64,000 nt of DNA, from positions 62,001-126,000 of IMG/VR virus record IMGVR_UViG_3300037042_002125, one strand, 5' to 3'. Both the position numbers and the translations under genes were made by a program. Below are positions 1-64,000 of the stretch, one piece after another. Positions within the stretch are counted from its first letter, which is position 1, and the number at the start of each line of letters is the position of its first letter. The notes under the pieces are model-generated. The model worked only from the letters and a program-made list of their open reading frames with translations, did not search any database and was not told where the DNA came from.

Positions 1-72
1 TATCACCCTCAACTATTAGGTCCCACTGCCAGGCCAAGTAGTCATCAAGTTTGTATCCAGGTAGGCTGCTCA

Positions 73-468
73 TTATGTCAAGGTACTCACGTGGATTACA
101 TTAAATATCGTTTGCTGGTAGTCTATCCGTACCTTATCTAAGTACTCTTGCTCAGAAGGTACAGTGACAACAAACTGTGGAGTCAGCTTGTATTCGTGGG
201 GTGGGTTGAACCATTCGAGCGGGCCACCTTTGCGGAAGCCTTTCCCCCAGCGGTAAGCAGGAATAGGTTCAAGGACAGCCCGACCTGCATTGCGAGCAAC
301 TGAGTCGGTGTAATTAACAATTGCATGGGAGCCTGTGTCAGTGTATAGCTCAACTCGCTCACGGTCGATAAGAGCCTGGAGCTCTTCAACTGAGTCAGCA
401 CGGCACACACGAGTCAATTCCTCTACATGAGAGGACCTCATGTCATTTAAGAATAGGAAGAAAGGCAT
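73..468 (-). CDS. hypothetical protein
   Basis: 131-aa ORF with GGAGA RBS, in a tightly packed minus-strand operon. Confidence 0.7.
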   Translation of the reverse strand: MPFFLFLNDMRSSHVEELTRVCRADSVEELQALIDRERVELYTDTGSHAIVNYTDSVARNAGRAVLEPIPAYRWGKGFRKGGPLEWFNPPHEYKLTPQFVVTVPSEQEYLDKVRIDYQQTIFNVIHVSTLT

Positions 469-511
469 TTTGCTTCTCCAAAATTATTTTTGTTGATGTT
501 GGTAAAAATTT

Positions 512-766
512 TTACCAACTGATAATGAATTTGAGAATAGGGTCAACTCCAATCTGTGTTATGTCGTAGCCTTGGGCAACAAACAACTCAGTCAGATTAA
601 AGTGTTGGAAGGAACTAACCTCCAAAATATCTAGAGACGTCTGATCAAGTTTGACGTACTCTTTAACCTTTGTCATGATGGTGTTGAACGCCAATATGCG
701 GTTGACGTCATAGTCTTGTGTAACGTCCAAGGCAGCTTGCGCTGCGGGGTATTGAATGTAGCCCAT
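512..766 (-). CDS. hypothetical protein
   Basis: 84-aa ORF with GAGGA RBS. Confidence 0.65.
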   Translation of the reverse strand: MGYIQYPAAQAALDVTQDYDVNRILAFNTIMTKVKEYVKLDQTSLDILEVSSFQHFNLTELFVAQGYDITQIGVDPILKFIISW

Positions 767-775
767 TGTGTGTCC

Positions 776-979
776 TCAGTAAACCCCGCCGCCAGAAATG
801 CACATAAGCCGCCTCTCGTTCAGGCCTAAGTCCATTGGAACTCTGCGGGGTGTAGCTGAAATTATTTTGGCCTTGACTTCTTCACAAGCCTTTTCTGAAT
901 TGAACTTTGCAACAGTGGCAGTGGTGTACGGATACGGGCTAATGCTAATCAGCAACCACACAATAATCGTTTGTGTCAT
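776..979 (-). CDS. small hypothetical protein with hydrophobic N-terminus
   Basis: 67 aa; F-x-S-x-x-A-C pattern and C-terminal Cys; AGGA RBS. Confidence 0.6.
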   Translation of the reverse strand: MTQTIIVWLLISISPYPYTTATVAKFNSEKACEEVKAKIISATPRRVPMDLGLNERRLMCISGGGVY

Positions 980-988
980 AAAAGTTCC

Positions 989-2482
989 TTAGTCAAGTAA
1001 GTGGATAAAGCCTTTGAGTTGCTCTGCCATGAACGCTGCGGGCTTGGCTTTGCGATGCTCCAAAGTCTTCTTCTTTGTCATGACCTCTTTCATCTGCTGT
1101 TCAAGGGCTTTGCGCTCAAGTGCCCTAAGTTGGCGTACCTTCAGGTCATAAATGAAGGCGGCCTCAGCTTGCGTGATCTTCAACTTTGCAGCAAGCCACT
1201 TTTCCAACTCGTCTTGGCTAAGTGTTTTGTCCAGCGACTCAATGATGATCTTGCGATTATCCACAGCAAGCATGAGTAGCTCTAGCTTTCGTATTTGCTT
1301 TACCGTCTCTCCAATCCAATACGAGCATGCCTTACGCTCCAAGTCTGTGCGCCACTCGACCCAGTTGGTTAAAGCCTCCGTTACAGATTGCGGTTTCATG
1401 CGGGCTTGGCCTTGCCCCTCTTTGTCCAAGTAACGCTCTGTGAAGTTCAGGATGTAGTTCTCCCGCGAACTAACTTCCTCGTCAATGCGAGTCAATAGCT
1501 TGGCGTAATCTTTTGTTGTGAGGTTGCGCCTAACGTTGACCTTGACCGTGCCGTACTTCTCGCCCTTGGTAGAATTGTCCAAAGCGGACGCTACACCGTT
1601 CATCGCGCCTAAGTTTCCTAGCAACTTCTCTACGTTGACTTTGCTATTGCCGAAGCGAGAGATAGTTATGGTCTTGGCCTTATCATCAAACACAGGGTTG
1701 CCGTACAGAGTAGCTCTGCCTGTCATACCCTTGAACATAGCAAGCCGCTCAAGCTTCTCTTCTTTAGGCGCTTCCTCGAGGCGCTCGACACCACCAAAGA
1801 GTGTGCATAGCTTCAATCCCTTATAGAGCAACTTAGCGGTGATCTCTTCACCATCATAGATTGCCTTGAGAGTCTTCAACACGCTCTTGAATGTGAAGCT
1901 TGGGATGTTGGTCTGCGCGCCAGGTGCAATACCAAAGCGTCCGTTTAGGAAAACAATGGGTAGCAAAGCTGGCAACACTACAGGCTCTTTGCCGCTGCTA
2001 TCGAAGTTAGGCCCCATCTCCACAACAGGCAGATAGAATTTGTTAAACAGCACCTCGTCCGAAAACTTGCTCAATCGGGCCTCTGTGTACCTGTGCGCCG
2101 CGTAGCTCTTGTCTGAGAACGAACCCCAATTGCCTTCACCTTCAAGCAAGCCGCATTGGACATTGTTGATTGTCTGACCCACGTTGGTCATGCCAACCAT
2201 TGCGCCGTAGCAAGAGCTGTCACCGTGAGGATGGAAGCGGCCCAGCGTATCACCAACGATACGAGCTGACTTCACAAACTTGCTGGTGCTATGGACACCT
2301 AACTCATGGGCTGACCACAACACACGGCGGTTAACTGGGTTCATGCCGTCCCGGTAGTCTGGGATAGCACGATCCTCAAGCACAGAGACTCCGTAGTTCT
2401 TGTACTTGCGTATTGCAAATTTATCAAGTGGTACACTGATGTGTTTCTCAGCAACCACCGTCAAACTAATTTTCTTGCTCAT
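989..2482 (-). CDS. gyrA: type IIA DNA topoisomerase subunit A (GyrA/ParC-like, no C-terminal pinwheel domain)
   Basis: RAIPDYRDG, KSARIVG, FHPHGD, EGEGNWGS and catalytic AAHRYTEARL motifs. Confidence 0.95.
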   Translation of the reverse strand: MSKKISLTVVAEKHISVPLDKFAIRKYKNYGVSVLEDRAIPDYRDGMNPVNRRVLWSAHELGVHSTSKFVKSARIVGDTLGRFHPHGDSSCYGAMVGMTNVGQTINNVQCGLLEGEGNWGSFSDKSYAAHRYTEARLSKFSDEVLFNKFYLPVVEMGPNFDSSGKEPVVLPALLPIVFLNGRFGIAPGAQTNIPSFTFKSVLKTLKAIYDGEEITAKLLYKGLKLCTLFGGVERLEEAPKEEKLERLAMFKGMTGRATLYGNPVFDDKAKTITISRFGNSKVNVEKLLGNLGAMNGVASALDNSTKGEKYGTVKVNVRRNLTTKDYAKLLTRIDEEVSSRENYILNFTERYLDKEGQGQARMKPQSVTEALTNWVEWRTDLERKACSYWIGETVKQIRKLELLMLAVDNRKIIIESLDKTLSQDELEKWLAAKLKITQAEAAFIYDLKVRQLRALERKALEQQMKEVMTKKKTLEHRKAKPAAFMAEQLKGFIHLLD

Positions 2483-2489
2483 GTTTTTC

Positions 2490-2831
2490 TCATGTAGGTT
2501 CACCAGCTGCGGTGATAAATTCTTCGAAGGCTAAACTTGGCCTAACTTGATGGTAATGGATATAATGCTTGTAACCATAAGGCCACACCCACACATTGCC
2601 GCCAATATCAAGCTTGTACTCAATTGAGCCATTGGATTTGTCGCACATCCTGCACCAGGAGAAACCTTTGTACTGAACAGATTCAACTCCTGACTCTACT
2701 CTTGATTCTACTCTTGAGAGCAAACGTAAAAAGAGATCCCTGTTCCTCCATGAGGTACCTACAGGAGTAGGGAGATGTGTCTCGTGGTCAGAGGCCCAAA
2801 AGCCCTCTCTGTTTATTAACAACTTAGCCAT
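2490..2831 (-). CDS. hypothetical protein (YKGFSWCRMC...WPYGYKHY)
   Basis: ORF coupled to neighbours; CxxC plus His motif; start moved to ATG with AGGA RBS. Confidence 0.7.
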   Translation of the reverse strand: MAKLLINREGFWASDHETHLPTPVGTSWRNRDLFLRLLSRVESRVESGVESVQYKGFSWCRMCDKSNGSIEYKLDIGGNVWVWPYGYKHYIHYHQVRPSLAFEEFITAAGEPT

Positions 2832-3123
2832 TTTTCTTTCCTTTGAGTTGGATCTTTTGGATCTGATCTTCCGCGTGAGCAAGCCACTCTGCTTTTCGCT
2901 CTGCAGACAGTTCAGACCAAGTTGGAACAAGGTTCAGTTTGTCTAAACTGCGCCAATAATCCCTTCGAACATTGTACAGGACCTCCGCATACTCAAGTGG
3001 AGGTTGTCCAGTGTGTGGCGTTCTCAAAACCTTATACTCTGATATTGCGCTATGGCTGAGTATGTACGCCTCATTCTTATTCATTGCAGTTAGCCTTAGC
3101 CTTTTCAGCTTGTTCTTGATCAT
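2824..3123 (-). CDS. hypothetical protein
   Basis: ORF overlapping both neighbours, AGGTGG RBS. Confidence 0.55.
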   Translation of the reverse strand: MIKNKLKRLRLTAMNKNEAYILSHSAISEYKVLRTPHTGQPPLEYAEVLYNVRRDYWRSLDKLNLVPTWSELSAERKAEWLAHAEDQIQKIQLKGKKNG

Positions 3124-3343
3124 GCCACCTTTGGTCTCTGTAGTCTCGCCGCTCCGTGTGGTACATAAAGTCCTCGTACAAAATAACAAGAACATAGCAC
3201 ACCAAGGAGGTCAAACCTAAGCCGAGGCCTAGTGCAAATAGCATGTCCATAGACTTTGCCATAAGCATTGACATGATAACAGAGGCTATACCTCCTGCGA
3301 AAAGAGATAGGCTGATCCCCTTTATGTTTGATGTATCCATCAT
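3077..3343 (-). CDS. small membrane protein (two TM segments)
   Basis: two hydrophobic stretches; start coupled to topoisomerase B stop. Confidence 0.6.
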   Translation of the reverse strand: MMDTSNIKGISLSLFAGGIASVIMSMLMAKSMDMLFALGLGLGLTSLVCYVLVILYEDFMYHTERRDYRDQRWHDQEQAEKAKANCNE

Positions 3344-5196
3344 GTTACTCCGAATAACACCTTGCGGAACGCTGGGCTCTTGCCCAACAGAAGCTGGAAG
3401 TCTTGCGAGCCTTTCTTATCTGGCGGCATAACTTGATACAGCTTGCGAATTTTAGGATCAAGGGCAATGTCGAGATCACTCTCACTCAACTCACCCCAAC
3501 CTTTGATGTAAGTCACCTCACATTTGGTGGTGCCTGTTTTCTCAAACACCTGCTCTTTGGTCATGCCGAAGTATATGACACCTTTGTACCTCGATTTGTA
3601 CAACGGCGCTTTCACCACAAAGACCTTACCATCCTTGAACAGCGATGGTAAATACTTCCACAGCACACCTAAAAGCAGGACATTGATGTGGTCACCGTCA
3701 ACATCAGGGTCGGCCATGTTAATGATCTTGCCGTAGGGCACGTTCAAGTTAGGTCGCTTGCCACCTAAGTCAATGCCAAGTGCAGCCAGCAGACCAACAA
3801 CCTCAGCGTTGCCATTGATCTTTTCCTTTTTGGCCTCCATAACGTTCAGGGGCTTGCCTCGCAGAGGATAAATCGCCTGCGTGTACTTGTTACGTGCCCG
3901 CTTTGCACCACCACCAGCAGAGTCACCCTCAACAAGGAACAGCTCGCGTTGCTCGACTGGCGCGTTACCTTGGATAGGTGCCAACTTGGTGGCCAGCTTT
4001 TTCTTTGCAGCGTTAACGTTCTTGACAAGCTTCTTGTCCTTGAGGAAGTCAGCGGTCTTGCTGCGTAGTAAGGCCGCTCGCGTTACAACGTCACGCGCCA
4101 TTCCTTTGTGTGCTACCCAAAAATCATGGAAGGCTTTCAGGAACTGTTTATACCCCACCTCGTACACACGGTCATCTATCAGCTTGTCCTTCGGTTGGTT
4201 GTTGAACTGCGGTGCAGCTATCTTGTAGTTGACAAGGCCGATCAAGCCATCCTTCAAGTCAGACGGTGTGTACTTGTTCTTACCTTGGTATGGTACAAGG
4301 GACTTAACCATTGCATCAACAAGGGCCTTCACATGCTCACCACCCTCCTTGTTATGCAGGCCGTTAGTGTAGGCGTCGATCAGGTTGTCACCTTCGCAGT
4401 CAGTGAACGCAATAGCAATGTCCGCCTCCTTGCTGGAGAACACAAACGATTTGCCCATCTGAGTAGCCTTGAGCTCATCAATCTTGTTCACAATATACTC
4501 GGCAGGACCCTTCGTAATAAACGTCTTGGTCTTGCCTTTACTATTTGTGATCTTGACCTCCAAGCCTTTAACCAAGTAGGACGTTAGCTCTGCCCAGCTA
4601 AGTGGGTCCTTAGGGTTCAGCTTTGCTCCTTTGTGGAACAAACTTAGGTCCGGAGAGAAGCACACCACAGTGCCCTTCTTTGCCTTAATCCCATGTGGCA
4701 GCTTAGGCGCTTTGCCCTTGTATACCTGCTTGCTAAGTTTGGCATCCCTGTACTCGATGCACCACCACGCACCATCACGGAACGTCCAGACCTTGAAGAA
4801 TTTGGACATTGCATTGGTGGCCTTGATACCAACACCGTGCGTGCCTCGGCTTATAGTGTCGCCACTAAAGTTGGAGCCACCGTGCGTCAAGCCTGTCACC
4901 ACGTAGAACGTTGACATCTTCTCTTTGCGGCCTTGCTCGTCCAGGAACTCCTTCTTGCCAACTGGGATGCCTTCACCACCATCAACAACCCAGTAAACGT
5001 TAGGCTCTGCATCGAAGATCAAATGCACGAGCTTATTACGGCCTGCAAGCGCCTGATCTACCGCGTTGTCCGCTGGCTCTCGGAACATAGTCCACAAGCC
5101 GTTGCCGTCGGTTGGCCCCAAATAAGGGGTGGGCTTTTTTCTAATTCCCATGAGCCCCGCATGTCTCTCAATATGGGATTCGTCGTACTTTGTCAT
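3340..5196 (-). CDS. gyrB: type IIA DNA topoisomerase subunit B (GyrB/ParE-like)
   Basis: GHKL motifs EPADNAVD, THGGSNF, GTHGVG; Toprim motifs LVEGDSA, PLRGK, DPDVDG, KGWGE. Confidence 0.95.
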   Translation of the reverse strand: MTKYDESHIERHAGLMGIRKKPTPYLGPTDGNGLWTMFREPADNAVDQALAGRNKLVHLIFDAEPNVYWVVDGGEGIPVGKKEFLDEQGRKEKMSTFYVVTGLTHGGSNFSGDTISRGTHGVGIKATNAMSKFFKVWTFRDGAWWCIEYRDAKLSKQVYKGKAPKLPHGIKAKKGTVVCFSPDLSLFHKGAKLNPKDPLSWAELTSYLVKGLEVKITNSKGKTKTFITKGPAEYIVNKIDELKATQMGKSFVFSSKEADIAIAFTDCEGDNLIDAYTNGLHNKEGGEHVKALVDAMVKSLVPYQGKNKYTPSDLKDGLIGLVNYKIAAPQFNNQPKDKLIDDRVYEVGYKQFLKAFHDFWVAHKGMARDVVTRAALLRSKTADFLKDKKLVKNVNAAKKKLATKLAPIQGNAPVEQRELFLVEGDSAGGGAKRARNKYTQAIYPLRGKPLNVMEAKKEKINGNAEVVGLLAALGIDLGGKRPNLNVPYGKIINMADPDVDGDHINVLLLGVLWKYLPSLFKDGKVFVVKAPLYKSRYKGVIYFGMTKEQVFEKTGTTKCEVTYIKGWGELSESDLDIALDPKIRKLYQVMPPDKKGSQDFQLLLGKSPAFRKVLFGVT

Positions 5197-5618
5197 GTTG
5201 ACCCTTTGTATTCACCTACGATCTGACTCGTCGGTTTGTCACTGCCTATGAAATCCGATATGAACCGTTCCGTAGCTACACCTTCATTGTAGTCCGCTGT
5301 GTTCGGTTCATTGAGACTATCGCTAAGTTGGATTGGCTTGATGTTCACCAAGAACAACTTACCATTTACATTTATGCCGGCCTTGTGCTCAACACGGAGG
5401 CCAGCCCGCTTGCCTTCTTTGTACATTGCATCTGCTTTGACCCATGCGTTATCTTCTTTGGCATAGTAGCCGGCGAACTCGTAGTGATCGCCTTGGGTAC
5501 GGTGTGACACACGCCATACATCAATCATACCTTCAGGACACTTAGCCCAACCAGGACGCCGCCGCATACTGGGCATAGTGCTATCTGGTTTGCTGTATGC
5601 TGTGCGAGTAGGTGTCAT
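5193..5618 (-). CDS. hypothetical protein
   Basis: 141-aa ORF with ATGA overlaps at both ends. Confidence 0.7.
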   Translation of the reverse strand: MTPTRTAYSKPDSTMPSMRRRPGWAKCPEGMIDVWRVSHRTQGDHYEFAGYYAKEDNAWVKADAMYKEGKRAGLRVEHKAGINVNGKLFLVNIKPIQLSDSLNEPNTADYNEGVATERFISDFIGSDKPTSQIVGEYKGST

Positions 5619-6043
5619 ACAGCACCCACTTTCTTGAGCACCAACTTATTCTGCTTTGGTGTACGCTTGAGGACTTGCTCGATCTTGATGAAGTGTTTGG
5701 AGTACCACCCAACTATTGCCTTCACCATTGCGTCTGTATCAATTACAGACTTGCGAGGCCAAGAGAAAATCAACTTGTACTCGTCGGCAACTAGCTCATA
5801 CTTCCACTTGCGATTCAGCTTGCCTAACATCTCTTGCTCGAGGACAAAGTAGGTCACCACGTTGATCTTGACTCGCTTCTTTTTGCACAAGGCAACAAGG
5901 AGTATGAAATCATCTAATTGGATTTTGGTTATTGGGATTTTAAGCTCTGATAGAAGCGCATGGTCTTCCTCAGCCTTAGGGTAGTCCACAGAACCGTGGG
6001 CAACCATATTCAAAGTTCTTATTGCAGGTAATTTGGTTTTCAT
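5615..6043 (-). CDS. hypothetical protein
   Basis: 142-aa ORF coupled to next gene. Confidence 0.7.
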   Translation of the reverse strand: MKTKLPAIRTLNMVAHGSVDYPKAEEDHALLSELKIPITKIQLDDFILLVALCKKKRVKINVVTYFVLEQEMLGKLNRKWKYELVADEYKLIFSWPRKSVIDTDAMVKAIVGWYSKHFIKIEQVLKRTPKQNKLVLKKVGAV

Positions 6044-6118
6044 ATTGGCGTTTGATTGGTATTGTGTTTACACGCTATAAACAAGAACGGCCCAGCAAAG
6101 TGGGCCTAGTCCTTTTTC

Positions 6119-6760
6119 TCACTTAGCTTTTCTTTCCGCACGTCGAAGAGTGATCGCTTCTTGGATGCGTTGCTGTTGCCATGCAGGCTTCTCAGCAAGC
6201 TGGGCGTACAGCCTTCCCAGTCTTGAATTGTCACCGATCTGCTCTGCTGTGTGAAATGCGTTGACAATGTTGTCGAGCGGAATGCCGATCAAAATCTGCA
6301 CACTTGAGGCAGGGCACCGGTCATTGCCTTTGCTGAAATGGCAGTTGTTGAACTTCTTGTCCGCATGGGGAACCAAGTGAGTGCAACGTAGGCATTTCTC
6401 GTTGTAGATTTCAAGCACACCGTTATCAACTTCCGCAGCGTCAAGAGTGTCTTCATCAATTTCTACATCAGCATCTGCTTCCTGCCCTTCACCAGCAGTG
6501 TCCTCTAGGCTACTCAAGTCATCATCCTCGTCATAACCAGCAGCAGAAGACTCTTGCTGGATAGCACCGCTAGTATTTGGCTCAGAGTCAGCTTGAGCAT
6601 CTTGCTTGAGCGCCCAAGGCAACGGTTTGCCTGAACTTGTTGTGCTGCAGACTGCCTCTGTTTCTACTTCAGCAGCAGGGGCACTTGATTTCAGGCTAAC
6701 TGTTATGCCGCCTGTTCCACTAACACGAATTGTCTTGGATGGTGTTTTTTGTATTGACAT
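6119..6760 (-). CDS. hypothetical protein with acidic linker and Cys-rich motif
   Basis: CLRC...NC...RCP pattern; AGGA RBS before ATG 6760. Confidence 0.7.
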   Translation of the reverse strand: MSIQKTPSKTIRVSGTGGITVSLKSSAPAAEVETEAVCSTTSSGKPLPWALKQDAQADSEPNTSGAIQQESSAAGYDEDDDLSSLEDTAGEGQEADADVEIDEDTLDAAEVDNGVLEIYNEKCLRCTHLVPHADKKFNNCHFSKGNDRCPASSVQILIGIPLDNIVNAFHTAEQIGDNSRLGRLYAQLAEKPAWQQQRIQEAITLRRAERKAK

Positions 6761-6784
6761 TTTGTTTGTCCTAATTGCAATGTA

Positions 6785-6810
6785 AAGAGGGCCCACGTAG
6801 GGCCCCCTTC
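6785..6810 (-). terminator. probable intrinsic terminator
   Basis: GGGCCC-TACGT-GGGCCC hairpin followed by TCTTT on minus strand. Confidence 0.55.
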
Positions 6811-6829
6811 AACATTTAGCTAACAGGGA

Positions 6830-7630
6830 TTAGTTGAGGTCCCAGTCGTCATCCGACTTTTTGCCTTTGCCTTTTTTGGCGTCTTTCTTGCCCTTGGCAG
6901 CTTTCTTGCCCTTGGCAGCTTTCTTGCCCTTGGCAGCTTTCTTGCCTTTCTTAGCCGGCTTTTCGTCGTCTTCGTCTTCGTCTTCTTCTTCGTCGTCCGA
7001 CTCTTCTTCGTCCGACTCTTCTTCGTCGTCTTCGTCGTCCGACTCTTCTTCATCATCGTCGCCGTCTTCTTCGTCGCCGTCTTCTTCGTCGCCGTCTTCT
7101 TCGTCGTCGCCGTCTTCTTCGTCGTCGCCGTCTTCTTCGTCGTCGCCCTCTTCTTCGTCTTCGTCTTCGAGGTCGCTCAGGTCTTCGTCTTCTTCCTCGT
7201 CGTCTTCTTCGACGTCTTTAGCCTTCTTTGAAGAACCTGCTGTTGCAGCAGAGAAGGTAAAGGCTACATTTGCGCCTTCCAGGTCGAATACTTGCTTGCC
7301 GTCTTCGGTGACAATGGTCAACGTAGTACCATCAATCTTGAGGCTTTCAACTGCATTTGCGCCCTTTGCCTTACGACCGCGTTTTTCTGCTTTCACCTTT
7401 TTGTCCTTCTTGGCAGGCTTAGCAGCCTTTTTGTCCTTCTTGGCGGGCTTAGCCTTTTTGCCAGCCTTCTTCTCAGCCTTTGCGGCTAGGCGAGCGGCCT
7501 TCTTTGCTTCTTTTTCCTTGCGAGCCTTGCGCTCTTCTTTGGATTCTTTTTCGGCCTTGGCAGCTTTCTTGCCTTTCTTCAGGTCTTTGTCTTCGGCTGT
7601 CTTCTTGGATTTCTTGGCAATCTTAGGCAT
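6830..7630 (-). CDS. histone H1-like basic/acidic low-complexity protein
   Basis: K/A-rich N-terminus, short globular core, long D/E tract, KKAAKG repeats. Confidence 0.8.
   Translation of the reverse strand: MPKIAKKSKKTAEDKDLKKGKKAAKAEKESKEERKARKEKEAKKAARLAAKAEKKAGKKAKPAKKDKKAAKPAKKDKKVKAEKRGRKAKGANAVESLKIDGTTLTIVTEDGKQVFDLEGANVAFTFSAATAGSSKKAKDVEEDDEEEDEDLSDLEDEDEEEGDDEEDGDDEEDGDDEEDGDEEDGDEEDGDDDEEESDDEDDEEESDEEESDDEEEDEDEDDEKPAKKGKKAAKGKKAAKGKKAAKGKKDAKKGKGKKSDDDWDLN
6880..7210. repeat. coding tandem repeats (18-nt GKKAAK units; 15-18-nt GD(D)EED/SDEEE units)
   Basis: ctttcttgcccttggcag x3 and gtcgccgtcttcttc arrays visible. Confidence 0.85.
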
Positions 7631-7717
7631 ACGATTTTCCTTATCCCCGTAGGGTTGTTGATGATAAATAAAACACTTCGTTGCAACGAGAAACGTTTAT
7701 CTTGCTTCTCACCTATT

Positions 7718-7725
7718 ATTTACAG
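7718..7725 (-). promoter_or_regulatory. phage promoter-like motif (AA)CTGTAAAT(A); also 8837, 15770, 26848, 28010, 32499, 34690 (-) and 35023, 44712 (+)
   Basis: recurrent exact 8-mer, intergenic or at gene ends, oriented with the downstream unit. Confidence 0.65.
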
Positions 7726-7764
7726 TTTGAAATAAATCAAATTTCCGATTCTTTGAGTCTCCTT

Positions 7765-8010
7765 TTATCTGAAAGTTAGTAGCCCTTTTAGGGCGCCTAT
7801 TACATCTTGCCGCCTAATACACAAAGAGGATGGCAAGGGCTTGTTTAACAGGGAAAGCCCATGGTTAATCAAGTGGGACACAACCAGGCTACGGATAGCT
7901 GTTTGAGTCTTTAACGTCGTAAAGTCAAAGTCAGGCTTACTTTTAACCTCATACAGAATAGCGTCTACTCGCTGATCGACTGTGAGATTGAATTGGACGT
8001 GGATTGGCAT
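7765..8010 (-). CDS. hypothetical protein
   Basis: 81-aa ORF with AGGA RBS. Confidence 0.55.
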   Translation of the reverse strand: MPIHVQFNLTVDQRVDAILYEVKSKPDFDFTTLKTQTAIRSLVVSHLINHGLSLLNKPLPSSLCIRRQDVIGALKGLLTFR

Positions 8011-8019
8011 ATAAAGGTC

Positions 8020-8535
8020 CTAGTTAGAAGTTCTTGGAATAGCCCAGAAGAATTTTTGCTCATTAGAAGGAGTGAGCGCCTTTTGAATCGCAACCCACAA
8101 CAGGTTTTGATATTCTTGGCGTTGTCCGTCTTTTCTGATGTCGTAGTTTAGAGGCAGGTCTGCATTTTCAACATCTTCACCTACAACCTCTCGATGAACC
8201 CACAAAGTCTGTAACTTAGGCGTAGGCTGGGCCTCTCCTTGTACAAGCTCTGTGGTTAACGCCTGGATACGCGCCAACTCAAGAGTTACATTGCGTTTTC
8301 CATCGTCTGTGCAGGTGATGTAGCATGATGCAAGCGTCTGTCCTATTTCAGCAAAGAACGCACATTGCGTGATGTTTTCACGTGGGTTGACGTCGAAAGC
8401 GATCTTAAGCTTTTCACCATCAGGTCCTGCCACGATTATGGCGTTTCCAAACGGAGGCTTTTTGCTTGCATCCCACCCACCTGATTCCCAAACCGCAAAG
8501 CGATTGGTTTTAGTTAGGTCGAGTCTGATTTTCAT
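8020..8535 (-). CDS. hypothetical protein
   Basis: 171-aa ORF. Confidence 0.7.
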   Translation of the reverse strand: MKIRLDLTKTNRFAVWESGGWDASKKPPFGNAIIVAGPDGEKLKIAFDVNPRENITQCAFFAEIGQTLASCYITCTDDGKRNVTLELARIQALTTELVQGEAQPTPKLQTLWVHREVVGEDVENADLPLNYDIRKDGQRQEYQNLLWVAIQKALTPSNEQKFFWAIPRTSN

Positions 8536-8580
8536 AGTGTGTTTTCAAAGTGCCTTTTATTTAGAGTTATCAAAAGGATA

Positions 8581-8778
8581 TCAATCTCTGGTTAAGTTTT
8601 TGGACCGGTTTATGTCCCTCATTGCAGTCTTGTTCATAGGTTCGAAGTGAGATAACCCTCTACTAACCTTATCTGCGTAAGCCTGCGCCTGTTCCATGTT
8701 TCTGTTTGCTTTTCCTCCTAAGCATCCATCAATCTTCACGTAAACACGAGTGCCTTCGGTAACGTAATCAATAATCAT
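8581..8778 (-). CDS. hypothetical protein
   Basis: 65-aa ORF downstream of CTGTAAAT motif. Confidence 0.55.
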   Translation of the reverse strand: MIIDYVTEGTRVYVKIDGCLGGKANRNMEQAQAYADKVSRGLSHFEPMNKTAMRDINRSKNLTRD

Positions 8779-8845
8779 TTGTTGTTCTCACTACCCTAAT
8801 TTGTTGAGCATTAAATTAACAATGCTTTCATCTTCTATTTACAGT

Positions 8846-9169
8846 TCAGAGTTTTGTTCTGATAGCTTTGATAAGATTTGCTATTCGTAATCTCCAAGAG
8901 GACTCTTGGCTATCTATTTTTGTAGACTCAGGAAATTCAGGGAATGGCGGGAAATCAGGCAGCTTATCACCAGGCTTTGCTGCCTCCATCAACTTGGAGC
9001 GGAGTGTGCGTACCTCTGCAATCAGATAGAGCACATCCTCGGCACACTGTGTCTTCGGCTGACTCAGTCCACGCCATATGTTGCTTGCCCTTACTTGCAT
9101 CTCTTGCAGCCGAGGTTCATCGAGCACAGGCCGGCGTGGGCCACCTGGGCGTAGTTTTGTGGTATTCAC
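8846..9169 (-). CDS. hypothetical protein
   Basis: 107-aa ORF, GTG start with AGGA RBS. Confidence 0.6.
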   Translation of the reverse strand: MNTTKLRPGGPRRPVLDEPRLQEMQVRASNIWRGLSQPKTQCAEDVLYLIAEVRTLRSKLMEAAKPGDKLPDFPPFPEFPESTKIDSQESSWRLRIANLIKAIRTKL

Positions 9170-9178
9170 GTAAGTCCT

Positions 9179-9502
9179 TTAGTTTTGAATAGTTCTTATA
9201 CCCCGGAATACGGCAGGGGAAGTAAGTTGATTACGCTCTGTATCAGTAACCATTGGGGTATAGCCAACAAGAGTGTAGACGTTAGCTAAGCCTATTTTAT
9301 CAGCATGAGCTTGAGCATCTACACTAGATGAGAACTCCAAGGTGTTAATCTTGTTGTTCTCAATGGCCCGCAAGGCGTACCACATATAGTTTGTTGAAAC
9401 CTCAATGAGCCAAGCCCCTTTCTCATTGTCATAACGAAACCGGTAGGACCAAACTGGATTTTTGAAGTGTTCTCGCAACCATGTCCAAAGTAAGTTAAGC
9501 AT
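9179..9502 (-). CDS. hypothetical protein
   Basis: ORF in operon. Confidence 0.6.
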   Translation of the reverse strand: MLNLLWTWLREHFKNPVWSYRFRYDNEKGAWLIEVSTNYMWYALRAIENNKINTLEFSSSVDAQAHADKIGLANVYTLVGYTPMVTDTERNQLTSPAVFRGIRTIQN

Positions 9503-9513
9503 AATTTTGCCTT

Positions 9514-10068
9514 TTAGATTTTTGTTCCGCACAGTTCCGCAAACATTTTACGGGCTGTACCTTCATTTACACACCAGAACGCAGGATGCCTAAACTCCTT
9601 CCGCTTTTCGACGCACACAAGCCAGGCAGTTGTATTCTCTCGCTTCCACGTCAAGTGGTCTTGAGACGCTTTACTCATAGAGTAATCTGCAAGTACCTTC
9701 TTTGCCCACGCATCCAGGTGTGTGCTCTCTTTAGTACGGAGTTTCTGCCGTGCTATTAGCCCTAACACGGCGTTGAATTCAACAATGTCCCAGTCTGTTG
9801 GGACAATGCACCAAAACGGAGTATTCCGATAGGTAACAAGGGCAGTAGCCTTCGTCAGCGTAAGTTTTTTCTGGGTACCCAACTCACGCAGTATCCTTAC
9901 TGTGTTGGGCAACGTACCCCACTCGAACTCTGCGCTGCCCATGTAATCAAATGAGAGGATTTTGTCAACACCTTTCTTATCTTCTGAATGATACTTGCGT
10001 TCGAGGCAACGTTGAATCAAATTGAAGTCGTTAGTCAGTGTTGCGTATTTATCTCTGTCAAAAAACAT
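9514..10068 (-). CDS. hypothetical protein (FDYMGSAEFEWG motif)
   Basis: 184-aa ORF with AGGAGG RBS. Confidence 0.75.
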   Translation of the reverse strand: MFFDRDKYATLTNDFNLIQRCLERKYHSEDKKGVDKILSFDYMGSAEFEWGTLPNTVRILRELGTQKKLTLTKATALVTYRNTPFWCIVPTDWDIVEFNAVLGLIARQKLRTKESTHLDAWAKKVLADYSMSKASQDHLTWKRENTTAWLVCVEKRKEFRHPAFWCVNEGTARKMFAELCGTKI

Positions 10069-10080
10069 AAAGTCCTCCTT

Positions 10081-10815
10081 TTACTGTGGAATCGGGCGCA
10101 CAAACATTAAGGGCCGTTGGCTGCTATCAAAATAGGTATGGTGCCACCCTGAAGAGTACCCAGCAAACTTGCCATCGCCATCAACGTAGACAGTGAACGA
10201 CCCGCGACCAACGCCAGTGGCCTTAGGTCGAGACAAGAAGCGGTAGTTCCGAGTGTCCTCAGAGTCATGCAGGCTGTCTGTGGAATCAATCAGCGTAACT
10301 TTCCATTGAGTAGTCCCTGGCACCACAGGACGGTGGCCGACAATTTTCTCAGGCACAGCATCAACAAAGGCTACGTGACCTTGCGCGGGTATGCCGCCAG
10401 CAGTTGCACACTTCTGCTGGCAGGTGAAGACCATGATGTCACCGACCTTAACCTCGCGGATGTCTTGGACCTTTTGGAGAATGTCCTTGTTGACGGCTTC
10501 GACAAAGTTGTTTGTATGGAGGAAGCGAGTCTTCCGAGTGTATGCCTTCAGCATGTCATACGTTGTGTTGTTGGCCTTTTTCAAGACCCCACCCACAAAC
10601 TCAGAGCACATCGTATCAACTTTGTTCTCTGGGTGCCCATCGCTTGCCCAGTGTATTCCCGTGGCAGTTGGTGTGGCGTTGTATAAGTTGTTCTCAGGGC
10701 GGACAGTCTCTACAAGCTCACGCGCCAGCACCATGTGTTTTGGTATGGGTTCAGTTGCTTGGGCAAAGCCTAGTAAGGGCAGGAGTGCCAACAGGCACAC
10801 AGCTAAGTTTTTCAT
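10081..10815 (-). CDS. signal-peptide-bearing NlpC/P60/CHAP-like Cys hydrolase
   Basis: Sec signal MKNLAVCLLALLPLLGFA; MCSEFV ... VGDIMVF ... GHVAFV Cys/His arrangement. Confidence 0.6.
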   Translation of the reverse strand: MKNLAVCLLALLPLLGFAQATEPIPKHMVLARELVETVRPENNLYNATPTATGIHWASDGHPENKVDTMCSEFVGGVLKKANNTTYDMLKAYTRKTRFLHTNNFVEAVNKDILQKVQDIREVKVGDIMVFTCQQKCATAGGIPAQGHVAFVDAVPEKIVGHRPVVPGTTQWKVTLIDSTDSLHDSEDTRNYRFLSRPKATGVGRGSFTVYVDGDGKFAGYSSGWHHTYFDSSQRPLMFVRPIPQ

Positions 10816-10871
10816 AGAAGTTCCTTTTCAAAAGCGGGGAGCACATTGCCCTGCTCCCCAATGGGCGTAAC

Positions 10872-11270
10872 TTACACCTTAACGGGCTTGCCATCGCAAG
10901 TATTGTGGAGACCATGATTACGATCTATCGTCACAGGATAAGCAGGACCATGAAGCGACCAGTATGCTGCAAGGGCATCTGCCTCTGCCTTGTCCTGGGT
11001 ACTTACACGAGCGCCACGCTCATTGTTGACGTTTACTAACCGCCGGCTTGGCAGTATGTAGTATAGGTAATAAGTTGGAGGAGTGGGTTCAGCTACGATG
11101 CGGTATTCTACCCGCAACCACGGGTAGTCCGAAGTATCGTCCTTTTCCCAATCCTGCTTCAACTTGTTGCACTCTGCAAGGGTTAAGTTTTCAGTCCCCT
11201 CACAAAGGCCCCAAGGGGCCTCTGAGAGTTTGTGGTACCGATCTGCTTCGCGTGACTCTATGCAGGGCAT
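10872..11270 (-). CDS. hypothetical protein
   Basis: 132-aa ORF with GGAGG RBS. Confidence 0.6.
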   Translation of the reverse strand: MPCIESREADRYHKLSEAPWGLCEGTENLTLAECNKLKQDWEKDDTSDYPWLRVEYRIVAEPTPPTYYLYYILPSRRLVNVNNERGARVSTQDKAEADALAAYWSLHGPAYPVTIDRNHGLHNTCDGKPVKV

Positions 11271-11518
11271 TTTGCCGCCTCCTCTGCACTCAACTTGGTG
11301 TGCAGTTCCTGCAGGTCCTGCAAGTAGATGCAGGACGGGTTCCAGTCGATCGCCTTAATCACTGTCCTGCGGTCTGCTTTGTCGAGCATATTGAAGGGGT
11401 ACCAGCCTTGCTCTGACATAACGCAAAGGCCGAACACAAGATCCTTAGCAATTGCGACGTGACCATTTGTCCAGGTCACACCAGGCATAGCGCGGGGTTT
11501 GTTTGGATGTGTATCCAT
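11258..11518 (-). CDS. hypothetical protein
   Basis: ATG 11518 with AAGGA RBS; first gene after sigma70-like promoter. Confidence 0.55.
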   Translation of the reverse strand: MDTHPNKPRAMPGVTWTNGHVAIAKDLVFGLCVMSEQGWYPFNMLDKADRRTVIKAIDWNPSCIYLQDLQELHTKLSAEEAAKCPA

Positions 11519-11582
11519 AATTTGCAAATTTCCTTTTTGAAAAGTAATACGGTATAAACCGTTTCTAGCACACGGGTACTTC

Positions 11583-11600
11583 CCGTAGTTCATTGTAACA
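11583..11600 (-). promoter_or_regulatory. sigma70-type extended -10 promoter TGTTACAAT-GAACTACGG (repeated at 19391-19408 and, as a variant, 25819-25836)
   Basis: 18-nt word, two identical copies plus one variant, each heading a block of small genes. Confidence 0.65.
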
Positions 11601-11614
11601 CAGAAACGTGGAAA

Positions 11615-11634
11615 TACTGTATAAAAGCACAGTA
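11615..11634. promoter_or_regulatory. LexA (SOS) box TACTGTATAAAAGCACAGTA
   Basis: matches TACTGT-N8-ACAGTA; overlaps the -35 region of the promoter at 11583. Confidence 0.6.
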
Positions 11635-11764
11635 TTTAGGCTTTCCATAGCTAGAACAGCGATTTATTGCTTAATTTGTAAGCAAAACCAACCAAAGTTA
11701 GGACCAAAGATGCTACCCAGTAGGGGACATAATTGTCCTTGTCAAAAGTGCTTATGAAAGGGGT

Positions 11765-11842
11765 TGGTGGGACGTGTAGGACTTGAACCTACGACCAATG
11801 GATTATGAGTCCACTGCTACTGACCAACTGAGCTAACGTCCC
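11765..11842 (-). tRNA. tRNA with CAT anticodon, probably tRNA-Ile2 (lysidine type) rather than Met
   Basis: GGGACGT/ACGTCCC acceptor, GTGGA-CTCATAA-TCCAT anticodon arm, GGTTCAAGTCC T-arm, encoded CCA. Confidence 0.93.
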
Positions 11843-11853
11843 ACGCTGAAAAC

Positions 11854-12159
11854 TTACTGCAAGGTCGGGCCAGGTTCCGAGGGGCCTTGCTCTTGCTGTT
11901 CGCCAGAAGGTGCTTCACCACCCTCTGCAAGCTCAGCTGGTTGTTCGGCAGCCAACGCGGCGGCCGCAGCTTCCTGTTGATTGAACTCTTCGACGGCCTG
12001 CTGGATCTGTGAGGTAGCTTGGGTCTTGATGCTATCGAACAGGTCCTTGGTCTGACCCAAGGGACGCGGCAGCAAGGAGTCAAGGATGATTTCGGCACCG
12101 CGCACACGGACTTGCAGATTGATAATCAAATCCTTTTGTTGTTCTTCGGTCATTGGCAT
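11854..12159 (-). CDS. hypothetical acidic protein
   Basis: 101-aa ORF with AAGGA RBS. Confidence 0.7.
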   Translation of the reverse strand: MPMTEEQQKDLIINLQVRVRGAEIILDSLLPRPLGQTKDLFDSIKTQATSQIQQAVEEFNQQEAAAAALAAEQPAELAEGGEAPSGEQQEQGPSEPGPTLQ

Positions 12160-12321
12160 TTCAGTTTCCTTTGGGTTGGTTTACTAGCAGGGAATTTTGA
12201 TGTTTGGTTAAGGGTTCCGATTGCATCGCACAGTGTCCGCCAACAGGGCGGCCTGTGCCTACGCAATCAACTCATTCTATTTCGGCGGTTACGCATAATT
12301 CACCCCGAGTTTGTGCGCTTT

Positions 12322-12720
<399 letters not shown>

Positions 12721-12756
12721 CACCACAACCATATGAAGGTCAAGTTAGACTTACCC

Positions 12757-12826
12757 TTCTCAAAGTACGCTAGGAGAGAATGTACCAAATCAAGTATGCA
12801 AGATTTGGCCTAACGTGCTTTGAGAA
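12757..12826 (-). ncRNA. structured ncRNA D (unknown)
   Basis: terminal stem TTCTCAAAGCACGTTAGG/CCTAGCGTACTTTGAGAA plus inner CCAAATC/GATTTGG hairpin. Confidence 0.55.
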
Positions 12827-12829
12827 AGA

Positions 12830-12994
12830 TAGTGCCACAGTTGGAAAACATTCCTAGCCCCGATCATCTGTCTTGCGACAGACGCCTTACTATCAAAAGC
12901 CTAAATTTCTCACGTCTAGACAATGATCTCTCTTAATGTAGGCTCACCGACCTGAGACAGGCCGACTCTCAAACGCTCTCCAACTGTGGCACTA
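12830..12994 (-). ncRNA. structured ncRNA C (unknown)
   Basis: perfect 16-bp closing stem TAGTGCCACAGTTGGA/TCCAACTGTGGCACTA; TCTGTC-GCAA-GACAGA GNRA hairpin. Confidence 0.65.
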
Positions 12995-13004
12995 GCACTA
13001 ACCC

Positions 13005-13158
13005 TTCTTTGACCGCACTAACCTTCGGCACATTTATTCAATCGCCTTTCGGCGCAACGTGCAGCAACAAGACTAGCATTTCAGTTAGACGCCGCGGCGT
13101 TTATATACCTACCAACTTCTAGATTAAATAGGCATACCCAAATAGTGCGTTCAAAGAA
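13005..13158 (-). ncRNA. structured ncRNA B (unknown)
   Basis: closing stem TTCTTTGAACGCACTA/TAGTGCGGTCAAAGAA (15/16); CGCC-GAAA-GGCG GNRA hairpin. Confidence 0.62.
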
Positions 13159-13185
13159 AGGTCCTACTACCCATGATATAATTTA

Positions 13186-13371
13186 GGGTGCTGGCCGGCT
13201 AAGTAGGACCTCAATCCAGTTTTCGTGTCTTCAGATTTGTGGGGGCCTAACCCTCTCCGAATAACGATGCAGCCACTTAAGGCTAGTATGACCACCCACA
13301 CATTTTTCACTGGAAGCCCTATGTAGGTTTTTACTGACTGCAGGCGACGAACTTAACCTTCACCAGTATTT
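13186..13371 (-). ncRNA. structured ncRNA A (unknown)
   Basis: closing stem ATACTGG/CCAGCAC; nested TCCAGT/ACTGGA and TGTGGG/CCCACA stems; no ORF. Confidence 0.5.
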
Positions 13372-13375
13372 CTAT

Positions 13376-13624
13376 TTACAATTTGAGCTCATTGCAGATT
13401 GCACTGACAAGGTCTGTCCATGTTTCAATTTTGGCACAAACTTTATCGCTCAGTTCAATGTTGAATCTCTCTTCGAACTCCATAACAAGCACAATCAAAT
13501 CCAGAGAGTCTGCACCACTCTCTGAGATATTCTTATCAATCCGAATTTGATCTTTAGCCACACCTAAGTGTTCTGCTATGGTAGTATGGACACCCATTAC
13601 AATGTCCGACTTGGTAAGTATCAT
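13376..13624 (-). CDS. acpP: acyl carrier protein
   Basis: 82 aa with GADSLD phosphopantetheine site and MEFEERFNIEL helix. Confidence 0.9.
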   Translation of the reverse strand: MILTKSDIVMGVHTTIAEHLGVAKDQIRIDKNISESGADSLDLIVLVMEFEERFNIELSDKVCAKIETWTDLVSAICNELKL

Positions 13625-13807
13625 CTACTTCTCCATATCTACACACATCAACAGTGATGTAAACAAACGTTCTACTTTTTTACGATCACGTTTCCACAGC
13701 TTACGGGCCTTTCCTGGTGGCGGTGCACAGCAATTACACTTCCACCCACCTGGGCCAATAGACTTGTGGTTCATAACCTTCCGGTAGAACGCCTTTTCAG
13801 TTTGCAT
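13625..13807 (-). CDS. small basic Cys-containing phage protein
   Basis: IGPGGWKCNCC motif; AGGAG RBS. Confidence 0.65.
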   Translation of the reverse strand: MQTEKAFYRKVMNHKSIGPGGWKCNCCAPPPGKARKLWKRDRKKVERLFTSLLMCVDMEK

Positions 13808-13986
13808 GAAATCTCCTTGAAGTTAATCATCGCTTCATGGGATTCTCCTTAAGTTGGATTGGATTGAAATGCAGGAACACTAAAAATAGTGTTTACATAA
13901 AGAAAAATGCAGTTTACGCTACTGCAAAACGTAGTCAAAAGTTGACGTTAAACGTCAACAAAGTAGGAGAACTATAACTTTTACTA

Positions 13987-14568
13987 TTAGGCCTTTGGCA
14001 AGGTCACACCGACCTGACCTTGGTACTTACCACCGCGGCTGGCGTAAGTCGTTTCGCACTGCTCGTCGCTTTGGAAGAACAACATTTGGGCGCAGCCTTC
14101 GTTGGCGTAAATCTTTGCTGGCAGCGGCGTTGTGTTCGAGAACTCAAGCGTAACGTATCCTTCCCACTCTGGCTCAAGAGGAGTGACGTTGACAACAATG
14201 CCGCACCTGGCGTAAGTGCTCTTGCCCAAACAAATAACAAGTACGTCACTAGGGATAATGAAATACTCCAAGGTACGGGCCAGCGCAAAGCTGTTAGGTG
14301 GGATGATACAATATCCCTTGCCGCTAACGTCAACAAAGCAACCTTCGTCAAAATCCTTTGGATCAACAATGGTGCTGTTGATGTTGGTGAAGACCTTAAA
14401 CTCGTCTGCACACCGTACGTCGTAGCCATAAGATGATGTCCCATAGCTAATAACCTTTTTGCCTTTGTTGGCGGATCGCACTTGCCCTGGCTCAAAAGGT
14501 GCAATCATAGGTCTGAATTTTAAGCCTAGGCACTGCTCTCGAATCCATTTGTCGCTTTTGATACTCAT
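13987..14568 (-). CDS. dcd: dCTP deaminase
   Basis: [32 protein letters not shown] motifs; proteobacterial type. Confidence 0.97.
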
Positions 14569-14588
14569 GATGTTTTGTTCCTATCTGT

Positions 14589-14849
14589 TTAAATTCTTGC
14601 ATTATGACCAATTGCCCAAACAATAACAAGCCCAGAGCAAATAAACAATGCAAGGGTTATTAACGACACAATAGGAACAGCGGCTTCAAACGCGGGGCTA
14701 GGAGCAAGCCAGCCAAAGTACCAAGCAATTGGTCCTGATAGACCAAAGCTTGCCGATACGTATGCCATTACTTTAGCAAAAGGTATTACCCACCATAGTG
14801 GTGTATTAAAGTCTCCGTGGTATGGAATTTTTGTGTTCATGAGTTTCAT
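14589..14849 (-). CDS. membrane protein
   Basis: two hydrophobic segments. Confidence 0.6.
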   Translation of the reverse strand: MKLMNTKIPYHGDFNTPLWWVIPFAKVMAYVSASFGLSGPIAWYFGWLAPSPAFEAAVPIVSLITLALFICSGLVIVWAIGHNARI

Positions 14850-14850
14850 G

Positions 14851-15123
14851 TCAGCCGCCTATGTAAAAGTCAGAAGGTTTCCGATCAGGTTGGAACAACG
14901 TCTCTGCCGCAAGGGCGACGTTGCATTGCATGTCCGAGAACGATGCGTCAGCGTTCTGCGTACCGCGCAGGAACCCAACGACCTTGTGCATTGTGTCATG
15001 CAGGTACGCCTCAAAGCTCACGCCGCTGGTTGGCTGGTTGGTGTCTGCAAAGTATTTATGGACGGCGCCTGTGACGAACCAGAGCAAATGCGTGTGATCG
15101 TATTGGGGACTAGGTTGTTTCAT
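14851..15123 (-). CDS. hypothetical protein
   Basis: ATG 15123 with AGGA RBS. Confidence 0.6.
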   Translation of the reverse strand: MKQPSPQYDHTHLLWFVTGAVHKYFADTNQPTSGVSFEAYLHDTMHKVVGFLRGTQNADASFSDMQCNVALAAETLFQPDRKPSDFYIGG

Positions 15124-15150
15124 AAAAAGTTCCTGGTTAAAGTTCAGTAA

Positions 15151-15762
15151 GAGAAAACAAAAGAGAGAACATAGACGCTTTTCGTACCACTTCATCTTTC
15201 GAAGCCCACCTTAGTGGTTCGTGGTCTGGACTATGCCTTAACCAATCATGCCGCACAGCTAATGCGGTTAGGCTTTTCTGATAAAGAAATCCCTACATGA
15301 CTTGAGGTCCGCGCCGTCTAGTCTCTACACCTTCCCAAAATTTTAGCTTTGGGCTTGGCTCGGCGTTATCATATATCAGTACGTCACATTCTCTGCTCCA
15401 TAAGGAGACTGGCTAGTTACGGTTTTTGATGTGGCCGCCCAGCGGATGCCAACAACCGGTGACTGTGGAAACTGTTATTACCACCTGACTTAGAGTTCGC
15501 CGAATTTGACGCGATTCACCTTCCCCCTAATTTACCTACCTACTATTTTTCAAGTAGCTGCAGGTTTTTCGAAGGGACATTTTATACGCCTTTCGGTTGC
15601 GTTCTTCAATCCTAGGAAATCAACGGCTGGTGAGTTACACACCAGCGGTTAGGCCCTGTCGTGACTTCTGCGGATTTAACCCAAACGCATTTTTCGTAGA
15701 TGCACAATTATCTCCTTGAGGAGTCTATCAATGTACGCCTATGTTCTCACTTTTGTTTTCTC
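15151..15762. repeat. 27-nt inverted repeat arms (15151-15177 and 15736-15762)
   Basis: GAGAAAACAAAAGTGAGAACATAGGCG vs CGTCTATGTTCTCTCTTTTGTTTTCTC: 25 WC pairs, 1 G:U, 1 mismatch. Confidence 0.9.
15183..15585 (-). ncRNA. group I intron ribozyme core, IC3 Azoarcus/tRNA type; no host gene seen; 5' boundary uncertain (15585 or 15734)
   Basis: CGCGTC-AAATTCGGCGAA (P3/P4), AACGCCGAGCCAAGC (P4/P6), GAAGGTGTAGAGACTAGACGGCGCG (P7/P3), AAGGCATAGTCC (P7), P9 ACCAC/GTGGT, candidate terminal G at 15183. Confidence 0.9.
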
Positions 15763-15788
15763 ACTATCTATTTACAGTTTGAGCAAAA

Positions 15789-16172
15789 CTAGCTCTTTGG
15801 CTCAAGCCCTTCTATGTTAAGGACCTGACCTCGTAATAATCTAGCTCTCATTTCAAAATCCTCGCACTCACGTTGCTCTGTGTTCGTGCGATGTTGCAGT
15901 TTGCGAATACGTGCCGCGATCTGCTCAAAATCTTCAGCAGTGCCAGTCAATACCTTTACCGCCGCGTCTAAGCCTGCTTGGTATTGATCCTTGCGATTAT
16001 CAGAAAGTATCTTGATAATAGCTTTGATAAAGGAGCGCAAGCCTTTAGGGCTGAACCCATGAGTGGTGTACCCGCTAGCATCAACTTTGCCATAGCCAAA
16101 GTCCTCATGCTTAACTGCCAAGGCCTCAATTTGCTTAACAGTGATTATGCGAATCGGATAAATGGTTTTCAC
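15789..16172 (-). CDS. hypothetical protein
   Basis: 127-aa ORF with GGAG RBS. Confidence 0.65.
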   Translation of the reverse strand: MKTIYPIRIITVKQIEALAVKHEDFGYGKVDASGYTTHGFSPKGLRSFIKAIIKILSDNRKDQYQAGLDAAVKVLTGTAEDFEQIAARIRKLQHRTNTEQRECEDFEMRARLLRGQVLNIEGLEPKS

Positions 16173-16375
16173 GTTTCGTCTCCTCTTGAGTTAATCTCCT
16201 CAGCCTTACGCAGGCGCTTGTTATCATTTTCAAGGTCAGTGATCAGAGTCTTCAACGCTTGTATAGCGGCGTTGTAGGCATCAACCTTTTCTTTGGTCGG
16301 CCTTGTGTATGCCAGTCCACTTACGCAGCCGTCGAGGTCATCTATAAGCTTGGCGCCATCCTTACTGAGTAACAT
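16169..16375 (-). CDS. hypothetical protein
   Basis: 68-aa ORF with GGAG RBS. Confidence 0.55.
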   Translation of the reverse strand: MLLSKDGAKLIDDLDGCVSGLAYTRPTKEKVDAYNAAIQALKTLITDLENDNKRLRKAEEINSRGDET

Positions 16376-16390
16376 AATTTACTCCAAGTC

Positions 16391-16645
16391 TTAGCAGCTA
16401 ATTATAGAAATGGGCCTTCTCGACTCTCGCCGCATCCTACGCAAGATCGCCGCATCCTTGTCAAGGCTCGTCAAGGTCTTACGCATCTTGTCCAAAGCCT
16501 CTTCATACTCTTTTTTAGCATGATCCACCGAAGGTCCGGAACCTTGGTCCTCAAACCACCCCCAGTGCTTTGTTGCACTAACAAATTCTGCCAATAGAGT
16601 TTCAAGCCTCTTAGGCAGGACTTGGGTCTTTGATTTTGTGTTCAT
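16391..16645 (-). CDS. hypothetical protein
   Basis: 84-aa ORF with GGAG RBS. Confidence 0.6.
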   Translation of the reverse strand: MNTKSKTQVLPKRLETLLAEFVSATKHWGWFEDQGSGPSVDHAKKEYEEALDKMRKTLTSLDKDAAILRRMRRESRRPISIISC

Positions 16646-16648
16646 AAC

Positions 16649-17032
16649 TTATCTCCGCATTTTGGAAATATCCTTTATCTCCTCGTCAGAGAAGACAGGG
16701 ATGCCGTTGCTCTTGTGGAGTACAGACACGCCGAGCATTTTTGTGCCTGTGTACTTTGGGCTCGCCTTAAACGTGCCTCTGTATTCTTGGTCGCCAAGAG
16801 CCTCGCTTGCATTCAAGCTCTTGAGGTGCTTTGTGTTCGTCCTGCCTGGTGGAGTTTCTAACTTAGGCATCATCCGCAAGCTCATGCCCTTAGGCCTAGG
16901 CGTGCGAGCAAACTTAGGCAAAGCGTCTAGGCGAGCCTGCATCTGCACAAAGGCCTGCTCTGCATCCAGGTCGGACTTAGTGGCTTTGCGAGGTTTACGC
17001 CGTGGCGCCTTGTCAATAATTCGGAGGAGCAT
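16649..17032 (-). CDS. phage hypothetical protein (YTGT...HKSNxxPVF...ISKMRR)
   Basis: C-terminal motif I recall from large myoviruses. Confidence 0.7.
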   Translation of the reverse strand: MLLRIIDKAPRRKPRKATKSDLDAEQAFVQMQARLDALPKFARTPRPKGMSLRMMPKLETPPGRTNTKHLKSLNASEALGDQEYRGTFKASPKYTGTKMLGVSVLHKSNGIPVFSDEEIKDISKMRR

Positions 17033-17474
17033 AGTCTTTGAGAAACAACTTAGCTGAGTAATGGAGATCGAATTCTTCACCTATTACAAAGACATTGGTG
17101 GCCCCAGGCGTTGTGTCATACCAGAAGTAGGCATCCACTTCATCTGTTAGCATAAAGGCGCTAGGTGCCCAAATCTTCCAAAGGTCAACTGGGTAGTACC
17201 AGAGGATCTTTGCTCCTTTGCGGGTCGCCTGCTTGATCAAGTTGAAACGATGTGAGCTCCAGCGCACTTTGGTTTCCTCGTACAGCTCACGAGATACTGC
17301 TTCGAGCCACCCTTCGCCTGAATCTACGTGGCCACCGAACAGACCCCAGGTGCCAGGATTGTTGCACTGTGCTGAGCGTTTGCCTAACAAAATCTTTTGA
17401 GGATCTGTTGGGTGTGTAATAACTACCCATACGCGAGTATCTTTATCAGATTCTTTTTCATTTGGCTGCCCCAT
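17013..17474 (-). CDS. Nudix hydrolase
   Basis: Nudix box GGHVDSGEGWLEAVSRELYEET. Confidence 0.9.
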   Translation of the reverse strand: MGQPNEKESDKDTRVWVVITHPTDPQKILLGKRSAQCNNPGTWGLFGGHVDSGEGWLEAVSRELYEETKVRWSSHRFNLIKQATRKGAKILWYYPVDLWKIWAPSAFMLTDEVDAYFWYDTTPGATNVFVIGEEFDLHYSAKLFLKDYAPPNY

Positions 17475-17478
17475 GTTA

Positions 17479-17841
17479 TTAACCTTTTGTGTTAAGTTGG
17501 ATTGCTTCAAACCGCAGAGAAGAGAGGCAAGGGCAGAGCTCCTGCTCTTCCCTGCAATAGTCGTTGGCTATGTTAGCCTTCGTCTCGGCGTAGTCTCTTG
17601 TAACATCCTGCAGGATGCCTACCGCAACATGCGGTATGACAATAATTCTAGCCACCGCTTTGGCTTCCCTGCGTTTGTAATGAAATACTTCACGCAGGCA
17701 GCGTACCAGCAAGTTATCACAAAAGTGTCCATGGTGACCAACAACCACTAGCCACTTAAGTGGTTCCTTGCTGCTATCCTTAATAGATATGTCAGGTTCC
17801 CTTGGGCGAACCCAAGGGGGATCCTTAACTATTTCAGACAT
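17479..17841 (-). CDS. ClpS-like protease adaptor (divergent)
   Basis: LREVF...EA...TRDYAETKANIANDYCREE aligns by eye to the ClpS core; NDDxT pocket replaced by HHGHF. Confidence 0.65.
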   Translation of the reverse strand: MSEIVKDPPWVRPREPDISIKDSSKEPLKWLVVVGHHGHFCDNLLVRCLREVFHYKRREAKAVARIIVIPHVAVGILQDVTRDYAETKANIANDYCREEQELCPCLSSLRFEAIQLNTKG

Positions 17842-17847
17842 AGGAAC

Positions 17848-18117
17848 TTACTCCTTGTATAGGCCCAAAGCCTTCTCAATAAACAGAACGTCCTCAGGCC
17901 TGCTCTCGACTTTTAAGCCTATGGACTTATCGAACACTTGGACTTCAGTTTTCATGTTAATGAAAAAGAAGCCTGCGCCTATTATGGTGTCAGGTGTAAA
18001 CACTTTGGCAATGTCAGCGTGGCCAACGTGTTCAGGAAACACGACAGCACTAATAGTGCCAAGACCTGTTAGGGGGTTTGCAATATCCCCAACGATGTAC
18101 TTGCCTTTTTGCCACAT
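17848..18117 (-). CDS. hypothetical protein
   Basis: 89-aa ORF with AGGA RBS. Confidence 0.65.
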   Translation of the reverse strand: MWQKGKYIVGDIANPLTGLGTISAVVFPEHVGHADIAKVFTPDTIIGAGFFFINMKTEVQVFDKSIGLKVESRPEDVLFIEKALGLYKE

Positions 18118-18120
18118 AAG

Positions 18121-18306
18121 TTATTCCTTCGGTGGTTTGATTTCTGGGATGCAGATGGCTCGTTTGGATTTCTTGTCACCTTGCTTGTATGGGTAATGCT
18201 TGGCTACCATAGCCTCGCAGACCCTCAAGTTAGGCAGGACAACCGCAGATTCTGGTCGCCACCCACTCATATGGATGTGGATCATCACGATCAAAATTGT
18301 ACCCAT
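18121..18306 (-). CDS. small hypothetical protein
   Basis: 61 aa, hydrophobic N-terminus and two Cys, similar architecture to 776-979; AGGAG RBS. Confidence 0.55.
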   Translation of the reverse strand: MGTILIVMIHIHMSGWRPESAVVLPNLRVCEAMVAKHYPYKQGDKKSKRAICIPEIKPPKE

Positions 18307-18366
18307 ATCTTTCTCCTAAAATGGAAAGAGGGCCGAGGTCCCCTTGCGGGGTTGCCTCAGCCTTAT

Positions 18367-19014
18367 TTACAGGGCAGCGTTCTTGAGACCTGTCAACGGA
18401 CGCACCTTCACGCGGACAAAAGCCGCCTTCGCCTTCTGCTTGACCATCTCGCCGGTAAAGCGGTTCATCACCATCTTGCCACCCTTGCGAGCAGGAATCT
18501 TCTTGGTGACGATACGCAACATACCAGGCAGCACAAACTGACCAACGCCGCGCGGCGCAATGGAGCCAAGCATAAGCTCGTTAAGGCCAGACAACATCTC
18601 ACGCACCGTCGCCTTGTCAGTGTCGGCGCGATCTGCAAGATGCTCGATCAGGCCGGCCTTGGTGAATTTGGTCTTCACTGGTTTGATTGCTTCGACAACC
18701 TTCTTGGCGCGCGGCTTGCGTACAGCGGCCACCTTCGCTTTCGTAGGCTTGCCGGTTTTGGCAACAGTCTTGGCGGCTCGGGCCCTTACTATGCTGGTTG
18801 CTTCGGCCTTCTTGGCCGGAACTTTCTTTGCCGGTGCCTTCTTCGCTGCAGGCTTTGCCGCCGCCGCCGCCGCCGCCGCCGCCGCTTTGGCTTTGGCCAC
18901 AGGCCTGGCCTTCTTGCCGTTCACCTCACCGAAGATGTCCTTCATCACAGATGCCGGAACAGACTTCGAGATACGCGACGTGGTTTTGGATTTGGATTTT
19001 ACGATCTTAGGCAT
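18367..19014 (-). CDS. HU/IHF-family DNA-binding protein with H1-like K/A/P-rich extension
   Basis: C-terminal TKAGLIEHLA...LPG...PARKG...NRFTGE...KVRP HU fold. Confidence 0.88.
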   Translation of the reverse strand: MPKIVKSKSKTTSRISKSVPASVMKDIFGEVNGKKARPVAKAKAAAAAAAAAAKPAAKKAPAKKVPAKKAEATSIVRARAAKTVAKTGKPTKAKVAAVRKPRAKKVVEAIKPVKTKFTKAGLIEHLADRADTDKATVREMLSGLNELMLGSIAPRGVGQFVLPGMLRIVTKKIPARKGGKMVMNRFTGEMVKQKAKAAFVRVKVRPLTGLKNAAL

Positions 19015-19069
19015 AGAGCCTCCTATTTAAAGACAAGTTAAAAGACAAGTTAAAGTGTGGGCGCCCAAA

Positions 19070-19318
19070 TTAGTTGGCCCATATTTCCTTAGCAGCCAGC
19101 GCGAACGCCTTGTCGGCCGTCTTTGCTGTAACCTTACCGGTGCGGTTGCCTGCAACAAACTTGCCGCTGTCTTCGTTGAAGCGAACACGGATCGGAGTTT
19201 GGTTGCGAGTCCTGGCGCTAAACACGCCGCGAGCCTTGCTCGCAAAGCGAACAGATTGAACAGCTTCACCAACGCGAACGTTTTTGACGGTGATTTGGTT
19301 GGATGTGATTTTCGACAT
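19070..19318 (-). CDS. small basic protein
   Basis: 82 aa; first gene after promoter 19391. Confidence 0.65.
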   Translation of the reverse strand: MSKITSNQITVKNVRVGEAVQSVRFASKARGVFSARTRNQTPIRVRFNEDSGKFVAGNRTGKVTAKTADKAFALAAKEIWAN

Positions 19319-19569
19319 ATAAAGCCTCTTGAAAAGTTAAAGTTAAAAACAATATTACCGTTTACGGTCTGCGAAAGGAGTCCGCAGTGTCCGTAGTTCA
19401 TTGTAACATGAAAACGCGCATTTTGCTACCTTTTAGCTGACAAAACACGCAAAATACGCTGGAAATAGCGTTTTCTACAACAAAAGACAGCTTAGACAGC
19501 GTGTTTTCTGCGTTCCTGCACAGTTACAGCGCCACAGCTAGACTAGGTGTAGAACAGGTTAGCTGGCTG

Positions 19570-19806
19570 TTATTGTCTGTTATGTGGGCGTAGTTGCCAG
19601 CCTACCAGCCTAGGGCCGTATTCGATGAACGTCCCAATGGGAGATAGGATCACGTTATACGCTGGCACAGCCTCCATGCTATGACCAAGTCTATGCTTGA
19701 CGCGCATGGTTAAGTCATCTTCTTGTGAAAGGGATTCGTCACGTGGGACAAATCCAGATCGTATTGCAGGCTCAGGGTGTAGGAACAAACTTGTTGAGCT
19801 AATCAT
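19570..19806 (-). CDS. hypothetical protein
   Basis: coupled ORF. Confidence 0.5.
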   Translation of the reverse strand: MISSTSLFLHPEPAIRSGFVPRDESLSQEDDLTMRVKHRLGHSMEAVPAYNVILSPIGTFIEYGPRLVGWQLRPHNRQ

Positions 19807-20138
19807 GCTATCACCTCGTCGAGTATCACTCTCTCAAGCTCGTACTCAAAAGTGTGAGATCTCCCATCATTAGCCCTGTCAACATGCACCAACACAGGGA
19901 AGCAGCCACCGTTGTAAAAACAACCACTAGACAAGTTAGGGCCAATAACTGTCCCAACATATGGCGTGTGGTGGATCCTGCACCGCTTGCCCTGCATTGC
20001 TTCGACTTTAGTAATAGTCTCAGCATCGGGTCCTTGTGAATCAGACTTAAGCTCCTTGACCACATCATGTACAGCGTTCGCTTTATCTGGATTGTTGTTC
20101 AAAGTCTGTAGAAAAATGCCTGCAGTAAATTCGTCCAT
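19803..20138 (-). CDS. hypothetical protein
   Basis: 111-aa ORF with GGAG RBS. Confidence 0.6.
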   Translation of the reverse strand: MDEFTAGIFLQTLNNNPDKANAVHDVVKELKSDSQGPDAETITKVEAMQGKRCRIHHTPYVGTVIGPNLSSGCFYNGGCFPVLVHVDRANDGRSHTFEYELERVILDEVIA

Positions 20139-20139
20139 G

Positions 20140-20814
20140 TCAATCTCCTATGATCTGTTTGGGCATGTGCTTGCAGTAGAAGCACTCATCACCTGCGTAC
20201 TCTGCGCCATTTTGTGAATGATGGTAGGTGGTCCCATCATCGCGTTTTCCCTGCTTGTGGCACATCTTGAGCTGAGTATTAGGGAACAAGTTGTTCACGT
20301 AATCAACAATCCCTTGTCTGTGTGACACAGCCCATCTGCCAAGGCAATTATCTAAACGCCAGTTAATGTAGTGCCCATCGAACTCAGATCGAGGTATCAA
20401 CCAGTTGTTGATGCTCTTGTCCTCTCCCAAGGTATAGTGAGTACCTTCTATGAACTCACGATGCCAATTGTTGTATGGGTTCATTGAACAATCATCGAAG
20501 CGATCCCATTGGCAAGTGTAGAACCAACCGTCGCTACCTTTAGCGCGGTAACCAAAGTGATTATTCTTTGGCTGGTAGTCACCATGAACAAGGCGCTGTT
20601 CCAAGATCGTAAGCTCAACAAAGTATAGGCCAGAGAGCACATTTTTAATAGAAGCACCATCTGGATAGCGTTGGCTAGTAAATATGTCCTTCTCGGCGCA
20701 CAAGATAATGCGCTTGTCACGTAGGAACACTTCGTGTTGGCTTCGGTTGTATGCCTCAATGTCTGCTTCACCGGGTTCCCATGCGTCCCATTGGTACACA
20801 ACTTGATCATTCAT
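20140..20814 (-). CDS. hypothetical protein
   Basis: 224-aa ORF with C-terminal CxxC. Confidence 0.7.
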   Translation of the reverse strand: MNDQVVYQWDAWEPGEADIEAYNRSQHEVFLRDKRIILCAEKDIFTSQRYPDGASIKNVLSGLYFVELTILEQRLVHGDYQPKNNHFGYRAKGSDGWFYTCQWDRFDDCSMNPYNNWHREFIEGTHYTLGEDKSINNWLIPRSEFDGHYINWRLDNCLGRWAVSHRQGIVDYVNNLFPNTQLKMCHKQGKRDDGTTYHHSQNGAEYAGDECFYCKHMPKQIIGD

Positions 20815-21224
20815 AATAACTCCTTTGATTGGTCAATAAAACGTTCCGCGTCATCTGCTGTGACAAACGGCCCATGTGCGACCGCAGTTGGTTTCCAGCC
20901 ATCTGCAGCGAGTACGCCATCGCGTTGACCTTGTAGGTCAAGTTGATGCACTGTTCCATCTGCTTCAACTTCGGCAAGACAATATTTATCTGGTACAGAT
21001 GTATCTGCAAGAAGGTAAAAGCCTCTCTTGCCTAGCATGTCTCGTATGCTTTCGTTCACTGCCGCTTTATGATTAGAGATCCAGAAACGTGCAATCTCGG
21101 CAGCGGAACGCAACTTGCCACGGTGCTTGTCACATAGGGCGTTCTTCTCTTCCTGCGTGTGAGCGTTCCACCAGTGCATTGCCGCATGTAGCTGCTCAAG
21201 ATAAGGCATGTTGTAGATTTTCAT
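20811..21224 (-). CDS. hypothetical protein
   Basis: coupled ORF. Confidence 0.65.
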   Translation of the reverse strand: MKIYNMPYLEQLHAAMHWWNAHTQEEKNALCDKHRGKLRSAAEIARFWISNHKAAVNESIRDMLGKRGFYLLADTSVPDKYCLAEVEADGTVHQLDLQGQRDGVLAADGWKPTAVAHGPFVTADDAERFIDQSKELL

Positions 21225-21787
21225 GTCAGTTTCTCCACTTGAGGACGAATGTAGTCTGTTTCCATGTCCATGCGGCTGAGGTCTACATAGAACTGCTGGC
21301 CGCTGCGACGGTTTACCAAGGTCATTGACCGCAATGCTCGTTCGTTGTCTTTACTGTCGTATCCGTCGTGCATGATGATCCATCCACGCACAAGAGACGT
21401 ACCCATTGAAGATGCGTCATAGTGGAACGGGTTTGCGTATTGAGGCAACAGCGGTAATTCGGTAATGCTGGCCATCACAAACTCGTCACCACGGTTAGTT
21501 GGGTCATCCCAATCTGGTATTGGCTTAGGAGTAACTTGCCCAAGCACCGTAGTTCCATTTGTATCGAAATCGCCGTCGTCACTGTCTTCATGAACGAAGG
21601 TAGCAGCTGTCAACACGCAAAGGGATACGCTGGTGACCGTGACCTGGTTAGGGATGGTGTACTGATATGTAGCTTGTAGGCTAAGCGCCGTTACATCAAG
21701 GTCGCCACAGACCACGTGTAGTGGTACGTCCTTATGGAAGCGAGAGAGAGCGGCGCTCAAATCGCCAACTGTAATAAGAGGATTCAT
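21221..21787 (-). CDS. hypothetical protein
   Basis: coupled ORF. Confidence 0.65.
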   Translation of the reverse strand: MNPLITVGDLSAALSRFHKDVPLHVVCGDLDVTALSLQATYQYTIPNQVTVTSVSLCVLTAATFVHEDSDDGDFDTNGTTVLGQVTPKPIPDWDDPTNRGDEFVMASITELPLLPQYANPFHYDASSMGTSLVRGWIIMHDGYDSKDNERALRSMTLVNRRSGQQFYVDLSRMDMETDYIRPQVEKLT

Positions 21788-22005
21788 GATTCATTTTCCT
21801 TTGGTTGATTATAGGCCTTACGCTCGATGCGCTCACAGAGAAAGTTGACATCGGACTCAGTAATGTTCTCGCCAGGTCCACGTAGCAAGTGTATCGTGCG
21901 GTCGCCGAACCCTGCGTTCGCTGTGCCTCTACGCCAGCGCAAATCAAGTTCGATCAAGGCCGCTACCACAATCCGAACTTCTTTTTCGTTTAGCTTCAGA
22001 ATCAT
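21784..22005 (-). CDS. hypothetical protein
   Basis: ORF with AGGA RBS. Confidence 0.55.
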   Translation of the reverse strand: MILKLNEKEVRIVVAALIELDLRWRRGTANAGFGDRTIHLLRGPGENITESDVNFLCERIERKAYNQPKENES

Positions 22006-22015
22006 GGTCGTCCTT

Positions 22016-22426
22016 TCAGGCGATAACGCCAATGTCAATTGTGAGGCCGTTAGTGGTTAGCCGGATGCGGCCTGTGGCCTTGCTAATGTCAACTGTCAAG
22101 TCTGCCACGCTTGTTGCAGCGTTCATCTTTGATATGCGTGTTTTGCGAATGGGCTTGGTGGATCCTTGGTTATCTGCTCCACCCCCAATAGGGTCCCAGT
22201 CAAAGTCATTGTTGGCGTAACGTACACCCTCGTCTGTCTTGCGTTGAGTGATAAGTCCATTCTTGACCATGCGATGGATCAGAGACTCGAAACCCTTGCG
22301 ACCTGCAGTTTCGACTTTAATAGCCGTCACCAGGCTTGCCATAGACAGAGCGCAGTTATGGGATGCGTTCAGAAAACTTACAACACGGGCGCGCTGTTCG
22401 GCGGCTTGTACAAGATTGCGTGACAT
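22016..22426 (-). CDS. hypothetical protein, possible winged helix
   Basis: LIHRMVKNGLI...Y pattern. Confidence 0.55.
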   Translation of the reverse strand: MSRNLVQAAEQRARVVSFLNASHNCALSMASLVTAIKVETAGRKGFESLIHRMVKNGLITQRKTDEGVRYANNDFDWDPIGGGADNQGSTKPIRKTRISKMNAATSVADLTVDISKATGRIRLTTNGLTIDIGVIA

Positions 22427-22435
22427 AAAGGTTCC

Positions 22436-22858
22436 TTATTGAAGTGTGGTAGATGCTGTGTGCTCGACTGGTGCTACTGTATAACGTGGCACAGGGGTGA
22501 TTAGCTTAGGGCCAAATGTCTTGGACTTAGCTAGAGACGACAGGATTGGGACTTGATCCAGAATAAGTTTACGTGCGGCGTTGTGCGCCGGACTTGCTTT
22601 GGAGTAGCCGTCGATCTTGGCGCGGTACAAGATGTTGATCACCTTAATGCCCCATTTGATGACTGCGTAGAGATTGCCAGTATCACCGCTGTAGACTTCG
22701 GCGTGGGTCGCATCGTACTCGTTGGTCTGCATGTGACGGATTGCATTGCAGACAGCGTTATTGGGATAGGCTGAGTGCGTCACCTTGACCACCACCTCGC
22801 CGCGATAGTAAACACTCATCACAGGACGTGTGGTGTAGATTGTTTGTGCTTTTGCCAT
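22436..22858 (-). CDS. hypothetical protein
   Basis: ATG 22858 with GGAG RBS. Confidence 0.65.
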   Translation of the reverse strand: MAKAQTIYTTRPVMSVYYRGEVVVKVTHSAYPNNAVCNAIRHMQTNEYDATHAEVYSGDTGNLYAVIKWGIKVINILYRAKIDGYSKASPAHNAARKLILDQVPILSSLAKSKTFGPKLITPVPRYTVAPVEHTASTTLQ

Positions 22859-22874
22859 TACGTTTCTCCGATCA

Positions 22875-23381
22875 TTAAGGTGTGAAAATAAACAAGCAAG
22901 AACGGTCCTTGTACCGATACATGCTAACGCGGAACTTAAAGGACTTTCCTGCATAGCCCCATTGAGCAATGTGCGAATAGCTCATGTCCTTCATATGAGC
23001 CAACTCTTTGCGAACTTCAAGGCCACCCATTGCCCTAAGCACTTGCTTCATGGTCAAGTCTAGGAATCGAGCTTCAATCTTCAACACACGAGGCGTCCTT
23101 GTAAAGGGATCTGGCTCTTCTGAACGCATGACCTTGATGGGGTTGGCCTCGATGCGTTGGATAAACACGTCGTACACTCGACGAAGTGTAACAGGCATTT
23201 TTACTTTGGACGTAATCAAACTCTTGTTAGTGCTGTTACCACGTAACAAGTCCAACCGCTTAATACGATCTTGCTCGTCTTCACGCGCAGCTCTGTACTC
23301 ACGTTGTGTTTCTAAGTCTCCTAAAACAACGTGTGCATGGGAACGAGTAGCAACTTTGCGTTTTTTGTTTTGCTGTGCCAT
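22875..23381 (-). CDS. hypothetical protein
   Basis: 168-aa ORF. Confidence 0.65.
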   Translation of the reverse strand: MAQQNKKRKVATRSHAHVVLGDLETQREYRAAREDEQDRIKRLDLLRGNSTNKSLITSKVKMPVTLRRVYDVFIQRIEANPIKVMRSEEPDPFTRTPRVLKIEARFLDLTMKQVLRAMGGLEVRKELAHMKDMSYSHIAQWGYAGKSFKFRVSMYRYKDRSCLFIFTP

Positions 23382-23389
23382 GATAGTTC

Positions 23390-23920
23390 CTAAGCATGTG
23401 ATGAACGGTTGTCGAACTCTCGGGTACTCTCATACCCTTGTGCATTGTTGCGAATCAATGCAAGCGGAATGCCCCCGCCTTTAGATAAAAGGCTCTGTCG
23501 TCTGTACTTATCCCAATCAATGATAGACCATATGTCACCAAAGAGTAAGTAGTTAGAGGCCTCCATGCCTATCATTGATACCAACACACGGCGTTCATCT
23601 TCTGGCAACGAAGATTGAAACTTGTCGTTGTGGTCAGACGACGTCAAGTGGTTTCGGATCTTCAAAGCCTCTATTTCCGCAATTGCTTCTGGCCGCCGTG
23701 TTGTGCCAGTTTGGTCTCGGGTAAGCCAGCCGTTGACCGGTGTAATGTTGACTTCAACCATGCCGTGGGGCTCACCACCCCACACTGGCTTCAACACACG
23801 GTTCCAAGTGTGCCAGTAACCGTCCCACTTGTAAGGACGAGCAATTAAAAGCTGCTCAAACTTTGTAAGAGGACGGTCCGCAAGCTTGGACCAATACTCT
23901 ATTTGATCATGAATTGACAT
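23390..23920 (-). CDS. hypothetical protein
   Basis: 176-aa ORF with GGAG RBS. Confidence 0.7.
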   Translation of the reverse strand: MSIHDQIEYWSKLADRPLTKFEQLLIARPYKWDGYWHTWNRVLKPVWGGEPHGMVEVNITPVNGWLTRDQTGTTRRPEAIAEIEALKIRNHLTSSDHNDKFQSSLPEDERRVLVSMIGMEASNYLLFGDIWSIIDWDKYRRQSLLSKGGGIPLALIRNNAQGYESTREFDNRSSHA

Positions 23921-23937
23921 AACGTATCTCCGGTTGG

Positions 23938-24291
23938 TTAAAAAATAGGCAATGTGCCCAGGAACGAAAAGCCGATGTTGTTAACGGCCAGAACAGAAAA
24001 CTTGTCTGGACCAAAGTCGTTAGCCTTTACCAGAAACAAATCACCTACGCTGGTACTGCGTTGACCCTCCGCCCAGGGCTTGTCGATGTTCTGCGTATTG
24101 CGGAACGCATCTTCAAGAGAGCGGTCAATATCACGCGGCCCCATTGCGTAGACTATTTCGGCAACAGGACTGTATGCCCCTTTGATCTGCGCTTCTGTAG
24201 GCAGTGTAGTGCAGCCACTAAGCATGTCAGAGATCATAGGCTTCTTGTAATGCCACACATGGACTTCGATTCTGTTCAACTTACTCATCAT
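23938..24291 (-). CDS. YodL-like domain protein
   Basis: LEDAF...N...RSTSVGD...GF motif. Confidence 0.55.
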   Translation of the reverse strand: MMSKLNRIEVHVWHYKKPMISDMLSGCTTLPTEAQIKGAYSPVAEIVYAMGPRDIDRSLEDAFRNTQNIDKPWAEGQRSTSVGDLFLVKANDFGPDKFSVLAVNNIGFSFLGTLPIF

Positions 24292-24520
24292 CTTCCTCCT
24301 CGTCTTCGTCTTGATCTGCAAACACAATGTCAAAGCAAACGCCGCACATATTGCTGATGGCGAACTCCTTGACCTCCTCTTCCGTACGCACGTTCTGATC
24401 GTTCGGAACGTTCTTGCAGATGACGCATACAATGCGCTCACGTGCCTCCGTTAATGAGATTCCATGGACTGGCTTGATCAACTCATCAAGCAGTCTTACT
24501 ATCGCAGGGGATTGCGACAT
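24281..24520 (-). CDS. small zinc-binding protein
   Basis: CVIC ... EFAISNMCGVC. Confidence 0.6.
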   Translation of the reverse strand: MSQSPAIVRLLDELIKPVHGISLTEARERIVCVICKNVPNDQNVRTEEEVKEFAISNMCGVCFDIVFADQDEDEEEDDE

Positions 24521-24536
24521 AACGTTTCTCCTTAAG

Positions 24537-24806
24537 TTAGATGCCGAGAACAAAGTGACAGAACTTACCGGTGGTGCGCGAGCGCAACATCTGCTTAAGT
24601 TTTTTCTGGTTCAGGTGGGTGCGGCGTTTCCACATGCGCCAAAACTCAACGCTCTCACGTTCCTGAGAACGCGAAACAAGATCATGGCACTCGCTGGGTG
24701 CATTGAACGCATCAACGTCCTCATGCTGCTCGTGCTCTGCGCGGTGCTTGCTGTAGATTGCACTGGCCAGAGTGCTGGCCGTGTCAGGCTGTAGACGTGT
24801 TGCCAT
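24537..24806 (-). CDS. hypothetical protein
   Basis: ATG with GGAG RBS. Confidence 0.55.
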   Translation of the reverse strand: MATRLQPDTASTLASAIYSKHRAEHEQHEDVDAFNAPSECHDLVSRSQERESVEFWRMWKRRTHLNQKKLKQMLRSRTTGKFCHFVLGI

Positions 24807-24807
24807 G

Positions 24808-25209
24808 TTAGCGGTCTCCTGCAATGTAGCGGTTAAAGTATTCAACCGACTGTTCGTCGAAACCTTCTAGCCGGCCATGCTCGCCATCTTCAAAGTGCTC
24901 GAAGGCCTTACGATCTGCTTCGTCGAATACTTCCTCGCAATATCGAGTAGTAGAACTGGGAACGACCGCATTGTTCCACGAAGAACCAAACATTGGGTCG
25001 TCGTACCTTGGCAGCCAAATCCAGCGACTGTTGTCAGCGTCCCATGCAATGCTTGCCATAAGCAAGTTGAACTGATTCAGCACAAGCCCGATTCCGAGCC
25101 ACGTTTCTTTGTCAACACACAAGGGCATACCTTGGTGTATTACTCGGCACTTGCCGGTGCTGCGAGTAAAAGACATGTAGGTCTCAGGGGTTTTTACTTG
25201 GTACTTCAT
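24808..25209 (-). CDS. hypothetical protein
   Basis: 133-aa ORF with GGAG RBS. Confidence 0.65.
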   Translation of the reverse strand: MKYQVKTPETYMSFTRSTGKCRVIHQGMPLCVDKETWLGIGLVLNQFNLLMASIAWDADNSRWIWLPRYDDPMFGSSWNNAVVPSSTTRYCEEVFDEADRKAFEHFEDGEHGRLEGFDEQSVEYFNRYIAGDR

Positions 25210-25410
25210 AACGTCTCTCCTAAAGTTGAAAACTTAGACCTAGCACCACGCCCAAAAGGCGCGAACGATTTTGCCGATGCGCTGAGTAAACGGCCTGTAC
25301 CAAGGGCTGGACAGGTTAGGCAGGTCGTCGTTGAAATAAGCGCAGGGCTTGAATTGCATTGTGGGGAGTTTGGAGGGTTTCATGATGTGTAAGTTCCTTG
25401 TTTAAGTTGA

Positions 25411-25800
25411 TTACTCGCCGCCACCTGGCGTGAGGTCTAAGTCTGCGCCGTCTGTTGAGCTGGGCATACGCAGGCCTGTCAGCAGGTCAAGGTCACCAGG
25501 TTGCAAGGGCGGAAGCTTTCTAAGTATGTCTGCAATCTTGTCCAATGCCTCTTGTGTTAACAACAGGCCGCTAAGAAGCTGCTCGGCAACTTCGATCGTC
25601 TCAATGCCTGCCAAGGCGTGTTGCAGCTCTCGTATCTGCTTGGCTGCGTTGATTGCAGATACATGCCGCTGCGACGCAGTAAGTATGTCAAACGGAACGT
25701 CTCGTCCCATAACAGGTTCTGCTTTAGGCGCTTTTCTAACTACCATAACATCTCTCCAGTTAGTTAAGTGTATAAACCGTTTATACACTTTTACGGTCAC
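25411..25800 (-). CDS. hypothetical protein
   Basis: ORF after promoter 25819; true start may be the internal ATG following GGAG. Confidence 0.55.
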   Translation of the reverse strand: MTVKVYKRFIHLTNWRDVMVVRKAPKAEPVMGRDVPFDILTASQRHVSAINAAKQIRELQHALAGIETIEVAEQLLSGLLLTQEALDKIADILRKLPPLQPGDLDLLTGLRMPSSTDGADLDLTPGGGE

Positions 25801-26130
25801 TGTTTCTACTCAGCGTGTCCGTAGTTTATTTTAGCAGGAAATCGCGCTTTCTACTGGAGAAATCACCGATTTTAGCAAAAAAGACGCAGAAAAAGCACAT
25901 TTTTGCAGTAGAAAAGCGCAGAAAAGCCCCTGAAATGTTGCTTATTTTAACAGCAGATTTAGGGGCTTTTCAGTGGAGGTCTTGATCATAACGTGGGTCC
26001 GTGTAGGTCGTACCTACTGAGATTACTGGTCCTTATTGTGGTCCAGTAGATTGGTTTGTTCTACGGCGTACATACGGATAAGGGCTGGGAAAGTAAAACA
26101 ATCCCAACCCTTCATCAACTACCAAAAGGT

Positions 26131-26799
26131 TTATTCCCCTTGGCTATCAATAGCAACGGCTTGTATAAGCGGAGCATCTGCCGCAGGGGTTGCAGTCGGT
26201 GCAGGTGCAGTCTCAGGCATAGTCACTGTCGTAACCTCTTCTACTTGCATTGATGGGAAAGCCTGCAAGCTGTCAAGGATAGCCACAACTTGCAGTTGGA
26301 TCGGCACGGCGCCGAACAGCTTCGGATTCTCGCCCTTGCCCGCACGGTCCATGTAGTCAGCTTGGGCTGCGTCGGCTTGCTCCAAGAAGTCAGCGCCTTG
26401 GTCGCTTATGATCACAAAGCCTGTGAACAGAGACGGTGGGAAAATCGTCTTTACTTCAACTACTGGATCAGGCAGTTGAATTTGTTGGCTACCTGCGTCA
26501 AGCTCAGCAAATACGTCTTCTGACTCTGTGTAGGTAACAACAGATTCTTTGGGGATGCAGAAGATGCGGTTCTTCTCACCCTCACCTGGTAGCTTGTACT
26601 CGATGATGTCGATGCGGTCATCTGCGAACAGCTGAGTAACAATGCCTCGGAGGTTAGCGAATTTGACGTCGTCTTCCTCCAAGCCTTCAATCTCACCGAC
26701 CTTGGTCGCGAGGTATGTAGAGATGTCAACAAGCTTGACACCCTTTTTCTTTTCGATGATTTTGACAATAAGTTTGCCAAGTTTTGCTGCGTCTGCCAT
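26131..26799 (-). CDS. hypothetical protein
   Basis: 222-aa ORF downstream of CTGTAAAT motif. Confidence 0.75.
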   Translation of the reverse strand: MADAAKLGKLIVKIIEKKKGVKLVDISTYLATKVGEIEGLEEDDVKFANLRGIVTQLFADDRIDIIEYKLPGEGEKNRIFCIPKESVVTYTESEDVFAELDAGSQQIQLPDPVVEVKTIFPPSLFTGFVIISDQGADFLEQADAAQADYMDRAGKGENPKLFGAVPIQLQVVAILDSLQAFPSMQVEEVTTVTMPETAPAPTATPAADAPLIQAVAIDSQGE

Positions 26800-26870
26800 T
26801 TTGATTTCCTTCGAGTTAAAAATTATTGGTTGGTGGGTACTTAACGAATTTACAGTTTATGAGAAGTGAT

Positions 26871-27293
26871 CTACGATACAAAATCCTCCACGGAGTCTAC
26901 GCCGTCAACTGTACTGATTATCTCTACGTTCTCAAACCTGTCTGGGGGAAAGCCAACGTAGAATCCACTCTTGATATCCAGGAATGCAAAAGCAATCTTG
27001 ACGGGAGGTTTTTCTGCGGCTTCCTTGCCAAATAACGCCAGCGTCATAGCAGGCATTCTCAAGCCTACTTTGCCGCGAAGTCGTTTAGCCTTTGGCACAT
27101 CATCCCAGTGTGGGAACTCTCGATCTGCAGAACCTTTGTCTGGCCCACCATCCTTTTCAAGTGTTTGCTGGGTGACGTTGATAATCACTTGAGCAGCAAA
27201 ATGAACAGGCGCAGGCAATTCATAGTTATTGGAAAAGCAGGTAGCCCAATGTCCTTGTCTTGATTGTATTAGAAATACAGTTGGGGTAGTCAT
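26871..27293 (-). CDS. hypothetical protein
   Basis: 140-aa ORF. Confidence 0.6.
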   Translation of the reverse strand: MTTPTVFLIQSRQGHWATCFSNNYELPAPVHFAAQVIINVTQQTLEKDGGPDKGSADREFPHWDDVPKAKRLRGKVGLRMPAMTLALFGKEAAEKPPVKIAFAFLDIKSGFYVGFPPDRFENVEIISTVDGVDSVEDFVS

Positions 27294-27320
27294 CTTGTAG
27301 ATCCGGAGTTTAGATTGCGA

Positions 27321-27968
27321 TCACTCTGCCTCTTTTGCTTTCAGCAAGGCTTTGAGGTCTGCTGCAGATGGAAAATCTTTGATCTTCGTAAACGCCGCTG
27401 CCATGAATTTCACTGGCTTGCGAATTGCGCGATACATCGGATCTTTCTTTTCCAAGAGTTTGGCCTTCTTTTCGTTTACCTTTACCTTCACTTCCTTTAG
27501 GCCGACCTTGATAGCGCCTGTGTCCCTGCTAATTGCAATGCGGAACAGAGCCTGTACCATTGTCCCACCAGGTAGGCGTTTGGCTTCATTGCGAACGAAA
27601 GATGCGCCAGCAAAACGAATGGCCATCTTACGATGCGTATCTGGGTCCCACATAGCGAGATCAACAGTCTTTGCATCTGGGTTCTTAGCGTTGCCCTTGA
27701 TGCGGACTGCCTTCATATCGGTGAACAGGCCATCTTTTCCGTATGCAAGCAAAGTGCGAACAAAGAATGGCTTCGTACCTTCTGGAGCCTTGAAAACGTG
27801 CCCAGGTTTCTTAACCTTCTTTTTGGATTTCTTGCCGCTGGCTTTATTTGCCGCGCGAGCAAGTTGAGCTTTCTGGATCGGGGTCAATTCCTTGCCAGCT
27901 TTCTTTCCTGTTGCTTTCACTTCTTTGCTAGTCTTGGCTTTCGGCGCAGACTTTTTTGCTTTCTTCAT
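27321..27968 (-). CDS. highly basic Lys-rich protein, probably nucleic-acid binding
   Basis: K-rich throughout; CTGTAAAT motif upstream. Confidence 0.75.
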   Translation of the reverse strand: MKKAKKSAPKAKTSKEVKATGKKAGKELTPIQKAQLARAANKASGKKSKKKVKKPGHVFKAPEGTKPFFVRTLLAYGKDGLFTDMKAVRIKGNAKNPDAKTVDLAMWDPDTHRKMAIRFAGASFVRNEAKRLPGGTMVQALFRIAISRDTGAIKVGLKEVKVKVNEKKAKLLEKKDPMYRAIRKPVKFMAAAFTKIKDFPSAADLKALLKAKEAE

Positions 27969-28018
27969 CTTGTTTCCTTTGGTTAAGATTAAGGGGTTTT
28001 GCACTGTTTATTTACAGT

Positions 28019-28918
28019 TTAAACAGAAGTTAGGTTCGTGCTAATTCTTTCGAATAGAGTCAACTTCAATCTCAAATCATCTATCGAATCCGTCACAGCT
28101 TCTTGGAAAGCTTGCTCGGCTTTAGCTTCACTTACTTGTTTAGCTTTGAGCATCTGGGATAAGAACGACTTGTCAAACTCTGCAGCCTCCTGCTTGACCT
28201 TAAGCAATGCCTCTTTGGCCTTTTTCTTCTTTCCCCTAAGTCTCTCAAGTATGTTCCTCTTAGGGTGCCCGGACTTGTACTCCTCAGCCCTTTTGATCAT
28301 GTCAATAAGAACGTTGATATCACCTATCTCATACGCAAGCTTGCCTGCGTAAAATATCTCAGCTAAATAATCGTCGTTGCCATTCTTGTCAGGGTGGCAC
28401 AGAGACGACAGCTTCTTGTACAGCTTCTTAATTTTGGTTGCTGACCTCTTCTCTCTTAGCTGGGCTTTCTCGCGTTCTTTGTCATGTTCTCGTGTATTGT
28501 TTATGTGTAGCTTGATCTCCTCGTCTAAGTCACGCTCACCAGTAGGGTCCTTTATTGGGTCCATCTTTAACTGGCTGTCGTGCTTACGCCTAGCTTCCAT
28601 CAGTTGGTTTTGTAGGTCAACCAACACAGATACTTGGTCCTTGTACTTTAGTTCAAGTCCACGTATAAGAGTCATTGCCTGTGTCTGCTTTGTGTTTAGA
28701 TCATGATTTAGCTTCTGTACATCACGGGCCACCATTTCATAGCTTACAGTTTCCAAATCAATCTCGTAATCAAACACGTAGATGACGGAGGGCAAGTATG
28801 ATCCTGTGTAAGGTGATTTAGGCTTAAGTTGGTTGGTCCAGCCTTTGTGTATGAAAGACTCGTTGAGTAAGATGTTTGTGGAGAAAGGACTTGTAGATGT
28901 GCTGTAGAAAATTCCCAT
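28019..28918 (-). CDS. J-domain (DnaJ-like) coiled-coil protein
   Basis: IKKLYKKLSSLCHPDKN...AY helix-HPD-helix motif. Confidence 0.8.
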   Translation of the reverse strand: MGIFYSTSTSPFSTNILLNESFIHKGWTNQLKPKSPYTGSYLPSVIYVFDYEIDLETVSYEMVARDVQKLNHDLNTKQTQAMTLIRGLELKYKDQVSVLVDLQNQLMEARRKHDSQLKMDPIKDPTGERDLDEEIKLHINNTREHDKEREKAQLREKRSATKIKKLYKKLSSLCHPDKNGNDDYLAEIFYAGKLAYEIGDINVLIDMIKRAEEYKSGHPKRNILERLRGKKKKAKEALLKVKQEAAEFDKSFLSQMLKAKQVSEAKAEQAFQEAVTDSIDDLRLKLTLFERISTNLTSV

Positions 28919-28933
28919 AGGCTAACCTGTAGG

Positions 28934-29272
28934 TCATCGCTTTCGCCACTTGAAACCAAAGCAAAGCTCTTGCATCTTGCGGTGGAACCAGTTGGGTTCG
29001 TTGTCCTTGTCTGGGTGAAGCATGAAGTTGGTGGTTATGTAAACTACCCACTCGCTCTTTTCAGGCACTCTCAGAGTAGATGTGTAAAACCCGCCCTCGA
29101 TCCGGTTGACCTGATCTAAGATAGACTTACGCAAGCGCCGCCTATCTCGCCACGACCACAGAAGACGAAGCAAGATGATTGCCCACAGGACGGTCATGCC
29201 AACAGCCCATACCATAAACTTGGTTTCGGTCGCGAAGCACAGTGGGCCAACCGTTGCGTAGCACTCGTTCAT
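28934..29272 (-). CDS. membrane-anchored hypothetical protein
   Basis: one TM segment; PNWFHRKMQELCFGFKW motif. Confidence 0.6.
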   Translation of the reverse strand: MNECYATVGPLCFATETKFMVWAVGMTVLWAIILLRLLWSWRDRRRLRKSILDQVNRIEGGFYTSTLRVPEKSEWVVYITTNFMLHPDKDNEPNWFHRKMQELCFGFKWRKR

Positions 29273-29844
29273 TATTTTCCCCTCAAGGCGCTGACGACTT
29301 CCTGCCAATCCTTGTACGCTTCACCACCGTCGGTAATGCGTTGGCCCTTGTACGTCATGCCAGTGTCGTCTAGGATAAGAATCCCTTGTGGGAAGTCCTT
29401 AGTTGGGTACAGACAGAATTTCCCACGTACTAAGTGACTACCTTTGACAGTGTAACCAGTTAGTGGCGGCGCGGCCATAGGAACTTCTGGGAGGCTCGCG
29501 TCTCTTGGCTTCGTCGTCTCAAGACCTGCAAGCCATACGCGGGCGCACTCCCAACCGGCCTCGAATTCCTCACGGAGATCTGGGTCAATATCTATCCACC
29601 ACTTCTGAGTACGAGTATGAGCTGCGTTCTCCATTGCTTCTTTACTCTGTGCATAGGTGACAAACGGCCACTTGCTCCTGGGATTTACAACAGGTTTTGG
29701 TATATGCTCTATAGCCACAGGTACAAGGGTTTCCATTACATACGTGACCATGTCCTTGGTGGCTTGGGAGGATTGGTCGATGTCATTCTTTAACAAGCCT
29801 TGAACGTATTGGCGTATAAGGGCGTCAGGTGATTTATCTCTCAT
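29272..29844 (-). CDS. hypothetical protein
   Basis: 190-aa coupled ORF. Confidence 0.65.
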   Translation of the reverse strand: MRDKSPDALIRQYVQGLLKNDIDQSSQATKDMVTYVMETLVPVAIEHIPKPVVNPRSKWPFVTYAQSKEAMENAAHTRTQKWWIDIDPDLREEFEAGWECARVWLAGLETTKPRDASLPEVPMAAPPLTGYTVKGSHLVRGKFCLYPTKDFPQGILILDDTGMTYKGQRITDGGEAYKDWQEVVSALRGK

Positions 29845-30095
29845 TTCTTTTCCTTCTTGTTGCGCTTTTCCAATTCAACTGCGTTTTCATCAATGGCTTG
29901 AAATTCAATTTTGAGGCGCTTGACGAATCCAACAACCTTGTCCTCTGGGATTGTAATGCCTTGCTTTGCGGGTAGCCAGGCCTCGCTACCTTTTGTTTTG
30001 TAAAACTTGCGGATGTTGATATGTTTTTCACCCCCGCTGGTTTTGAAAGAGCTTATCTCAAGCTTGGTACTGTCTGTTAATTTGAGGTCTGCCAT
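29841..30095 (-). CDS. PC4/YdbC-family ssDNA-binding protein
   Basis: INIRKFY...W.PAKQGITI motif. Confidence 0.82.
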   Translation of the reverse strand: MADLKLTDSTKLEISSFKTSGGEKHINIRKFYKTKGSEAWLPAKQGITIPEDKVVGFVKRLKIEFQAIDENAVELEKRNKKEKK

Positions 30096-30108
30096 AAAAG
30101 TCCTGTGG

Positions 30109-31242
30109 TTAAATTTTACCTTGTTTCAAGAACATACGATGTAACCAGTTATAGTCGTTTATGTAAACCGACTCTACTGATGTCTCGGCGCCTATTGCGC
30201 CTAACTGCGCCCCAACCCTTGTGAGATTGAAGTATTCAGTGTGCTTGTTGAGTGTGGGTTCTACCCACTCTATAAGACGATGCCTAGCTATCTCAACTTC
30301 GTTTATTGGCACCCTTTCGTCTAGTGTGATACGACGTAGTTTGTACCCTTCACGGAAGCCTGTGCGCCATGCGCTCTCTGCGGACCAGTTGTAGGCGTGA
30401 GTGCCTACGCATGTGTCATGTATTGATAAACCATCTCCAATAGATGTTGTCATATCCAAAGGAGTTATTGGGGTATCAAAAGCTGACTTGTTGATCAGTT
30501 TGGGTCCACCATTGCCGTAGACGTTTGCATTGCACACACTCTGCACGTACCATAGGTGAACATACTTCTCTTCTGTGATAAAGACCTCAGGTAAACTTTG
30601 TGGAAAGTTTGTGTTGGGGCAGAAATCAGAATCTATGAACAGTACAGACTGTTCTGTCTTAAGGCTCTGCACAACCTTCTTGTGGGTATCGTATATGCTA
30701 AGGTCCGTCATGAAGACCTTAACATCTGCGTTGCCTTTGAATTCACTCTCAATCAAAGTCTTTAGAGACAAGGCGTTATCAGTACGTTCATAGTTAACTG
30801 CAGATAGTATCCGTATTGGATACGGGTAGCGGCGTGTTGTTGCATCAACGTCGCTGAATCCAGTTTCGCTTAACAACAAAGGTTCGCCACTCTGCAACTT
30901 TGCCTTTAGGGTATCGCCTATGTAATACAGGCCACCATGCCGAGAGTGAACGTCACGAGCGTTGGTTGTTACTGGACTTGACGTAGTGTCCCAAAAAGGT
31001 TTGCGTACAGTGAACAGCGTGACAGCGTCAGTAGATAGATTCGGTACCCTGGAGGTAAACGTGTAGTCAATCTTGTACCTAGTATCCAAAACCCAATTTT
31101 TGTCTGCTTGTGCCGCATATTTGAGAGCCTCTGAAAGAGTGCATGTGCTGTCTATGCTAACATCAGAGTCAAGGCCTGATAGGCTATCCCTAAAGTAGAA
31201 ACTTGACCTGCGAGTGAACGGCACAGGAGTGGTGTAACTCAT
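30109..31242 (-). CDS. glycosyltransferase-like protein (GT-A fold, paralog of next gene)
   Basis: FIDSD (DxD), YGNGGPKL, AWRTGFREGYK. Confidence 0.6.
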   Translation of the reverse strand: MSYTTPVPFTRRSSFYFRDSLSGLDSDVSIDSTCTLSEALKYAAQADKNWVLDTRYKIDYTFTSRVPNLSTDAVTLFTVRKPFWDTTSSPVTTNARDVHSRHGGLYYIGDTLKAKLQSGEPLLLSETGFSDVDATTRRYPYPIRILSAVNYERTDNALSLKTLIESEFKGNADVKVFMTDLSIYDTHKKVVQSLKTEQSVLFIDSDFCPNTNFPQSLPEVFITEEKYVHLWYVQSVCNANVYGNGGPKLINKSAFDTPITPLDMTTSIGDGLSIHDTCVGTHAYNWSAESAWRTGFREGYKLRRITLDERVPINEVEIARHRLIEWVEPTLNKHTEYFNLTRVGAQLGAIGAETSVESVYINDYNWLHRMFLKQGKI

Positions 31243-32177
31243 TTTAATCTATCCCACTTTTCTTTTTCATATACAGAAGTTTTCTTGTGCGCCATGTTGA
31301 TCATCATCTTGATGCTTTTGCTTTGGTTAGGGCCAAAGCGAGGTATCTGAAACCCTAACCGGCCGCTGACCTTAGAACGTAGGTCAAGTATTTCTCTATC
31401 CAAATCTCTCTTAGGGGCATCATCAAAAAATTTCTTAAGCACATCGTAATCGAGAACTAGATCAGTTGCATTACCTTGCACATGAACATAATCGAACCCG
31501 CTTAACGTTCCATGGATAGCGTACAAACCAAATTTGTTGTCCTCACCTACAGAGGACCATTGGACTAGGCGCTGTAGGTTCAAATCAGTATCAATATTTA
31601 TGTACTGCTTATGCTTAGGAGTAACAGTTCCTCCGTTGAGCATCATCTTAACACCTTCACGGAAGCCTGCGCGCCAAGCCTGGTAAGCAGAGCCATCAAT
31701 GCAAGTAACGCCTGTGATAGCACTCATCTGCATATAGTGATCGTTCCAACAGAAGTCAACGCCCTTATCCTCTGAGGCTTCATGCGTCTGCATGTTCTGA
31801 ACAAACTCAACAGACCACAACTTCAACCCACCGTTGCCATAGGCAAGCCCATTGAGGTTATTTATGGAGCGCCAGCTAAAGGTGGTCTTGTTAAACTGAC
31901 CAGGCGAGCCTAAATAATCTTGGCATAGGTTTTCTATATTAGAGTCCCACACCCAACGGAAGATCTGCGTATCTGCATCCACGGTAAAGAAGTGGGTCGT
32001 CTCTGGCATAACTTGCAGAGCCAAGGCACACGCTGCCTTGTGCGCCGCGTCGAAGCCCTTAACACCATGCGAGCGCAAAGGGAAAATCATATGTTGTCCC
32101 TTCAAGTGTTCCCAGTTTGCGTCAGCGTTGGGTTCATCATACGATAGGAACACTACAGGTATTTCTGCAAACTTCAT
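31239..32177 (-). CDS. glycosyltransferase-like protein (GT-A fold)
   Basis: FLSYDEPNA, TVDAD (DxD), YGNGGLKLW, AWRAGFREGVK. Confidence 0.65.
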   Translation of the reverse strand: MKFAEIPVVFLSYDEPNADANWEHLKGQHMIFPLRSHGVKGFDAAHKAACALALQVMPETTHFFTVDADTQIFRWVWDSNIENLCQDYLGSPGQFNKTTFSWRSINNLNGLAYGNGGLKLWSVEFVQNMQTHEASEDKGVDFCWNDHYMQMSAITGVTCIDGSAYQAWRAGFREGVKMMLNGGTVTPKHKQYINIDTDLNLQRLVQWSSVGEDNKFGLYAIHGTLSGFDYVHVQGNATDLVLDYDVLKKFFDDAPKRDLDREILDLRSKVSGRLGFQIPRFGPNQSKSIKMMINMAHKKTSVYEKEKWDRLK

Positions 32178-32180
32178 ACT

Positions 32181-32492
32181 TCAAATTCCTTTTTTGTTTG
32201 GGTGCCTTGGCCCAGTTTTTGATCTGGATCTGGGTGCAGCCTTTTTGCTCCCAAACCTAACATTACCAGTGGTCAAGTTAATGCCATTTTTGAGATCAAA
32301 GAGTTTTGCGTTCATTCCCTTGAAAGCAAGGATGCCGCCTTCTATATCTTCGGGATCTTCCTCTTCCTTTGGCCTCATCTTTCCACCAACAACGTCCTTC
32401 CAATCGATCTGCGATTGGTAATTGCCCGCGAAAATCGCAAACGGGTGATCATTAGGGTAGACTTTTCCTTTGGGTTTAGCTTGTGCTTTCAT
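32181..32492 (-). CDS. hypothetical protein
   Basis: 103-aa ORF. Confidence 0.6.
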   Translation of the reverse strand: MKAQAKPKGKVYPNDHPFAIFAGNYQSQIDWKDVVGGKMRPKEEEDPEDIEGGILAFKGMNAKLFDLKNGINLTTGNVRFGSKKAAPRSRSKTGPRHPNKKGI

Positions 32493-32589
32493 ACTCTTAT
32501 TTACAGTTTTGCATCTTTGTAATAACCTATAGTTAAGTCAAGTAGATCTATTTTATGGGAAAGTTGGCGCTTATCTTTACCTTTGAGTG

Positions 32590-34596
32590 TCAATAATTGT
32601 TTTTGTATCTTGATTTTAAGGCTCTAGCTGAGGCTAACTTCCGGTTACCTTCGCGCCATTTCTTTGCTCTGGCTTCTGATGCCAAAGCCCTTTCTTCAGG
32701 AGTAGTCTTTTTTCTCTTGAGGATAGCTTGTATGTCAGTATCAATAGCCTCGATCGTAGAAGCACTGCTTTTATTAGTAGGGTCTAGTTTTGATAGTCTA
32801 GCATAGTAACTGCGACGACTCCTAAGCCTAGCTAGCTCAATGTTTTCCTTTCTCCATTTTATATGTTTCTCTTTATCTGCGAGGGACCTATCTTTTTCTG
32901 ACGCAAATGTGGTCCTAGGAGTAGCATTTTCCCTAGTAGGATTCAGATTGTTGAAAGCTACCATTTTATAGGAGTTAGCAACCTCCATGTTTATGCTAGG
33001 CTCATCTTTCAACTTCTGACGAAGCAAGTTGGCCATCTTTAAGTCTGGGACTATGATGTAGTTCCGTTGGGTTGACTTTGTGTCTCTAATAGACAATCGA
33101 GTTGCGCTCTGGACGCAAGCATCTGCAACATGATCCAAAGCGTAGTCATAGTTAGGAAGTAGGGCCTTGTACAGGTGACGGCTCTCGCGATCAGGGTTCA
33201 AAGCCGCAGAGAAGAACATACAGTTATGCTTTTGATAAATGTTCATACCCTGGTTTGACATAGGTATTACTTCAAATTGGGGGTAGTTTGTCTTTATGTG
33301 CATGTCCCAACCACCTTTAACGTTTGCAACCGCCAAAGGTTTCTTACGCAGCTTTCCGTTCTTAGCCAAATTGGCTACTACCTTAGATGCTATCTTGCAA
33401 TACCAATCAAAAGCATCTTTCTGAGCTCCGTAGGTATCAAGTAGATCAAAAACTCGTTTGAGTTTTTTGGTCATCACTATGTGGTCGCGATTTTGCATCA
33501 AGTGCAATATATCTTTTGTATCTGTGTACCCTTCTTTTTCTAAAGCTAGCTTGAGAAGAAATTCGGCGTGCTCTGGAACCAAGATACCGTTGTCGTACCT
33601 AGTAAGGCTTGCCAAGTTATTCTGCCTAGTAAGGGGTATGATAGTGACTAAAGTCAACTTGGTTTTTATCTGTTCTGATCTTTTGAACAGAGATCTGTTA
33701 AGTGCCCAAATGTAAGGGCCTTCTACTTTGAGGTCGATTAATTCGACATTTGGATTCAGCGCCAAGAAGTGCCACATTTGGCTATCCTTTAAAAACGCAG
33801 ACATCAGAATGACTTCTCTAAATCCAACAAAGATGTTGCTAGGGATGACAACTTGGTGGAACCTGAATTTGGTACGTCCCCATTTTTTCTCATTGGTGGA
33901 AACATACAAGTCAATATCAGGACTTGTGATCACGTTGGTTATTGCGGTTATCTCTTTGAATTGAAGACGCGCGTCAGTAGAGTTGAGTTTCTTGTTGAGT
34001 ACTTTTGGCACTCTAGACCTAACAACCTTGTTGAACTCAGTTGGCTTTCCGTCCGAATAGAATAAAGGCTCAGACCCATCTTTCATAAGCTTTGTAAACC
34101 ACTTTTCTTCTTCGGCACTTTTAAGCATTATTTGTTCTGGGCGCGTAACAAATTTGCGAGCCTCATCAAACATGACGCACACATTGGTTTTATCTATTTT
34201 GGGTCGTTTAAGGAACGCTTCGTGTGTAAGAAAAATGATGGTGCCTAAAGGGGCCTTTGGTTTAGGTTTAGTGTTCTTAGTGGCGAGAAAAGGAATTCCA
34301 CCCTCTAATGCCAGTTGTAATTTCTCAGATACTGATACCCAGCAGCCATACTCTGCAGACTGGGGATCTGATTCAATCAGCCTAATCAGCTTCTTTGGAG
34401 ACTTCATCTGAGTTTCCGCAAGATTCAAAAGGTCTTGTTTCACCTGTTTTAAGAGGGCAAGAGTAGGTGCGACATAGAGAGTTATCTCTTCTTTTGCCAC
34501 CATTCTTTGGCACATTTCGTCAACTGCCCAGGTGGTTTTTCCAACACCTGGCAACAAATCTAGGTAATAAATTAGTGTTTTTGACATAGAATTCAC
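32590..34596 (-). CDS. SF2 helicase-like / putative origin-binding replication protein
   Basis: Walker A LPGVGKT, YVAPT (Ia), MFDEA (II), LMSA (III), QSATRLSIRD (VI-like); basic C-terminal tail. Confidence 0.72.
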   Translation of the reverse strand: MNSMSKTLIYYLDLLPGVGKTTWAVDEMCQRMVAKEEITLYVAPTLALLKQVKQDLLNLAETQMKSPKKLIRLIESDPQSAEYGCWVSVSEKLQLALEGGIPFLATKNTKPKPKAPLGTIIFLTHEAFLKRPKIDKTNVCVMFDEARKFVTRPEQIMLKSAEEEKWFTKLMKDGSEPLFYSDGKPTEFNKVVRSRVPKVLNKKLNSTDARLQFKEITAITNVITSPDIDLYVSTNEKKWGRTKFRFHQVVIPSNIFVGFREVILMSAFLKDSQMWHFLALNPNVELIDLKVEGPYIWALNRSLFKRSEQIKTKLTLVTIIPLTRQNNLASLTRYDNGILVPEHAEFLLKLALEKEGYTDTKDILHLMQNRDHIVMTKKLKRVFDLLDTYGAQKDAFDWYCKIASKVVANLAKNGKLRKKPLAVANVKGGWDMHIKTNYPQFEVIPMSNQGMNIYQKHNCMFFSAALNPDRESRHLYKALLPNYDYALDHVADACVQSATRLSIRDTKSTQRNYIIVPDLKMANLLRQKLKDEPSINMEVANSYKMVAFNNLNPTRENATPRTTFASEKDRSLADKEKHIKWRKENIELARLRSRRSYYARLSKLDPTNKSSASTIEAIDTDIQAILKRKKTTPEERALASEARAKKWREGNRKLASARALKSRYKNNY

Positions 34597-34699
34597 ATCA
34601 AAGTTAAAAAGGGGGCCTTCAGGATTTACACAACTGGGTATACTGTCTATAATAAGTACGTCACGTTGTGTAATATCTTTCTACCTTATATTTACAGTT

Positions 34700-35000
34700 C
34701 AAAAGAAAGAATAAAAAGAGTAAAAAGCTGAAAGGGCGCGAAGCGCATCTTTCGCTATCGCTTTCGATCTACGTAGCGAAGCGGAGTAGATCAAGACATA
34801 CTTAGGACCGCGACTTCACCTTTCTACTGGTTAAGGTGATTCTAATCAAACTCGATCTAATCGACTAATCTGATGCTCGGGTCACGTCGCGTACTAAGGT
34901 TACTCTGAGCACCGCTTCGCTTCGCTACGCCGGCGCTCGACTAGTCTAAAGATTCGCTATCGCTCATCTTTATTTTTACTTACCCTTACTCTTTTTTTAA
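34700..35000. other. candidate replication origin (palindromic multi-hairpin region at the strand switch)
   Basis: GCGAAGCG/CGCTTCGC and TTCGCTATCGCT repeats in hairpins, A-rich left and T-rich right flanks, next to helicase-like gene. Confidence 0.5.
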
Positions 35001-35066
35001 TAGACTGAAAAGACATAACACACTGTAAATTCAAGTAACAAAATCAAGTCAGTAAGGCCCCCTAGA

Positions 35067-35546
35067 ATGTCCTACCCTAAATTAGCTTTAACCGAGATTG
35101 ATTTCTCGATCATCTTACCGATCTGGGAGACCCAGCTTTGGCTTGGTCGACAGACGAAAATAGAAAGTCATAGTGCGACTTTGTTAGGTAGAGATCCTTC
35201 TATGACTAATTTCAGTCTGCCAGCTTGGTACTATGGAATGTACTCTATTCCAAGTATTGCTAATCAAACAAAGTTAGTCGGAGTAAACTCAGTCCACCTT
35301 TGTGCTGACGGTTCAGCCCGTATCAGGGGATTCTGGGTCGACGAGGATTACCGTCGAAAAGGGATTGGGTTGTCCTTGTTGACAAGCACCTTGGACAGAG
35401 CAAAGGAAAGTAAGGCCGGCTGGGTATGGGCTTACCCTAGAAAAACATCTTGGCCTCTGTTTGAGAAGTTAGGTTTCAGGCTGGTCACACCTTGGTCTGA
35501 ATCAGAAACTAGTCCAGCTAATGCTTACTGCATTTTGCAATTTTAG
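35067..35546 (+). CDS. GNAT acetyltransferase
   Basis: WVDEDYRRKGIG motif A; FEKLGF. Confidence 0.88.
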   Translation: MSYPKLALTEIDFSIILPIWETQLWLGRQTKIESHSATLLGRDPSMTNFSLPAWYYGMYSIPSIANQTKLVGVNSVHLCADGSARIRGFWVDEDYRRKGIGLSLLTSTLDRAKESKAGWVWAYPRKTSWPLFEKLGFRLVTPWSESETSPANAYCILQF

Positions 35547-35560
35547 AAATAGGAATAACA

Positions 35561-36580
35561 ATGATAGTCAAAGGCACTTTTAGTAGGTTGAACAGGTTCA
35601 ACGTCCAGTGGCAGATAGGAAACTTCTGCAACTACAAATGTTCATACTGCGAGCCTAAATTCAGAGATGGGACCAACCCATTCCTTCCAATCGAACTAGC
35701 CAAGACAGTGATACGTAATGTTGTATCCAAGGTACCAGAACGAAACGCAATCTTCAATTACCAAGGCGGTGAGCCAACTGCTTACAGGGATTTTGAAGAG
35801 CTACTTAGCTTCACGTTCGATATAGGTGCTGGTTCCCTTATGGTGTCCAACGCATCTCGTTCTGTGGCGTACCTACGGCGCATTGCTCCTTATCTGAGCT
35901 ACTCTTACTTGACCTTCCATTCGGACATGGTGGATATAGACAGGTTCTTAGAACGCCTCCACGTATTCCACCCATCCCGAGTCCTTGTGTACTTGCCAAT
36001 GAATCCCAAATTATGGGACAAGTGTGTTGATGCCCATAGGCGCATTACAGATGCAAACTACCGTGTGGTGGCGAAAGTTATCTTCGATGACTATGGTGGA
36101 GGTAACTTGAACAATAGCATAGCCTACACCAAAGAGCAAAAAGCATTTATCGATGATGGGAATAAGAACTTGCTTGTACCCAAACCTGCTAATGACAAAC
36201 AAGGGCCAATGCCTTTCCAACTTAATCCAAAAGGCGAAATGGACTTTAGCGTTGATGTCAGGGCTATCCAAATCTTCGACCAAGGCCAAGTCAAGCTAAC
36301 CACGTCCCAGAACCTGGTCGTGACAAAACAGAACAACTACGTTGGCTTCGAGTGCTTCGGTGGGCTGGAAGAACTGTGCATCACTTCTAAAGGCAAGGTC
36401 TACACCACCGTGTGTATGCAGGACAAAGCAATAGCAGACATTTTCAAGGACCCTAACTTTGACCTGCCAACCAAACCCATGATCTGCAGACGCACCAACT
36501 GCTGGTGTGAAGCAGACTTGCTGCTAACAAAAATTTCCCCAGACGAGCCACAATTCTCTACACCTACACTTGCCAAATAA
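35561..36580 (+). CDS. radical SAM protein with SPASM/twitch-like C-terminus
   Basis: CNYKCSYC, GGEPT, C-terminal ECFGG...C...C.CWC. Confidence 0.92.
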   Translation: MIVKGTFSRLNRFNVQWQIGNFCNYKCSYCEPKFRDGTNPFLPIELAKTVIRNVVSKVPERNAIFNYQGGEPTAYRDFEELLSFTFDIGAGSLMVSNASRSVAYLRRIAPYLSYSYLTFHSDMVDIDRFLERLHVFHPSRVLVYLPMNPKLWDKCVDAHRRITDANYRVVAKVIFDDYGGGNLNNSIAYTKEQKAFIDDGNKNLLVPKPANDKQGPMPFQLNPKGEMDFSVDVRAIQIFDQGQVKLTTSQNLVVTKQNNYVGFECFGGLEELCITSKGKVYTTVCMQDKAIADIFKDPNFDLPTKPMICRRTNCWCEADLLLTKISPDEPQFSTPTLAK

Positions 36581-36584
36581 TCAT

Positions 36585-38144
36585 ATGCAACAATTCGATG
36601 TAAACGTTTTGATATTCACAGACTGCTCTGGGACCATATTTTCTAGAGCAGCAGGAGCCTACCGAATAGCAACAGAGCTCCGCAACAATGGGTACACTGT
36701 TCAAGTGGTCGACCACTTTTTGCTTGCAGGGTTACAAACCACTTTAGACCTTGTAGACAAATTTGTTGGGCCCTCGACTTTGTTTGTTGGGTTCTCAACC
36801 ACGTTTATGAACCCTGGGGAAATGCACCTCAAAGAGGCGGTTAAAGACACTAGCACAGTGTTCAAAGTAAACGGAGTTAAGACGAATCAGATCACAGCAC
36901 CAGCTATGATCTCCGTGAACCTACCTCTGACACGAAGCGACCTGCAGGTAATTCGCGATCGCATCTTGTCCAAATCTCCTAACGCCAAGTTGGTAATGGG
37001 TGGGGCAAAGACAGAGTACCGGGCAAAAGATCAAGTCCAGATAGATACATACCTATCTGGGTATGCGGATACCTCAGTAGTTGAGTACGTTAAGTACCTT
37101 GATGGCAAGAACCCGTTCTTTCAATTCAAGACAACACCCGATGGTCGAATGTTGATCGACCACGATGTAATGGCTGCCAATTTTGATTTCAAACACTCAA
37201 CCATCGAGTACCAAGAATCAGATTTCATATCGCCCGGCGAAGTGCTGCCTATAGAGATATCTCGGGGTTGCATTTTCAAATGCAAATTTTGCGCGTTTGT
37301 CTTGACCGGCAAAAAGAGAACAGACCACCTTAAGGATAGGGAGGTTCTGTACTCTGAGCTAATGCGTAATTACGAAAAGTTTGGTACCACCAAGTACCTA
37401 TTCTCTGATGACACTTACAACGACAGCGTAGCCAAGCTTGAGTACTTTGCAGAGACCTTCCGCAAGCTACCATTCAAGATTGAGTACGCGGCTTACTTGC
37501 GGCATGACCTAATAGCTACGTTCCCAGAAATGGCTGACCTGCTAATGGAAAGTGGAATCAAGTCTGCTATCTTCGGCCTTGAGACATTGAACCACACTGC
37601 AGGAAAGATTGTTGGCAAAGGCATGGACCCCAAAAAGATAAAGGAGATGCTACTGTGGTTGCGTAACGAAAAAGGTTGGGCCAAGAATATCCTTATGACC
37701 TCTGGTTTCATGGTCGGGTTGCCAACAGAGTCCCAAGAGACTGTTATGTCCTGGGCAGAAGAACTCTGGGACCCAACCTACCCCCTAGATTCATTCATCT
37801 TCTCTCCACTGACAATTTACCCTGACACAAACCGAATAGGCAAATCAGAGTTTGAGAAGGAGTACGAGAAGTACGGGTACTGGTTCGACCTTGCTGTATC
37901 ATCTGGTTGGATCAACGAGCACTGGGACTACGACAAGGCAAAGGTCTTCGCAAACTGGCTTACCACTGAGACAAATCGGAAAGGGAGAAGCCGAATGTTA
38001 GGCTTCCCTGCCATGATGGCTCATAACTACGGAGCAACGTGGGAGCAGATACATACTATGAGAGCCAGAAAATTTCTCCCCAACATATTTGCAAGGACAC
38101 AGGTGATGGCAAATAATTACCACTCAAAACTCCTTGCCTTATGA
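36585..38144 (+). CDS. B12-binding-domain radical SAM protein
   Basis: EISRGCIFKCKFC, SDDTYN, FGLET, FMVGLP; N-terminal VGFSTTF/MGG B12-like domain. Confidence 0.9.
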   Translation: MQQFDVNVLIFTDCSGTIFSRAAGAYRIATELRNNGYTVQVVDHFLLAGLQTTLDLVDKFVGPSTLFVGFSTTFMNPGEMHLKEAVKDTSTVFKVNGVKTNQITAPAMISVNLPLTRSDLQVIRDRILSKSPNAKLVMGGAKTEYRAKDQVQIDTYLSGYADTSVVEYVKYLDGKNPFFQFKTTPDGRMLIDHDVMAANFDFKHSTIEYQESDFISPGEVLPIEISRGCIFKCKFCAFVLTGKKRTDHLKDREVLYSELMRNYEKFGTTKYLFSDDTYNDSVAKLEYFAETFRKLPFKIEYAAYLRHDLIATFPEMADLLMESGIKSAIFGLETLNHTAGKIVGKGMDPKKIKEMLLWLRNEKGWAKNILMTSGFMVGLPTESQETVMSWAEELWDPTYPLDSFIFSPLTIYPDTNRIGKSEFEKEYEKYGYWFDLAVSSGWINEHWDYDKAKVFANWLTTETNRKGRSRMLGFPAMMAHNYGATWEQIHTMRARKFLPNIFARTQVMANNYHSKLLAL

Positions 38145-38974
38145 ATATCAACTTCACTCCGTTCACAGTTGAGTACCCTAGGTTCTCTACGCCCATAAAG
38201 TCCTTTCGAGAAGAGGCTGTGCAGGCTGTTGACTTGGCGGTAAGCAAGAACAAAGAAAACTTGCCGGTGGTGATTATGATGAGCGGCGGCGTTGATAGCG
38301 AGATAGTTGCCCAAGCATTCCTAGATGCCCACAGCCCTTTCTTGGCAGTCATTGGCCGTTTGGTAATCAACACACCCAACCATGTTCAGTATCTAAATAC
38401 TCATGATATAAAGTACGCAGAGGCTTGGTGTCAAACAAATATGATTTCGGTTTTATACTGTGATATTGATGTTTACCAAGATGCAAACAAGCTCTGTAAA
38501 TATGCGTTGGATGCCCAAGGGTTTAGTCCTCAGTATGCTTGCCATATGATGATTATGAAGTGGTGCTCTGACAACAGAATGTTCTTTGTTGCTGGTAACG
38601 GCGAGATGGATTTTGTACTCTACGAGAACGAATACCATATGCTGGACGAGCAACGTGAGCATACGTTGGGAAATTTTTGCAATGCTTATACCCTAAGAGG
38701 AGTATGGCAGTTTTGGAAACAAGATGCGAGGTGCGCTGCTGCTTTCCTTGAGCTACCAACAGTAAAACATTTGATGAGGCAAAGAGCAGCAAGGCTCCTT
38801 ACTCACAAGTACGCCTGCTTCTCTGATGTGTATAAGATAGAAGCAAGACCTAAGTACACTGGCTTTGAGTACATTCAAGAATGGGATAGCATATTGAGGA
38901 CCCGTCTAAAGCTCGACCATGACAAATTCGATGAAAAAGTTTACACACCACTTAATATTTTTAGGAGCCGTTAG
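38141..38974 (+). CDS. PP-loop (adenine nucleotide alpha-hydrolase) family protein
   Basis: MSGGVDSE motif. Confidence 0.7.
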   Translation: MNINFTPFTVEYPRFSTPIKSFREEAVQAVDLAVSKNKENLPVVIMMSGGVDSEIVAQAFLDAHSPFLAVIGRLVINTPNHVQYLNTHDIKYAEAWCQTNMISVLYCDIDVYQDANKLCKYALDAQGFSPQYACHMMIMKWCSDNRMFFVAGNGEMDFVLYENEYHMLDEQREHTLGNFCNAYTLRGVWQFWKQDARCAAAFLELPTVKHLMRQRAARLLTHKYACFSDVYKIEARPKYTGFEYIQEWDSILRTRLKLDHDKFDEKVYTPLNIFRSR

Positions 38975-38976
38975 CA

Positions 38977-39855
38977 ATGTATTGGAATAACACCAACACC
39001 AACACGCTTGACATTTCCCAGGTTGGGGCGTATAAACATTTTCCCCATATGAGTCCAACAAACCTCGACGGGTACAACTGTGATCCACTTGGACCCACAC
39101 CTATCTTGTTCTTAGGTTCCTGTGACCTAGATGGGCCAATAAAAGATACAAACCAAAGCTGGGCACGTTTGCTTCATGCTGACCTTTCCTTAGATGCGAA
39201 GAAGGGGCAACCCTTACCGTACATCGCTATGGGAAAAATGACAGCCGGGTTCATGGCCTTTCCTAGGAGATTAAATACCTTCTGTGAGAAATTTGGACCA
39301 CCTAACAAATTGTTTGCAGTCATACCTAGGCCAGCCGCAGTAGAGATCCCACTTAGCACGGGGGAACTAGTCAGCGTATCAAACAGACATTCTTTTGCAG
39401 ATTTCCTCAAAAAGCACGGACGCATCTCTGATATAGACTACAACTCTCTTGCTAACGCGTCTAAGTTCTTCCAGACGCAACTTCATAATGAGACTTACCA
39501 GCTGTACCAATTTGAACAAAGTGCTTCTTTCTTGGCTTTGATATGCAAGCATTACAAGATTGATTTTCGTTGGACTATGAACCTTAGTGCATCTGCGATT
39601 GCCTACTACCAAATCTATTTTACTTTGTTCATGGCAAACTGTCCTTTCATGCTTGAAAATTTTATTGGTACAGCCATAGCATCTGATTTCAGTTTTGATG
39701 GGAGCATGGGAGATAAGAGTCAGCATCAAATAGCTGACCTATTTATTCAGACAAAAAATTCCCGAGGGTTTGACATGGAGGAGACAATCTCTCTGTTGAA
39801 CATAAACCTTAACCTTGCTAATAGCATCACACCCAAAGTTCACAGGGCTTTATAA
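38977..39855 (+). CDS. hypothetical protein, possible SGNH-like fold
   Basis: ILFLGSC near N-terminus; weak. Confidence 0.55.
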   Translation: MYWNNTNTNTLDISQVGAYKHFPHMSPTNLDGYNCDPLGPTPILFLGSCDLDGPIKDTNQSWARLLHADLSLDAKKGQPLPYIAMGKMTAGFMAFPRRLNTFCEKFGPPNKLFAVIPRPAAVEIPLSTGELVSVSNRHSFADFLKKHGRISDIDYNSLANASKFFQTQLHNETYQLYQFEQSASFLALICKHYKIDFRWTMNLSASAIAYYQIYFTLFMANCPFMLENFIGTAIASDFSFDGSMGDKSQHQIADLFIQTKNSRGFDMEETISLLNINLNLANSITPKVHRAL

Positions 39856-39856
39856 C

Positions 39857-40522
39857 ATGAACCTCACTAAATCATATCTTTTCCCGCCAGTCCAAAGCTT
39901 GTTGTTGAAGAATTTGAACAACCGGCCTTACCTGCACGGGACTGCCATCGTCAAAGGTGTACTTGACGCATTGTGGAGCCAAGTAAGCTATGACATTTGC
40001 GATTTTGAGATCAGCTTGAAGAAGAAGCTAATGTCAAATGCAACCCTGTTCATTAACCGCGCAGGAGAGCGCCACGGGTATGAACCTGAGAAAGAAGACA
40101 TAGTCGTATCTGGCACCTTCTCTTGCGAAGGTATACCTTACGAGTTCCAACTGACTCCTACTTTGATACCTTGTACTGACATACTGGTCGTTGATGAAAA
40201 GGCCTTGGCTGCCCGCATGTATGAAACTGATTCATCTTGGAGTATGGATGTCACTCCCGATGATGATATTCATATCTGCATCAACGAAGTGTCAAAGACA
40301 TCTAACCAATTGATGTTTGCTGTACAACCTGGTATTGTTATGTCACCAGATAAGCAAACATGGTTTGTTGGGTACAAACTTCCCTCTCTTAATTTCCTAT
40401 CTGAACCAGCAACTCAAGTAGGCGTATCAAAAGGGTACAGGATGTTGAGCCCTAACCGAATGATGCGTTGGATTTCTGTTAACCGCCAAATTGTTGGTGA
40501 GCGTATTTGCGTTTATGCCTAG
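39857..40522 (+). CDS. hypothetical protein, possible hotdog-fold enzyme
   Basis: NRPYLHGT motif; weak. Confidence 0.5.
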   Translation: MNLTKSYLFPPVQSLLLKNLNNRPYLHGTAIVKGVLDALWSQVSYDICDFEISLKKKLMSNATLFINRAGERHGYEPEKEDIVVSGTFSCEGIPYEFQLTPTLIPCTDILVVDEKALAARMYETDSSWSMDVTPDDDIHICINEVSKTSNQLMFAVQPGIVMSPDKQTWFVGYKLPSLNFLSEPATQVGVSKGYRMLSPNRMMRWISVNRQIVGERICVYA

Positions 40523-40530
40523 GATCAAAA

Positions 40531-41484
40531 ATGGTTCATGATAACTATTACCGGTGTTACTACAACAGCGACCCCAAACACGTTGTTAGGAAAGATATCC
40601 ATGATAGATGGGAGCAGCACTTTTCAAAGGACATCTTGGATGGTCGTCATGTGCTTACCTTCCAGCATGAGACTCACATAGCCTGTGGTTTCATTTTTGA
40701 CAAATTTAGGAAGTACACTAAGAAAGTAAACCTGTTCTTTAGTGGTGGCATGGACTCTGAATGTCTTTTACGAAGTTTTTGCTATCTCAAGATTCCAGTT
40801 AACCCAATTGTACTCGTACACGTTCATGAACCAAAGTCAAACGAGACACTTAACGCCTTTGCAGTATGTAAAGAGTTAGGCATAGTCCCTACTATATTCA
40901 AAGTTGACCTACCCACGTTGTACAACTCTGGCGTACTACATGATTTGGGACGAAAATATCAGACAGCAAGACTCGGTCAGCTTGAGCTTATCTACGTAAT
41001 GACTAAGCTGGCAATACCTTGCATCCTTGCCGACGATATTCAGATGGTGTACCAAAGCACAGGCGAAGACTTGTTGCACACAGACGCGCATGAAACAAAA
41101 TATCAGCAATGGTTGTATGAGGTGCGTGAGGACGAAGATGGTCTGTACAATCGCTACGAGTCTCTTACTGGCATACCAACGATAGCTGATTCTTTTAGGT
41201 ACACACCCCACCTATGGGCTGCCATGATTCTAGCTAAAGATATTAGATACCTTGTTACACATTCTGCAGGACGAGTATCTAGCTACTCAACGAAAAATAT
41301 AATGATGAGCAAAGAGTTTTCTGTACCAAACAGAGAAAAGACGAACGTGTTTTCTTTTGGTCCACACTTTGCTACAGCTAAAGCTCTCAGAGAAGACTTG
41401 GAGCAAGAACTATTCCCGTTCACAATAGCCAGGTTGCCCTATAAACAGTTACTAACAACATTGGGGATTAAATATGAAATGTAA
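40531..41484 (+). CDS. PP-loop family protein (paralog of 38141)
   Basis: FSGGMDSE motif. Confidence 0.7.
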   Translation: MVHDNYYRCYYNSDPKHVVRKDIHDRWEQHFSKDILDGRHVLTFQHETHIACGFIFDKFRKYTKKVNLFFSGGMDSECLLRSFCYLKIPVNPIVLVHVHEPKSNETLNAFAVCKELGIVPTIFKVDLPTLYNSGVLHDLGRKYQTARLGQLELIYVMTKLAIPCILADDIQMVYQSTGEDLLHTDAHETKYQQWLYEVREDEDGLYNRYESLTGIPTIADSFRYTPHLWAAMILAKDIRYLVTHSAGRVSSYSTKNIMMSKEFSVPNREKTNVFSFGPHFATAKALREDLEQELFPFTIARLPYKQLLTTLGIKYEM

Positions 41485-42034
41485 GGAACTATCTGGCGCT
41501 AATTATTTCGAGTACGACAGACTCGTAGCAGCAGCCAATATAAAAAACAATGGATACCCAAGACCTTCCCTACTGGCGTTAGAGAACTTTTATTTCAACG
41601 ATGAGGAGAAGATGCACAAGGTCTTTGGTGTCTATGATGACAACAACGTCTTGAACGCTTGCATCTTCATCCACTTCTCTGCTAATGCCCGCTACTGGAA
41701 ACTGGCGTATGTGGTCAAGCAACCGTTTGCGCCTTTCAACTGTCTTGCATTTGCATTTGATGAAGCTTTCAAATATGCGGAGAGTATAAAATATTATCAC
41801 GGATACGTTAAGCTCTTTGCTGGGGTTGATGCCCGTTGGGAGAACTGGCTAAGCAGACGATCTGAGATGTTCAGACGATACACTGTTGCAACAGAAGAAG
41901 TTATACCACCAAATAAGAAGTCCTCTTTCGGTATGTACTGGAATGAAATACAACTTGGTATCACGTACGCCCGCCCTGTGCTCGTAAAAATTTATAGCCT
42001 ACCTGATAACCTAAGGATATTTAGTTATGAGTGA
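41474..42034 (+). CDS. hypothetical protein, possible GNAT fold
   Basis: VFGVYDD...ACIFI strand pattern; weak. Confidence 0.55.
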   Translation: MKCKELSGANYFEYDRLVAAANIKNNGYPRPSLLALENFYFNDEEKMHKVFGVYDDNNVLNACIFIHFSANARYWKLAYVVKQPFAPFNCLAFAFDEAFKYAESIKYYHGYVKLFAGVDARWENWLSRRSEMFRRYTVATEEVIPPNKKSSFGMYWNEIQLGITYARPVLVKIYSLPDNLRIFSYE

Positions 42035-42485
42035 CACTCTCTTATCTACCGTAAAGGGGACAGGCGGTGCTCAGGATATGCAAGTAAGATATGCTAGCAG
42101 CATAAACGGGTGCCCTGCAATTGTCCTTTTTCTATCTGCCTACTCCGCGTTAATTGAAGCGAACAACACTCAACCCCTTCTTCTTACTACAAACAAGAGT
42201 GAAGTTATTTATGCGATAGTAAACAAGACTGTAGTTGGTGTGTTAATGTTTGTAGTTTACGCAGATACTTATAAAACAGTATTAGTCCAATTTGTTCACG
42301 TTACTCCTGACCATAGGGGAGCCAGAATTTTCCAACATATGTTCACTGCTCTAGAACAACGTGTTAAGGCTTTTGGGTGCAAAAAGATAACAGGTAACAT
42401 ACACATCAAGAACAAAGATATGCTAACGGCTATGACTAGGATTGGAGCATTTGCAACTTTTTATAAAGTAGAGAAGAACTTATGA
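42027..42485 (+). CDS. GNAT acetyltransferase
   Basis: HVTPDHRGARIF motif A; IHIKN. Confidence 0.8.
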   Translation: MSDTLLSTVKGTGGAQDMQVRYASSINGCPAIVLFLSAYSALIEANNTQPLLLTTNKSEVIYAIVNKTVVGVLMFVVYADTYKTVLVQFVHVTPDHRGARIFQHMFTALEQRVKAFGCKKITGNIHIKNKDMLTAMTRIGAFATFYKVEKNL

Positions 42486-42916
42486 CCAAAAGAAGGTCTA
42501 GTGTTCCGCCCAGTCCTTACTATGCGGCTATCCTAAAGTCTCTTGAGTATGTTGGTCCAATGACTATCAAAGAGATAGCAAGGTACTTAGACGTTCAGTT
42601 CCAAATGGTTTCACACCACTTGAGGGTCATGCGTAGTGAAGGAAAACCCATATACAAGGTTGATTGGGAGCTCAAAGAAATTAAAGGGCGTCGCAGCCCA
42701 ATTTATGGTTTAGGAACTAAAGATATTTGTGATGATGTTCCTGAGCCACCTCCCATATCGCGCCAAGAGCAGAAGCGGCGTTACTACGAGAAGACTAAAC
42801 TTCTAATCAATCTTAAGGCGTACGGTGAACGTTCTGGAATGAATAGGGTAAACAATATATTTGGCCTAACATCGAACACTGTAAATACAGATAGCAACAC
42901 AGAAAGCAAACTATGA
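42482..42916 (+). CDS. winged-helix DNA-binding protein
   Basis: GPMTIKEIARYL...VSHHLRVM. Confidence 0.75.
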   Translation: MTKRRSSVPPSPYYAAILKSLEYVGPMTIKEIARYLDVQFQMVSHHLRVMRSEGKPIYKVDWELKEIKGRRSPIYGLGTKDICDDVPEPPPISRQEQKRRYYEKTKLLINLKAYGERSGMNRVNNIFGLTSNTVNTDSNTESKL

Positions 42917-43307
42917 GCACACCACCTTTTACGCTTAAACCGCTTGTAAGTGAGATCCGATATATTTGTCATTACTGGAAGGAGTTTGGAGACTATGGCA
43001 CTACCTTGTGACAAACCTAATGAGTGTAGGCTGCAAGAAGAAATGCGGACCAAGATAGAACAACTCAACTCTATATTCACAAGCAAACACTGTGAGATGG
43101 AGGTTGGTACCTTTAGGGGGTATGCGTATCATCAGGTCTCCTGACGGTTATAAGTCTGGGTTAATTCCTGACATTACGCCACTATTAACGACCTTGCAAG
43201 AAGATTTGAAGGCTGACAAAGTTAGGTTCAAGCAACAAGAACACAAGCAACTCTCAAAAATAGCCCTGGGGCCCAAACGCGGTCGTTGGGCATAACGAAA
43301 GACAACA

Positions 43308-43526
43308 ATGGCAAAAATAACAAAACTCTCCTTGACGTTGGTACGCAAGCTCAGTGATGGCAACTACGGAACGTACGGCGCAGAGGTCACAGTCGAAGCT
43401 CAACTCGAAGATGGCGACGATGTCAAGGACGTTAAATCGAACCTTCGTAAATCAGCATTGAAGGATTTGGAGCGCGCCATCGAAGTGATAGCCCCAGAAG
43501 AGCCGAAGGCCAAGAAAAAGAAATGA
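43308..43526 (+). CDS. hypothetical protein
   Basis: 72-aa ORF. Confidence 0.65.
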   Translation: MAKITKLSLTLVRKLSDGNYGTYGAEVTVEAQLEDGDDVKDVKSNLRKSALKDLERAIEVIAPEEPKAKKKK

Positions 43527-43798
43527 AGTACACAACCAAGCCTTCTATTGTTGAAGCTACTCAGTGGTTCAAGGATGGAGACCATCCCCTTGTACAAGGT
43601 GCTAATCCAAAGGCTTTATGCGGTTGCATCATGTTAGGTGGTCCAGGTAGTAGCCCTCATGTTCACGATAAAGGTACACAAATCGGAAGCACATTAGTTT
43701 TTGCTGGGGACTGGATAGTCACTGAAGGGGATATTGTATGTGTAATGTCGAACCAAAAATTTAGAGAAACGTACACAGAGCTAAAGGATCAGCCATGA
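43523..43798 (+). CDS. phage hypothetical protein (KP..VEA.QW...GDWIV...F.ETY)
   Basis: recognisable small phage protein pattern. Confidence 0.7.
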   Translation: MKYTTKPSIVEATQWFKDGDHPLVQGANPKALCGCIMLGGPGSSPHVHDKGTQIGSTLVFAGDWIVTEGDIVCVMSNQKFRETYTELKDQP

Positions 43799-44691
43799 AG
43801 ATTGCAATTACTGGGGCGTCAGGTTTCATTGGTCGTAACTGTCTCGATCACTGGCCTGACGCCTTATCATTTGATAAACGTATAACAACGCACCATATAA
43901 CTCACTGTCAAGATATGCTGTGGGGTGAAAATCAGATATACGACTTTGCTGGCGTTGACGCCGTTGTTCACTTGGCTAGTGAGACCTCTGTTCGTAGCGG
44001 ACTAAGTTGCAAAGAGCTCCTACGCATCAACGTAGGGTTGGCAATGAATGTATATGAATCCTGCGTAGAGCACAAAGTACCTTTGATGATAAACGCATCT
44101 TCTAGTTCTGTGTACGGCAATATCCCGCCACCGTTTAGTGAGGAGCAAGTTCCTCACCCTATGTCTAACTATTCTGTGTCTAAGCTTGCTGCCGAACATT
44201 GGTTAAATCTTGCAGCAGACCAGACAGAAGGTTCAGGTCCTTCGATAGTAAACCTTCGTCTGTTTAATGCCCTTGGATCTTACCAAAGGGAGAATATGTT
44301 TCCCTACATCATCTTGGATTGCTTACGCCTAGGTGTACCTGTGCCTCTCTTTAGTGAGATGTACAGGGCATGGACTCCTGTTGACTACATAGTGAAGTGC
44401 ATTGACATGTTGATCACAGAAGGTAATTATGCCAAGGGAGCGAGCTATACGTTCAACTATGGTAATAACACTCCTCTTACGCAGGTGCAATTTATTGCAA
44501 TTATGGCAGATAAACTAAACATAGATATTCCAACAGAAAAGGTTGCTGGGGGATCTAGGCTAGAGATGGCCATAACTTTACCCGATGTGCTGGCAATACG
44601 CAGGTTTATAGATCCGCCTTTACCTGGTGCAAAACAGATCGGAGATGCTATTGCTGATGTGTTTGCCTACTACAATTCAGATCGAGTGTGA
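43795..44691 (+). CDS. NAD-dependent epimerase/dehydratase (extended SDR)
   Basis: TGASGFIG, HLAS, ASSSSVYG, YSVSK. Confidence 0.92.
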   Translation: MKIAITGASGFIGRNCLDHWPDALSFDKRITTHHITHCQDMLWGENQIYDFAGVDAVVHLASETSVRSGLSCKELLRINVGLAMNVYESCVEHKVPLMINASSSSVYGNIPPPFSEEQVPHPMSNYSVSKLAAEHWLNLAADQTEGSGPSIVNLRLFNALGSYQRENMFPYIILDCLRLGVPVPLFSEMYRAWTPVDYIVKCIDMLITEGNYAKGASYTFNYGNNTPLTQVQFIAIMADKLNIDIPTEKVAGGSRLEMAITLPDVLAIRRFIDPPLPGAKQIGDAIADVFAYYNSDRV

Positions 44692-44756
44692 TCAAACCAC
44701 ACTACACCATACTGTAAATTAGAAGTGTTCGAACATGAACAATTTTAAGGAACAGT

Positions 44757-45650
44757 ATGAAACACATGGACCCGAATCCTAAATCGGCCCATAAGAAGAT
44801 TGCCTTTACTGGAACCAATTCCAGCGGCAAGACTACTATGGCTATGGAAGTATGCTCAAGACTTAAACGTGATCACCACGTCCTAGCTGAGCTTGTATCT
44901 TCTCAAGACCGAAAGATCACTTGGAAGGACGATCACTTCCCTGTCGACCCACGTGCCCACTACGGCATGATCACAAATCTCATCCACGCAGAGGTCCAAG
45001 CAGAGCTCAAAGGTGATGCTGATGTTGTCATCACTGATCTCTCTGTTCTGGACCTTTATGCGATCGCCCTTACTGACCACCCCGATAGCCAAATGATAAA
45101 GGCGTTGGGTGTTGCAGTTGATGCTTGGGCCAAAACCTACACTCGAATCTTTTACCTGTCGCCTTTGGCATATCAAGAAGACGGCAAGCGGCCACTTGAC
45201 GAGTTCCGCATGATGACTCACGCTACTCTCATGCAACTGATCGGCACAGGCAATTACCCAAACGTTATCACAATTGACCGGCCAGAAATCTTCAAGACGA
45301 TTCTGGGTTTGTTGCGTATATCTGTAAAGAACGATGTGTTTGCTGAGTACGAGAAGTGGCAACTCCTTGCCGACACTTTCAAGATAACTTTGATAGTTAA
45401 GGAGAGGAATAGCAGCACATCTGATCAAGACGTTTGGTACAGCTACGAAAATAATAATCGTGGCACCCTCTCTGCGTATATTTCAGAAGCAAGCAACATT
45501 AAAGCTTTTGCGAAGCTTCTGTTTGGCGATCAATTTAAGATCGACCTCATGTTCGCCCCACCTGTGCCTTGGCATAAGGTTCCATTTGTTGCTGTAAAGT
45601 ACATGCCTACTGGACCTGACACTGCATTGACACATGAGGACGCACAATGA
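44757..45650 (+). CDS. P-loop nucleotide kinase (AAA_28/NadR-like) with extra C-terminal domain
   Basis: GTNSSGKTT, TDLSVLD, EDGKR. Confidence 0.8.
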   Translation: MKHMDPNPKSAHKKIAFTGTNSSGKTTMAMEVCSRLKRDHHVLAELVSSQDRKITWKDDHFPVDPRAHYGMITNLIHAEVQAELKGDADVVITDLSVLDLYAIALTDHPDSQMIKALGVAVDAWAKTYTRIFYLSPLAYQEDGKRPLDEFRMMTHATLMQLIGTGNYPNVITIDRPEIFKTILGLLRISVKNDVFAEYEKWQLLADTFKITLIVKERNSSTSDQDVWYSYENNNRGTLSAYISEASNIKAFAKLLFGDQFKIDLMFAPPVPWHKVPFVAVKYMPTGPDTALTHEDAQ

Positions 45651-46234
45651 TAACACCACGACAAGAAGCTACTGTCAAGGCGCAAAAGCTTAGCCTGTTC
45701 GAACTATCGTGTGCCGCGTTCAAGATCGACATGCTTGAACGCGTAGCCTTAGAACGCCTTGCAACACTACCTAACGAGATATTGCCTATTGGTGGGCTGT
45801 ACGTTGGCACAAGTGGCGGAAAAGATTCTGTAGCAGTTCATCATTTGATGAGTAAGACTGATCTGACTTGGTCAGTTCTCCATACAAACAAACCAGAGGA
45901 TGTTCATCCTTTAACAAAAGACTTCCTGTACCGCAGGCAGTATCCTATTCTGTATGTACCTAAGGGTGCGGCCATGCCTGCACATTTGCGAACTCAGTTC
46001 GATGGGTCAAGGGCATCTGAGTACAATAGGGCAGATGGCCGTTCCACTGATTTCATTGTAGGCGGAGTATCTGTGTCAAGGGATAAGATGCCTCTGTATG
46101 TTACCAACGGGTTGTTTGGCCTAAACTTTGTGTTTCCTATGTACGACTGGTCAGATGAAGAAGTGTGGGCGTATATATTCGGGAACGACATTGAGTACAG
46201 CGACGAATATCTCATTCCAAAGGATGCAGCATGA
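45647..46234 (+). CDS. PAPS reductase-family (PP-loop) protein
   Basis: SGGKDS, GSRASE, PMYDWSDEEVWAYI. Confidence 0.85.
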   Translation: MITPRQEATVKAQKLSLFELSCAAFKIDMLERVALERLATLPNEILPIGGLYVGTSGGKDSVAVHHLMSKTDLTWSVLHTNKPEDVHPLTKDFLYRRQYPILYVPKGAAMPAHLRTQFDGSRASEYNRADGRSTDFIVGGVSVSRDKMPLYVTNGLFGLNFVFPMYDWSDEEVWAYIFGNDIEYSDEYLIPKDAA

Positions 46235-46902
46235 AGACACTGATCCTTGCACCGCACGTTGATGACGAACTTATTGGCTGTTATCAAGTTCTTGAAGATT
46301 ACAGGCATGGTCCAAAAGAAAATGATTTGGATGTCATATGGCTCTACGAGACAACTGAGGAACGACTAACAGAAGGTCATCGCCTTGCAGAGTACTTTGG
46401 GTTTACTGGTGCTGCTGTGTTTAGTGCCCAGGTTCCTGAGCTTATATACCGAGGTAAGTACGACAAGATCTACGTACCAGCACGTCAGGATTGGCACATA
46501 GATCACAAGATGACCAACCAGCTGTTCAGAGAATTCGCTACTAACTTCTACTCTGTAGATATGGTTATGGGCGTTCCCTTGTCTGAGAAGGCTAGCAATA
46601 ACAAGAGAGTGCTGTTAGACACATTCTACCCAAGTCAAGCAAAGCTATGGGAGTACGATGCAAAGTATTACCTGTTTACTGCCGTCTACGAGACAGATAT
46701 CCACAGCTACGTCCGGAGACGCTACGGGTTCTTCTCAATAACCGCACCAGCCAACTACGTTGAAGAAATCAATTCGATCGTCTTACAAAACATGGACGAC
46801 TTCAACAAGTGCCAAGTCAAAGCGTTCAACAAATTGGTTAGCGTATGCCTATCTGGTGAGCTACGGTTTGATCACATCAACGGTTGCATTTTTAAGATCT
46901 AA
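46231..46902 (+). CDS. PIG-L/LmbE-family deacetylase
   Basis: APHVDDE and HIDH motifs. Confidence 0.85.
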   Translation: MKTLILAPHVDDELIGCYQVLEDYRHGPKENDLDVIWLYETTEERLTEGHRLAEYFGFTGAAVFSAQVPELIYRGKYDKIYVPARQDWHIDHKMTNQLFREFATNFYSVDMVMGVPLSEKASNNKRVLLDTFYPSQAKLWEYDAKYYLFTAVYETDIHSYVRRRYGFFSITAPANYVEEINSIVLQNMDDFNKCQVKAFNKLVSVCLSGELRFDHINGCIFKI

Positions 46903-46916
46903 AAGAGGAACACATC

Positions 46917-47432
46917 ATGAAACTTGGATTTGAAGTAGAAGGTCGTTTGTCAGGCCTATACACTCTGTTTATGGACGCCAAAGAGGCTATGGAATTTTTC
47001 AACTACAAGTCTCTAAAGGATAGGTCGACTCCGAAAAGCGCAGTAGCAAGTGTTGAACGGGTTCAACAAATCTACGTAAGTGACCACGCCAACGACATAC
47101 AACCTTATGCCGACTGCCTAAAAAAGTGGTACGAATTAGGTCTACCTGTAACACTAGAGAGAACTGAGATATATAACAGAGACAGTTACTCCAAAAATGT
47201 AACCATCATGTTAACTATAACAGACACTGGTTCGCTTTTCAACGATAGTTTCTGGAATTTGTACGATACAGACCAAGTAAAGTTTAGCAGAACTACGTTT
47301 GACGGTAGTAACACAGTGCGGTGTATTACTGTTGGTAACATGATGCTAACGCAACCACAAGCCTTTGCTGACGATATAACGTTAAAAGTATCAACTGATA
47401 AGAAGTTCCTACTGCCAGGGTTACAAAAATGA
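46917..47432 (+). CDS. hypothetical protein
   Basis: 171-aa ORF with GAGG RBS. Confidence 0.7.
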   Translation: MKLGFEVEGRLSGLYTLFMDAKEAMEFFNYKSLKDRSTPKSAVASVERVQQIYVSDHANDIQPYADCLKKWYELGLPVTLERTEIYNRDSYSKNVTIMLTITDTGSLFNDSFWNLYDTDQVKFSRTTFDGSNTVRCITVGNMMLTQPQAFADDITLKVSTDKKFLLPGLQK

Positions 47433-48544
47433 ATACCAAAAAACAATTAGTGCTAGTCCCTCTTGAGCCGTTGTTTGAGCGGTACACAGAGTCCTGGTAC
47501 AGGAATATACCGCCTCTGTTTACCAAGCACGGCTTCGATGTGACGGTCATAGACGGTGTGACGTTGGAAGATGAAGTGAAGGTCGGAACCTTCTTGGACA
47601 TCAACAGCACAACCCATTACAAGTTTACTCAGCTACAAAAGATCAGCAAGATGTTTCATCAGCGGCAGATCAAAGATGGGTGCGTATTCTTTTTCTCCGA
47701 CACAGAGTTTTGGGGACTTGAGAGCGTACGGCTGTTGGCGCAAATGAATAACGTCAAGGTGTTCATAACTTCGTTCCTGCACGCCGCGTCCTACACAAAA
47801 GAAGACGCGTTCAGCGTTGCAGCCTATTACCAAAAATATACAGAGGTTGGTTGGATAGCCTGCAGTGATCTAGTATTTGTCGGTAGCCAGTACCACAAGC
47901 AGCAGGTCATAAGAGAACGTCTGCGTCCGTACGGGGCAAAGAACTTGGAAAGCAACTTGTATGTCAGTAAGAACCCTCTGTTCCTATCCGACTACCCAAG
48001 GGCCAATAACACAAATCTGTTGGCAGGCAAACAGAAAAAAGTTTTACTTACCAACAGGTTCGATACTGAAAAGCGGCCCAACGAAACCCTTGAGATGTTT
48101 GCCATACTTAAGCTAAGGTATCCAGATTGGGAGTTCGTTGTGACCACTGGCAGGTCAACCTTCCGAGGAACTGAGAGCGTGGTGTATGCCCGTAAGCTCG
48201 AGGCTGAGGGTGTGATCACTATAAAGGCAGGCTTGACAAAAGATCAGTACCACAAAGAGCTTGAAGAAGCAGCGATCATGGTAACTCATAGTATTGAGGA
48301 AAACTACGGTTATTGTCTTGCAGAAGCTTTGATCCACAAATGCCATGTGGTTGCCCGTAAAGGCTTATCTCACGATGAGTTCTTGCCCATGCAATTCTTG
48401 TTTGATAATGAGAAGGTTAGGGACTTTGACGTAACGTCCGATCTCATGGCTACGTTCAATACCTCTGACTGGCCTACTGTAAATGAAGTAGACACTAACG
48501 GAGCAGAGAACATTGCTCGAAGTCTAGAGAGGTTGGTTTTATGA
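47429..48544 (+). CDS. GT-B (GT4-like) glycosyltransferase
   Basis: RFDTEKR and EENYGYCLAEA (E-x7-E). Confidence 0.85.
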   Translation: MNTKKQLVLVPLEPLFERYTESWYRNIPPLFTKHGFDVTVIDGVTLEDEVKVGTFLDINSTTHYKFTQLQKISKMFHQRQIKDGCVFFFSDTEFWGLESVRLLAQMNNVKVFITSFLHAASYTKEDAFSVAAYYQKYTEVGWIACSDLVFVGSQYHKQQVIRERLRPYGAKNLESNLYVSKNPLFLSDYPRANNTNLLAGKQKKVLLTNRFDTEKRPNETLEMFAILKLRYPDWEFVVTTGRSTFRGTESVVYARKLEAEGVITIKAGLTKDQYHKELEEAAIMVTHSIEENYGYCLAEALIHKCHVVARKGLSHDEFLPMQFLFDNEKVRDFDVTSDLMATFNTSDWPTVNEVDTNGAENIARSLERLVL

Positions 48545-49848
48545 GCGTTCACCTAGTCCCTGCCGGGTGCGAGAGCTATTCTCAAAATAGCGCCCAAATT
48601 TTGGTTACAAGGGAACACAACAAGAAAGAATCAACAGAGTTTGGCGCAAAGTACAAACAGTGGTACACCCACGATAAGACTGTTAGCTTTGTATCTCGGT
48701 CGCAAGTCAACGGCGTGAACATTAAGCACACTGCTGACATCGCTGTTCCAATATCCAACGCCCTGTTTGTCCACGCCTGTGGGCTGACCAAGGTTTTGGC
48801 AAATCCAATCCATGGCGATTATGTCAAGAGCACCTTTGAAGACAAGGGCATAGAATCCATCATTGATAGTGGTGGGTTCCAGATGCTAACTGGCGCAGTA
48901 GACTTTGTCCACCCTGACGATGTGGTACGCAGGTACAACAAGTTGGCAAACATTGGGATGCCAATTGACTTGCCAGTCCGATCAAAGTTTGAAAAAGAGT
49001 ATTTCGATCCTGTTTCGAGAATGATCAAAGCCAACGATGATTATCTAATCCAGCGGCTTGACCCAAATATACACTTAGCTTTGATTAGCCACGGGACGTC
49101 TTTAGAAAGGAGAAAACGTCGTTTGGACGTTCTCGATCGCAAAGCTGAGGTAGTGGCAATAGCAGGTCTGAACATCAAACCGGAACCTGGCGTTGACCAT
49201 TACTTGAACATAATTGAGAATTTAATGTATGTGATACACAGGTACAGAAAGACTACTAGGTACTTTCACGTCCTGGGTGTAACAGCCAAATTCTGGATGT
49301 TCATGTATGCGCTGATTGAGGCAGAAGGTTACGTCAGAGAAATCGGCGCTGACTCAGTTAGCCACCGAATGGGTTCTCTGATTGGCATGGTTGACCGTTC
49401 AGACTTCACTGTCGTTGACATTCCAAAGAATCAAGTCTTCAAGCAGGCTATTCCTTGTGGGTGTCCTGTTTGCGTGGCGATTGATGACATCCGCATCCTT
49501 AACGCTGCGGCAATTCTCGAAGCTCACAACCTATGGGTAAAGGCTAAACAGACTGAGTTGATTGTAGACCTGGCAAGGCACTTCATAAAGAACGAGGTTA
49601 CGCTGGCAGAGATATCGAAGGTAATGAACCTGCGCATTGACCTGACGAAGTTTCAATACATGGTCAACTACACTCGCGAGATCATCGCCAGCGACAAGTT
49701 CAAGAGTATCAAACCGGCTCGCAGTACCAACAGCTTGTTCTCAGACATCATCTCAGAAGAGAACATAGATGAAGCGAACGTAGGCAAGGACAAGTACAAC
49801 GAGATTCTTATCAAGTACGAGAAATTTCACAAAAGAAAGTTTAGGTGA
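48541..49848 (+). CDS. tRNA-guanine transglycosylase-like protein (DpdA-like DNA base exchange)
   Basis: DSGGFQ, PIDLP, HVLG, ADS, zinc site CGCPVC...HN. Confidence 0.82.
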   Translation: MSVHLVPAGCESYSQNSAQILVTREHNKKESTEFGAKYKQWYTHDKTVSFVSRSQVNGVNIKHTADIAVPISNALFVHACGLTKVLANPIHGDYVKSTFEDKGIESIIDSGGFQMLTGAVDFVHPDDVVRRYNKLANIGMPIDLPVRSKFEKEYFDPVSRMIKANDDYLIQRLDPNIHLALISHGTSLERRKRRLDVLDRKAEVVAIAGLNIKPEPGVDHYLNIIENLMYVIHRYRKTTRYFHVLGVTAKFWMFMYALIEAEGYVREIGADSVSHRMGSLIGMVDRSDFTVVDIPKNQVFKQAIPCGCPVCVAIDDIRILNAAAILEAHNLWVKAKQTELIVDLARHFIKNEVTLAEISKVMNLRIDLTKFQYMVNYTREIIASDKFKSIKPARSTNSLFSDIISEENIDEANVGKDKYNEILIKYEKFHKRKFR

Positions 49849-49852
49849 CAGT

Positions 49853-50221
49853 ATGGCTACCGCACCTGTTAAAGCAAAACCTGCTGTAAAGACTGTTGGT
49901 GGGTTGATTTTTTGGCCAGTCAAGAAACCAGAACGATTCTACGCATCAGTTCGCTCTTGGGTAGAAGCTGGGTTGCCTGACGAAGCTTGGGTTTATGACT
50001 CAGCTGATACGTTGTCCAGCTGTCGTATTAAGATCGTTGATGCAACCTACTACAGAGGAATTTTCAACCGCATCCCACGGCTGTTGAAGCCAAAGGAAAA
50101 TAAGCTAATCTTCCCTAGCATCTTGTTGGTACCTATTACGCCAGCCCTCGCCAAGGACAAAGCAAAAGGCATCAAAGGTGCTAACACCAAAGAGCATCAC
50201 AGACTAAATTACGGAGCGTAA
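49853..50221 (+). CDS. hypothetical protein
   Basis: 122-aa ORF. Confidence 0.6.
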   Translation: MATAPVKAKPAVKTVGGLIFWPVKKPERFYASVRSWVEAGLPDEAWVYDSADTLSSCRIKIVDATYYRGIFNRIPRLLKPKENKLIFPSILLVPITPALAKDKAKGIKGANTKEHHRLNYGA

Positions 50222-50224
50222 ACC

Positions 50225-50653
50225 ATGACAACCATTAACACAGACAAAGAAACTCTAGTGATCTCTACACCTAGGCTTAGTAGGCTCAGCAGTCAAAAGA
50301 CAACCATATGGGTAAAGTTTACTCGACCTGGTATTCACTGCTACCTTAAGGCTCCAGATGAAGTGAAGTATCTTAGAGATCCTCACCGTCACAGTTTCCA
50401 TTTCAAAGTTGGCATCCAGGTTCATCACGATGACCGTGAAATCGAATTCCATATGTTCTTGAATTGGGTTACCGGCCTGTACGACAAGTCTATGCTCATG
50501 TTGGATTACAAATCTTGCGAAATGATTGCCGCAGAATTAGTTGGAGCAATTGCTTCTAAATACGATTGCAGTAATCGTTCAATCGAAGTAGAAGTTTCTG
50601 AGGATGGAGAATGTGGAGCCTGTGTCTACGACAATCCAGTTGGTATCTACTAA
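50225..50653 (+). CDS. QueD/PTPS-like T-fold protein
   Basis: GIHCY, HRHSFHF, SCEMIA, VEVSEDGE. Confidence 0.78.
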   Translation: MTTINTDKETLVISTPRLSRLSSQKTTIWVKFTRPGIHCYLKAPDEVKYLRDPHRHSFHFKVGIQVHHDDREIEFHMFLNWVTGLYDKSMLMLDYKSCEMIAAELVGAIASKYDCSNRSIEVEVSEDGECGACVYDNPVGIY

Positions 50654-50691
50654 CTATTCGACAGTAGAAAATATTTCAAAGAAATAAAATC

Positions 50692-50730
50692 GGCCGTTGC
50701 CTGGTAATTCTGGGCAACGGCCTTTCCTTT
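50692..50730 (+). terminator. intrinsic terminator
   Basis: GGCCGTTGCC/GGCAACGGCC stem then TTTCCTTT. Confidence 0.7.
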
Positions 50731-50829
50731 GCCTGCGTCATTTCAAAGATTTGCTGCACATTGTATTTTAATATATCACTGGACCAGCCTAACAGTGATT
50801 TAAGTTCAAAAACCCTACGTGGAGAATAC

Positions 50830-52443
50830 ATGCACAAACCAAATCTTAAGAGAGCTTCTCGGTTCGCCGAGATCGCTCGTAAGACTGGTGGTGTGTTTGT
50901 TTTCGCTACCCGGGACGCTACGTTGCCAAATGCGAAGGACGTAAGTGCAGAGATTGCAAAGCATAGTTTCGTACAATGCTCCTGCAAGAAATGCACCGCA
51001 GAATTTGCGTTTCCCAAAGTCGAAGGCGCACAGCCATTCTGTGTTGTCTGCGGCGATGGAAATGTAGAAGTCAAGGGAGAAGTGAAAGCGAGCATTGCCC
51101 CCGACGAAGAACTCTCGTATCTGACTTGCGCTGGTTGCGGAACGATTAACGCGTTTCATGCTGCCCTTGCAGGTGTAGGCAAACACATCCACTGCTCTGC
51201 ATGTGGTACTGATATGCTTGAAAAAGCTGCCGATGGAAGCGATGAGGGTGACGGTGAAGACATCGATTTCGATGAGGACACTGAAGAAGCTGCTGACGAT
51301 GCGCCAGAAGTTGACGATATGGAACTCCTCGATCTTGAGGACGACATTGAAGACACTGATGATGCTGTCGCAACTACGACCAATGAAGATCAAGTTGGCG
51401 TAAAACCCAATACGACTACATTGCCTGATGACGCTGGCGCAGACAGAGGCCCTGGTGCTCCTGACTCAGCCCTTGTTGATGGCAAGCCTGCTAACCCTGG
51501 TATCGAGCCAACCACTCAGAACCCAGGCGCCGTGGAGCCCAAAGTCACAAAGGCGGGTGCAGTCAAAGCTGATGCAGATGAAATGCCTGAAAATGACTAC
51601 GGAGATGAAACGATTGACATGGACCTAGTTGACGTCGAAGACGAAGACGAAACCCCAATTGAATCCGTATCGTTCTTCTACGGTGACAAGAAGGTGTTGC
51701 TGTCTGCCAAGGACCAAATCATTGCCACACTGGCCGAAGCGGATGCAGGTGCTTACAAGGATATGCTGCAAACTGAGCAGTTCCGTATGAGCGTCGCGCA
51801 CACCATCGAAACAGAAGGCTTGAAGAAGGCTCTGGCAACGTACAAGTTCAAACCCAGCAAGGTCACTGTCAAAGTTTCCAAGGTTGTGCAGGCGAAAGTC
51901 GATGCAGCTACTGAGAAACAACGGAAGACGGCCACTGCAGGTGCTGACACGTATGCCGAACAGTTCCAACACAGTCTGGATATTGCAGCCGCAGGTTACG
52001 CAGGTAATTTCTGGCGCAACAAACATGATCCGTTGAAGACTGCCTTGATTGCAGAGTTGGCGAGCCTAAACATTCGCAAACCTGAAAAGATCATTGACAA
52101 GATTTTCGCACAATACAGTGTCGCCCAATTCCGGGAAGTCATTGATGTTGCGCGCGAACTTGCCAAGAAGCCTGTCGTGGCTCTAAACGCATTGGCTGAG
52201 ACGATTGATTTGGTGAAGTACACCCCGACCGCGAACTTGAAAAAGCCCGTGACCGCTGGTGATGACGCCGATGAAGACGAATCAGTTGATGACGATGACG
52301 TTGATGACGATGAGACAGAAGATGAAGGCGAAGAGTTTGCTACCGCTACTCCCGTCGAAGTCGTAACGTCTTCGTTGAAAGACAGTTCGTTCAAGACTCC
52401 GGAATTGCGTCGCATTCTGGGTAATTCCTCTTCCTTCTTTTAA
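50830..52443 (+). CDS. prohead core/scaffold-like protein with N-terminal zinc ribbons
   Basis: four CxxC motifs, long acidic tracts, two genes upstream of the putative MCP. Confidence 0.55.
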   Translation: MHKPNLKRASRFAEIARKTGGVFVFATRDATLPNAKDVSAEIAKHSFVQCSCKKCTAEFAFPKVEGAQPFCVVCGDGNVEVKGEVKASIAPDEELSYLTCAGCGTINAFHAALAGVGKHIHCSACGTDMLEKAADGSDEGDGEDIDFDEDTEEAADDAPEVDDMELLDLEDDIEDTDDAVATTTNEDQVGVKPNTTTLPDDAGADRGPGAPDSALVDGKPANPGIEPTTQNPGAVEPKVTKAGAVKADADEMPENDYGDETIDMDLVDVEDEDETPIESVSFFYGDKKVLLSAKDQIIATLAEADAGAYKDMLQTEQFRMSVAHTIETEGLKKALATYKFKPSKVTVKVSKVVQAKVDAATEKQRKTATAGADTYAEQFQHSLDIAAAGYAGNFWRNKHDPLKTALIAELASLNIRKPEKIIDKIFAQYSVAQFREVIDVARELAKKPVVALNALAETIDLVKYTPTANLKKPVTAGDDADEDESVDDDDVDDDETEDEGEEFATATPVEVVTSSLKDSSFKTPELRRILGNSSSFF

Positions 52444-52457
52444 TCCAGGAGAAATAC

Positions 52458-53135
52458 ATGCTTTACTTTCCCCAAGGTCGTACCTACATCAGCCAGGAAT
52501 TCCCTGTTGCTCTGGGCGCTACCGTCCCCGCAGAAGGCTTGGCCCTTGTTGCAAACACGTCCAACGGTTCTTTCGGTGTTCAGCCTTCTAATGCTGCCGC
52601 TGGCGAGAAGTTTGTTGGTATCTCGATCTCCATGCAAATGACGATCACAAGCCTGGCTCGCGTTGAGACGCAAGTCGTTCCTGCCAGCAACACGCTGACT
52701 CTGGAACGCGCTCCGTCCGCTGGTACCACGTCAGTTTATGACGTGACTGCTGGCGCCGTTGTGCCGTCTGCTGGTCCCGGCGCATGGTCTCTGATTGGCG
52801 ATACGCTGACTTTGACTGCTGCTGAAACTGGCCATGAAGTTAACGTGTCCTACAAGTTTGCTGTGACGGCGCAAGAGTCGATGCAAATCCAAGGCGACAT
52901 CTATCCGGGCGGCGCTGCTGGTCTGGTTGTTGGCCAAGTCGGTGTGCTCAAGAACGGTACGGTCTTCACGTCCGAGTTTGACACCACGCAAAATTGGAAC
53001 GTTGCCAATCCGGTCGTAACGACTGGCTTGGACGGCCAATTCACTATCGGCGGTGCTGGTGATACGGTCCAAGGTTTTGTGGTGAATGTGCCTTCGGCAA
53101 CTTCCCCTTACCTTGGTCTGAACCTGACCAACTAA
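52458..53135 (+). CDS. virion structural protein (head decoration-like)
   Basis: beta-rich G/A/T/V composition, biased codon usage, precedes putative MCP. Confidence 0.6.
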   Translation: MLYFPQGRTYISQEFPVALGATVPAEGLALVANTSNGSFGVQPSNAAAGEKFVGISISMQMTITSLARVETQVVPASNTLTLERAPSAGTTSVYDVTAGAVVPSAGPGAWSLIGDTLTLTAAETGHEVNVSYKFAVTAQESMQIQGDIYPGGAAGLVVGQVGVLKNGTVFTSEFDTTQNWNVANPVVTTGLDGQFTIGGAGDTVQGFVVNVPSATSPYLGLNLTN

Positions 53136-53166
53136 GCTATCACCAACACTTAACTTAAAAGGAAAC

Positions 53167-54219
53167 ATGATGCGAATCAAAACTCCCGTGCTCGCTACCG
53201 AGTATCGCTTCCAGGGCTCCAACGAGCGTGCTGTCGGTGCAAATGGTGACTTGAATGCCGGCTCCAAACGCGAACTGCTTCAACGTCAATTGATGCTGGT
53301 CCAGGCTACGGCCAACGGCGAAGTGACCACTGCTGGTAAATTGGAACGCGCTCGTAAGAGCCGCGAACTGATCGAAGCAATGTTCAACAACGACGCTGTC
53401 CACAAGGAACTCGGCGAAACGATGGGCAAGGACTTGTACCTGACTGCCAATCGCCGCGGTTTTGCTCGTAAGTTTATGAGCCGTCAAGACCTGCTGCCTG
53501 GTCAATTCCCGGTTGTCAAGCTGCGCCGGAAAGACGTTACGGTTGTGTACGCAACTTCGCCTACCAAGACGGAATCGCAAATCACCCGTGACAAGATCTT
53601 CACGCCGCCGGAAGTCATCCTGGAAGCTCGTCCGTTCATCGAACTGCGCGAAATCAACACGTCGACCTCCGACGTGTTGGACGAGAAGTTTGGTGAAGCT
53701 CTGGAAGCTATCATGGTCGGTGAAGACCGTCTGTGGAAGCGCCAAGCTGACAGCACCATTGGCCTGGACAACGACCTGAGCATCATCTCTGGTACGCTGA
53801 CCCCGCTGACTTTGATGGAAGTGCGTCAGAACGTTGCACGTTGGAACCTGCCGGTCCCGTCGCTGCTGATGGCATCTGATCTGTACACTGACATCGTCGG
53901 TGACACCACGTTCATCCAAGCGATTGAACCGGTTGCACGTCATGAGCTGATTATGACTGGCGAACTGGCTATCCTGTACGGCATGGCAATCACTAGCGAT
54001 GCATATCGCCATCCGGAACACCGCGTTCTGAATCAAGGCGAGTTCTATGCAATCAGCGACCCGATCACCCATGGTCAGTACACTGATCGTGGCGGCGTTG
54101 ATACGGAAGCAATCTCCGGCGCAACTGAGAAGATTCCTGGCAAGGGCTGGTGGGTCTATGAGTCTTACTCCTCAGTGATTGGTAATACTCGTTCTGTTGC
54201 TAAGGGCATCCGCCAGTAA
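53167..54219 (+). CDS. major capsid protein
   Basis: 350 aa, strong high-expression codon bias, head-module position, followed by a hairpin. Confidence 0.75.
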   Translation: MMRIKTPVLATEYRFQGSNERAVGANGDLNAGSKRELLQRQLMLVQATANGEVTTAGKLERARKSRELIEAMFNNDAVHKELGETMGKDLYLTANRRGFARKFMSRQDLLPGQFPVVKLRRKDVTVVYATSPTKTESQITRDKIFTPPEVILEARPFIELREINTSTSDVLDEKFGEALEAIMVGEDRLWKRQADSTIGLDNDLSIISGTLTPLTLMEVRQNVARWNLPVPSLLMASDLYTDIVGDTTFIQAIEPVARHELIMTGELAILYGMAITSDAYRHPEHRVLNQGEFYAISDPITHGQYTDRGGVDTEAISGATEKIPGKGWWVYESYSSVIGNTRSVAKGIRQ

Positions 54220-54304
54220 CACTTCGAGCTAAGTAATAGTGTGCCTGCCCTTATTCACGTGAAGGTGGGCCCTACTCTTAAATACCAATCAACTGGAGAA
54301 GATC

Positions 54305-55291
54305 ATGCGATATTCAAAATCCCTTGATTTGCTTATTGCTGCGGTGACCTTTGGTCGCCAAGGTGATACAAACAAGGCCGCGATTTGCTTCGACAAGGCA
54401 TTGGCAATGAAGGATCTCGGTCCTACTATTGCCGCGCTGGAAAGAAGCCAAGCTAAGGCTCACGTTGAGCTGACGGCTTCATTGACCAAGAAAAAGAAGA
54501 CTACTGCCCAGTTGATGGCTGAGTTGGCTGCAAAACGCCGCAAAGCTCAAACGGCTGCCGGTAAGCTTCCTTTCCCTGGCGCTGCTCCTCCGTTCAAGAA
54601 GAAATCTGAATCCGAAGCTGCTGACGATGAAGGTGATTCTTTTGACGATATTGCTGATGACATGACCGTTGGTAACGGCCCTGCTGGCAATTCTCGTCCG
54701 GTTAACGGACCCTTTGGCGGCGGATCAACCGCAGCTTTCGGTGAAGACGAAGCCGAGGATGACGAAGAGCTAGACACAGACGACCTCGACGAAGAAGATG
54801 CTGACCTCGAAGACATTGACGAAGGCTTCAACGACGTCATGGAGAACCTTGACCCTAGCATCCCCTCTGTAGACGGCGAAGGCCAACCAGGTGATGACAA
54901 CTCAGAAGTGTCGGAAGCTGATGACGAGGAAGATGACGAAGATGAAGATGACGAAGATGAAGATGACAAAGACGGCGAAGAAGATGCTGGCTTTGACAAC
55001 TACTCCAAGGACAAACAAGCTAAATACTTGTTGAATCATCCAGGTTCCAAGCATCACAAGAAGCCAAAGAAGGCGGCTCCGAAGCCTGCGGCAAAGCCTG
55101 CTCCTAAACCGAAAAAGAAAGCTAAAGCTGACTTTGACGGCGACATGGATGAAGATGACGGCTTTGAGGGTGTAGAAGACCTTGACGAGGATATGGAAGA
55201 ATCGCGAGCTATTGCATCTCGCGTGAAACGTGTCCAAGCCAACCTCAAAGCTTTGGCCAGGCTTTCTAGCACCAGCAAGACTAGTAAGTAA
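54305..55291 (+). CDS. acidic low-complexity head-associated protein
   Basis: D/E tracts with KPAPK segments; follows MCP. Confidence 0.65.
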   Translation: MRYSKSLDLLIAAVTFGRQGDTNKAAICFDKALAMKDLGPTIAALERSQAKAHVELTASLTKKKKTTAQLMAELAAKRRKAQTAAGKLPFPGAAPPFKKKSESEAADDEGDSFDDIADDMTVGNGPAGNSRPVNGPFGGGSTAAFGEDEAEDDEELDTDDLDEEDADLEDIDEGFNDVMENLDPSIPSVDGEGQPGDDNSEVSEADDEEDDEDEDDEDEDDKDGEEDAGFDNYSKDKQAKYLLNHPGSKHHKKPKKAAPKPAAKPAPKPKKKAKADFDGDMDEDDGFEGVEDLDEDMEESRAIASRVKRVQANLKALARLSSTSKTSK

Positions 55292-55338
55292 GTTTGCGCT
55301 GAACTAAATAGGGCGAACACAGTCCGTTGCAACAAAGT

Positions 55339-55387
55339 GGGCAGGCCTAGATCTAAGCACGTTTTAGGTTTAGCCTGCCCCTTTTTC
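55339..55387 (+). terminator. intrinsic terminator
   Basis: GGGCAGGC/GCCTGCCC stem then CTTTTT. Confidence 0.7.
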
Positions 55388-55399
55388 ATTTAGGCCCCT

Positions 55400-56158
55400 A
55401 TGTCAGTCCCCCTTCCCAATCCCAACCAGCTAGACCAACGGATCAATCCGATTGAGGCCTTTATTTACAAAGGGCTGGCCGATCGTTTTTACCAGGTGTT
55501 CGGCGCGGTACTTACATATACGACTTCACAAGATAAGAAAGCTGCGCGAGCCAAGATGCTTGGCAACAAGGATACTGGTTATCCTATGGCGTTCGCTGTT
55601 TTGAAAACAATTGCTGTTGATGAGACTAGGTACTCTCCTAAGTCTCTGCTCTTGCGCGGCGTAACTTCTGGCGCATCTTCAGACAGCAAGCTAACCTACA
55701 AGGCTCAATTTGTGCCTGTAGTGATCTCATTTGAAATAACCTTTCTCAGTCAAGACATAAAAGAAGTGACAGCCTTGGCTAAAGAATGGATATTTGCCTC
55801 AATTGGTGGGTACCTGAAATTCTCTGTTAGTTACGGAGTAGTTGACCTTGACATAGGCAATGATCTTGATAGAGAAGTACAGATACCAGAAAAGAAAGCT
55901 GGTCTCTCCGATGTCAATGAATACGAAATGATTACTAACATGCGTGTTCTAGGATATCTCAGCCCAGATAATTTGTCTAAGGTACAGGCAGTCACCGACC
56001 TTAAAATCCAAGGTCTGATGGGTCCCCAAGCAGATTATGAAGCATTGAAAAATGCTACCCAAGGACATAACGGACAGATCTTCATGTTTAATAGGCAATG
56101 GAATTCTATCCCTGGTCCAGAAGGTTCTTACCAAGATCCAAAAACACCCGGTGCTTAA
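55400..56158 (+). CDS. neck/tail-completion-like structural protein
   Basis: position between head genes and sheath. Confidence 0.5.
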   Translation: MSVPLPNPNQLDQRINPIEAFIYKGLADRFYQVFGAVLTYTTSQDKKAARAKMLGNKDTGYPMAFAVLKTIAVDETRYSPKSLLLRGVTSGASSDSKLTYKAQFVPVVISFEITFLSQDIKEVTALAKEWIFASIGGYLKFSVSYGVVDLDIGNDLDREVQIPEKKAGLSDVNEYEMITNMRVLGYLSPDNLSKVQAVTDLKIQGLMGPQADYEALKNATQGHNGQIFMFNRQWNSIPGPEGSYQDPKTPGA

Positions 56159-56193
56159 TTTAATACGCACTTCATCTACACTGGAAACAGAAC

Positions 56194-56550
56194 ATGCCAA
56201 GTACAAATAATCAGGCTCTGCTATTAGACCTACAAGTCTTTCTTGCTACCAACAATATACGGCGAGGCGTCTTAAGTGTAGCAATCAACGCAGCAACCGA
56301 GAGCAATAATTTTGTTGAACAGACAATTGACGTTGCTGCATCTGGTACTAAAACCTACACATGCCTAACAGGAAATGTGTGTACGGTTATTCGCACTTCA
56401 ATACCTATTAACGTAGTGGTTACGAAAGGTATTGCAACTTTTTCTTTCACCATAAATTCTTTGTTCGTGTTTACGGATTCTATTTATCAACTGCTCTTTA
56501 CGAATCCAGATGCAACAAACATAGCAACGTTACGACTTGTCCAAATCTAG
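56194..56550 (+). CDS. hypothetical structural protein
   Basis: 118-aa beta-rich ORF. Confidence 0.6.
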   Translation: MPSTNNQALLLDLQVFLATNNIRRGVLSVAINAATESNNFVEQTIDVAASGTKTYTCLTGNVCTVIRTSIPINVVVTKGIATFSFTINSLFVFTDSIYQLLFTNPDATNIATLRLVQI

Positions 56551-56585
56551 TCATAACAAATTCAAAACCTCAACCGGAGATCACA

Positions 56586-56768
56586 ATGCCTCTAATCAAT
56601 ACGCTTAAGAGTGGCGTTACGCTCAAGATAGTTAACGCTGAAGGTAAAAAGGATTCAGTCAACATCCAACCTAAAGGTAAAATTCATTTACCTCAAGGCT
56701 GGCGCATTGACCCGGCTTTTGCACGAGAGTACGAAAGCTTTGTGATGAACACCGCTAAACCAAAGTAA
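56586..56768 (+). CDS. small hypothetical protein
   Basis: GGAG RBS; directly before sheath. Confidence 0.65.
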   Translation: MPLINTLKSGVTLKIVNAEGKKDSVNIQPKGKIHLPQGWRIDPAFAREYESFVMNTAKPK

Positions 56769-56857
56769 ATCTAACGTCCCTATTGTAATTTAATACAGTA
56801 GGATAACCCAACTGCGTCTGCTGAGACGTTTCCCAATTTCTCGAAGGAGAGAATTCA

Positions 56858-58792
56858 ATGCCAAATTTACAGCAACAAAGTGCAGACGTTAGATTTAATG
56901 AGATAGACCTATCGCAGGTTATCGCATCGAACACTAGCGCCAATGCTGCTATGGTTCTCGTGAGTAAACAAGGACGGCTTTCACCATTCAAAGTGACTGC
57001 TGTTACCGATTTCAATGATGAGTACGGCAAACCAGATGCTGCTGTCTCTTTTGGACATTACTGTGCTTTGGACTTCTTTCAAGAAGGTAGTTCGTTGCAA
57101 GTGTTGCGTGTCGCTGGCGCAGGTTATGCCTACTCTGCTGCACTTCTGAAAGACAACGGCTCAGGTGTTAGTTCTATATACCAAATCACAGCAGGCATTC
57201 CAGACCCAGCTAACATTGATTGGAACACGTACACCTTCGGCGCAGAAATTCCGCTGTTGATGTTCTATCCCAAGTCAGGCCCTGGGTCCTACGCTGACAA
57301 CATTGCAATCAAGATCACTTCGCAAAATATCACCTCTCCTGATGCTCCTGATCTTACTTCTGGTACTGCAGGTATTCTTGCTGATCAGACGTACTCGTAT
57401 CAAGTGTCCGCAATTTCTGCAATTGGTGAGACGTTGGCATCCACTATATCTACAATTGTAGTTAGCGGCGGTAGTGACCAAGCTGATGTAACTATCACTT
57501 GGCCGGCTGTGCCTAACGCTCGTGGATATTATGTGTATGGTCGGGATGGTGGTGGCATGTACCGCATTGCTACTCTAGGTGCGTCAACTTTCACCTTTGT
57601 TGACACTGGCGTGGTGACACCCGATACTGCCAATCCCCCGATCACTAACCCTGCTCTGTTGCCTACACCGGATCCTACGTTCACTGTTCAGATTTATGAC
57701 ATGAGCGTTAACACGTCAGTTCCGCAAGAGACATTTGTTTGCACACTGACAGACTACACAGATGCAAGCGGCGTTCAGTTGGAAGCAACTCAGCTTCTGA
57801 ATCCGTATTCCAACTACGTCAGTGTCGAGTCGTATGTGCCGTACATTGTAGGCGCAGTTCCTGTTGTGCTTGCCTGTCCGCAAACGAAGTTGACAGGTGG
57901 TAACTCTGGTGCAGCCGTTACTAACGGTCAAATCAGCCAAGCTTGGACAGACAACTTCAGCGATACAGAAAAGATCAACGTCAACATATTGATCAATGCA
58001 GGCTACACTGACGTGGGTGTCCAGCAAGCAATGATTAACGTTGCTGAAACTCGTGGCGACGCGTTTGCTATTCTTGATACGCCTAGCACAATGCAAAGCT
58101 CACAAGATGCAATTACATTCCGTCAATTGCAACTGAATGCCAATACGAGCTATGCCGCGATCTACACCTCAGACGTTCTGGAAAGCGATAATTATTCCGG
58201 CAAGAAATTGTACATTCCAGTCTCTGGTTGGATGGGTGCAGTGTTTGCCCGTACTGATCGAGTTGCAGGTCCGCAGTTTGCGCCAGCAGGTTTGAACCGT
58301 GGTCTTATTGATGTGCTGGCTCTTAGGTACAAATACAATGGTCAAGAACGTACTGACTTGTTTAACGCCCAGGTTAACTACATCCGCAATTTTGTGGGTG
58401 CAGGCAACGCAGTGTTTGAACAAGTGACGCTCTATAACAAACACTCTGCTCTGTCTTGGGTTAACGTGCGCCGCATGGTTAACGTTATCAAGGCGTCGGT
58501 GCGTGACTTCCTGATGTACAGCATCCATGAACCGAATGATGACTTCACACGCAAGATGATTGTGCGGTCTACCAGTGACTATCTGCAATACTGGAAAAAC
58601 GCTCGCGGTATTCAGGACTACAGTGTCATCTCTGATGATAGCAACAACCCAAGTTCGCAATACAACCTGGGAATTTTGACAGTCACAGTGTTTATCACCC
58701 CAGTGATTGCTGTGCATGAGATTCAAGTTGACATGGTTATTACCAAGTCTGGCTTGGCCTTCTCTGAAATCAACCTGTCCAATTTAGGGTAA
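56858..58792 (+). CDS. tail sheath protein
   Basis: RGDAFAILD, FAPAGLNRG, VNYI, VNVRR, EPND, ISDDSNN motifs. Confidence 0.93.
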   Translation: MPNLQQQSADVRFNEIDLSQVIASNTSANAAMVLVSKQGRLSPFKVTAVTDFNDEYGKPDAAVSFGHYCALDFFQEGSSLQVLRVAGAGYAYSAALLKDNGSGVSSIYQITAGIPDPANIDWNTYTFGAEIPLLMFYPKSGPGSYADNIAIKITSQNITSPDAPDLTSGTAGILADQTYSYQVSAISAIGETLASTISTIVVSGGSDQADVTITWPAVPNARGYYVYGRDGGGMYRIATLGASTFTFVDTGVVTPDTANPPITNPALLPTPDPTFTVQIYDMSVNTSVPQETFVCTLTDYTDASGVQLEATQLLNPYSNYVSVESYVPYIVGAVPVVLACPQTKLTGGNSGAAVTNGQISQAWTDNFSDTEKINVNILINAGYTDVGVQQAMINVAETRGDAFAILDTPSTMQSSQDAITFRQLQLNANTSYAAIYTSDVLESDNYSGKKLYIPVSGWMGAVFARTDRVAGPQFAPAGLNRGLIDVLALRYKYNGQERTDLFNAQVNYIRNFVGAGNAVFEQVTLYNKHSALSWVNVRRMVNVIKASVRDFLMYSIHEPNDDFTRKMIVRSTSDYLQYWKNARGIQDYSVISDDSNNPSSQYNLGILTVTVFITPVIAVHEIQVDMVITKSGLAFSEINLSNLG

Positions 58793-58842
58793 CTAGAGTA
58801 GACGGGACTGAAATGTCCCTCTTCCAATTTTAAGGAAAAGAC

Positions 58843-59346
58843 ATGCCAAAGACAAGCCTACAAGACGCAAGATCGCTTCCCGATCCGTTGTACACGTATC
58901 AGTGGGACGTGTTTATTGCGATGTTGCCTGGTACCCCAAATAGCCGCAGCTTGACATACAAAGCAACGTCTACTTCAATCCCAGGTTCAATGCTCGAATC
59001 TGTTCCGGTGAATCTTGCTGGCGTTGAACTACGCTATGCAGGCCGCCAGAACTATTCCCATAGCTTTACGCTGACGCTGCATGAAACTCGAGACACTGGG
59101 TCGATCGAGATGCTGCGCCGCTGGCAGCGGATCGCCCGTGACAATAACCTGAACACTGGCACCTACAAGGACATTTACGCAACAGCCGTTGAGCTTGTCT
59201 TGTACGATGACACAAACCAGGTGACGCGGACTATCACCCTCATGGGTTGCTGGCCTGAGACGATTGACGACTCTGCACTTGATCGTGCTAGCGCCGCCGT
59301 GTCGATCAACGCCACTCTTTCATATGACTTCTTTACAGAGACTTGA
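58843..59346 (+). CDS. tail tube protein
   Basis: follows sheath; YAGR, TLHET, LMGCWP, TLSYD (T4 gp19-like). Confidence 0.85.
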   Translation: MPKTSLQDARSLPDPLYTYQWDVFIAMLPGTPNSRSLTYKATSTSIPGSMLESVPVNLAGVELRYAGRQNYSHSFTLTLHETRDTGSIEMLRRWQRIARDNNLNTGTYKDIYATAVELVLYDDTNQVTRTITLMGCWPETIDDSALDRASAAVSINATLSYDFFTET

Positions 59347-59354
59347 GGACCAGC

Positions 59355-59732
59355 ATGGCAATTAAACAAGCAACTCGCCTTAAAACCGTAGCCCTATCGA
59401 CTGAGACGACTCCTCCGTGGGAAGCTAAAGCTCACGGTCTTGTTCTCAAATGTTTGGAATCAAAGAAGGCTCATCTAGTCGATAGCCTTTACCTCGCAGC
59501 CGACCCAGAAGATGATAATCCAGAAGAAGCCTGGGCAGCCTATGAAGTAACAAATGGTTCTGTTATTCTAACTGCGGGTCAAAGCCTAGTCTACAATGAC
59601 AATCGAATGGCTCTGTTGGCAGCTTTTTGCAAAGAGCATCAGCTTGACATGGAATTTATGTGCATACGAAATAAGATGTACATTGCGTTCACGTCAGACT
59701 GTGAGTTGCACGACCTGGCAGATTTGATGTAG
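59355..59732 (+). CDS. hypothetical protein
   Basis: ORF with GAGG RBS. Confidence 0.6.
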   Translation: MAIKQATRLKTVALSTETTPPWEAKAHGLVLKCLESKKAHLVDSLYLAADPEDDNPEEAWAAYEVTNGSVILTAGQSLVYNDNRMALLAAFCKEHQLDMEFMCIRNKMYIAFTSDCELHDLADLM

Positions 59733-59736
59733 ACAT

Positions 59737-60528
59737 ATGTCACTACTCGACACGCTAAAGACGGCGAGTGTAGGTTTTGGGAGCTCTCGGCTAACTGGTA
59801 ATTCCAGAAACGCTGCCGAGCTCCTTATGAACCTGTACAATCGCGGACAGTCAAAACCTGGCGATTTCCAGCCCAAAGGAAATACAGGCAGAGTTGATCC
59901 CCTTCAAATGGCTCAAGGCCGTTCAGATCCTTTGCTTGGCATAGATTGGTATTGTGAGATGCCATTTCTCAGTGGCGCTTCTGGTGAACCAACTACACTT
60001 GGTTGGGAAATGGTAGAAGAAGCGACGCTGCCGATGTTCGAGTTTGAGCCCCAGTCAAACTATAGAGCAGGTAAGATGTACCATTATCCAGCACATCAGA
60101 ATCTGGGTAACTTGACCGTAAAGCTTTATGAGGACTCAGAAGGACACTCTAGTGCATACATAAAGAATTGGCAGTCTCTTATCTTTGACAAGAAAACAGG
60201 TCTGTACAATCCGCCAAGCAAGCATAAGCTGTCAATTGGCTTTACTTTGTTTGATGTAGGCAAGCTTGAGGTCATCTTGATAACCTACTCTGGTTGCTGG
60301 CCATTGAATGTAGATGCGTTTAACCTTGTTGGTGGTTCATCTGATCGTATTGTCCCTGGCGTCACGTTCAGCGTTGATGACATTGACATGAGCTTTGCAA
60401 AGCTAACACCCGCGCAAGCTTCTTCATCGTTACTTAATTCAGGAAAGGAGTATCCGGATTTCACAGGTGTTACGCCTGTAATGGAATTTGTTGACTATGA
60501 GCCTCAGCCCATGCCAGCTTATTTCTAA
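59737..60528 (+). CDS. tail-tube-like protein (tube initiator/baseplate)
   Basis: LYED...W...YSGCWP...TFSVD tube-fold pattern. Confidence 0.7.
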   Translation: MSLLDTLKTASVGFGSSRLTGNSRNAAELLMNLYNRGQSKPGDFQPKGNTGRVDPLQMAQGRSDPLLGIDWYCEMPFLSGASGEPTTLGWEMVEEATLPMFEFEPQSNYRAGKMYHYPAHQNLGNLTVKLYEDSEGHSSAYIKNWQSLIFDKKTGLYNPPSKHKLSIGFTLFDVGKLEVILITYSGCWPLNVDAFNLVGGSSDRIVPGVTFSVDDIDMSFAKLTPAQASSSLLNSGKEYPDFTGVTPVMEFVDYEPQPMPAYF

Positions 60529-60593
60529 CATTATGCCCTACGTCAAGTAGCGGTACTGTATTTCAAAAACATTAACCCATTTGAGGTCATACA

Positions 60594-61565
60594 ATGCAAA
60601 ACAACTCTCCTCCTAGTAGAGAAAAAGGGCAGGGCCCTAAGGTTACTGAAGTAATCTCTACTCAGTCAATACCATTGCGTCGTCAAGGTCAACCACAACC
60701 TGCTCCGATCGCAACAGCAGTACCTACACCTGAACTAAAGAAAACTCTGCAACCCTTAGGCCAAGCGCCGTCTATTCCTTCTGAGGACGGTAAGAAGACT
60801 TACGCTGAAGAGAATTCAGAGTTTACGTCGATTGATCTACCAAGCAAGTTTCAGTTCTACTCGTTCAAAACCTTGAGTGTTCGTACACTCAAAGGCAGCC
60901 ACCAGGCTAAGCTAAACAGGGCTTATACGCAGAACCGTCTACGTTATGTTGTTGAGGCAATGGGTGCTACTCTAGAACCCAGTGTGTCTGCTTTTGACCT
61001 TACTCCAGGAGACTTCTATTTCCTGATGTACTGGCAGCGTGTTAATAGCTTTACCAAGAGCCCGCAGATCATTACCACACAATGCTCTGATGAGACACAC
61101 GTTGCTCGTGTTCAAGCTCGGGAACTTACACCTGAGAGTTTGAAGATTGAGCAATTTTTGAACTCCACTACGCTTGATACAAAGTACTCTGAACCTTTGG
61201 ACCTACCTACACTTATGGCAAGTCTGCCAGACTTCGAGCTTGGCGTAGAGACAATGCGTGACGTAGTGGACATGACAGAGCGTATGGTTGATATTGCAGA
61301 AGACGAAGAGTCTGAAGACGACATCACAGAATACGGATGGTTGGCAAGTAAGGCTGCGTTCTTGCGTACGCCTACCTCACTGGCCGAACGCTGCAAGGTC
61401 GTAGGTGATATGAGTGTCGAGGATACAACACTCCTTGACAAGTACATGGAAGCTGTGACTAACTACGGTGTGGAAGAATTTGCAACAATTAAATGTAAGG
61501 AGTGTGGTGCGTCAAAGCGAGTTAAAATCTCGTTCGATGCACTGACGTTTCTTCCAGGCGGTTGA
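60594..61565 (+). CDS. tail/baseplate assembly chaperone (T4 gp26/gp51-like)
   Basis: LPS, LTPGDFYFL...RVNS, C-terminal CKECG...TFLP. Confidence 0.65.
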   Translation: MQNNSPPSREKGQGPKVTEVISTQSIPLRRQGQPQPAPIATAVPTPELKKTLQPLGQAPSIPSEDGKKTYAEENSEFTSIDLPSKFQFYSFKTLSVRTLKGSHQAKLNRAYTQNRLRYVVEAMGATLEPSVSAFDLTPGDFYFLMYWQRVNSFTKSPQIITTQCSDETHVARVQARELTPESLKIEQFLNSTTLDTKYSEPLDLPTLMASLPDFELGVETMRDVVDMTERMVDIAEDEESEDDITEYGWLASKAAFLRTPTSLAERCKVVGDMSVEDTTLLDKYMEAVTNYGVEEFATIKCKECGASKRVKISFDALTFLPGG

Positions 61566-61740
61566 TGAGGAAAACCTACTCAACCGAATAGACAATGTGA
61601 TGACTGAAACTGGCGTTTTGCTGACCTACGATATGGACTTGAGAACTATTATGTACCTGTCGGACAAGGTTGAAAGTAGAAAACAAAAACGATTAAACGC
61701 AAAGCAGAACACTCCCAGTTTCAGTGGCGGACCTCGATAA
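61546..61740 (+). CDS. small ORF in +1 frame overlapping the chaperone end (possible frameshift extension)
   Basis: open frame RFFQAVDEENLLNRID...GPR*; not in the supplied track. Confidence 0.5.
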   Translation, partial: RFFQAVDEENLLNRIDNVMTETGVLLTYDMDLRTIMYLSDKVESRKQKRLNAKQNTPSFSGGPR

Positions 61741-61754
61741 CCTAGGACCTACTT

Positions 61755-63863
61755 ATGGCAACCAAAGGGAAAGCACCCCACTCGGGTTCAGGCAAAAAGA
61801 AGACAGGTGAAGCTTTTGACCCACTAAACAAATGGAGTAATGATCCAAAAGATGTGGCTCAAGAGAGTGTAGACGCGGCTGCTGCTTTCCAGAAAGAAAT
61901 TGTTGTCATAAGCCGCCAAATGGCTAGCCCAGGTCTTAACTTGGCAACTCGCCGTGCTTTGTATGCTGCCCTTGCAGAAGCTAAGAAGGGCCTTAAGGAC
62001 GCTAAAGAAGACACAGCCAAGATGATGGCTTTGTTTAAGCAAAAGGGAAACCTGCATGAAGAAGCTTCGATGAAGCTTAAGGATGTGCAGTCTCTCCTAA
62101 AAGGAAATAAGGACCCGTATGTTGCCCAGTATGCTAAGGTAACTCAAGACCTGTTGAAACAACTGATTGAAAGTTCAAAGAATCTTGGTAAGTCAGAGAT
62201 TGAGACTGCTGGCGTAATGAGCGACCTTGAGAAGGTCAAAGCTTCTATGGAGAATCTCCCTGAGGAATTCTCTAAGAGGCTTGAAGAAACCACTGAGCTA
62301 TTCAACACTCTAAACAAACAACAAGAGCAGCAACGTGCTAAGTGGTCAGCAGATAACAAACGCGCTCAGGACCTTCTTGACGATAGGGCAAAAGAGCTAA
62401 AGGAATGGCGTCATAACCTCGGCATGGGTATTGCTGACAAAATTGGTATAGGCGGGTTCAACGTAGGCAACGCAATACGTGGGTACAAGAGCGTAAAGGG
62501 CTTTGTCAACAAGCATCGCGAGCTTAGTGCGGCCAAGAAATTGGTCAGGATGACTAACCCTAAGCTTGCTGGTGTTGGCGAAGGGATGAAAGAAGACAAC
62601 AAAGCTGAAAACGAAAAAGAGCTTGTTGAGCTAGTAAAAGAATACGTCAACGACAATAAGAAATTCAACCACAAAGTTGTTGATGGTATAGGCAAGAAAA
62701 AATCCGGAGGCGGAGATAGCGGTCTTGGCGGCCTTGCTGCGGCTATTACAGCAGGATTGGGAACATTCTTTTCTGGGTCAGGACTTACTAGCTTACTTGG
62801 TAGTATAGCTGGTAAAATTCCTCTTGGGCAAGTTGCTTCCTCGTTAGCTAGAGTTGCTGGCCCTGCTGCCCTGGTAGCAGGTGCTGGGTATGCTGGTTGG
62901 CAAGTAGGAACAAAGATTTATGAAAAGTACGGCGACGAGATACAAACAGGCATAGGCAAAATAGATGACTTTGTATCTCACCTGTTTGGTCGACAATCCG
63001 TAAACGACATAAATAGGGCAGCAACTGCACCAATGCCGTTTACACCTAAGAGCGGGACAACTCGCGGACTAGGTGGAGGAGGTGGGCGAGGCTCAGTTAA
63101 TCCGCCAATGGTTACCCCAGATGACTCTCCCTCTGTAGTAAGCACAGGAGGACAGGTATCTGGATCTACTGGCACAGGAACATCAATGCCAGACACTGGC
63201 GTAGGTGGAGGTCGTGGTCGTATCAATCCAGCCAACGTAGATCCAAATTCTGTGCAGCTTAATAGTGGCGCAAACGTAAAAGGCTTGAACCCAAGTGTTA
63301 AAGCCAACCTCATGGGTATGGCTACAGAGTACCAACAACTGACAGGGAAGAAACTCCCGATCAACAGTGCTTTCCGCTCTATTGATGAACAGGCTAAGCT
63401 ATACAAGACGAAGCCTAAGGGAATGGCGGCTGCCCCTGGTAGCTCACTCCACAATTTTGGCTTTGCTGTTGATACAAATTCAGGCGTTGGTGGTGAGTTG
63501 CAGAAGAATGGCTTGCTTGCCAAGTATGGGTTTGAAAGACCTCTAAGCAAGGAACCTTGGCACATGCAACCTGCGGGCATGACTTTGGCGGCTGCCCGTA
63601 GTGGTTTGTACTCTGGAGATGCTCCAGCAGATCAAGGTGGACCTGGCGAATCTGCTGCAAGGGCAGCGCCTGCTGCTCAGGCTGTAACGGCTGCTGTATC
63701 GCCAGGAGATACTGGAAACGTATCTGGCCCAGGCGGGGGTGGTGCAGGTGGTGGATCTGGTAAAGGCTCAATGGGCGTCCCTTCACAAAGTAGCGTTAAG
63801 GATATTCCTACGTTTGACCAGTCAGACGGGATGTTCTTGGCTATGAATCTTGGAGTATGCTAA
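61755..63863 (+). CDS. tape-measure-like tail protein with peptidase M15 domain
   Basis: coiled-coil N-terminus, Gly/Ala hydrophobic middle, SAFRS...Q...SLHNFGFAVD...EPWH. Confidence 0.75.
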   Translation: MATKGKAPHSGSGKKKTGEAFDPLNKWSNDPKDVAQESVDAAAAFQKEIVVISRQMASPGLNLATRRALYAALAEAKKGLKDAKEDTAKMMALFKQKGNLHEEASMKLKDVQSLLKGNKDPYVAQYAKVTQDLLKQLIESSKNLGKSEIETAGVMSDLEKVKASMENLPEEFSKRLEETTELFNTLNKQQEQQRAKWSADNKRAQDLLDDRAKELKEWRHNLGMGIADKIGIGGFNVGNAIRGYKSVKGFVNKHRELSAAKKLVRMTNPKLAGVGEGMKEDNKAENEKELVELVKEYVNDNKKFNHKVVDGIGKKKSGGGDSGLGGLAAAITAGLGTFFSGSGLTSLLGSIAGKIPLGQVASSLARVAGPAALVAGAGYAGWQVGTKIYEKYGDEIQTGIGKIDDFVSHLFGRQSVNDINRAATAPMPFTPKSGTTRGLGGGGGRGSVNPPMVTPDDSPSVVSTGGQVSGSTGTGTSMPDTGVGGGRGRINPANVDPNSVQLNSGANVKGLNPSVKANLMGMATEYQQLTGKKLPINSAFRSIDEQAKLYKTKPKGMAAAPGSSLHNFGFAVDTNSGVGGELQKNGLLAKYGFERPLSKEPWHMQPAGMTLAAARSGLYSGDAPADQGGPGESAARAAPAAQAVTAAVSPGDTGNVSGPGGGGAGGGSGKGSMGVPSQSSVKDIPTFDQSDGMFLAMNLGVC

Positions 63864-64000
63864 ATGTTAGTCTCTACGGCTGCTGCCTTGATAAGCATAA
63901 TGCACAGAGACAAAAAGGCAATAAGACTAGCTGTTCATAAAGGAATAGGCAATAAGGACGATGATAAGTCTTCCTTTTCCTGGATGGGGTCTATGCTTGC
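63863..64000 (+). CDS. partial ORF, tail module
   Basis: ATG overlapping previous stop; open to the window end. Confidence 0.5.

What the first reader, a model, noticed from the sequence alone, without database searches (positions are those of the whole stretch)
12757..13381. Tandem array of four unrelated stem-closed ncRNAs leading into the tmRNA
Seen: ~615 nt with no ORF, tiled almost gaplessly by four modules (13371-13186, 13158-13005, 12994-12830, 12826-12757), each closed by its own terminal helix (one a perfect 16 bp). GNRA tetraloops (GAAA, GCAA) read correctly on the minus strand. Two modules share the 3' flank GAAGGGU(U/A)AG, and a promoter-motif variant (TTGTAAAT, 13374-13381) sits just upstream. 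I recognise none as tRNA, SRP, RNase P or 6S. Inference: a polycistronic precursor processed into novel small RNAs (decoys, sponges or anti-defence RNAs), co-expressed with tmRNA and tRNA.
Basis: partly seen in the sequence, partly recalled or inferred. Interest (0 to 1): 0.75.

Follow-up and report, generated by a model that had tools for sequence, protein, structure and literature searches.

The report
Structured RNA leader before phage tmRNA
A freshwater jumbo phage carries about 625 bases of protein-free, strongly folding RNA sequence in front of its tmRNA gene. Part of it is always present in related phages and part is an optional cassette, and its function remains unproven.

Summary
Window 12753-13381, minus strand, is non-coding and matches no Rfam family. 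It lies in the longest ORF-free gap of a 222-kb phiRSL1-like jumbo phage and folds far better than shuffles (z -8.1).

The "four closed modules" picture needs correcting.
- M2, M3 and M4 are genuine long-helix-closed domains (z -4.9 to -7.6).
- M1 is not. Its closing helix is absent in relatives, and its core D1 (13163-13327) is nearly invariant yet no more stable than shuffles.

Ten sister contigs show the real layout.
- **Constant part:** hairpin H1, D1 and M2.
- **Optional part:** a 248-nt cassette (M3+M4) bounded by the 8-nt direct repeat AGAAGGGT.
- **Extra gene:** some sisters carry a 218-aa probable GIY-YIG homing-endonuclease gene at the same joint.

The shared flank GAAGGGT lies 7-9 nt before that gene's ATG. 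It is buried in the 12-bp closing helices of M2 and M4.

A recurrent phage motif, caaacTGTAAATA, sits just upstream, and no terminator follows. Co-transcription with the tmRNA is therefore plausible but unshown, because no RNA data were available.

No homologues exist outside this narrow clade, so covariation is minimal. I favour a cis-acting processing, insulation and ribosome-site-masking leader (0.4) over trans-acting small RNAs (0.3).

The parts
13370..13387 (-). Phage promoter-like motif ctcaaatTGTAAATAgaa. It overlaps the acyl-carrier-protein (ACP) stop codon TAA at 13376-13378.
   Evidence: TGTAAATA occurs 32 times against 10.3 expected. Twenty of the 32 copies lie outside ORFs of 80 aa or more and are oriented with the genes. 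The extended consensus caaacTGTAAATA(g/a)a is seen at 8 sites. The motif is invariant in L038 although the next 45 nt diverge. Its function as a promoter is inferred.
13332..13368 (-). H1, a 5' hairpin at the start of the non-coding stretch.
   Evidence: It forms in both haplotypes. Its basal helix keeps pairing in L038 through two double changes (U-A to C-G, G-C to A-U) and one single change.
13163..13327 (-). It is nearly invariant but not unusually stable.
   Evidence: One variable site in 165 nt across 5 haplotypes, including L038, whose flanks differ by 6-16%. Fold z = -0.6. The covariance model R1 matches only this genome among 21 related jumbo-phage records.
13001..13162 (-). M2, a 162-nt constant domain. 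It is closed by the 12-bp helix ACCUUUCUUUGA/UCAAAGAAGGGU and contains a GAAA-capped hairpin.
   Evidence: z = -4.9. Of 7 variable sites, none breaks a predicted pair. The covariance model R2 matches only this genome.
13001..13008 (-). First copy of the direct repeat AGAAGGGT, a Shine-Dalgarno-like box.
   Evidence: In L045-L048, L050 and L051 this box is followed by aagactATG of a 218-aa ORF.
12753..13000 (-). Optional 248-nt cassette (M3 + M4 + second repeat copy). It is absent in L038, L039, L040 and L049, and in the endonuclease-carrying contigs L045-L048, L050 and L051.
   Evidence: A metagenome contig skips 12752->13001, with 8 nt fitting both sides. Fold z = -7.7. No other copy was found in the genome, in IMG/VR or in the GTDB genomes.
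12830..12994 (-). M3, a 165-nt domain. It is closed by a helix of about 24 bp (16 bp perfect, then G-U-rich) and contains a GCAA-capped 7-8-bp hairpin.
   Evidence: z = -7.5 on the minus strand against -4.8 on the plus strand. The inverted-repeat arms are 100% complementary over 16 nt.
12754..12829 (-). M4, a 76-nt bulged hairpin. Its 12-bp basal helix UCUUUCUCAAAG/CUUUGAGAAGGG buries the second AGAAGGG box.
   Evidence: z = -6.7 to -7.6. The helix appears in the minimum-energy fold.
12753..12760 (-). Second copy of the direct repeat AGAAGGGT.
   Evidence: In L043 and L044 it is followed by gactatATG of the 218-aa ORF.
12330..12737 (-). Two-piece (permuted) tmRNA gene with tag ANDENFRMVA. It is the downstream neighbour and the probable co-transcript.
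   Evidence: ARAGORN. Rfam tmRNA_permuted scores 85.3 bits; beta_tmRNA scores 70.6 bits.
11765..11842 (-). tRNA-Met (CAT), the only tRNA gene of the genome. It lies downstream of a 101-aa ORF (11854-12159).

Best explanation
The stretch is the structured, non-coding 5' part of a phage tmRNA operon.

**Proposed mechanism**
- Transcription starts at, or reads through, the phage promoter-like motif that overlaps the ACP stop codon.
- It then runs through hairpin H1, domain D1, domain M2 and, in this phage, the optional M3-M4 cassette. It continues into the two-piece tmRNA gene, and probably on to a 101-aa ORF and tRNA-Met.
- M2, M3 and M4 each fold on their own, because their 5' and 3' ends pair into long helices of 12 to 24 bp.
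- I think these helices mainly act in cis, in three ways:
  - They keep neighbouring RNA parts from misfolding with the tmRNA.
  - They offer double-stranded cutting sites, for an RNase III-type enzyme of the host, that release the tmRNA precursor.
  - In M2 and M4 they hide the AGAAGGG ribosome-binding box.
- In sister phages that box serves a homing-endonuclease-like gene inserted at exactly this joint.
- The M3-M4 cassette is dispensable. It was lost, or gained, by recombination between the two 8-nt AGAAGGGT repeats.

**Shown**
- The anatomy, the strand preference and the presence/absence pattern.
- The position of the box before the inserted gene.
- The recurrence of the promoter-like motif.
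- The lack of homologues elsewhere.

**Inferred**
- Transcription, cutting and masking of the ribosome site.
For: **Structure and strand**
-.

**Constant and optional parts**
- Shown across ten sister contigs and four metagenome runs.

**One joint for every rearrangement**
- Every rearrangement falls right after AGAAGGGT.
- In L043-L048, L050 and L051 the box lies 7-9 nt before the ATG of a 218-aa ORF.

**Identity of the inserted ORF**
- It has a weak Pfam GIY-YIG match (E 4e-4).
- It shows YVY...YVGKG..R..H..E..N motifs.
- Its homologues are annotated as homing endonucleases.
- It is 40% identical to an ORF next to the tmRNA in a distant relative.

**Masking of the box**
- The 12-bp closing helices of M2 and M4 both pair a CU-rich strand with the box.
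- The phage's usual ribosome-binding core is AAGGA/AGGAA.

**Co-transcription**
- The promoter-like motif sits directly upstream.
- No promoter or terminator consensus lies between it and tRNA-Met.

**Selection on the fold**
- H1 carries compensatory changes.
- None of M2's 7 variable sites breaks a pair.

**A parallel in a distant relative**
- In G020 the spacer before its permuted tmRNA also folds into two long-helix-closed modules. Many spacers between its tRNA genes are structured.

**Published precedent**
- RNA hairpins that sequester the ribosome site are shown for the T4-family homing endonuclease gene mobE and for I-TevI, and are implicated for segB. SegB sits in the T4 tRNA region (PMC3014915).
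Against: - **No ORF to mask here.** In this window no ORF follows either AGAAGGG box. Masking cannot be the present function in this phage.
- **Over-built domains.** 160-nt multi-branched domains are far more than a masking hairpin needs.
- **D1 unexplained.** D1 is the best-conserved part, yet it is not unusually stable (z -0.6). The insulator or processing idea does not account for it.
- **No phage enzyme.** The phage encodes no RNase III, so cutting would depend on the host.
- **No RNA data.** None exist.
- **Conservation may mislead.**
  - The near-identity of D1-M2 between phages that differ by 6-26% in flanking genes may be a gene-conversion tract next to the endonuclease site.
  - If so, it is not purifying selection, and conservation is weak evidence of function.
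- **Circular test.** The pair-preservation test is circular, because the structure was predicted from the same sequences.
Confidence: 0.4

Rival explanations
1. The domains are cut out of the precursor and persist as separate, stable, trans-acting small RNAs. They would resemble RNAC and RNAD of the T4 tRNA region and act on host or phage factors as decoys, sponges or anti-defence RNAs.
For: - Each of M2, M3 and M4 is closed by a long terminal helix. This is the architecture expected for RNAs excised from a precursor.
- D1 and M2 are nearly invariant among phages whose flanks differ.
- The location, in a phage tRNA/tmRNA locus, matches T4 RNAC and RNAD. Those are real, late-expressed and still of unknown function (PMC3014915, PMC9697503).
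- An analogous pair of modules lies before the tmRNA of distant relative G020.
Against: - M3-M4 is absent from several otherwise near-identical phages, so it is dispensable.
- No homologue exists outside one narrow clade.
- The genome encodes no partner protein such as Ro60, a reverse transcriptase or SmpB.
- The near-perfect 16-24-bp helices are more likely to be destroyed than protected by host RNase III.
- No RNA data exist.
Confidence: 0.3
2. The whole 380-625 nt acts as one large ornate RNA. It would be analogous to GOLLD or ROOL, which phages encode near tRNA islands, and would have a constant core and a variable insert.
For: - The size and the phage tRNA/tmRNA context match.
- GOLLD also has a conserved region and a less conserved region, and can sit beside tRNA-Met (PMC12286853).
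- D1 and M2 abut without a spacer. Competing helices (two CCUAC copies against GUAGGACC) link them.
Against: - No match to the GOLLD or ROOL models, or to any other Rfam model at a credible score, even at E <= 10.
- The domains fold independently, with no predicted long-range helix joining them except a weak 4-bp pair.
- 40% of the length (M3+M4) is optional.
- It is found in a single narrow clade.
Confidence: 0.1
3. Mostly non-functional sequence. The stretch would be debris of a shrunken tRNA cluster. It would have been shaped by homing-endonuclease-driven recombination and slippage, with hairpins that arose as DNA palindromes and with conservation due only to recent gene conversion.
For: - Relatives carry 19-20 tRNA genes at the equivalent locus, with ACP and the 60-aa ORF lying between them. 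This phage keeps only tRNA-Met.
- The identical tract ends sharply inside H1 and at the endonuclease joint, as a conversion tract would.
- The locus is an indel hot spot.
Against: - G-U pairs make the folds much better on the transcribed strand than on the other strand.
- H1 shows compensatory changes.
- None of M2's 7 variable sites breaks a pair.
- GNRA tetraloops cap helices.
- Phage genomes are compact, and this is the largest ORF-free gap in 222 kb.
- Neither ARAGORN nor the Rfam tRNA model finds a tRNA-like remnant.
Confidence: 0.2

Closest known systems
T4 RNAC and RNAD (species 1 and 2 RNAs of the T4 tRNA gene region)
   Same: - Small non-coding RNAs encoded in a phage tRNA locus and made together with tRNAs.
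- Their function is still unknown (PMC3014915, PMC9697503).
- A free-standing GIY-YIG endonuclease gene (segB) sits in the same T4 region. Here, a probable one sits in sister phages.
   Different: - No sequence similarity. A blastn search against 50,697 phage records found nothing.
- Here the neighbour is a two-piece tmRNA and there is only one tRNA.
- Expression of these modules has not been shown.
- One cassette is optional.
Ribosome-site-sequestering hairpins of phage homing endonuclease genes (I-TevI, mobE; implicated for segB)
   Same: A helix pairs the Shine-Dalgarno box of an endonuclease gene with an upstream complementary strand. In sister phages the AGAAGGG box, 7-9 nt before the ATG, lies inside the 12-bp closing helix of M2 or M4 (PMC3014915).
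   Different: - In this window no endonuclease gene follows.
- The helix closes a 76-162-nt multi-branched domain rather than a simple hairpin.
- Any effect on translation is untested.
GOLLD and ROOL large ornate RNAs
   Same: Large structured RNAs of unknown function that phages and prophages encode near tRNA islands (PMC12286853).
   Different: - No covariance-model match.
- The build is modular, with independently closed domains.
- 40% of the length is optional.
- It is confined to one narrow clade.
RNase III processing stems of rRNA operons and T7 early transcripts
   Same: The sequences flanking a structured RNA pair into long helices (12-24 bp here). Such helices would be substrates for a double-strand-specific nuclease, and they punctuate a multi-gene transcript.
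   Different: Cleavage was not tested. The phage has no RNase III of its own. This comparison rests on established knowledge, not on a tool result.

Membership tests
GOLLD (RF01998) / ROOL (RF03087) | Match to the family covariance model | tested here: not met
   A sensitive-filter cmscan of window 11700-14000 listed no match to either model at E <= 10.
GOLLD (RF01998) / ROOL (RF03087) | Encoded in a phage or prophage next to tRNA genes | tested here: met
   The genome is a 222-kb virus record. A tmRNA gene lies directly downstream and tRNA-Met follows about 900 nt further on.
T4 RNAC/RNAD | Sequence similarity to the T4 RNAs | tested here: not met
   A blastn search (word size 11) against the phage collection gave only chance hits of 20-33 nt.
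T4 RNAC/RNAD | Discrete stable transcripts processed from the tRNA-region precursor | not testable with these tools
   No RNA sequencing run holding the sequence was listed.
Bacterial Y RNA (YrlA, RF02553) | Model match, and a Ro60 (TROVE) partner gene | tested here: not met
   No Rfam hit in the region. No TROVE domain in the genome.
Retron msr-msd RNA | Adjacent reverse transcriptase gene | tested here: not met
   No RVT_1 match anywhere in the 222-kb genome.
Miniature inverted-repeat transposable element (tested for the M3+M4 cassette) | Direct repeat flanking the insert (target-site duplication) | tested here: met
   The 8-nt repeat AGAAGGGT lies at both ends. A contig lacking the cassette has a single copy.
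Miniature inverted-repeat transposable element (tested for the M3+M4 cassette) | Terminal inverted repeats at the insert ends, and multiple copies | tested here: not met
   The insert ends TAGTGCTAG... and ...GTACTTTG are not inverted repeats (read directly from the sequence). It is single-copy in the genome. It is absent from IMG/VR and from the GTDB genomes.
Group I/II introns, RNase P, 6S, SRP, known ribozymes and riboswitches | Match to the Rfam covariance model | tested here: not met
   Within 12753-13381, the only matches at E <= 10 were two plant microRNA models at E 3-4.6, which is chance level.
Endonuclease-gene ribosome-site-sequestering hairpin | The Shine-Dalgarno box of a downstream endonuclease ORF is paired in a stable helix | tested here: inconclusive
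   Met in silico for the sister contigs L043-L048, L050 and L051. In this window the same helices and box exist but no ORF follows.
RNase III processing stem | Helix of about 20 bp or more that is cleaved by RNase III | not testable with these tools
   Helices of 12 bp (M2, M4) and about 24 bp (M3) are predicted. Cleavage needs an experiment.

The most novel reading that the evidence does not exclude
D1 and M2, with M3 and M4 as accessory units, would be new families of phage-encoded stable structured RNAs. They would be released from a tmRNA/tRNA precursor and act in trans during infection. For example, they might bind and titrate a host RNase, a ribosome-rescue factor or a defence factor. 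That would make them a tmRNA-linked counterpart of the still unexplained T4 RNAC/RNAD and GOLLD/ROOL RNAs.
Probability: 0.25. Interest if true: 0.7.

Novelty: new member of a known kind. Interest (0 to 1): 0.42.

Why it matters
- **An open question.** Phage tRNA islands repeatedly harbour orphan structured RNAs such as T4 RNAC/RNAD, GOLLD and ROOL. None of them has a known function.
- **A natural experiment.** This locus comes with natural variants: constant domains, a dispensable 248-nt cassette, and versions with and without a homing-endonuclease-like gene. All sit in front of a phage-borne two-piece tmRNA. That could make the role of such RNAs testable by comparing natural isolates.
- **A caution for scans.** Near-identity next to a homing-endonuclease site need not mean selection on the RNA. 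A "shared 3' flank" can be a ribosome-binding box and recombination joint rather than an RNA-processing signal.
- **The limit.** The family is so far confined to one uncultured freshwater and sediment phage clade, and no expression data exist.

Tried and rejected
**Searches for homologues that found nothing useful**
- ACP and tail-sheath single-protein scans of IMG/VR found no relative, or only an identical fragment.
- The dCTP deaminase gene led to 35 unrelated phage loci without a tmRNA. In the large protein database it led to host-like betaproteobacterial genes.
- DNA-pattern scans:
  - An M1 25-mer, an M3 20-mer and a permuted-tmRNA pattern in IMG/VR gave 0 hits.
  - A two-anchor D1 pattern in the JGI metagenomes gave only the already known contig and one chance hit, L053.
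  - An M3 helix pattern in the GTDB genomes gave 0 hits.
- nhmmer searches of the modules against 120 bacterial tmRNA loci, mostly Rhodocyclaceae, gave nothing.
- Covariance models of D1 and M2 matched nothing in 20 related jumbo-phage records.

**Ideas rejected**
- **A 47-aa lipoprotein in D1 (ORF 13167-13310, with an LSGC lipobox).** In 4 of 5 haplotypes the single variable site puts Arg in the hydrophobic core.
- **Group I intron carrying the endonuclease gene.**
  - There is no model match.
  - No choice of boundary within the 8-nt repeat gives both a U before the 5' splice site and a G at the 3' end of the insert.
- **Transposon-like insert.** It has no terminal inverted repeats and no other copies.
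- **Origin of replication.** The cumulative GC-skew minimum and the switch in gene orientation lie near 39-41 kb, not here.
- **Modules taken from the host ssrA neighbourhood.** No similarity was found.
- **tRNA-cluster gap in relative G019.** It turned out to be protein-coding.

**Technical dead ends**
- RNA sequencing runs: none was listed.
Full report
**Where the window lies.** The window is bases 62001-126000 of a 222,078-bp IMG/VR virus record that CheckV rates 93% complete.
- It encodes T4-type topoisomerase II subunits and a contractile tail sheath.
- The closest cultured relatives by sheath are Ralstonia phage phiRSL1, Burkholderia phages BcepSauron and BcepSaruman, and Achromobacter phage Motura, at 42-46% amino-acid identity.
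- Its dCTP deaminase is 78% identical to betaproteobacterial enzymes.
- Its tmRNA is of the two-piece type found in Rhodocyclaceae.
- The host is therefore probably a freshwater or sediment betaproteobacterium. About 20 lake and sediment metagenome runs hold parts of the locus.

**Gene order on the minus strand.**

| Feature | Window coordinates |
|---|---|
| dCTP deaminase | 13987-14568 |
| 60-aa ORF | 13625-13807 |
| 82-aa acyl carrier protein (ACP) | 13376-13624 |
| The finding | 12753-13381 |
| Two-piece tmRNA | 12330-12737 |
| 101-aa ORF | 11854-12159 |
| tRNA-Met, the only tRNA gene of the genome | 11765-11842 |

**Check of the observation.** Most of it holds.
- The stretch has no credible ORF. 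Together with the tmRNA it is the longest of only eight ORF-free gaps of at least 250 nt in the genome.
- As RNA, the 644 nt fold at -237.6 kcal/mol against -187.6 +/- 6.2 for shuffles, z = -8.1.
- M2, M3 and M4 are each closed by a long terminal helix and are individually significant:
  - M2 has z -3.8, or -4.9 with its full 12-bp closure.
  - M3 has z -7.5 and M4 has z -7.6.
- The perfect 16-bp helix is in M3. G-U pairs, which exist only on the minus strand, extend it to about 24 bp.
- M2 and M3 fold 13-24 kcal/mol better on the minus strand.
- GAAA and GCAA tetraloops cap hairpins.
- The modules are unrelated in sequence.
- No Rfam family matches at a credible score. The only matches at E <= 10 are two chance-level plant microRNA models.

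M1 is the exception. The 5' strand of its supposed closing helix is replaced in relatives.

**Relatives and the real architecture.** The ACP protein led to ten sister contigs. They give five haplotypes of the non-coding stretch and four layouts.

| Layout | Contigs | Order after ACP |
|---|---|---|
| a | window, L042 | M1-M2-M3-M4-tmRNA |
| b | L038, L039, L040, L049 | M1-M2-tmRNA |
| c | L043, L044 | M1-M2-M3-M4-[218-aa ORF]-tmRNA |
| d | L045-L048, L050, L051 | M1-M2-[218-aa ORF] |

- An ENA contig of 217 kb, for which no DNA was available, has the gene spacing of layout (d).
- Metagenome contigs laid on the window show the same variation. One skips 12752->13001, with 8 nt fitting both sides. 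Another has 880 other letters in place of 12443-12752.
- The stretch therefore has a constant part and an optional 248-nt cassette (13000-12753, M3+M4). The cassette is bounded by the direct repeat AGAAGGGT.
- The cassette is single-copy in the genome and was found nowhere else. It has no terminal inverted repeats.
- A slippage deletion between the 8-nt repeats across a very stable hairpin region is the simplest origin of the short form. A gain by recombination cannot be excluded.

**The constant part.** RNAalifold on the five haplotypes gives three elements.
- **H1 (13332-13368).** This is a 5' hairpin. Its basal helix is kept in the divergent L038 haplotype by two double changes and one single change. 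The hairpin forms in both haplotypes.
- **D1 (13163-13327).** This domain is closed by only 5 bp.
  - It is almost invariant: one variable site in 165 nt.
  - L038 nevertheless differs from this phage by about 6% in dcd, about 16% across the ACP region (ACP is 62% identical as protein) and 26% in the tmRNA.
  - Yet D1 is not unusually stable (z -0.6).
- **M2 (13001-13162).** It has 7 variable sites.
  - Three lie in predicted pairs and all keep pairing through wobble. Four lie in unpaired positions.
  - The chance of this under neutrality is about 0.02. The test is circular, because the structure was predicted from the same sequences.

The identical tract ends sharply inside H1 and at the joint where the 218-aa ORF is inserted. 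It could therefore be a gene-conversion tract left by endonuclease-driven recombination rather than a mark of strong selection. I treat the conservation as weak evidence.

**The shared flank.** Every rearrangement falls right after AGAAGGGT.
- In layouts (c) and (d) the box is followed by gactatATG or aagactATG of the 218-aa ORF. It therefore sits where a Shine-Dalgarno box should.
- The phage's usual ribosome-binding core is AAGGA/AGGAA.
- In the minimum-energy folds, M2 closes with ACCUUUCUUUGA/UCAAAGAAGGGU and M4 with UCUUUCUCAAAG/CUUUGAGAAGGG. Both helices bury the box against a CU-rich strand.
- Evidence that the 218-aa protein is a GIY-YIG homing endonuclease is moderate:
  - It has a weak Pfam LEM-3 GIY-YIG match (E 4e-4, below the curated cut-off).
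  - It shows YVY...YVGKG..R..H..E..N motifs.
  - Its homologues are annotated as homing endonucleases in Vibrio phage MZH0603 and Burkholderia phage BcepSaruman.
  - It is 40% identical to a 214-aa ORF lying directly after the permuted tmRNA of distant relative G020.
  - I call it a probable GIY-YIG homing endonuclease.
- The allele that carries it has a different tmRNA acceptor region with a compensating acceptor stem. This is what a cleavage-resistant target variant would look like.
- Published work shows ribosome-site-sequestering hairpins for I-TevI and mobE and implicates one for segB. SegB lies in the T4 tRNA region (PMC3014915).

**Transcription.**
- TGTAAATA occurs 32 times against 10.3 expected. 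Twenty copies lie outside ORFs of 80 aa or more and are oriented with the genes.
- Eight copies share the extended form caaacTGTAAATA(g/a)a.
- The copy at 13387-13370 differs from that form at one base. It is invariant in L038 although the following 45 nt diverge.
- The motif resembles the T4 late promoter TATAAATA. That comparison is from my own knowledge.
- No further copy, no sigma-70-type promoter and no convincing terminator lies on the minus strand between it and tRNA-Met.
- Co-transcription of the stretch with the tmRNA is therefore a reasonable inference. No RNA run could be found to test it.

**Search for more distant homologues.** None was found.
- Pattern scans of IMG/VR, the JGI metagenomes and the GTDB genomes returned only the same clade or chance hits.
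- 120 bacterial tmRNA loci carry nothing similar.
- Covariance models of D1 and M2 match nothing in 20 related jumbo-phage records.
- Only two of those relatives have a permuted tmRNA.
- In G020 the tmRNA lies in a cluster of 19 tRNA genes.
  - The 488-nt spacer before it folds (z about -4) into two modules closed by 16-17-bp helices.
  - Many other spacers there are also structured. These modules share no sequence with the ones here.
  - Homologues of the ACP and the 60-aa ORF sit between tRNA genes in G020.
- The locus studied here therefore looks like a reduced tRNA island. Long-helix-closed spacers appear to be a recurring feature of such islands in this phage group.

**Interpretation.**

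| Explanation | Confidence |
|---|---|
| Cis-acting structured leader of a tmRNA operon | 0.4 |
| Mostly non-functional debris of a shrinking tRNA island | 0.2 |
| One large ornate RNA working like GOLLD or ROOL | 0.1 |

- **Cis-acting leader.** Autonomous domains would insulate folding, offer double-stranded cutting sites, and mask a ribosome-binding box that serves an endonuclease gene in sister phages.
  - Against it: no ORF follows the box in this phage, the domains are much larger than masking needs, and D1 is left unexplained.
- **Trans-acting RNAs.** This remains a serious rival, with T4 RNAC and RNAD as the nearest precedent (PMC3014915, PMC9697503).
- **One large RNA.** The context fits (PMC12286853), but membership fails the model test and 40% of the length is optional.
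- **Debris.** The strand-specific G-U pairing, the compensatory changes and the compactness of the genome argue against this.
- **Partner proteins.** The genome encodes no Ro60, reverse transcriptase, SmpB or RNase III that would point to a partner.

**Verdict.**
- It is a new sequence family within a known kind: orphan structured RNAs in phage tRNA/tmRNA loci.
- It is confined to one uncultured clade, with minimal covariation and no expression data.
- The natural variants, with and without the cassette and with and without the endonuclease-like gene, make it a usable test system once a host is found.

Noticed in passing
L043:1745-2401 (also L044-L048, L050, L051); absent from the window: A 218-aa probable GIY-YIG homing-endonuclease gene is present or absent between the non-coding stretch and the tmRNA in near-identical sister phages. 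Its homologue (40% identity) lies directly after the permuted tmRNA in distant relative G020 (L256:7549-8193).
   Followed up: partly
L043:2333-2740 compared with window 12330-12752: The endonuclease-carrying allele has a strongly divergent tmRNA acceptor piece and 5' coding piece. Its acceptor-stem changes compensate each other (GGGGGTG/CACCTCC becomes GGGCCTG/CAGGTCC). This fits a cleavage-resistant target variant. L038's tmRNA is only 73.5% identical to the window's.
   Followed up: partly
L252:1501-2174 (G033:C1, around 170880-171551): In a distant relative the permuted tmRNA model spans 674 nt (97.8 bits). The segment between the acceptor and coding pieces is about 470 nt long and overlaps a 200-aa ORF. 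This may be another mobile insertion inside a two-piece tmRNA gene.
   Followed up: no
L256:6664-7151 and other spacers of L256 (G020:C1:44000-58000): - A relative has 19 tRNA genes plus a permuted tmRNA.
- The spacer before its tmRNA forms two modules closed by 16-17-bp helices.
- Each module has a T-arm-like hairpin (CCUGG-AUCGUCC-CCAGG) right beside the 3' closing strand.
- Several other spacers between tRNA genes have z of -3 to -5.8.
   Followed up: partly
L251:615-695: A tRNA-like element has a canonical T arm (GUGGGUUCGAACCCCAC) and an acceptor-like 3' strand, but ARAGORN does not call it. It lies between tRNA-Ser and tRNA-His of G020.
   Followed up: no
Genome-wide; window copies at 7724, 8843, 13380, 15776, 28016, 32505 and 34696 (minus strand): The recurrent promoter-like motif caaacTGTAAATA(g/a)a is about three-fold over-represented, mostly intergenic and oriented with the genes. 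It resembles the T4 late promoter TATAAATA.
   Followed up: partly
window 15196-15788: A second ORF-free stretch of 593 nt lies directly behind another copy of the promoter-like motif (15776). It is only weakly structured (z -2 on the minus strand).
   Followed up: no
window 25835-26130; window 34597-35066; genome 183958-184260: - These are three other ORF-free gaps with strong predicted structure (z -5 to -7.6).
- The first contains back-to-back terminator-like hairpins.
- The second is a long-range palindromic region beside a copy of the promoter-like motif.
   Followed up: partly
window 13203-13211, 13323-13327 and 13159-13167: Two copies of CCUAC compete for one GUAGG(ACC). The 9-bp helix AGGUCCUAC/GUAGGACCU could replace the 5-bp closure of D1 and part of M2's closure. 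The C/U polymorphism at 13161 is tolerated by both folds. This may be a conformational switch.
   Followed up: no
window 13987-14568 and 12330-12737: The phage dCTP deaminase is 78% identical to enzymes of Janthinobacterium, Chitinimonas and Massilia. The tmRNA is of the Rhodocyclaceae two-piece type. Both look like captures from betaproteobacterial hosts. The phage has no SmpB of its own.
   Followed up: partly

What the first reader, a model, noticed from the sequence alone, without database searches (positions are those of the whole stretch)
15151..15777. Orphan group I ribozyme apparently transcribed as its own unit and clamped by 27-nt complementary arms
Seen: a complete IC3-type core on the minus strand, with core words matching the Azoarcus tRNA-Ile intron as I recall it and a covarying P3 (CGCGUC/GACGGCGCG). 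It is not inside a tRNA, rRNA or CDS and has no endonuclease ORF. A CTGTAAAT promoter-like motif (15770) precedes arm A (15762-15736), and arm B (15177-15151) follows 5 nt after the candidate omega-G (15183). Splicing at AGGCGU|A (15735) would leave only a 27-bp hairpin with a UAAAAG loop. Known: IC3 introns normally interrupt tRNA anticodon loops, where the tRNA stem brings the splice sites together. Inference: the arms replace the tRNA scaffold, so the ribozyme or its released RNA is the functional product (a domesticated ribozyme). It also has large P2, P5 and P8 insertions. This is the best candidate for an undescribed system here.
Basis: partly seen in the sequence, partly recalled or inferred. 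Interest (0 to 1): 0.92.

Follow-up and report, generated by a model that had tools for sequence, protein, structure and literature searches.

The report
Group I intron in hairpin leader
A jumbo-phage self-splicing-type RNA (group I intron) that normally lives inside tRNA genes sits here in the tip of a long hairpin at the start of a messenger RNA, so it interrupts no gene; this host site for such introns is unusual and I found no description of it.

Summary
Window 15183-15730 (minus strand) is an intact IC3-type group I ribozyme: Rfam RF00028 43.8 bits (below gathering 50), E 1.3e-9; 70 bits, E about 1e-16, against my model of tRNA-hosted relatives, ending exactly at G15183. It is flanked by 27-nt complementary arms, the longest inverted repeat in the window.

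It lies in no tRNA or CDS and has no endonuclease ORF. It follows a promoter-like word (ACTGTAAAT, 11 copies against 0.67 expected).

Relatives change the reading:
- Its closest kin are phage tRNA anticodon-loop introns. One, in a tRNA(CAU) gene (L154), shares the 21-nt guide/P2 word.
- A distant homologue in another jumbo phage (L144) has the same layout: promoter word, 8 nt, exon stem, CAU|A loop, exon stem. Its 8-10 bp arms have a different sequence, and an HNH endonuclease gene follows.

The arms therefore stand in for the anticodon stem.

No terminator follows, so the element is the leader of an operon, not its own unit. I read it as a relocated, probably still splicing intron. Domestication is neither shown nor excluded. 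I class it as a new variant of a known kind.

The parts
15770..15778 (-). Promoter-like word ACTGTAAAT, 7 nt upstream of arm A.
   Evidence: 11 copies in the window against 0.67 expected. Strand follows gene orientation; most copies lie shortly upstream of an apparent ribosome-binding site and start codon. Invariant in all 6 related loci. L144 has the same word, 8 nt before its arm, and again before another gene.
15736..15762 (-). Arm A: 5' exon strand of the exon-exon stem. It lies at or near the predicted 5' end of the transcript.
   Evidence: 92.6% identical between the two haplotypes.
15731..15735 (-). Last 5 nt of the 5' exon (UACAU). CAU pairs with the guide sequence. Proposed 5' splice site is U15731|U15730.
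   Evidence: CAU|UGA and the guide word AUUGUG are conserved in the window, L011 and L144. L154 shares the same guide/P2 word and gives a tRNA(CAU) when its exons are joined after CAU.
15183..15730 (-). The intron: 548 nt, IC3-type group I ribozyme.
15703..15730 (-). Intron side of the P1 hairpin. The distal stem CUCC/GGAG is capped by UCAA. The internal guide GUG is at 15705-15703.
   Evidence: The distal stem changes sequence but stays paired: UCCC-GCAA-GGGA in L011 and GUCGUG-GUGA-CACGAC in L144.
15577..15701 (-). P2 domain. Closing helix is AUCUACG/CGUAUAA. Inner helix P2a is UGCGUUU (15689-83) paired with GAACGCA (15604-598). Includes the hairpin at 15646-15626.
   Evidence: Homologous to the P2 domain of tRNA-hosted L142, L143 and L154, with compensatory changes.
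15519..15576 (-). P2.1 hairpin (CCCUUC ... GGGGGAAGG), between P2 and J2/3.
   Evidence: Predicted. Invariant between the haplotypes, so it has no covariation test. L144, L150, L151 and L154 carry an insert of different sequence at this place.
15330..15513 (-). P3 5' strand (15513-08), J3/4, P4 (15504-498 paired with 15366-59), P5 with a roughly 120-nt extension (15486-15367), and P6 (15358-30).
   Evidence: Core words are identical to those of tRNA-hosted relatives.
15183..15329 (-). J6/7, P7 (GACUA paired with UAGUC), P3 3' strand (15315-10), P8 with a roughly 45-nt extension (15309-15240), J8/7, P9 (CCAC/GUGG with two inner hairpins), and omega-G at 15183.
   Evidence: The model R1 alignment ends at 15183. 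Coordinates.
15178..15182 (-). First 5 nt of the 3' exon (AAAAG). Together with the 5' exon's last nucleotides they form the loop of the ligated hairpin.
15151..15177 (-). Arm B: 3' exon strand of the stem, U-rich.
14851..15136 (-). Ribosome-binding site (AGGA) and a 90-aa ORF of unknown function starting at ATG 15123. It is the first gene of the downstream same-strand run of genes, which includes a small membrane-like ORF, dCTP deaminase and an acyl-carrier-type protein.
   Evidence: No terminator-like site lies between arm B and these genes.

Best explanation
This is a group I (IC3) intron of the kind that lives in phage tRNA anticodon loops, but its 'exons' are only the two strands of a long hairpin at the 5' end of an mRNA.

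Proposed course of events:
- Transcription starts a few nucleotides after the ACTGTAAAT word, so arm A is the start of the RNA.
- The 548-nt ribozyme folds. The last exon nucleotides, CAU, pair with the internal guide GUG (P1, with a U.G wobble at U15731).
- Arm B, made last, zips up with arm A. This holds the short 5' exon and the 3' splice site together, as the anticodon stem does in pre-tRNA.
- Guanosine attacks after U15731. The freed 5' exon then attacks after omega-G15183.
- The products are the excised intron and an mRNA. The mRNA's leader is a stem of about 27 bp with an 8-10 nt loop (..ACAU|AAAA..), followed by the ribosome-binding site of the 90-aa ORF and the genes downstream.

Shown: the ribozyme core, the arms, the promoter-like word, homology to tRNA-hosted introns, conservation of the layout in a second phage, and purifying selection.

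Inferred: the transcription start, the actual splicing, the exact 5' splice site, and that the leftover hairpin merely caps or stabilises the leader.

Origin (inferred): relocation from, or decay of, a tRNA(CAU)-type host. Spread was possibly helped by a neighbouring HNH endonuclease gene, which the L144 copy still has and this copy lacks.
For: Ribozyme core:
- It matches group I models, and the match ends at the predicted omega-G.

Host sites of related introns:
- Of 92 elements with this core and definable ends, 77 rebuild a tRNA on joining the flanks. Four more sit in what looks, by eye, like a capsid-type protein gene.
- Only the window's lineage has an exon stem longer than 14 pairs.

5' splice site:
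- L154 has the identical 21-nt word ATTGTGCATCTACGAAAAATG. Joining its exons after CAU gives tRNA(CAU). This fixes the guide sequence and splice site by homology.

The homologue L144, from a 282-kb contig whose dCTP deaminase is about 70-85% identical across tblastx segments:
- It keeps the order promoter word, 8 nt, exon stem, CAU|A, exon stem.
- Both the exon stem and the distal P1 stem have different sequences, and the P1 hairpin is capped by GUGA, a GNRA-type loop.
- P2 and P2a covary across the orphan and tRNA-hosted copies.

Selection:
- Between the two haplotypes the intron (measured as 15183-15735) is 95.7% identical; the 15183-15519 part is 97.3%.
- Third codon positions of four of the five neighbouring genes checked are 44-87% identical; one small ORF (16391-16645) shows no third-position excess.
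- The differences that fall in predicted helices keep pairing.

Context:
- No tRNA or CDS is restored on joining. The join U15731+AA makes UAA in the frame of the downstream ORF (read).
- The ligated leader folds to -41 kcal/mol.
- At least two other leaders after the same word start with a hairpin.
- An HNH_3 gene starts 28 nt after the L144 intron.
Against: - No transcript data exist: neither the start site nor a spliced junction has been seen.
- P1 has only 3 exon-side pairs. In the orphan copies its intron side begins with UxU, G.U, AxA, weaker than in L154.
- Rfam's own threshold is not reached.
- A 27-bp stem is far more than splicing should need: 5 bp in tRNAs and 8-10 bp in L144. This is unexplained.
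- Such a stem would probably be an RNase III substrate, and its upper 13 bp followed by a U-rich run resembles an intrinsic terminator.
- The arms of the two haplotypes differ at only 3 positions with no double compensatory change. Support for the arms from covariation therefore rests on the single distant homologue L144.
- The whole ribozyme, including its peripheral domains, is highly conserved in a copy with no endonuclease. This is also what a co-opted function would predict.
Confidence: 0.6

Rival explanations
1. Domesticated ribozyme. The structured RNA, or a reaction it performs, is the selected product. The arms would be a processing or insulating stem that releases or frames it, rather than exons to be ligated.
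For: - The whole 548 nt, including the peripheral P2.1, P5 and P8 extensions, is under purifying selection, yet there is no endonuclease and no host gene to protect.
- The same phage carries other conserved structured RNAs closed by 20-23 bp stems just upstream of its tmRNA. One unit, at 13162-13001, differs from L011 at only 3 positions within the unit (arms). Long closing stems around RNA modules may therefore be a habit of this genome.
- Other intergenic IC3 copies exist. L023 has a perfect TTGACA-17-TATAAT promoter; L017, L021 and L150 are further cases.
Against: - Every feature needed for ordinary splicing is kept: the U.G at the CAU guide pairing, omega-G, and exon pairing next to both splice sites.
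- The nearest relatives are plain tRNA introns.
- The L144 copy has an HNH homing-endonuclease-type gene next to it, which marks a selfish mobile intron.
- Conservation is equally expected if failure to splice harms the operon behind it.
Confidence: 0.15
2. Regulatory leader. The exon hairpin is an attenuator or terminator, or an RNase III site. The ribozyme in its loop would set whether and when the hairpin forms, coupling expression of the downstream genes (which include dCTP deaminase) to ribozyme folding, splicing or guanosine nucleotides.
For: - Read, the upper 13 bp of the stem (6 G-C pairs) are followed by UCUUUUGUUUUCUCUU and preceded by an A-rich run. This is the anatomy of an intrinsic terminator with an A-tract.
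- The stem sits between a promoter-like word and the first ribosome-binding site.
- A group I ribozyme in a 5' UTR that controls translation is known from Clostridioides difficile (PMC3984707).
Against: - The ribosome-binding site is not sequestered by the arms.
- No aptamer-like family is detected next to the ribozyme at E up to 10.
- The arms can pair whether or not the intron has spliced, so splicing changes little.
- L144's arms are only 8-10 bp, and by eye no comparable U-run follows them, so the terminator-like look is not conserved.
Confidence: 0.12
3. Decaying remnant. A tRNA gene and its intron have both died, and the similarity is residual.
For: - By eye, L151 carries a related intron whose 3' exon still looks like a tRNA-Leu 3' half, yet no tRNA is called on joining its exons. 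Host decay therefore may happen in this family.
- The Rfam score is below the gathering threshold.
Against: - The intron is much better conserved than the synonymous sites of most neighbouring genes.
- Differences in predicted helices keep pairing, and the helices covary across distant copies.
- No residual tRNA similarity is found in the flanks: local-alignment z is at most 1.1.
Confidence: 0.05
4. DNA-level mobile element. The arms would be terminal inverted repeats of a small non-autonomous transposon that happens to carry a ribozyme.
For: 27-nt imperfect inverted repeats flank a 558-nt non-coding segment.
Against: - No flanking direct repeat is present; instead the complementarity continues outward (AGU/ACU).
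- The arm sequence occurs nowhere else in the window or in IMG/VR.
- The arms abut the RNA splice sites. In L144 they have a different sequence but the same position relative to the splice sites and the promoter word.
Confidence: 0.03

Closest known systems
IC3 group I introns in tRNA anticodon loops: bacterial and plastid tRNA-Leu(UAA), Azoarcus tRNA-Ile(CAU), and their phage counterparts found here (L002-L007, L142, L143, L154).
   Same: - Same catalytic core words and helices.
- Same short P1. Here CAU/GUG, which from my own recollection is the Azoarcus pairing.
- No evident P10.
- Splice sites bracketed by an exon-exon helix.
- Identical guide/P2 word to the tRNA(CAU) copy L154.
   Different: - There is no tRNA. 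The exon helix is 27 bp instead of 5.
- The helix lies in an mRNA leader directly after a promoter-like word.
- The ligated product is a hairpin, not a functional RNA gene.
c-di-GMP-responsive group I ribozyme in a 5' UTR of Clostridioides difficile (as summarised in PMC3984707).
   Same: A bacterial-type group I ribozyme in the untranslated leader of an mRNA rather than inside a gene.
   Different: - No aptamer was detected here.
- No alternative splice site that builds a ribosome-binding site is evident.
- It belongs to a different subgroup and context.
Introns paired with a free-standing homing endonuclease gene next to them ('collaborative homing' in phages).
   Same: In L144 an HNH_3 gene starts 28 nt after the intron, in the same orientation.
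   Different: The window copy has no endonuclease gene nearby, and the target would be a non-coding hairpin rather than a conserved gene.
Processing stems around stable RNAs (for example the RNase III stems flanking rRNA), and engineered complementary 'homology arms' used to bring group I splice sites together in circular-RNA constructs. Both are from my own knowledge.
   Same: Long complementary flanks bring the two ends of a large structured RNA together.
   Different: Cleavage of these arms has not been tested. The order of intron halves is natural, not permuted, so the ligated product is linear.

Membership tests
Group I intron (Rfam RF00028) | Score at or above Rfam's gathering threshold. 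| tested here: not met
   43.8 bits against 50, with E 1.3e-9. The verified tRNA-hosted relatives also score 40-49 bits, so the threshold is too strict for this subfamily.
Group I intron (Rfam RF00028) | Conserved core helices P3-P9 with the P7 guanosine-site words. | tested here: met
   The family-specific model gives 70 bits, E 1e-14 to 1e-16. P3, P4, P6, P7, P8 and P9 are located, and they covary in the family.
Group I intron (Rfam RF00028) | [quoted passage not shown] | tested here: met
   U15731.G15705 lies in the CAU/GUG pairing, conserved in L011, L144 and L154. The model ends at G15183. These are predictions, not mapped ends.
Group I intron (Rfam RF00028) | Guanosine-dependent self-splicing. 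| not testable with these tools
   Needs in vitro transcription or RNA-seq.
tRNA anticodon-loop IC3 introns | Interrupts a tRNA anticodon loop, so that excision restores a tRNA. | tested here: not met
   No tRNA is called at any U-ending join or at the CAU join. The flanks show no tRNA similarity.
tRNA anticodon-loop IC3 introns | An exon-exon helix immediately flanks both splice sites. | tested here: met
   27-28 pairs here, and 8-10 in L144 with a different sequence. The tRNA-hosted copies have a 5-bp anticodon stem.
Allosteric (c-di-GMP) group I ribozyme | A ligand-binding aptamer adjacent to the ribozyme. | tested here: not met
   No riboswitch family is found at E up to 10 in 14900-16000.
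IStron | Group I ribozyme fused to IS200/IS605-type transposase genes. | tested here: not met
   The only ORFs of 40 aa or more within the intron span are two plus-strand ORFs of 48 and 40 aa (15506-15652, 15597-15719); nothing of transposase size is present.
Intrinsic terminator | G+C-rich stem immediately followed by a U-run that ends transcripts. | tested here: inconclusive
   The upper stem plus the U-rich arm B looks like one by eye. The scanner cannot see it because the intron sits in the loop. Function was not tested.
Inverted-repeat transposon (MITE-like) | Target-site duplication and multiple copies. | tested here: not met
   No flanking direct repeat is present. The arm sequence is unique in the window and in IMG/VR.

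The most novel reading that the evidence does not exclude
The intron has been co-opted as a leader device. A ribozyme at the very 5' end of a phage transcript would, by folding and splicing, decide the fate of a 27-bp terminal stem. That stem could act as a cap-like stabiliser, an RNase III site or a terminator. This would tie expression of the downstream genes, or release of a stable ribozyme RNA, to infection stage or guanosine nucleotide supply. Together with L144, L150, L023 and similar loci it would define a class of 'gene-less' group I ribozymes in large phages.
Probability: 0.15. Interest if true: 0.8.

Novelty: new variant of a known kind. Interest (0 to 1): 0.55.

Why it matters
Group I introns are thought to persist by hiding in conserved genes (tRNA, rRNA, essential proteins), where precise splicing makes them harmless. 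Here a well-conserved intron has no gene around it. Its exons have shrunk to, or were chosen as, a hairpin that offers only what the ribozyme needs: three guide-pairing nucleotides in a loop and a stem that holds the splice sites together.

This gives three things:
- A natural minimal exon context for IC3 ribozymes.
- A plausible route by which tRNA introns escape to non-genic sites in jumbo phages.
- A natural counterpart to the complementary arms that engineers add to group I constructs.

If the ribozyme turned out to control the leader it sits in, it would be only the second kind of regulatory group I ribozyme that I am aware of.

Tried and rejected
Alternative 5' splice sites and guide sequences that I tried:
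- (a) GGCGU|A (15735) paired with GCGUUU (15688-83). This conflicts with helix P2a, UGCGUUY/GAACGCA, which covaries.
- (b) The second AGGCGU|AU at 15586, which is Rfam's placement of P1.
- (c) GGAU|U near 15610 paired with GUCC.
- (d) Exon UAKRCGU paired with GCGUAUA (15589-83). This looked strong because the L011 haplotype is 7/7 complementary. However, GCGUAUA is the homologue of the P2 3' strand in tRNA-hosted L142 and L143, so I downgraded it to a possible alternative pairing.
- (e) AUGCGU|U at 15685 with the same word.

Other ideas and searches:
- The look-alike of the ancestral tRNA-Leu 5' splice region (CUUNGAAAAAC..) is not significant (z 0.8), and no tRNA remnant is detectable.
- Long-range duplex scoring of the flanks of other orphan copies was uninformative.
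- A global alignment to my covariance model fails across the P5 extension, so only the 3' half aligns cleanly.
- Searches through the two flanking proteins found only close relatives, all carrying the intron. No empty site was found.
- The phage nucleotide database gave one partial hit.
- The genome collection gave nothing for the guide/P2 word.
- Three literature searches found no description of such an element. Absence from that library is weak evidence.

Full report
**What is there**

Read on the minus strand, window 15778 to 15121 holds, in order:
- the word ACTGTAAAT (15778-15770);
- 7 nt;
- arm A (15762-15736);
- UACAU;
- a 548-nt structured segment (15730-15183);
- AAAAG;
- arm B (15177-15151);
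- 14 nt;
- a ribosome-binding site and the ATG (15123) of a 90-aa ORF.

The arms are 27 nt and 93% complementary. They are the longest inverted repeat in the 64 kb window. No comparable match to the arm sequence arose in 100 shuffles. The arm sequence occurs nowhere else in IMG/VR.

The window is identical to part of a 222-kb viral contig, IMGVR_UViG_3300037042_002125. That contig also encodes a permuted tmRNA and a tRNA-Met.

**Is it a group I ribozyme?**

Rfam's default scan does not report it. With E-value reporting, RF00028 matches 15198-15595 at 43.8 bits, E 1.3e-9. This is just under the gathering score of 50.

That shortfall is typical of the subfamily. Bona fide tRNA-hosted relatives score 40-49 bits. 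A model I built from 16 non-redundant tRNA-hosted cores scores the window at 70 bits, E 1e-14 to 1e-16.

P3 (CGCGUC/GGCGCG), P4, P6, P7 (GACUA/UAGUC), P8 and P9 (CCAC/GUGG) are all present. The same columns covary across relatives.

**What its relatives are**

An exact 20-mer from the P7/P9 region finds phage contigs in which the same core interrupts tRNA genes. The only hit in the phage nucleotide database is an unannotated tRNA-Leu(UAA) intron with an HNH ORF in a 595-kb phage.

I made a wider census with a 17-mer of the core, adding loci from the metagenome scan. It gave 92 elements with definable ends:
- 77 rebuild a tRNA when the flanks are joined;
- 4 sit in what looks, by eye, like a capsid-type protein gene;
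- the rest are the window's own lineage and a few other intergenic copies: L016/L017, L023 and two truncated loci. L021 also looks intergenic, but its 3' end could not be defined, so it is outside the 92.

Only the window's lineage has an exon-exon helix longer than 14 pairs. The background is 9-14 pairs.

**Close relatives and selection**

The upstream ORF has three homologue clusters at 88-98% identity. Their contigs (L011=L018, L012, L013, L014, L015) all carry the element at the same place.

Conservation between the two haplotypes:

| Region | Identity |
|---|---|
| Intron, measured as 15183-15735 | 95.7% |
| 15183-15519 part | 97.3% |
| Third codon positions, four of five neighbouring genes | 44-87% |
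| Third codon positions, small ORF 16391-16645 | no third-position excess |

The differences that fall in predicted helices preserve pairing. CUCC-UCAA-GGAG becomes UCCC-GCAA-GGGA, and three other helices change only between Watson-Crick and wobble pairs. The RNA is therefore under purifying selection for structure.

The arms differ at three positions with no double compensation. These close relatives cannot test the arms.

**Distant homologues settle the anatomy**

A two-anchor pattern requiring a P5 extension of similar size, and then a pattern from the P2 3' strand, found five informative loci:
- L142 and L143, in tRNA-Leu(UAA);
- L154, in tRNA(CAU);
- L144, from a 282-kb contig;
- L150, from a 249-kb contig.

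All share the window's 5' domain. This shows three things.

First, that domain is a P2 elaboration common to the subfamily. Its closing helix is AUCUACG/CGUAGAU in L142, ACUAGCG/CGUUAGU in L143, and AUCUACG/CGUAUAA here. The inner helix UGCGUUU/GAACGCA covaries, with UGAGUUG/CAACUCA in L143 and UGCGUUG/CGACGCA in L144.

Second, the internal guide lies directly 5' of P2. L154 has the same 21-nt word ATTGTGCATCTACGAAAAATG as the window. Joining its exons after CAU yields a tRNA(CAU). By homology the window's guide is GUG (15705-15703), and the 5' splice site is CAU|U (U15731|U15730).

Third, L144 confirms this:
- CAU|UGA and AUUGUG are conserved.
- The distal P1 stem is entirely different but paired (GUCGUG-GUGA-CACGAC).
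- The exons form a stem, UCGAAUCG(AAU)/(AUA)CGAUUCGA, of 8-10 pairs. Its sequence is unrelated to the window's arms.
- That stem starts 8 nt after an ACTGTAAAG word.

The layout of promoter word, exon stem, CAU|A and exon stem is therefore conserved across two jumbo phages. Their dCTP deaminases are about 70-85% identical across tblastx segments, but the neighbouring genes differ.

**Transcription context**

ACTGTAAAT occurs 11 times against 0.67 expected. Its strand follows gene orientation. Most copies lie about 26-60 nt before an apparent ribosome-binding site and start codon, as read from the printed sequences. It is invariant in all related loci even where the sequence just upstream diverges. 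It recurs before another gene in L144. I read it as a phage promoter.

No terminator-like site lies between arm B and the following same-strand genes. Those genes are a 90-aa ORF, a small hydrophobic ORF, dCTP deaminase and an acyl-carrier-type protein.

The element is thus the leader of an operon, not a separate unit. After splicing, the leader would fold into a hairpin of -41 kcal/mol at the RNA's 5' end. At least two other leaders behind the same word begin with shorter hairpins.

**Mechanism proposed**

The arms play the role of the anticodon stem. They hold a short 5' exon of about 30 nt and the 3' splice site at a ribozyme that has a 3-bp P1 and no P10.

Exon pairing in the anticodon stem was reported to be required for the Anabaena tRNA intron. 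I know this from the title of Zaug, McEvoy and Cech 1993, listed in PMC3984707. I did not read that paper.

The L144 copy is followed after 27 nt by an HNH_3 endonuclease gene. This points to a mobile-intron history. The window copy has none.

**What remains open**

- Nothing shows that the RNA splices in vivo.
- Twenty-seven pairs is far more than the ribozyme should need. It would probably invite RNase III.
- The upper stem followed by U-rich arm B resembles a terminator.
- The same genome holds other conserved structured RNAs closed by 20-23 bp stems. This keeps a processing or regulatory reading alive.

I therefore give the plain 'relocated intron' reading 0.6 and the co-opted readings together about 0.25-0.3.

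**Comparison with what is known**

It works like, and descends from, tRNA anticodon-loop IC3 introns. It fails their defining feature, a tRNA host.

It shares a 5'-UTR location with the c-di-GMP ribozyme of C. difficile (PMC3984707), but no aptamer is found.

I found no description of a group I intron whose exons are only a leader hairpin. I class it as a new variant of a known kind.

Noticed in passing
window 12330-12751 (-): A phage-encoded two-piece (permuted) tmRNA of the betaproteobacterial type with tag peptide ANDENFRMVA. RF04321 scores 85 bits; RF01850 scores 70.6, below its threshold. A tRNA-Met lies at 11765-11842. This may hint at a betaproteobacterial host.
   Followed up: partly
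window 12752-13162 (-), behind a promoter-like variant ATTGTAAATAGA near 13368-13379: Three tandem RNA-like units, each closed by a 20-23 bp stem (13162-13001, 12994-12830, 12831-12752), lie just upstream of the tmRNA. None matches Rfam. The first unit differs from L011 at only 3 positions within the unit, far fewer than at neutral sites. The other two fall in a gap of the L011-window BLAST alignment, so they are absent or strongly diverged there.
   Followed up: partly
window, 11 sites (e.g. 7718, 8837, 26848, 28010, 42878, 44711): ACTGTAAAT is a strongly over-represented, strand-consistent word that mostly lies shortly upstream of gene starts. It is probably this phage family's promoter for one temporal class. 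Its orientation switches at about 35 kb together with gene direction.
   Followed up: partly
window 14851-15195 (-): Gene callers extend the 90-aa ORF to 114 aa by starting at an ATG inside the intron's P9 and reading through arm B. The database protein P0004 has this form. This is probably an annotation artefact.
   Followed up: partly
L023 (Ga0265293_10003185), about 4080-4660 (+): Another intergenic IC3 ribozyme with a perfect TTGACA-17-TATAAT promoter about 330 nt upstream of its P3. It shares part of the P2 domain. It has no long exon stem, and its flanks instead share a direct repeat of about 17 nt.
   Followed up: partly
L150 (IMGVR_UViG_3300037312_000330, 249 kb), about 13650-14400 (+): A third jumbo-phage copy lies behind AACTGTAAATAG, with the same P3 (CGCGUC) and P2 3' word but a different guide region (GGGG). 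I could not define its splice sites or exon pairing.
   Followed up: partly
L151 (IMGVR_UViG_3300028536_000014, 245 kb), reverse strand of the locus; pattern match at plus-strand 2208-2224: A related 644-nt intron whose 3' exon looks, by eye, like the 3' half of a tRNA-Leu. No tRNA is called after joining its exons. It may be a decayed host, an intermediate between tRNA-hosted and gene-less copies.
   Followed up: partly
L050, L096, L105, L127: The same IC3 core interrupts a protein-coding gene at a conserved ..DFNTV|KALVQGE.. site. By eye the gene looks like a major-capsid-type gene. This is an unusual host for this intron subgroup.
   Followed up: no
L001 = LR756511.1 409000-410000: An unannotated 595-kb phage record holds a tRNA-Leu(UAA)-like gene split by an IC3 intron that carries an HNH-type ORF. 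ARAGORN and Rfam (E up to 1) both miss it.
   Followed up: partly
window 15738-15739 against L011/L012/L013: The two changes at the top of arm A (GG to UA) weaken the arm stem. They also make the exon end perfectly complementary (7/7) to GCGUAUA, the P2 3' strand. This may be chance or an alternative pairing; it is unexplained.
   Followed up: partly

What the first reader, a model, noticed from the sequence alone, without database searches (positions are those of the whole stretch)
15179..15740. Duplicated splice-junction words suggest back-splicing into a ~109-nt circular RNA
Seen (minus strand order): AGGCGUA (15740-15734), 40-nt hairpin, UACGAAAA (15698-15691), 109-nt structured segment, AGGCGUA (15591-15585), ribozyme core, UACGAAAA (15186-15179). 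Both a 5'-site-like 7-mer and the 3'-site 8-mer occur twice. The middle segment is closed by UGCGUU/AACGCA (15689-15684 with 15603-15598), placing the upstream 3'-site copy beside the downstream 5'-site copy. Known: engineered permuted intron-exon constructs use this geometry plus homology arms to make circRNA. Inference: this may be a natural circRNA generator or a double-splicing cassette. Caveat: P1 at the second site is weak. An alternative guide GUC just before P2 would read GAU|, which could mean a trans target such as host tRNA-Ile(GAU).
Basis: partly seen in the sequence, partly recalled or inferred. Interest (0 to 1): 0.78.

Follow-up and report, generated by a model that had tools for sequence, protein, structure and literature searches.

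The report
Phage ribozyme intron released as circle
The region is one large self-splicing group I intron, sitting in a gene-less hairpin of a giant freshwater phage, that accumulates in lakes as a 547-nt circular RNA containing the whole intron; the proposed 109-nt back-spliced circle is not seen.

Summary
Assembled RNA from four independent lake metatranscriptomes covers only 15183-15729. In two of them it carries one joint, G15183 joined to G15729. That is a 547-nt circle made by attack of the intron's terminal G, holding the "109-nt segment" contiguous with both neighbours. No 15586/15694 joint is seen, and the flanks have depth 0.

Three other giant-phage contigs carry introns of the same subfamily. 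All keep the two inner words inside invariant blocks (guide sequence plus J1/2, and J2/2.1). One sits in the anticodon loop of a tRNA-Met(CAU) gene (CUCAU|AA), whose exons lack the outer words. The inner words are therefore conserved junction motifs, not spare splice sites.

By homology the guide GUG (15705-15703) reads exon CAU(U). This puts the 5' splice site at U15730|G15729, not at AGGCGU|A, so the circle is full-length or one nucleotide short.

The host site is unusual. There is no gene. A 28-bp exon hairpin resembles an anticodon arm and lies 6 nt behind a recurrent promoter-like motif. A second phage has a hairpin of different sequence in the same arrangement.

The parts
15768..15779 (-). 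Promoter-like motif AACTGTAAATAG, 6 nt upstream of the 5' arm
   Evidence: AACTGTAAA occurs 7 times on the minus (coding) strand of the window and 0 times on the plus strand (about 0.25 expected per strand). All copies are intergenic. The same motif lies directly upstream of the related introns in L247 and L249. That it is a promoter is inferred, not shown.
15730..15762 (-). 5' mini-exon: 5' arm of the clamp (15762-15735) plus loop nucleotides ACAUU. It contains the outer word AGGCGUA (15740-15734).
   Evidence: Inverted repeat I1. RNA depth is 0 here. The word is AUACGUA in L124-126.
15183..15729 (-). The intron, which is also the 547-nt circular RNA
   Evidence: RNA contigs of 4 runs cover only this span. 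The joint 15729<->15183 is seen in X1 (577-nt contig = 547 + 30-nt k-mer overlap, depth 18.3) and in X4.
15703..15708 (-). Internal guide sequence AUUGUG. GUG pairs with exon CA(U)U (P1, with U15730.G15705). AUU pairs with intron GAU 15729-27 and then with 3' exon AA (P10).
   Evidence: The 21-nt block ATTGTGCATCTACGAAAAATG (15708-15688) is identical in L248, where tRNA exons CUCAU| and |AAUCC fix the register. L249 keeps the ATTGTGCATCT part (two changes further on) and has the same CAUU|GA.
15712..15723 (-). L1 hairpin CUCC-UCAA-GGAG (GCAA loop in all relatives)
   Evidence: Two compensatory pairs in L124. The loop is GCAA in L127, L128, L149 and L150.
15691..15698 (-). Inner word UACGAAAA, part of the conserved J1/2 linker between P1 and P2
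   Evidence: CUACGAAAAA in the window and L248, CUACGAAAC in L247, CUGCGUAAAA in L249.
15598..15689 (-).
   Evidence: The closing helix covaries in four lineages. The interior is the most variable part of the intron.
15581..15599 (-). Invariant J2/2.1 block CAACCGAAAGGCGUAUAAA, containing the inner word AGGCGUA (15591-15585)
   Evidence: Identical in the window, L247, L248 and L249 although the flanking helices differ.
15522..15577 (-). P2.1 domain
   Evidence: MFE helices. Invariant within the window lineage.
15187..15514 (-). Catalytic core P3-P9, with large P5 and P8 extensions. P3 15514-08/15315-09; P4 15504-498/15365-59; P6 15353-47/15340-34; P7 15323-19/15233-29; P9 15224-21/15190-87.
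   Evidence: Rfam alignment. The 18-nt J6/7-P7-P3 core is identical in more than 120 viral contigs. P7 covaries in L247: GACUA/UAGUC becomes GACUU/AAGUC.
15179..15186 (-). Outer word UACG|AAAA. Omega-G is G15183, and the 3' splice site is 15183|15182.
   Evidence: G15183 is the joined nucleotide of the circle. The homologous GGUACG| ends restore a tRNA in L248 and a capsid reading frame in L052.
15151..15182 (-). 3' mini-exon: AAAA plus the 3' arm of the clamp
   Evidence: RNA depth is near 0 beyond 15183.
15121..15123 (-). ATG of the downstream 90-aa gene (RBS AGGA at 15134-15131)
   Evidence: Public 114-aa gene calls start at ATG 15195 inside the intron.

Best explanation
This is a single ORF-less group I intron of 547 nt (15729-15183, minus strand). 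It belongs to a small subfamily found in giant-phage contigs. Its ancestral home is the anticodon loop of tRNA(CAU), the same type of site as the Azoarcus tRNA-Ile intron. Here there is no tRNA. The intron sits in the loop of a 28-bp hairpin that resembles an anticodon arm (loop ...CAUU|AAAA...), 6 nt behind a recurrent promoter-like motif and about 60 nt ahead of a small gene. The guide AUUGUG (15708-03) pairs with exon CA(U)U and with the first intron nucleotides GAU (P1, U15730.G15705). It can then pair with the 3' exon AA (P10). The exon arms clamp the two splice sites together. The terminal G15183 attacks the phosphodiester U15730|G15729 and closes the intron into a 547-nt circle, which is by far the most abundant RNA from this part of the phage in lake metatranscriptomes. 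The two inner 'splice-site words' are conserved single-stranded linkers: J1/2 after the guide, and J2/2.1 after the P2 domain. They are complementary to each other (UACG/CGUA) and may extend P2. Shown: the circle, its junction, the silent flanks, conservation of the inner words, and covariation of P2, L1 and P7. Inferred: the exact 5' site (to within 1 nt), exon ligation, promoter function, and any role of the circle.
For: Circle and silent flanks: X1 and X4 come from different studies; about the same number of sampled words, ~44-45, is held from the 6-kb stretch as from the 721-nt element, so nothing else is present; 10 runs from 7 studies. Group I identity. tRNA ancestry: 92 of 122 core relatives lie in intron-containing tRNA genes. 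L248 is a tRNA-Met(CAT) with a 472-nt intron that shares the guide/J1/2 and J2/2.1 blocks. P1/P10 register: L248 CAU|AGUA with UAUUGUG and 3' exon AAU; L249 CAUU|GA and 3' exon AAU. A clamp is also present in L249 with an unrelated sequence. Covariation. No tRNA or ORF is interrupted; the junction codon U|AA is a stop, and the circle has no ORF longer than 43 aa in the sense direction. All 10+ contigs of the lineage keep the intron.
Against: No spliced-exon read was available, so ligation and the exact 5' site are not shown. Only assembled contigs were laid, so there is no strand information, no local depth, and rare forms are lost. P1 in the window and L249 needs one bulged U. RNAalifold on close variants alone prefers another P1 (U15735.G15703). 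The 5' end of L247 could not be fitted to the model. Rfam scores the intron below its gathering threshold. The anchored shuffle (p=0.0006) leaves the coincidence of the outer and inner words not fully explained.
Confidence: 0.8

Rival explanations
1. Both inner words act as splice sites, and U15586 attacks 15695|15694 to give a 109-nt exon circle (natural permuted-intron geometry), or the cassette is spliced twice.
For: All four words exist. Their joint recurrence is unlikely in anchored shuffles. UGCGUU/AACGCA does bring the inner sites together. A 109-nt RNA would be under-represented in standard libraries.
Against: The dominant RNA keeps 15729-15183 contiguous through both inner sites, in one unbranched circular contig, and no such joint is reported. 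The inner words are invariant linkers in a tRNA intron whose exons lack the outer words. The 40 nt upstream hold no 3' half of an intron. The outer 5' word is lost in L124-126. The P1 hairpin at the second site is absent in L247, L248 and L249.
Confidence: 0.03
2. Same single intron, but the 5' splice site is the reader's AGGCGU|A (U15735|A15734, with U.G15703), and the circle is a classical 5'-truncated L-5 circle formed after splicing.
For: This is the lowest-energy local P1 and the RNAalifold consensus of the close variants. The Azoarcus intron makes L-3 truncated circles (PMC13168695). The ligated exons would form a perfect AAAA-capped hairpin.
Against: In L249 the two key pairs become A x G and U x U. 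In L248 the tRNA boundaries put the wobble on the first G of GUG, which is G15705. The exon-side pair G15739-C15699 is broken in L124.
Confidence: 0.15
3. There is no productive splicing. The element mainly follows the circularisation pathway: hydrolysis at the 3' site, then omega-G attack on the 5' site. This cuts the leader off the downstream mRNA and releases a full-length circle. On this view the element is an RNA-processing or circular-RNA gene rather than a passive intron.
For: By homology the junction joins omega-G to the first intron nucleotide, which is the signature of full-length circles. There is no host gene to restore. The arrangement of promoter-like motif, clamp and intron recurs in L249 with a different arm sequence. 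Only the circle is detectable in RNA.
Against: An L-1 circle formed after normal splicing fits equally well. A stable circle next to unstable mRNA also explains the silent flanks. No 5'-end or exon data are available.
Confidence: 0.25
4. The joint is an artefact: reverse-transcriptase template switching, an assembly error, or a tandem DNA duplication.
For: Only contigs were seen, and metagenomic joints can be spurious (tool caveat).
Against: The same exact joint is found in two studies, with 159 and 28 nt on the shorter side. It lies precisely at the conserved terminal G. All DNA contigs are collinear without duplication. DNA contamination would also cover the flanks, which have depth 0.
Confidence: 0.03

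Closest known systems
[quoted passage not shown]
   Same: Insertion next to CAU in an anticodon-type loop; guide GUG reading CAU with a U.G wobble; short P10; omega-G; self-circularisation (PMC13168695). The relative L248 here is exactly such a tRNA intron.
   Different: 547 nt against 205 nt (added L1 hairpin, 92-nt P2, P2.1, large P5 and P8 extensions). The host is a bare hairpin, not a tRNA. The circle is full-length or L-1 rather than L-3.
Full-length intron circles of nuclear group I introns (Didymium, Naegleria; PMC6274462, PMC3679873)
   Same: Omega-G joined at or next to the first intron nucleotide; a stable circular intron RNA accumulates.
   Different: Those interrupt rRNA genes of protists. 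Here the host is a phage non-coding leader, and it is not shown that the exons stay unligated.
Engineered permuted intron-exon (PIE) circRNA constructs with homology arms
   Same: Complementary arms flank a group I ribozyme and bring the reacting ends together; a circle results.
   Different: The intron is not permuted, and the circle is the intron, not the insert. The arms are the exons.
Clostridioides difficile c-di-GMP-dependent group I ribozyme in a 5' UTR (reviewed in PMC3984707)
   Same: A bacterial-type group I ribozyme in a non-coding leader upstream of a gene, with a structured domain 5' of the core.
   Different: No known aptamer is present (no Rfam hit at E<=10). P2 is the least conserved part. 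No evidence for alternative 5' sites or for creation of an RBS.
Phage capsid-gene group I introns of the same core family (for example L052)
   Same: Identical J6/7-P7-P3 core and the same GGUACG| 3' end.
   Different: About 200 nt, with a compact P1. They interrupt and restore a Phage_capsid_2 reading frame.

Membership tests
Group I intron | Match to the curated covariance model at its gathering score | tested here: not met
   RF00028 scores 43.8 bits against a gathering score of 50 (E=2e-9). L124 scores 43.1. The large insertions depress the score; the short relatives L091, L008, L052 and L095 score 50.8-74.9.
Group I intron | Conserved catalytic core P3-P9 homologous to proven introns, supported by covariation | tested here: met
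   The 18-nt core is identical in more than 120 viral contigs, and 92 of 122 lie in intron-containing tRNA genes. P7 and P2 covary. Of 173 modelled pairs, 15 vary and 10 of those stay canonical.
Group I intron | 3'-terminal guanosine (omega-G) acting as nucleophile | tested here: met
   G15183 is covalently joined to G15729 in RNA contigs of two studies.
Group I intron | 5' splice site after a U in a U.G wobble of P1, formed with an internal guide | tested here: met
   U15730.G15705, inferred by homology with L248 (the tRNA boundaries fix the register) and L249, and matching the circle junction. It needs one bulged U, and the site is not proven by exon reads.
Group I intron | Guanosine-initiated two-step splicing with exon ligation | not testable with these tools
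   The flanks have depth 0 in all four runs. No spliced or intron-less contig was found.
tRNA anticodon-loop intron | Host is a tRNA gene | tested here: not met
   ARAGORN with intron search finds no tRNA around the window element, L247 or L249. It does find tRNA-Met(CAT) around L248.
   15734-15695 is the P1 3' strand plus the L1 hairpin. A complete, unpermuted core lies downstream.
   Not among the joints of 4 runs. The X1 contig passes both sites unbranched. Contigs cannot prove absence.
Full-length intron circle | Omega-G joined to the first nucleotide of the intron | tested here: inconclusive
   True if the 5' site is 15730|15729 (favoured). The circle would be L-1 if the site is 15731|15730, and L-5 if it is 15735|15734.
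Riboswitch-controlled (allosteric) group I ribozyme | Recognisable ligand aptamer coupled to alternative splice-site choice | tested here: not met
   No Rfam family other than Intron_gpI matches within the element at E<=10 over 14500-16500 (the only other hit, RF_site6 at E=9.4, lies outside it). P2 is variable. Only one RNA form is seen.

The most novel reading that the evidence does not exclude
The phage keeps a gene-less 'mini-exon' cassette: promoter-like motif, an anticodon-arm-like clamp, and a large ribozyme. Its real product would be an abundant, stable, non-coding full-length circular RNA. Alternatively or additionally, its self-cleavage would set the 5' end and fate of the downstream mRNA. 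Either way this would be a domesticated group I intron working as a circular-RNA gene or leader switch, conserved as an architecture (not as a sequence) in at least two giant-phage lineages.
Probability: 0.22. Interest if true: 0.75.

Novelty: new variant of a known kind. Interest (0 to 1): 0.55.

Why it matters
Reviews describe bacterial and phage group I introns as residing in tRNA, rRNA or protein-coding genes, where splicing hides the insertion (PMC3984707). Here an intron of tRNA(CAU) ancestry survives with nothing to restore. It sits in a hairpin that keeps only the few nucleotides and the stem the ribozyme needs, right behind a promoter-like motif. Its circular form is the one RNA of this phage region that shows up in lake metatranscriptomes from seven studies. 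This gives a natural, testable case for three questions: what intron circles are for, whether ribozymes are co-opted as leader-processing devices in giant phages, and which natural clamp designs favour circular RNA production. It also warns that viroid-like or circular-RNA screens of metatranscriptomes will pick up DNA-encoded phage intron circles, and that gene callers start the downstream gene inside the intron.

Tried and rejected
1. Intron-less or spliced alleles were not found. Searches used both flanking proteins, cluster members and exact-protein contig look-ups. Every contig of the lineage carries the intron.

2. The single metagenome scan, with the 5' arm as pattern, returned only L124 again plus chance hits. 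L133 and L145 looked like an empty hairpin but come from unrelated phages.

3. The genome-contig scan gave only chance 17-27-mers. The viral scan with the 3' splice-site 15-mer hit only coding sequences by chance.

4. A tandem duplication of the 5' module (AGGCGUA...CUnCGAAAAA) was considered. The alignment score is reached by 53 of 500 shuffles. The second-site P1 hairpin is absent in L247-L249, so the idea was dropped.

5. GCGUUU (15688-83) as guide for AGGCGU was rejected, because those bases form the covarying P2 closing helix.

6. AGGCGU (15591-86) as a P10 guide for 3' exon GCGUCU is not conserved in relatives whose exons differ.

7. Pairing between the intron and the downstream RBS (15585-73 with 15134-22) is weaker than in shuffled controls.

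8. Coding capacity of the circle: none.

9. Read-through of the upstream TAG: blocked by further stops.

10. An intrinsic terminator or sigma-70 promoter at the hairpin: nothing above background.

11. Literature search found no description of gene-less hairpin-hosted phage group I introns or of their circles in metatranscriptomes.

Full report
**The observation.** On the minus strand, AGGCGTA lies at 15740-15734 and 15591-15585, and TACGAAAA at 15698-15691 and 15186-15179. Between the inner copies lies a structured segment closed by UGCGUUU/GAACGCA. Downstream, Rfam finds a group I intron core at 15595-15198 with 43.8 bits and E=2e-9, just under the gathering score of 50. It is missed at default thresholds.

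That repeat is unique and is the strongest in the 64-kb window.

No ORF or tRNA is interrupted. The upstream ORF stops at 15789, and the downstream gene starts at ATG 15123-15121. Repeated 7- and 8-mers are common in the element. With the splice-site words held fixed, however, both recur in only 0.06% of dinucleotide shuffles, or 4.3% under a lenient definition.

**Direct RNA evidence.** The window is identical to a 222-kb IMG/VR contig from fresh water.

Ten metatranscriptome runs from seven studies hold up to 63% of the sampled words of the 721-nt element. About the same number of words (~44-45) is held from the surrounding 6 kb, so the element is the only RNA of this region in those assemblies. 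Not even the phage tmRNA is present.

I laid the contigs of four runs from four studies on 15000-15900. Coverage was confined to 15183-15729, and both flanks had depth 0. That rules out DNA contamination as the source.

One joint was reported: 15729 joined back to 15183. In X1 it lies in a 577-nt contig, which equals 547 nt plus the 30-nt overlap expected of a circular assembly path (depth 18.3, 159 nt on the shorter side). In X4, a different study, it lies in a 151-nt contig.

On the RNA strand, G15183 is followed by G15729. G15183 is the G of UACG|AAAA, so this is the intron's terminal guanosine closing the RNA onto its own 5' end. That is the classical group I circularisation chemistry. Contigs cannot prove that a rare or very short species is absent.

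**Close relatives.** More than ten contigs of the same phage lineage carry the element (L124-L128, L148-L154). No intron-less or spliced copy was found.

The intron is 96.5% identical between the window and L124. All differences fall in peripheral elements and none in the core. The differences fit the fold:
- two compensatory pairs in the small L1 hairpin;
- U.G to C-G in the P2 closing helix;
- wobble-compatible changes in P2.

In the L124/L125/L126 lineage the outer 5' word reads AUACGUA, so the 7-mer duplication is not conserved.

**Family.** The 18-nt J6/7-P7-P3 core occurs unchanged in more than 120 viral contigs. Of 122 contexts examined, 92 are intron-containing tRNA genes, 47 of them tRNA-Leu(UAA). 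Most of the others interrupt a capsid gene, where the boundaries ACGGU| and GGUACG| restore a Phage_capsid_2 frame. These short relatives pass Rfam's threshold. None shares the 5' 370 nt of the window intron, and none has flanking arms (score 44 here against 24 or less elsewhere).

**The decisive comparison.** Patterns taken from the invariant 5' part found three more giant-phage contigs:
- L247, from a 249-kb contig;
- L248, from a 170-kb contig;
- L249, from a 282-kb contig.

All four lineages share two conserved blocks, although the helices between them differ (alignment A5). One is the guide plus J1/2, ATTGTGCATCTACGAAAAATG (15708-15688). It is identical in L248, has two changes in L249, and is more diverged in L247. 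The other is J2/2.1, CAACCGAAAGGCGTATAAA (15599-15581), which is identical in all four.

These blocks contain the two inner words. The P2 closing helix between them covaries: UGCGUU/AACGCA, UGCAUC/GAUGCA, UGAG/CUCA, UGCGU/ACGCA. P7 covaries in L247.

L248 is a bona fide tRNA-Met(CAT) gene with a 472-nt intron in the anticodon loop, CUCAU|...GGUACG|AAUCC. Its exons contain neither outer word. The inner words are therefore structural linker motifs of the subfamily, not spare splice sites.

They are complementary to each other (UACG/CGUA). The one change seen, UGCG in L249, keeps pairing (A-U to G.U). They may stack on P2, but this remains weakly supported.

**The 5' splice site.** In L248 the tRNA boundaries fix the register. 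Exon CAU pairs with GUG, with the wobble on the first G. Intron AGUA pairs with UAUU. The 3' exon AAU can pair with AUU (P10). This is the same logic as in the Azoarcus tRNA-Ile(CAU) intron.

L249 and the window both read CAUU|GA opposite the same AUUGUG. With one bulged U this gives:
- C15733-G15703
- A15732-U15704
- U15730.G15705
- G15729.U15706
- A15728-U15707
- U15727-A15708

The predicted cleavage, U15730|G15729, is exactly the junction seen in RNA. The circle is therefore full-length, or lacks one nucleotide if U15731 is the wobble partner.

I keep it as a rival at 0.15. In that case the circle would be an L-5 form, comparable to the L-3 circle of Azoarcus (PMC13168695). Under either reading there is one intron and one circle.

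**The host site.** After intron removal the window exons fold into a 28-bp hairpin with loop ACAUU|AAAA. L249 has the same arrangement with unrelated arm sequences (UCGAAUCG/CGAUUCGA plus an outer stem, loop AAUCAUU|AAUA). The structure, not the sequence, is conserved. It resembles an extended anticodon arm that keeps CAU and the following As.

Six nucleotides upstream of the 5' arm lies AACTGTAAATAG. AACTGTAAA occurs seven times on the coding strand of the window and never on the other strand (about 0.25 expected per strand). Every copy is intergenic, and several are followed by small hairpins. The same motif directly precedes the introns of L247 and L249.

I infer, without 5'-end data, that this is a phage promoter. 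The cassette would then form the very 5' leader of a transcription unit. Gene neighbourhoods differ between the phages; only a dCTP deaminase is shared.

The splice junction creates U|AA, a stop in the frame of the downstream gene. The circle has no ORF.

**What it does.** Shown: a DNA-encoded ribozyme RNA is closed by its terminal G into a 547-nt circle that outlasts every neighbouring transcript in natural samples. Inferred: guanosine-initiated splicing and exon ligation, which would leave a 5'-terminal hairpin on the mRNA.

A real alternative (0.25) is that the circularisation pathway dominates. In that pathway the 3' site is hydrolysed and omega-G then attacks the 5' site, so the exons are not ligated. 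The element would then cut the leader off the downstream message while releasing the circle. This would make it a processing device or a circular-RNA gene. The full-length junction, the absence of any gene to repair, and the conserved promoter-clamp-intron architecture point that way, but they do not prove it.

**Comparison and novelty.** The chemistry and fold are those of known group I introns of the tRNA(CAU)/IC3 type. Intron circles have been known for decades. What is new is the context: a large ORF-less intron kept in a gene-less anticodon-arm-like hairpin in a phage leader, seen in at least two lineages, with environmental evidence for accumulation of the circle. Reviews list only tRNA, rRNA and protein genes, plus the C. 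difficile riboswitch-ribozyme, as bacterial hosts (PMC3984707). My searches found no description of this arrangement. I rate it a new variant of a known kind, with interest 0.55.

**Limits.**
- Only one read-laying run was available, and it used contigs. There is therefore no strand information, no local depth and no rare forms.
- The 5' end of L247 could not be fitted.
- The resemblance of the outer to the inner words remains partly unexplained. The 3' UACG is a family-wide terminus, and AAAA is the anticodon-loop-like exon. The exon AGGCGUA is lineage-specific and probably chance.

Noticed in passing
window 12321-12751 (-) and 11765-11842 (-); L124 6123-6458: The phage encodes a two-piece (permuted) tmRNA (Rfam tmRNA_permuted 85 bits; beta_tmRNA 70.6 bits, below its threshold; tag ANDENFRMVA) next to a tRNA-Met. 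It is conserved in the relative L124. The betaproteobacterial type hints at the host group. It does not appear in the RNA contigs that hold the intron circle.
   Followed up: partly
window 7716-7727, 8835-8846, 13372-13383, 15768-15779, 26846-26857, 28008-28019, 32497-32508, 34688-34699 (all minus strand): A recurrent intergenic motif AACTGTAAATA(A/G), strictly on the coding strand and often followed within a few bases by G(U)GA(G/A)A and a small hairpin. It is probably a phage promoter, and it is shared with the phages of L247 and L249.
   Followed up: partly
window 14851-15195 (-); proteins P0004, P0005: Public gene calls give the downstream protein as 114 aa, starting at ATG 15195 inside the intron (in P9) and reading in frame through the 3' splice site. 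The real product is most likely the 90-aa form from ATG 15123.
   Followed up: yes
L052 2712-2923 and about 15 other IMG/VR loci (e.g. L005, L009, L021, L060, L101): Short introns with the same core interrupt a Phage_capsid_2 major capsid gene at ...DFNT|V|KALVQGE.... Splicing at ACGGU| and GGUACG| restores the frame.
   Followed up: partly
L001 (LR756511.1, 595-kb uncultured phage) 824-1610: A tRNA-Leu(UAA) gene with a 700-nt group I intron carrying an HNH endonuclease ORF. Rfam finds no intron there, because the ORF insertion breaks the model.
   Followed up: partly
window 15243-15316 as seen in run X5: A lake RNA contig of a related intron has the P8 extension (72 nt) replaced by 25 other letters and a different P9 region. 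Further natural variants of this intron family are therefore transcribed.
   Followed up: no
window 13987-14568 (-) against L124 4622-5203: The dCTP deaminase is 99.5% identical in protein between the window and L124, while the neighbouring genes are 62-89% identical and the NUDIX gene is replaced (28%). The region is a mosaic.
   Followed up: no
window 12752-12994: Two 23-nt inverted repeats (83-87% complementary) lie immediately upstream of the tmRNA gene. Their role is unknown.
   Followed up: no
L247 13556-13570 / 14269-14283 and 13639-14330: A related intron lies between divergent genes in a 249-kb phage contig. Its guide reads UUGGGGC instead of UUGUGC, and neither its 5' splice site nor its clamp could be assigned. 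It may be a degenerate or differently targeted copy.
   Followed up: partly
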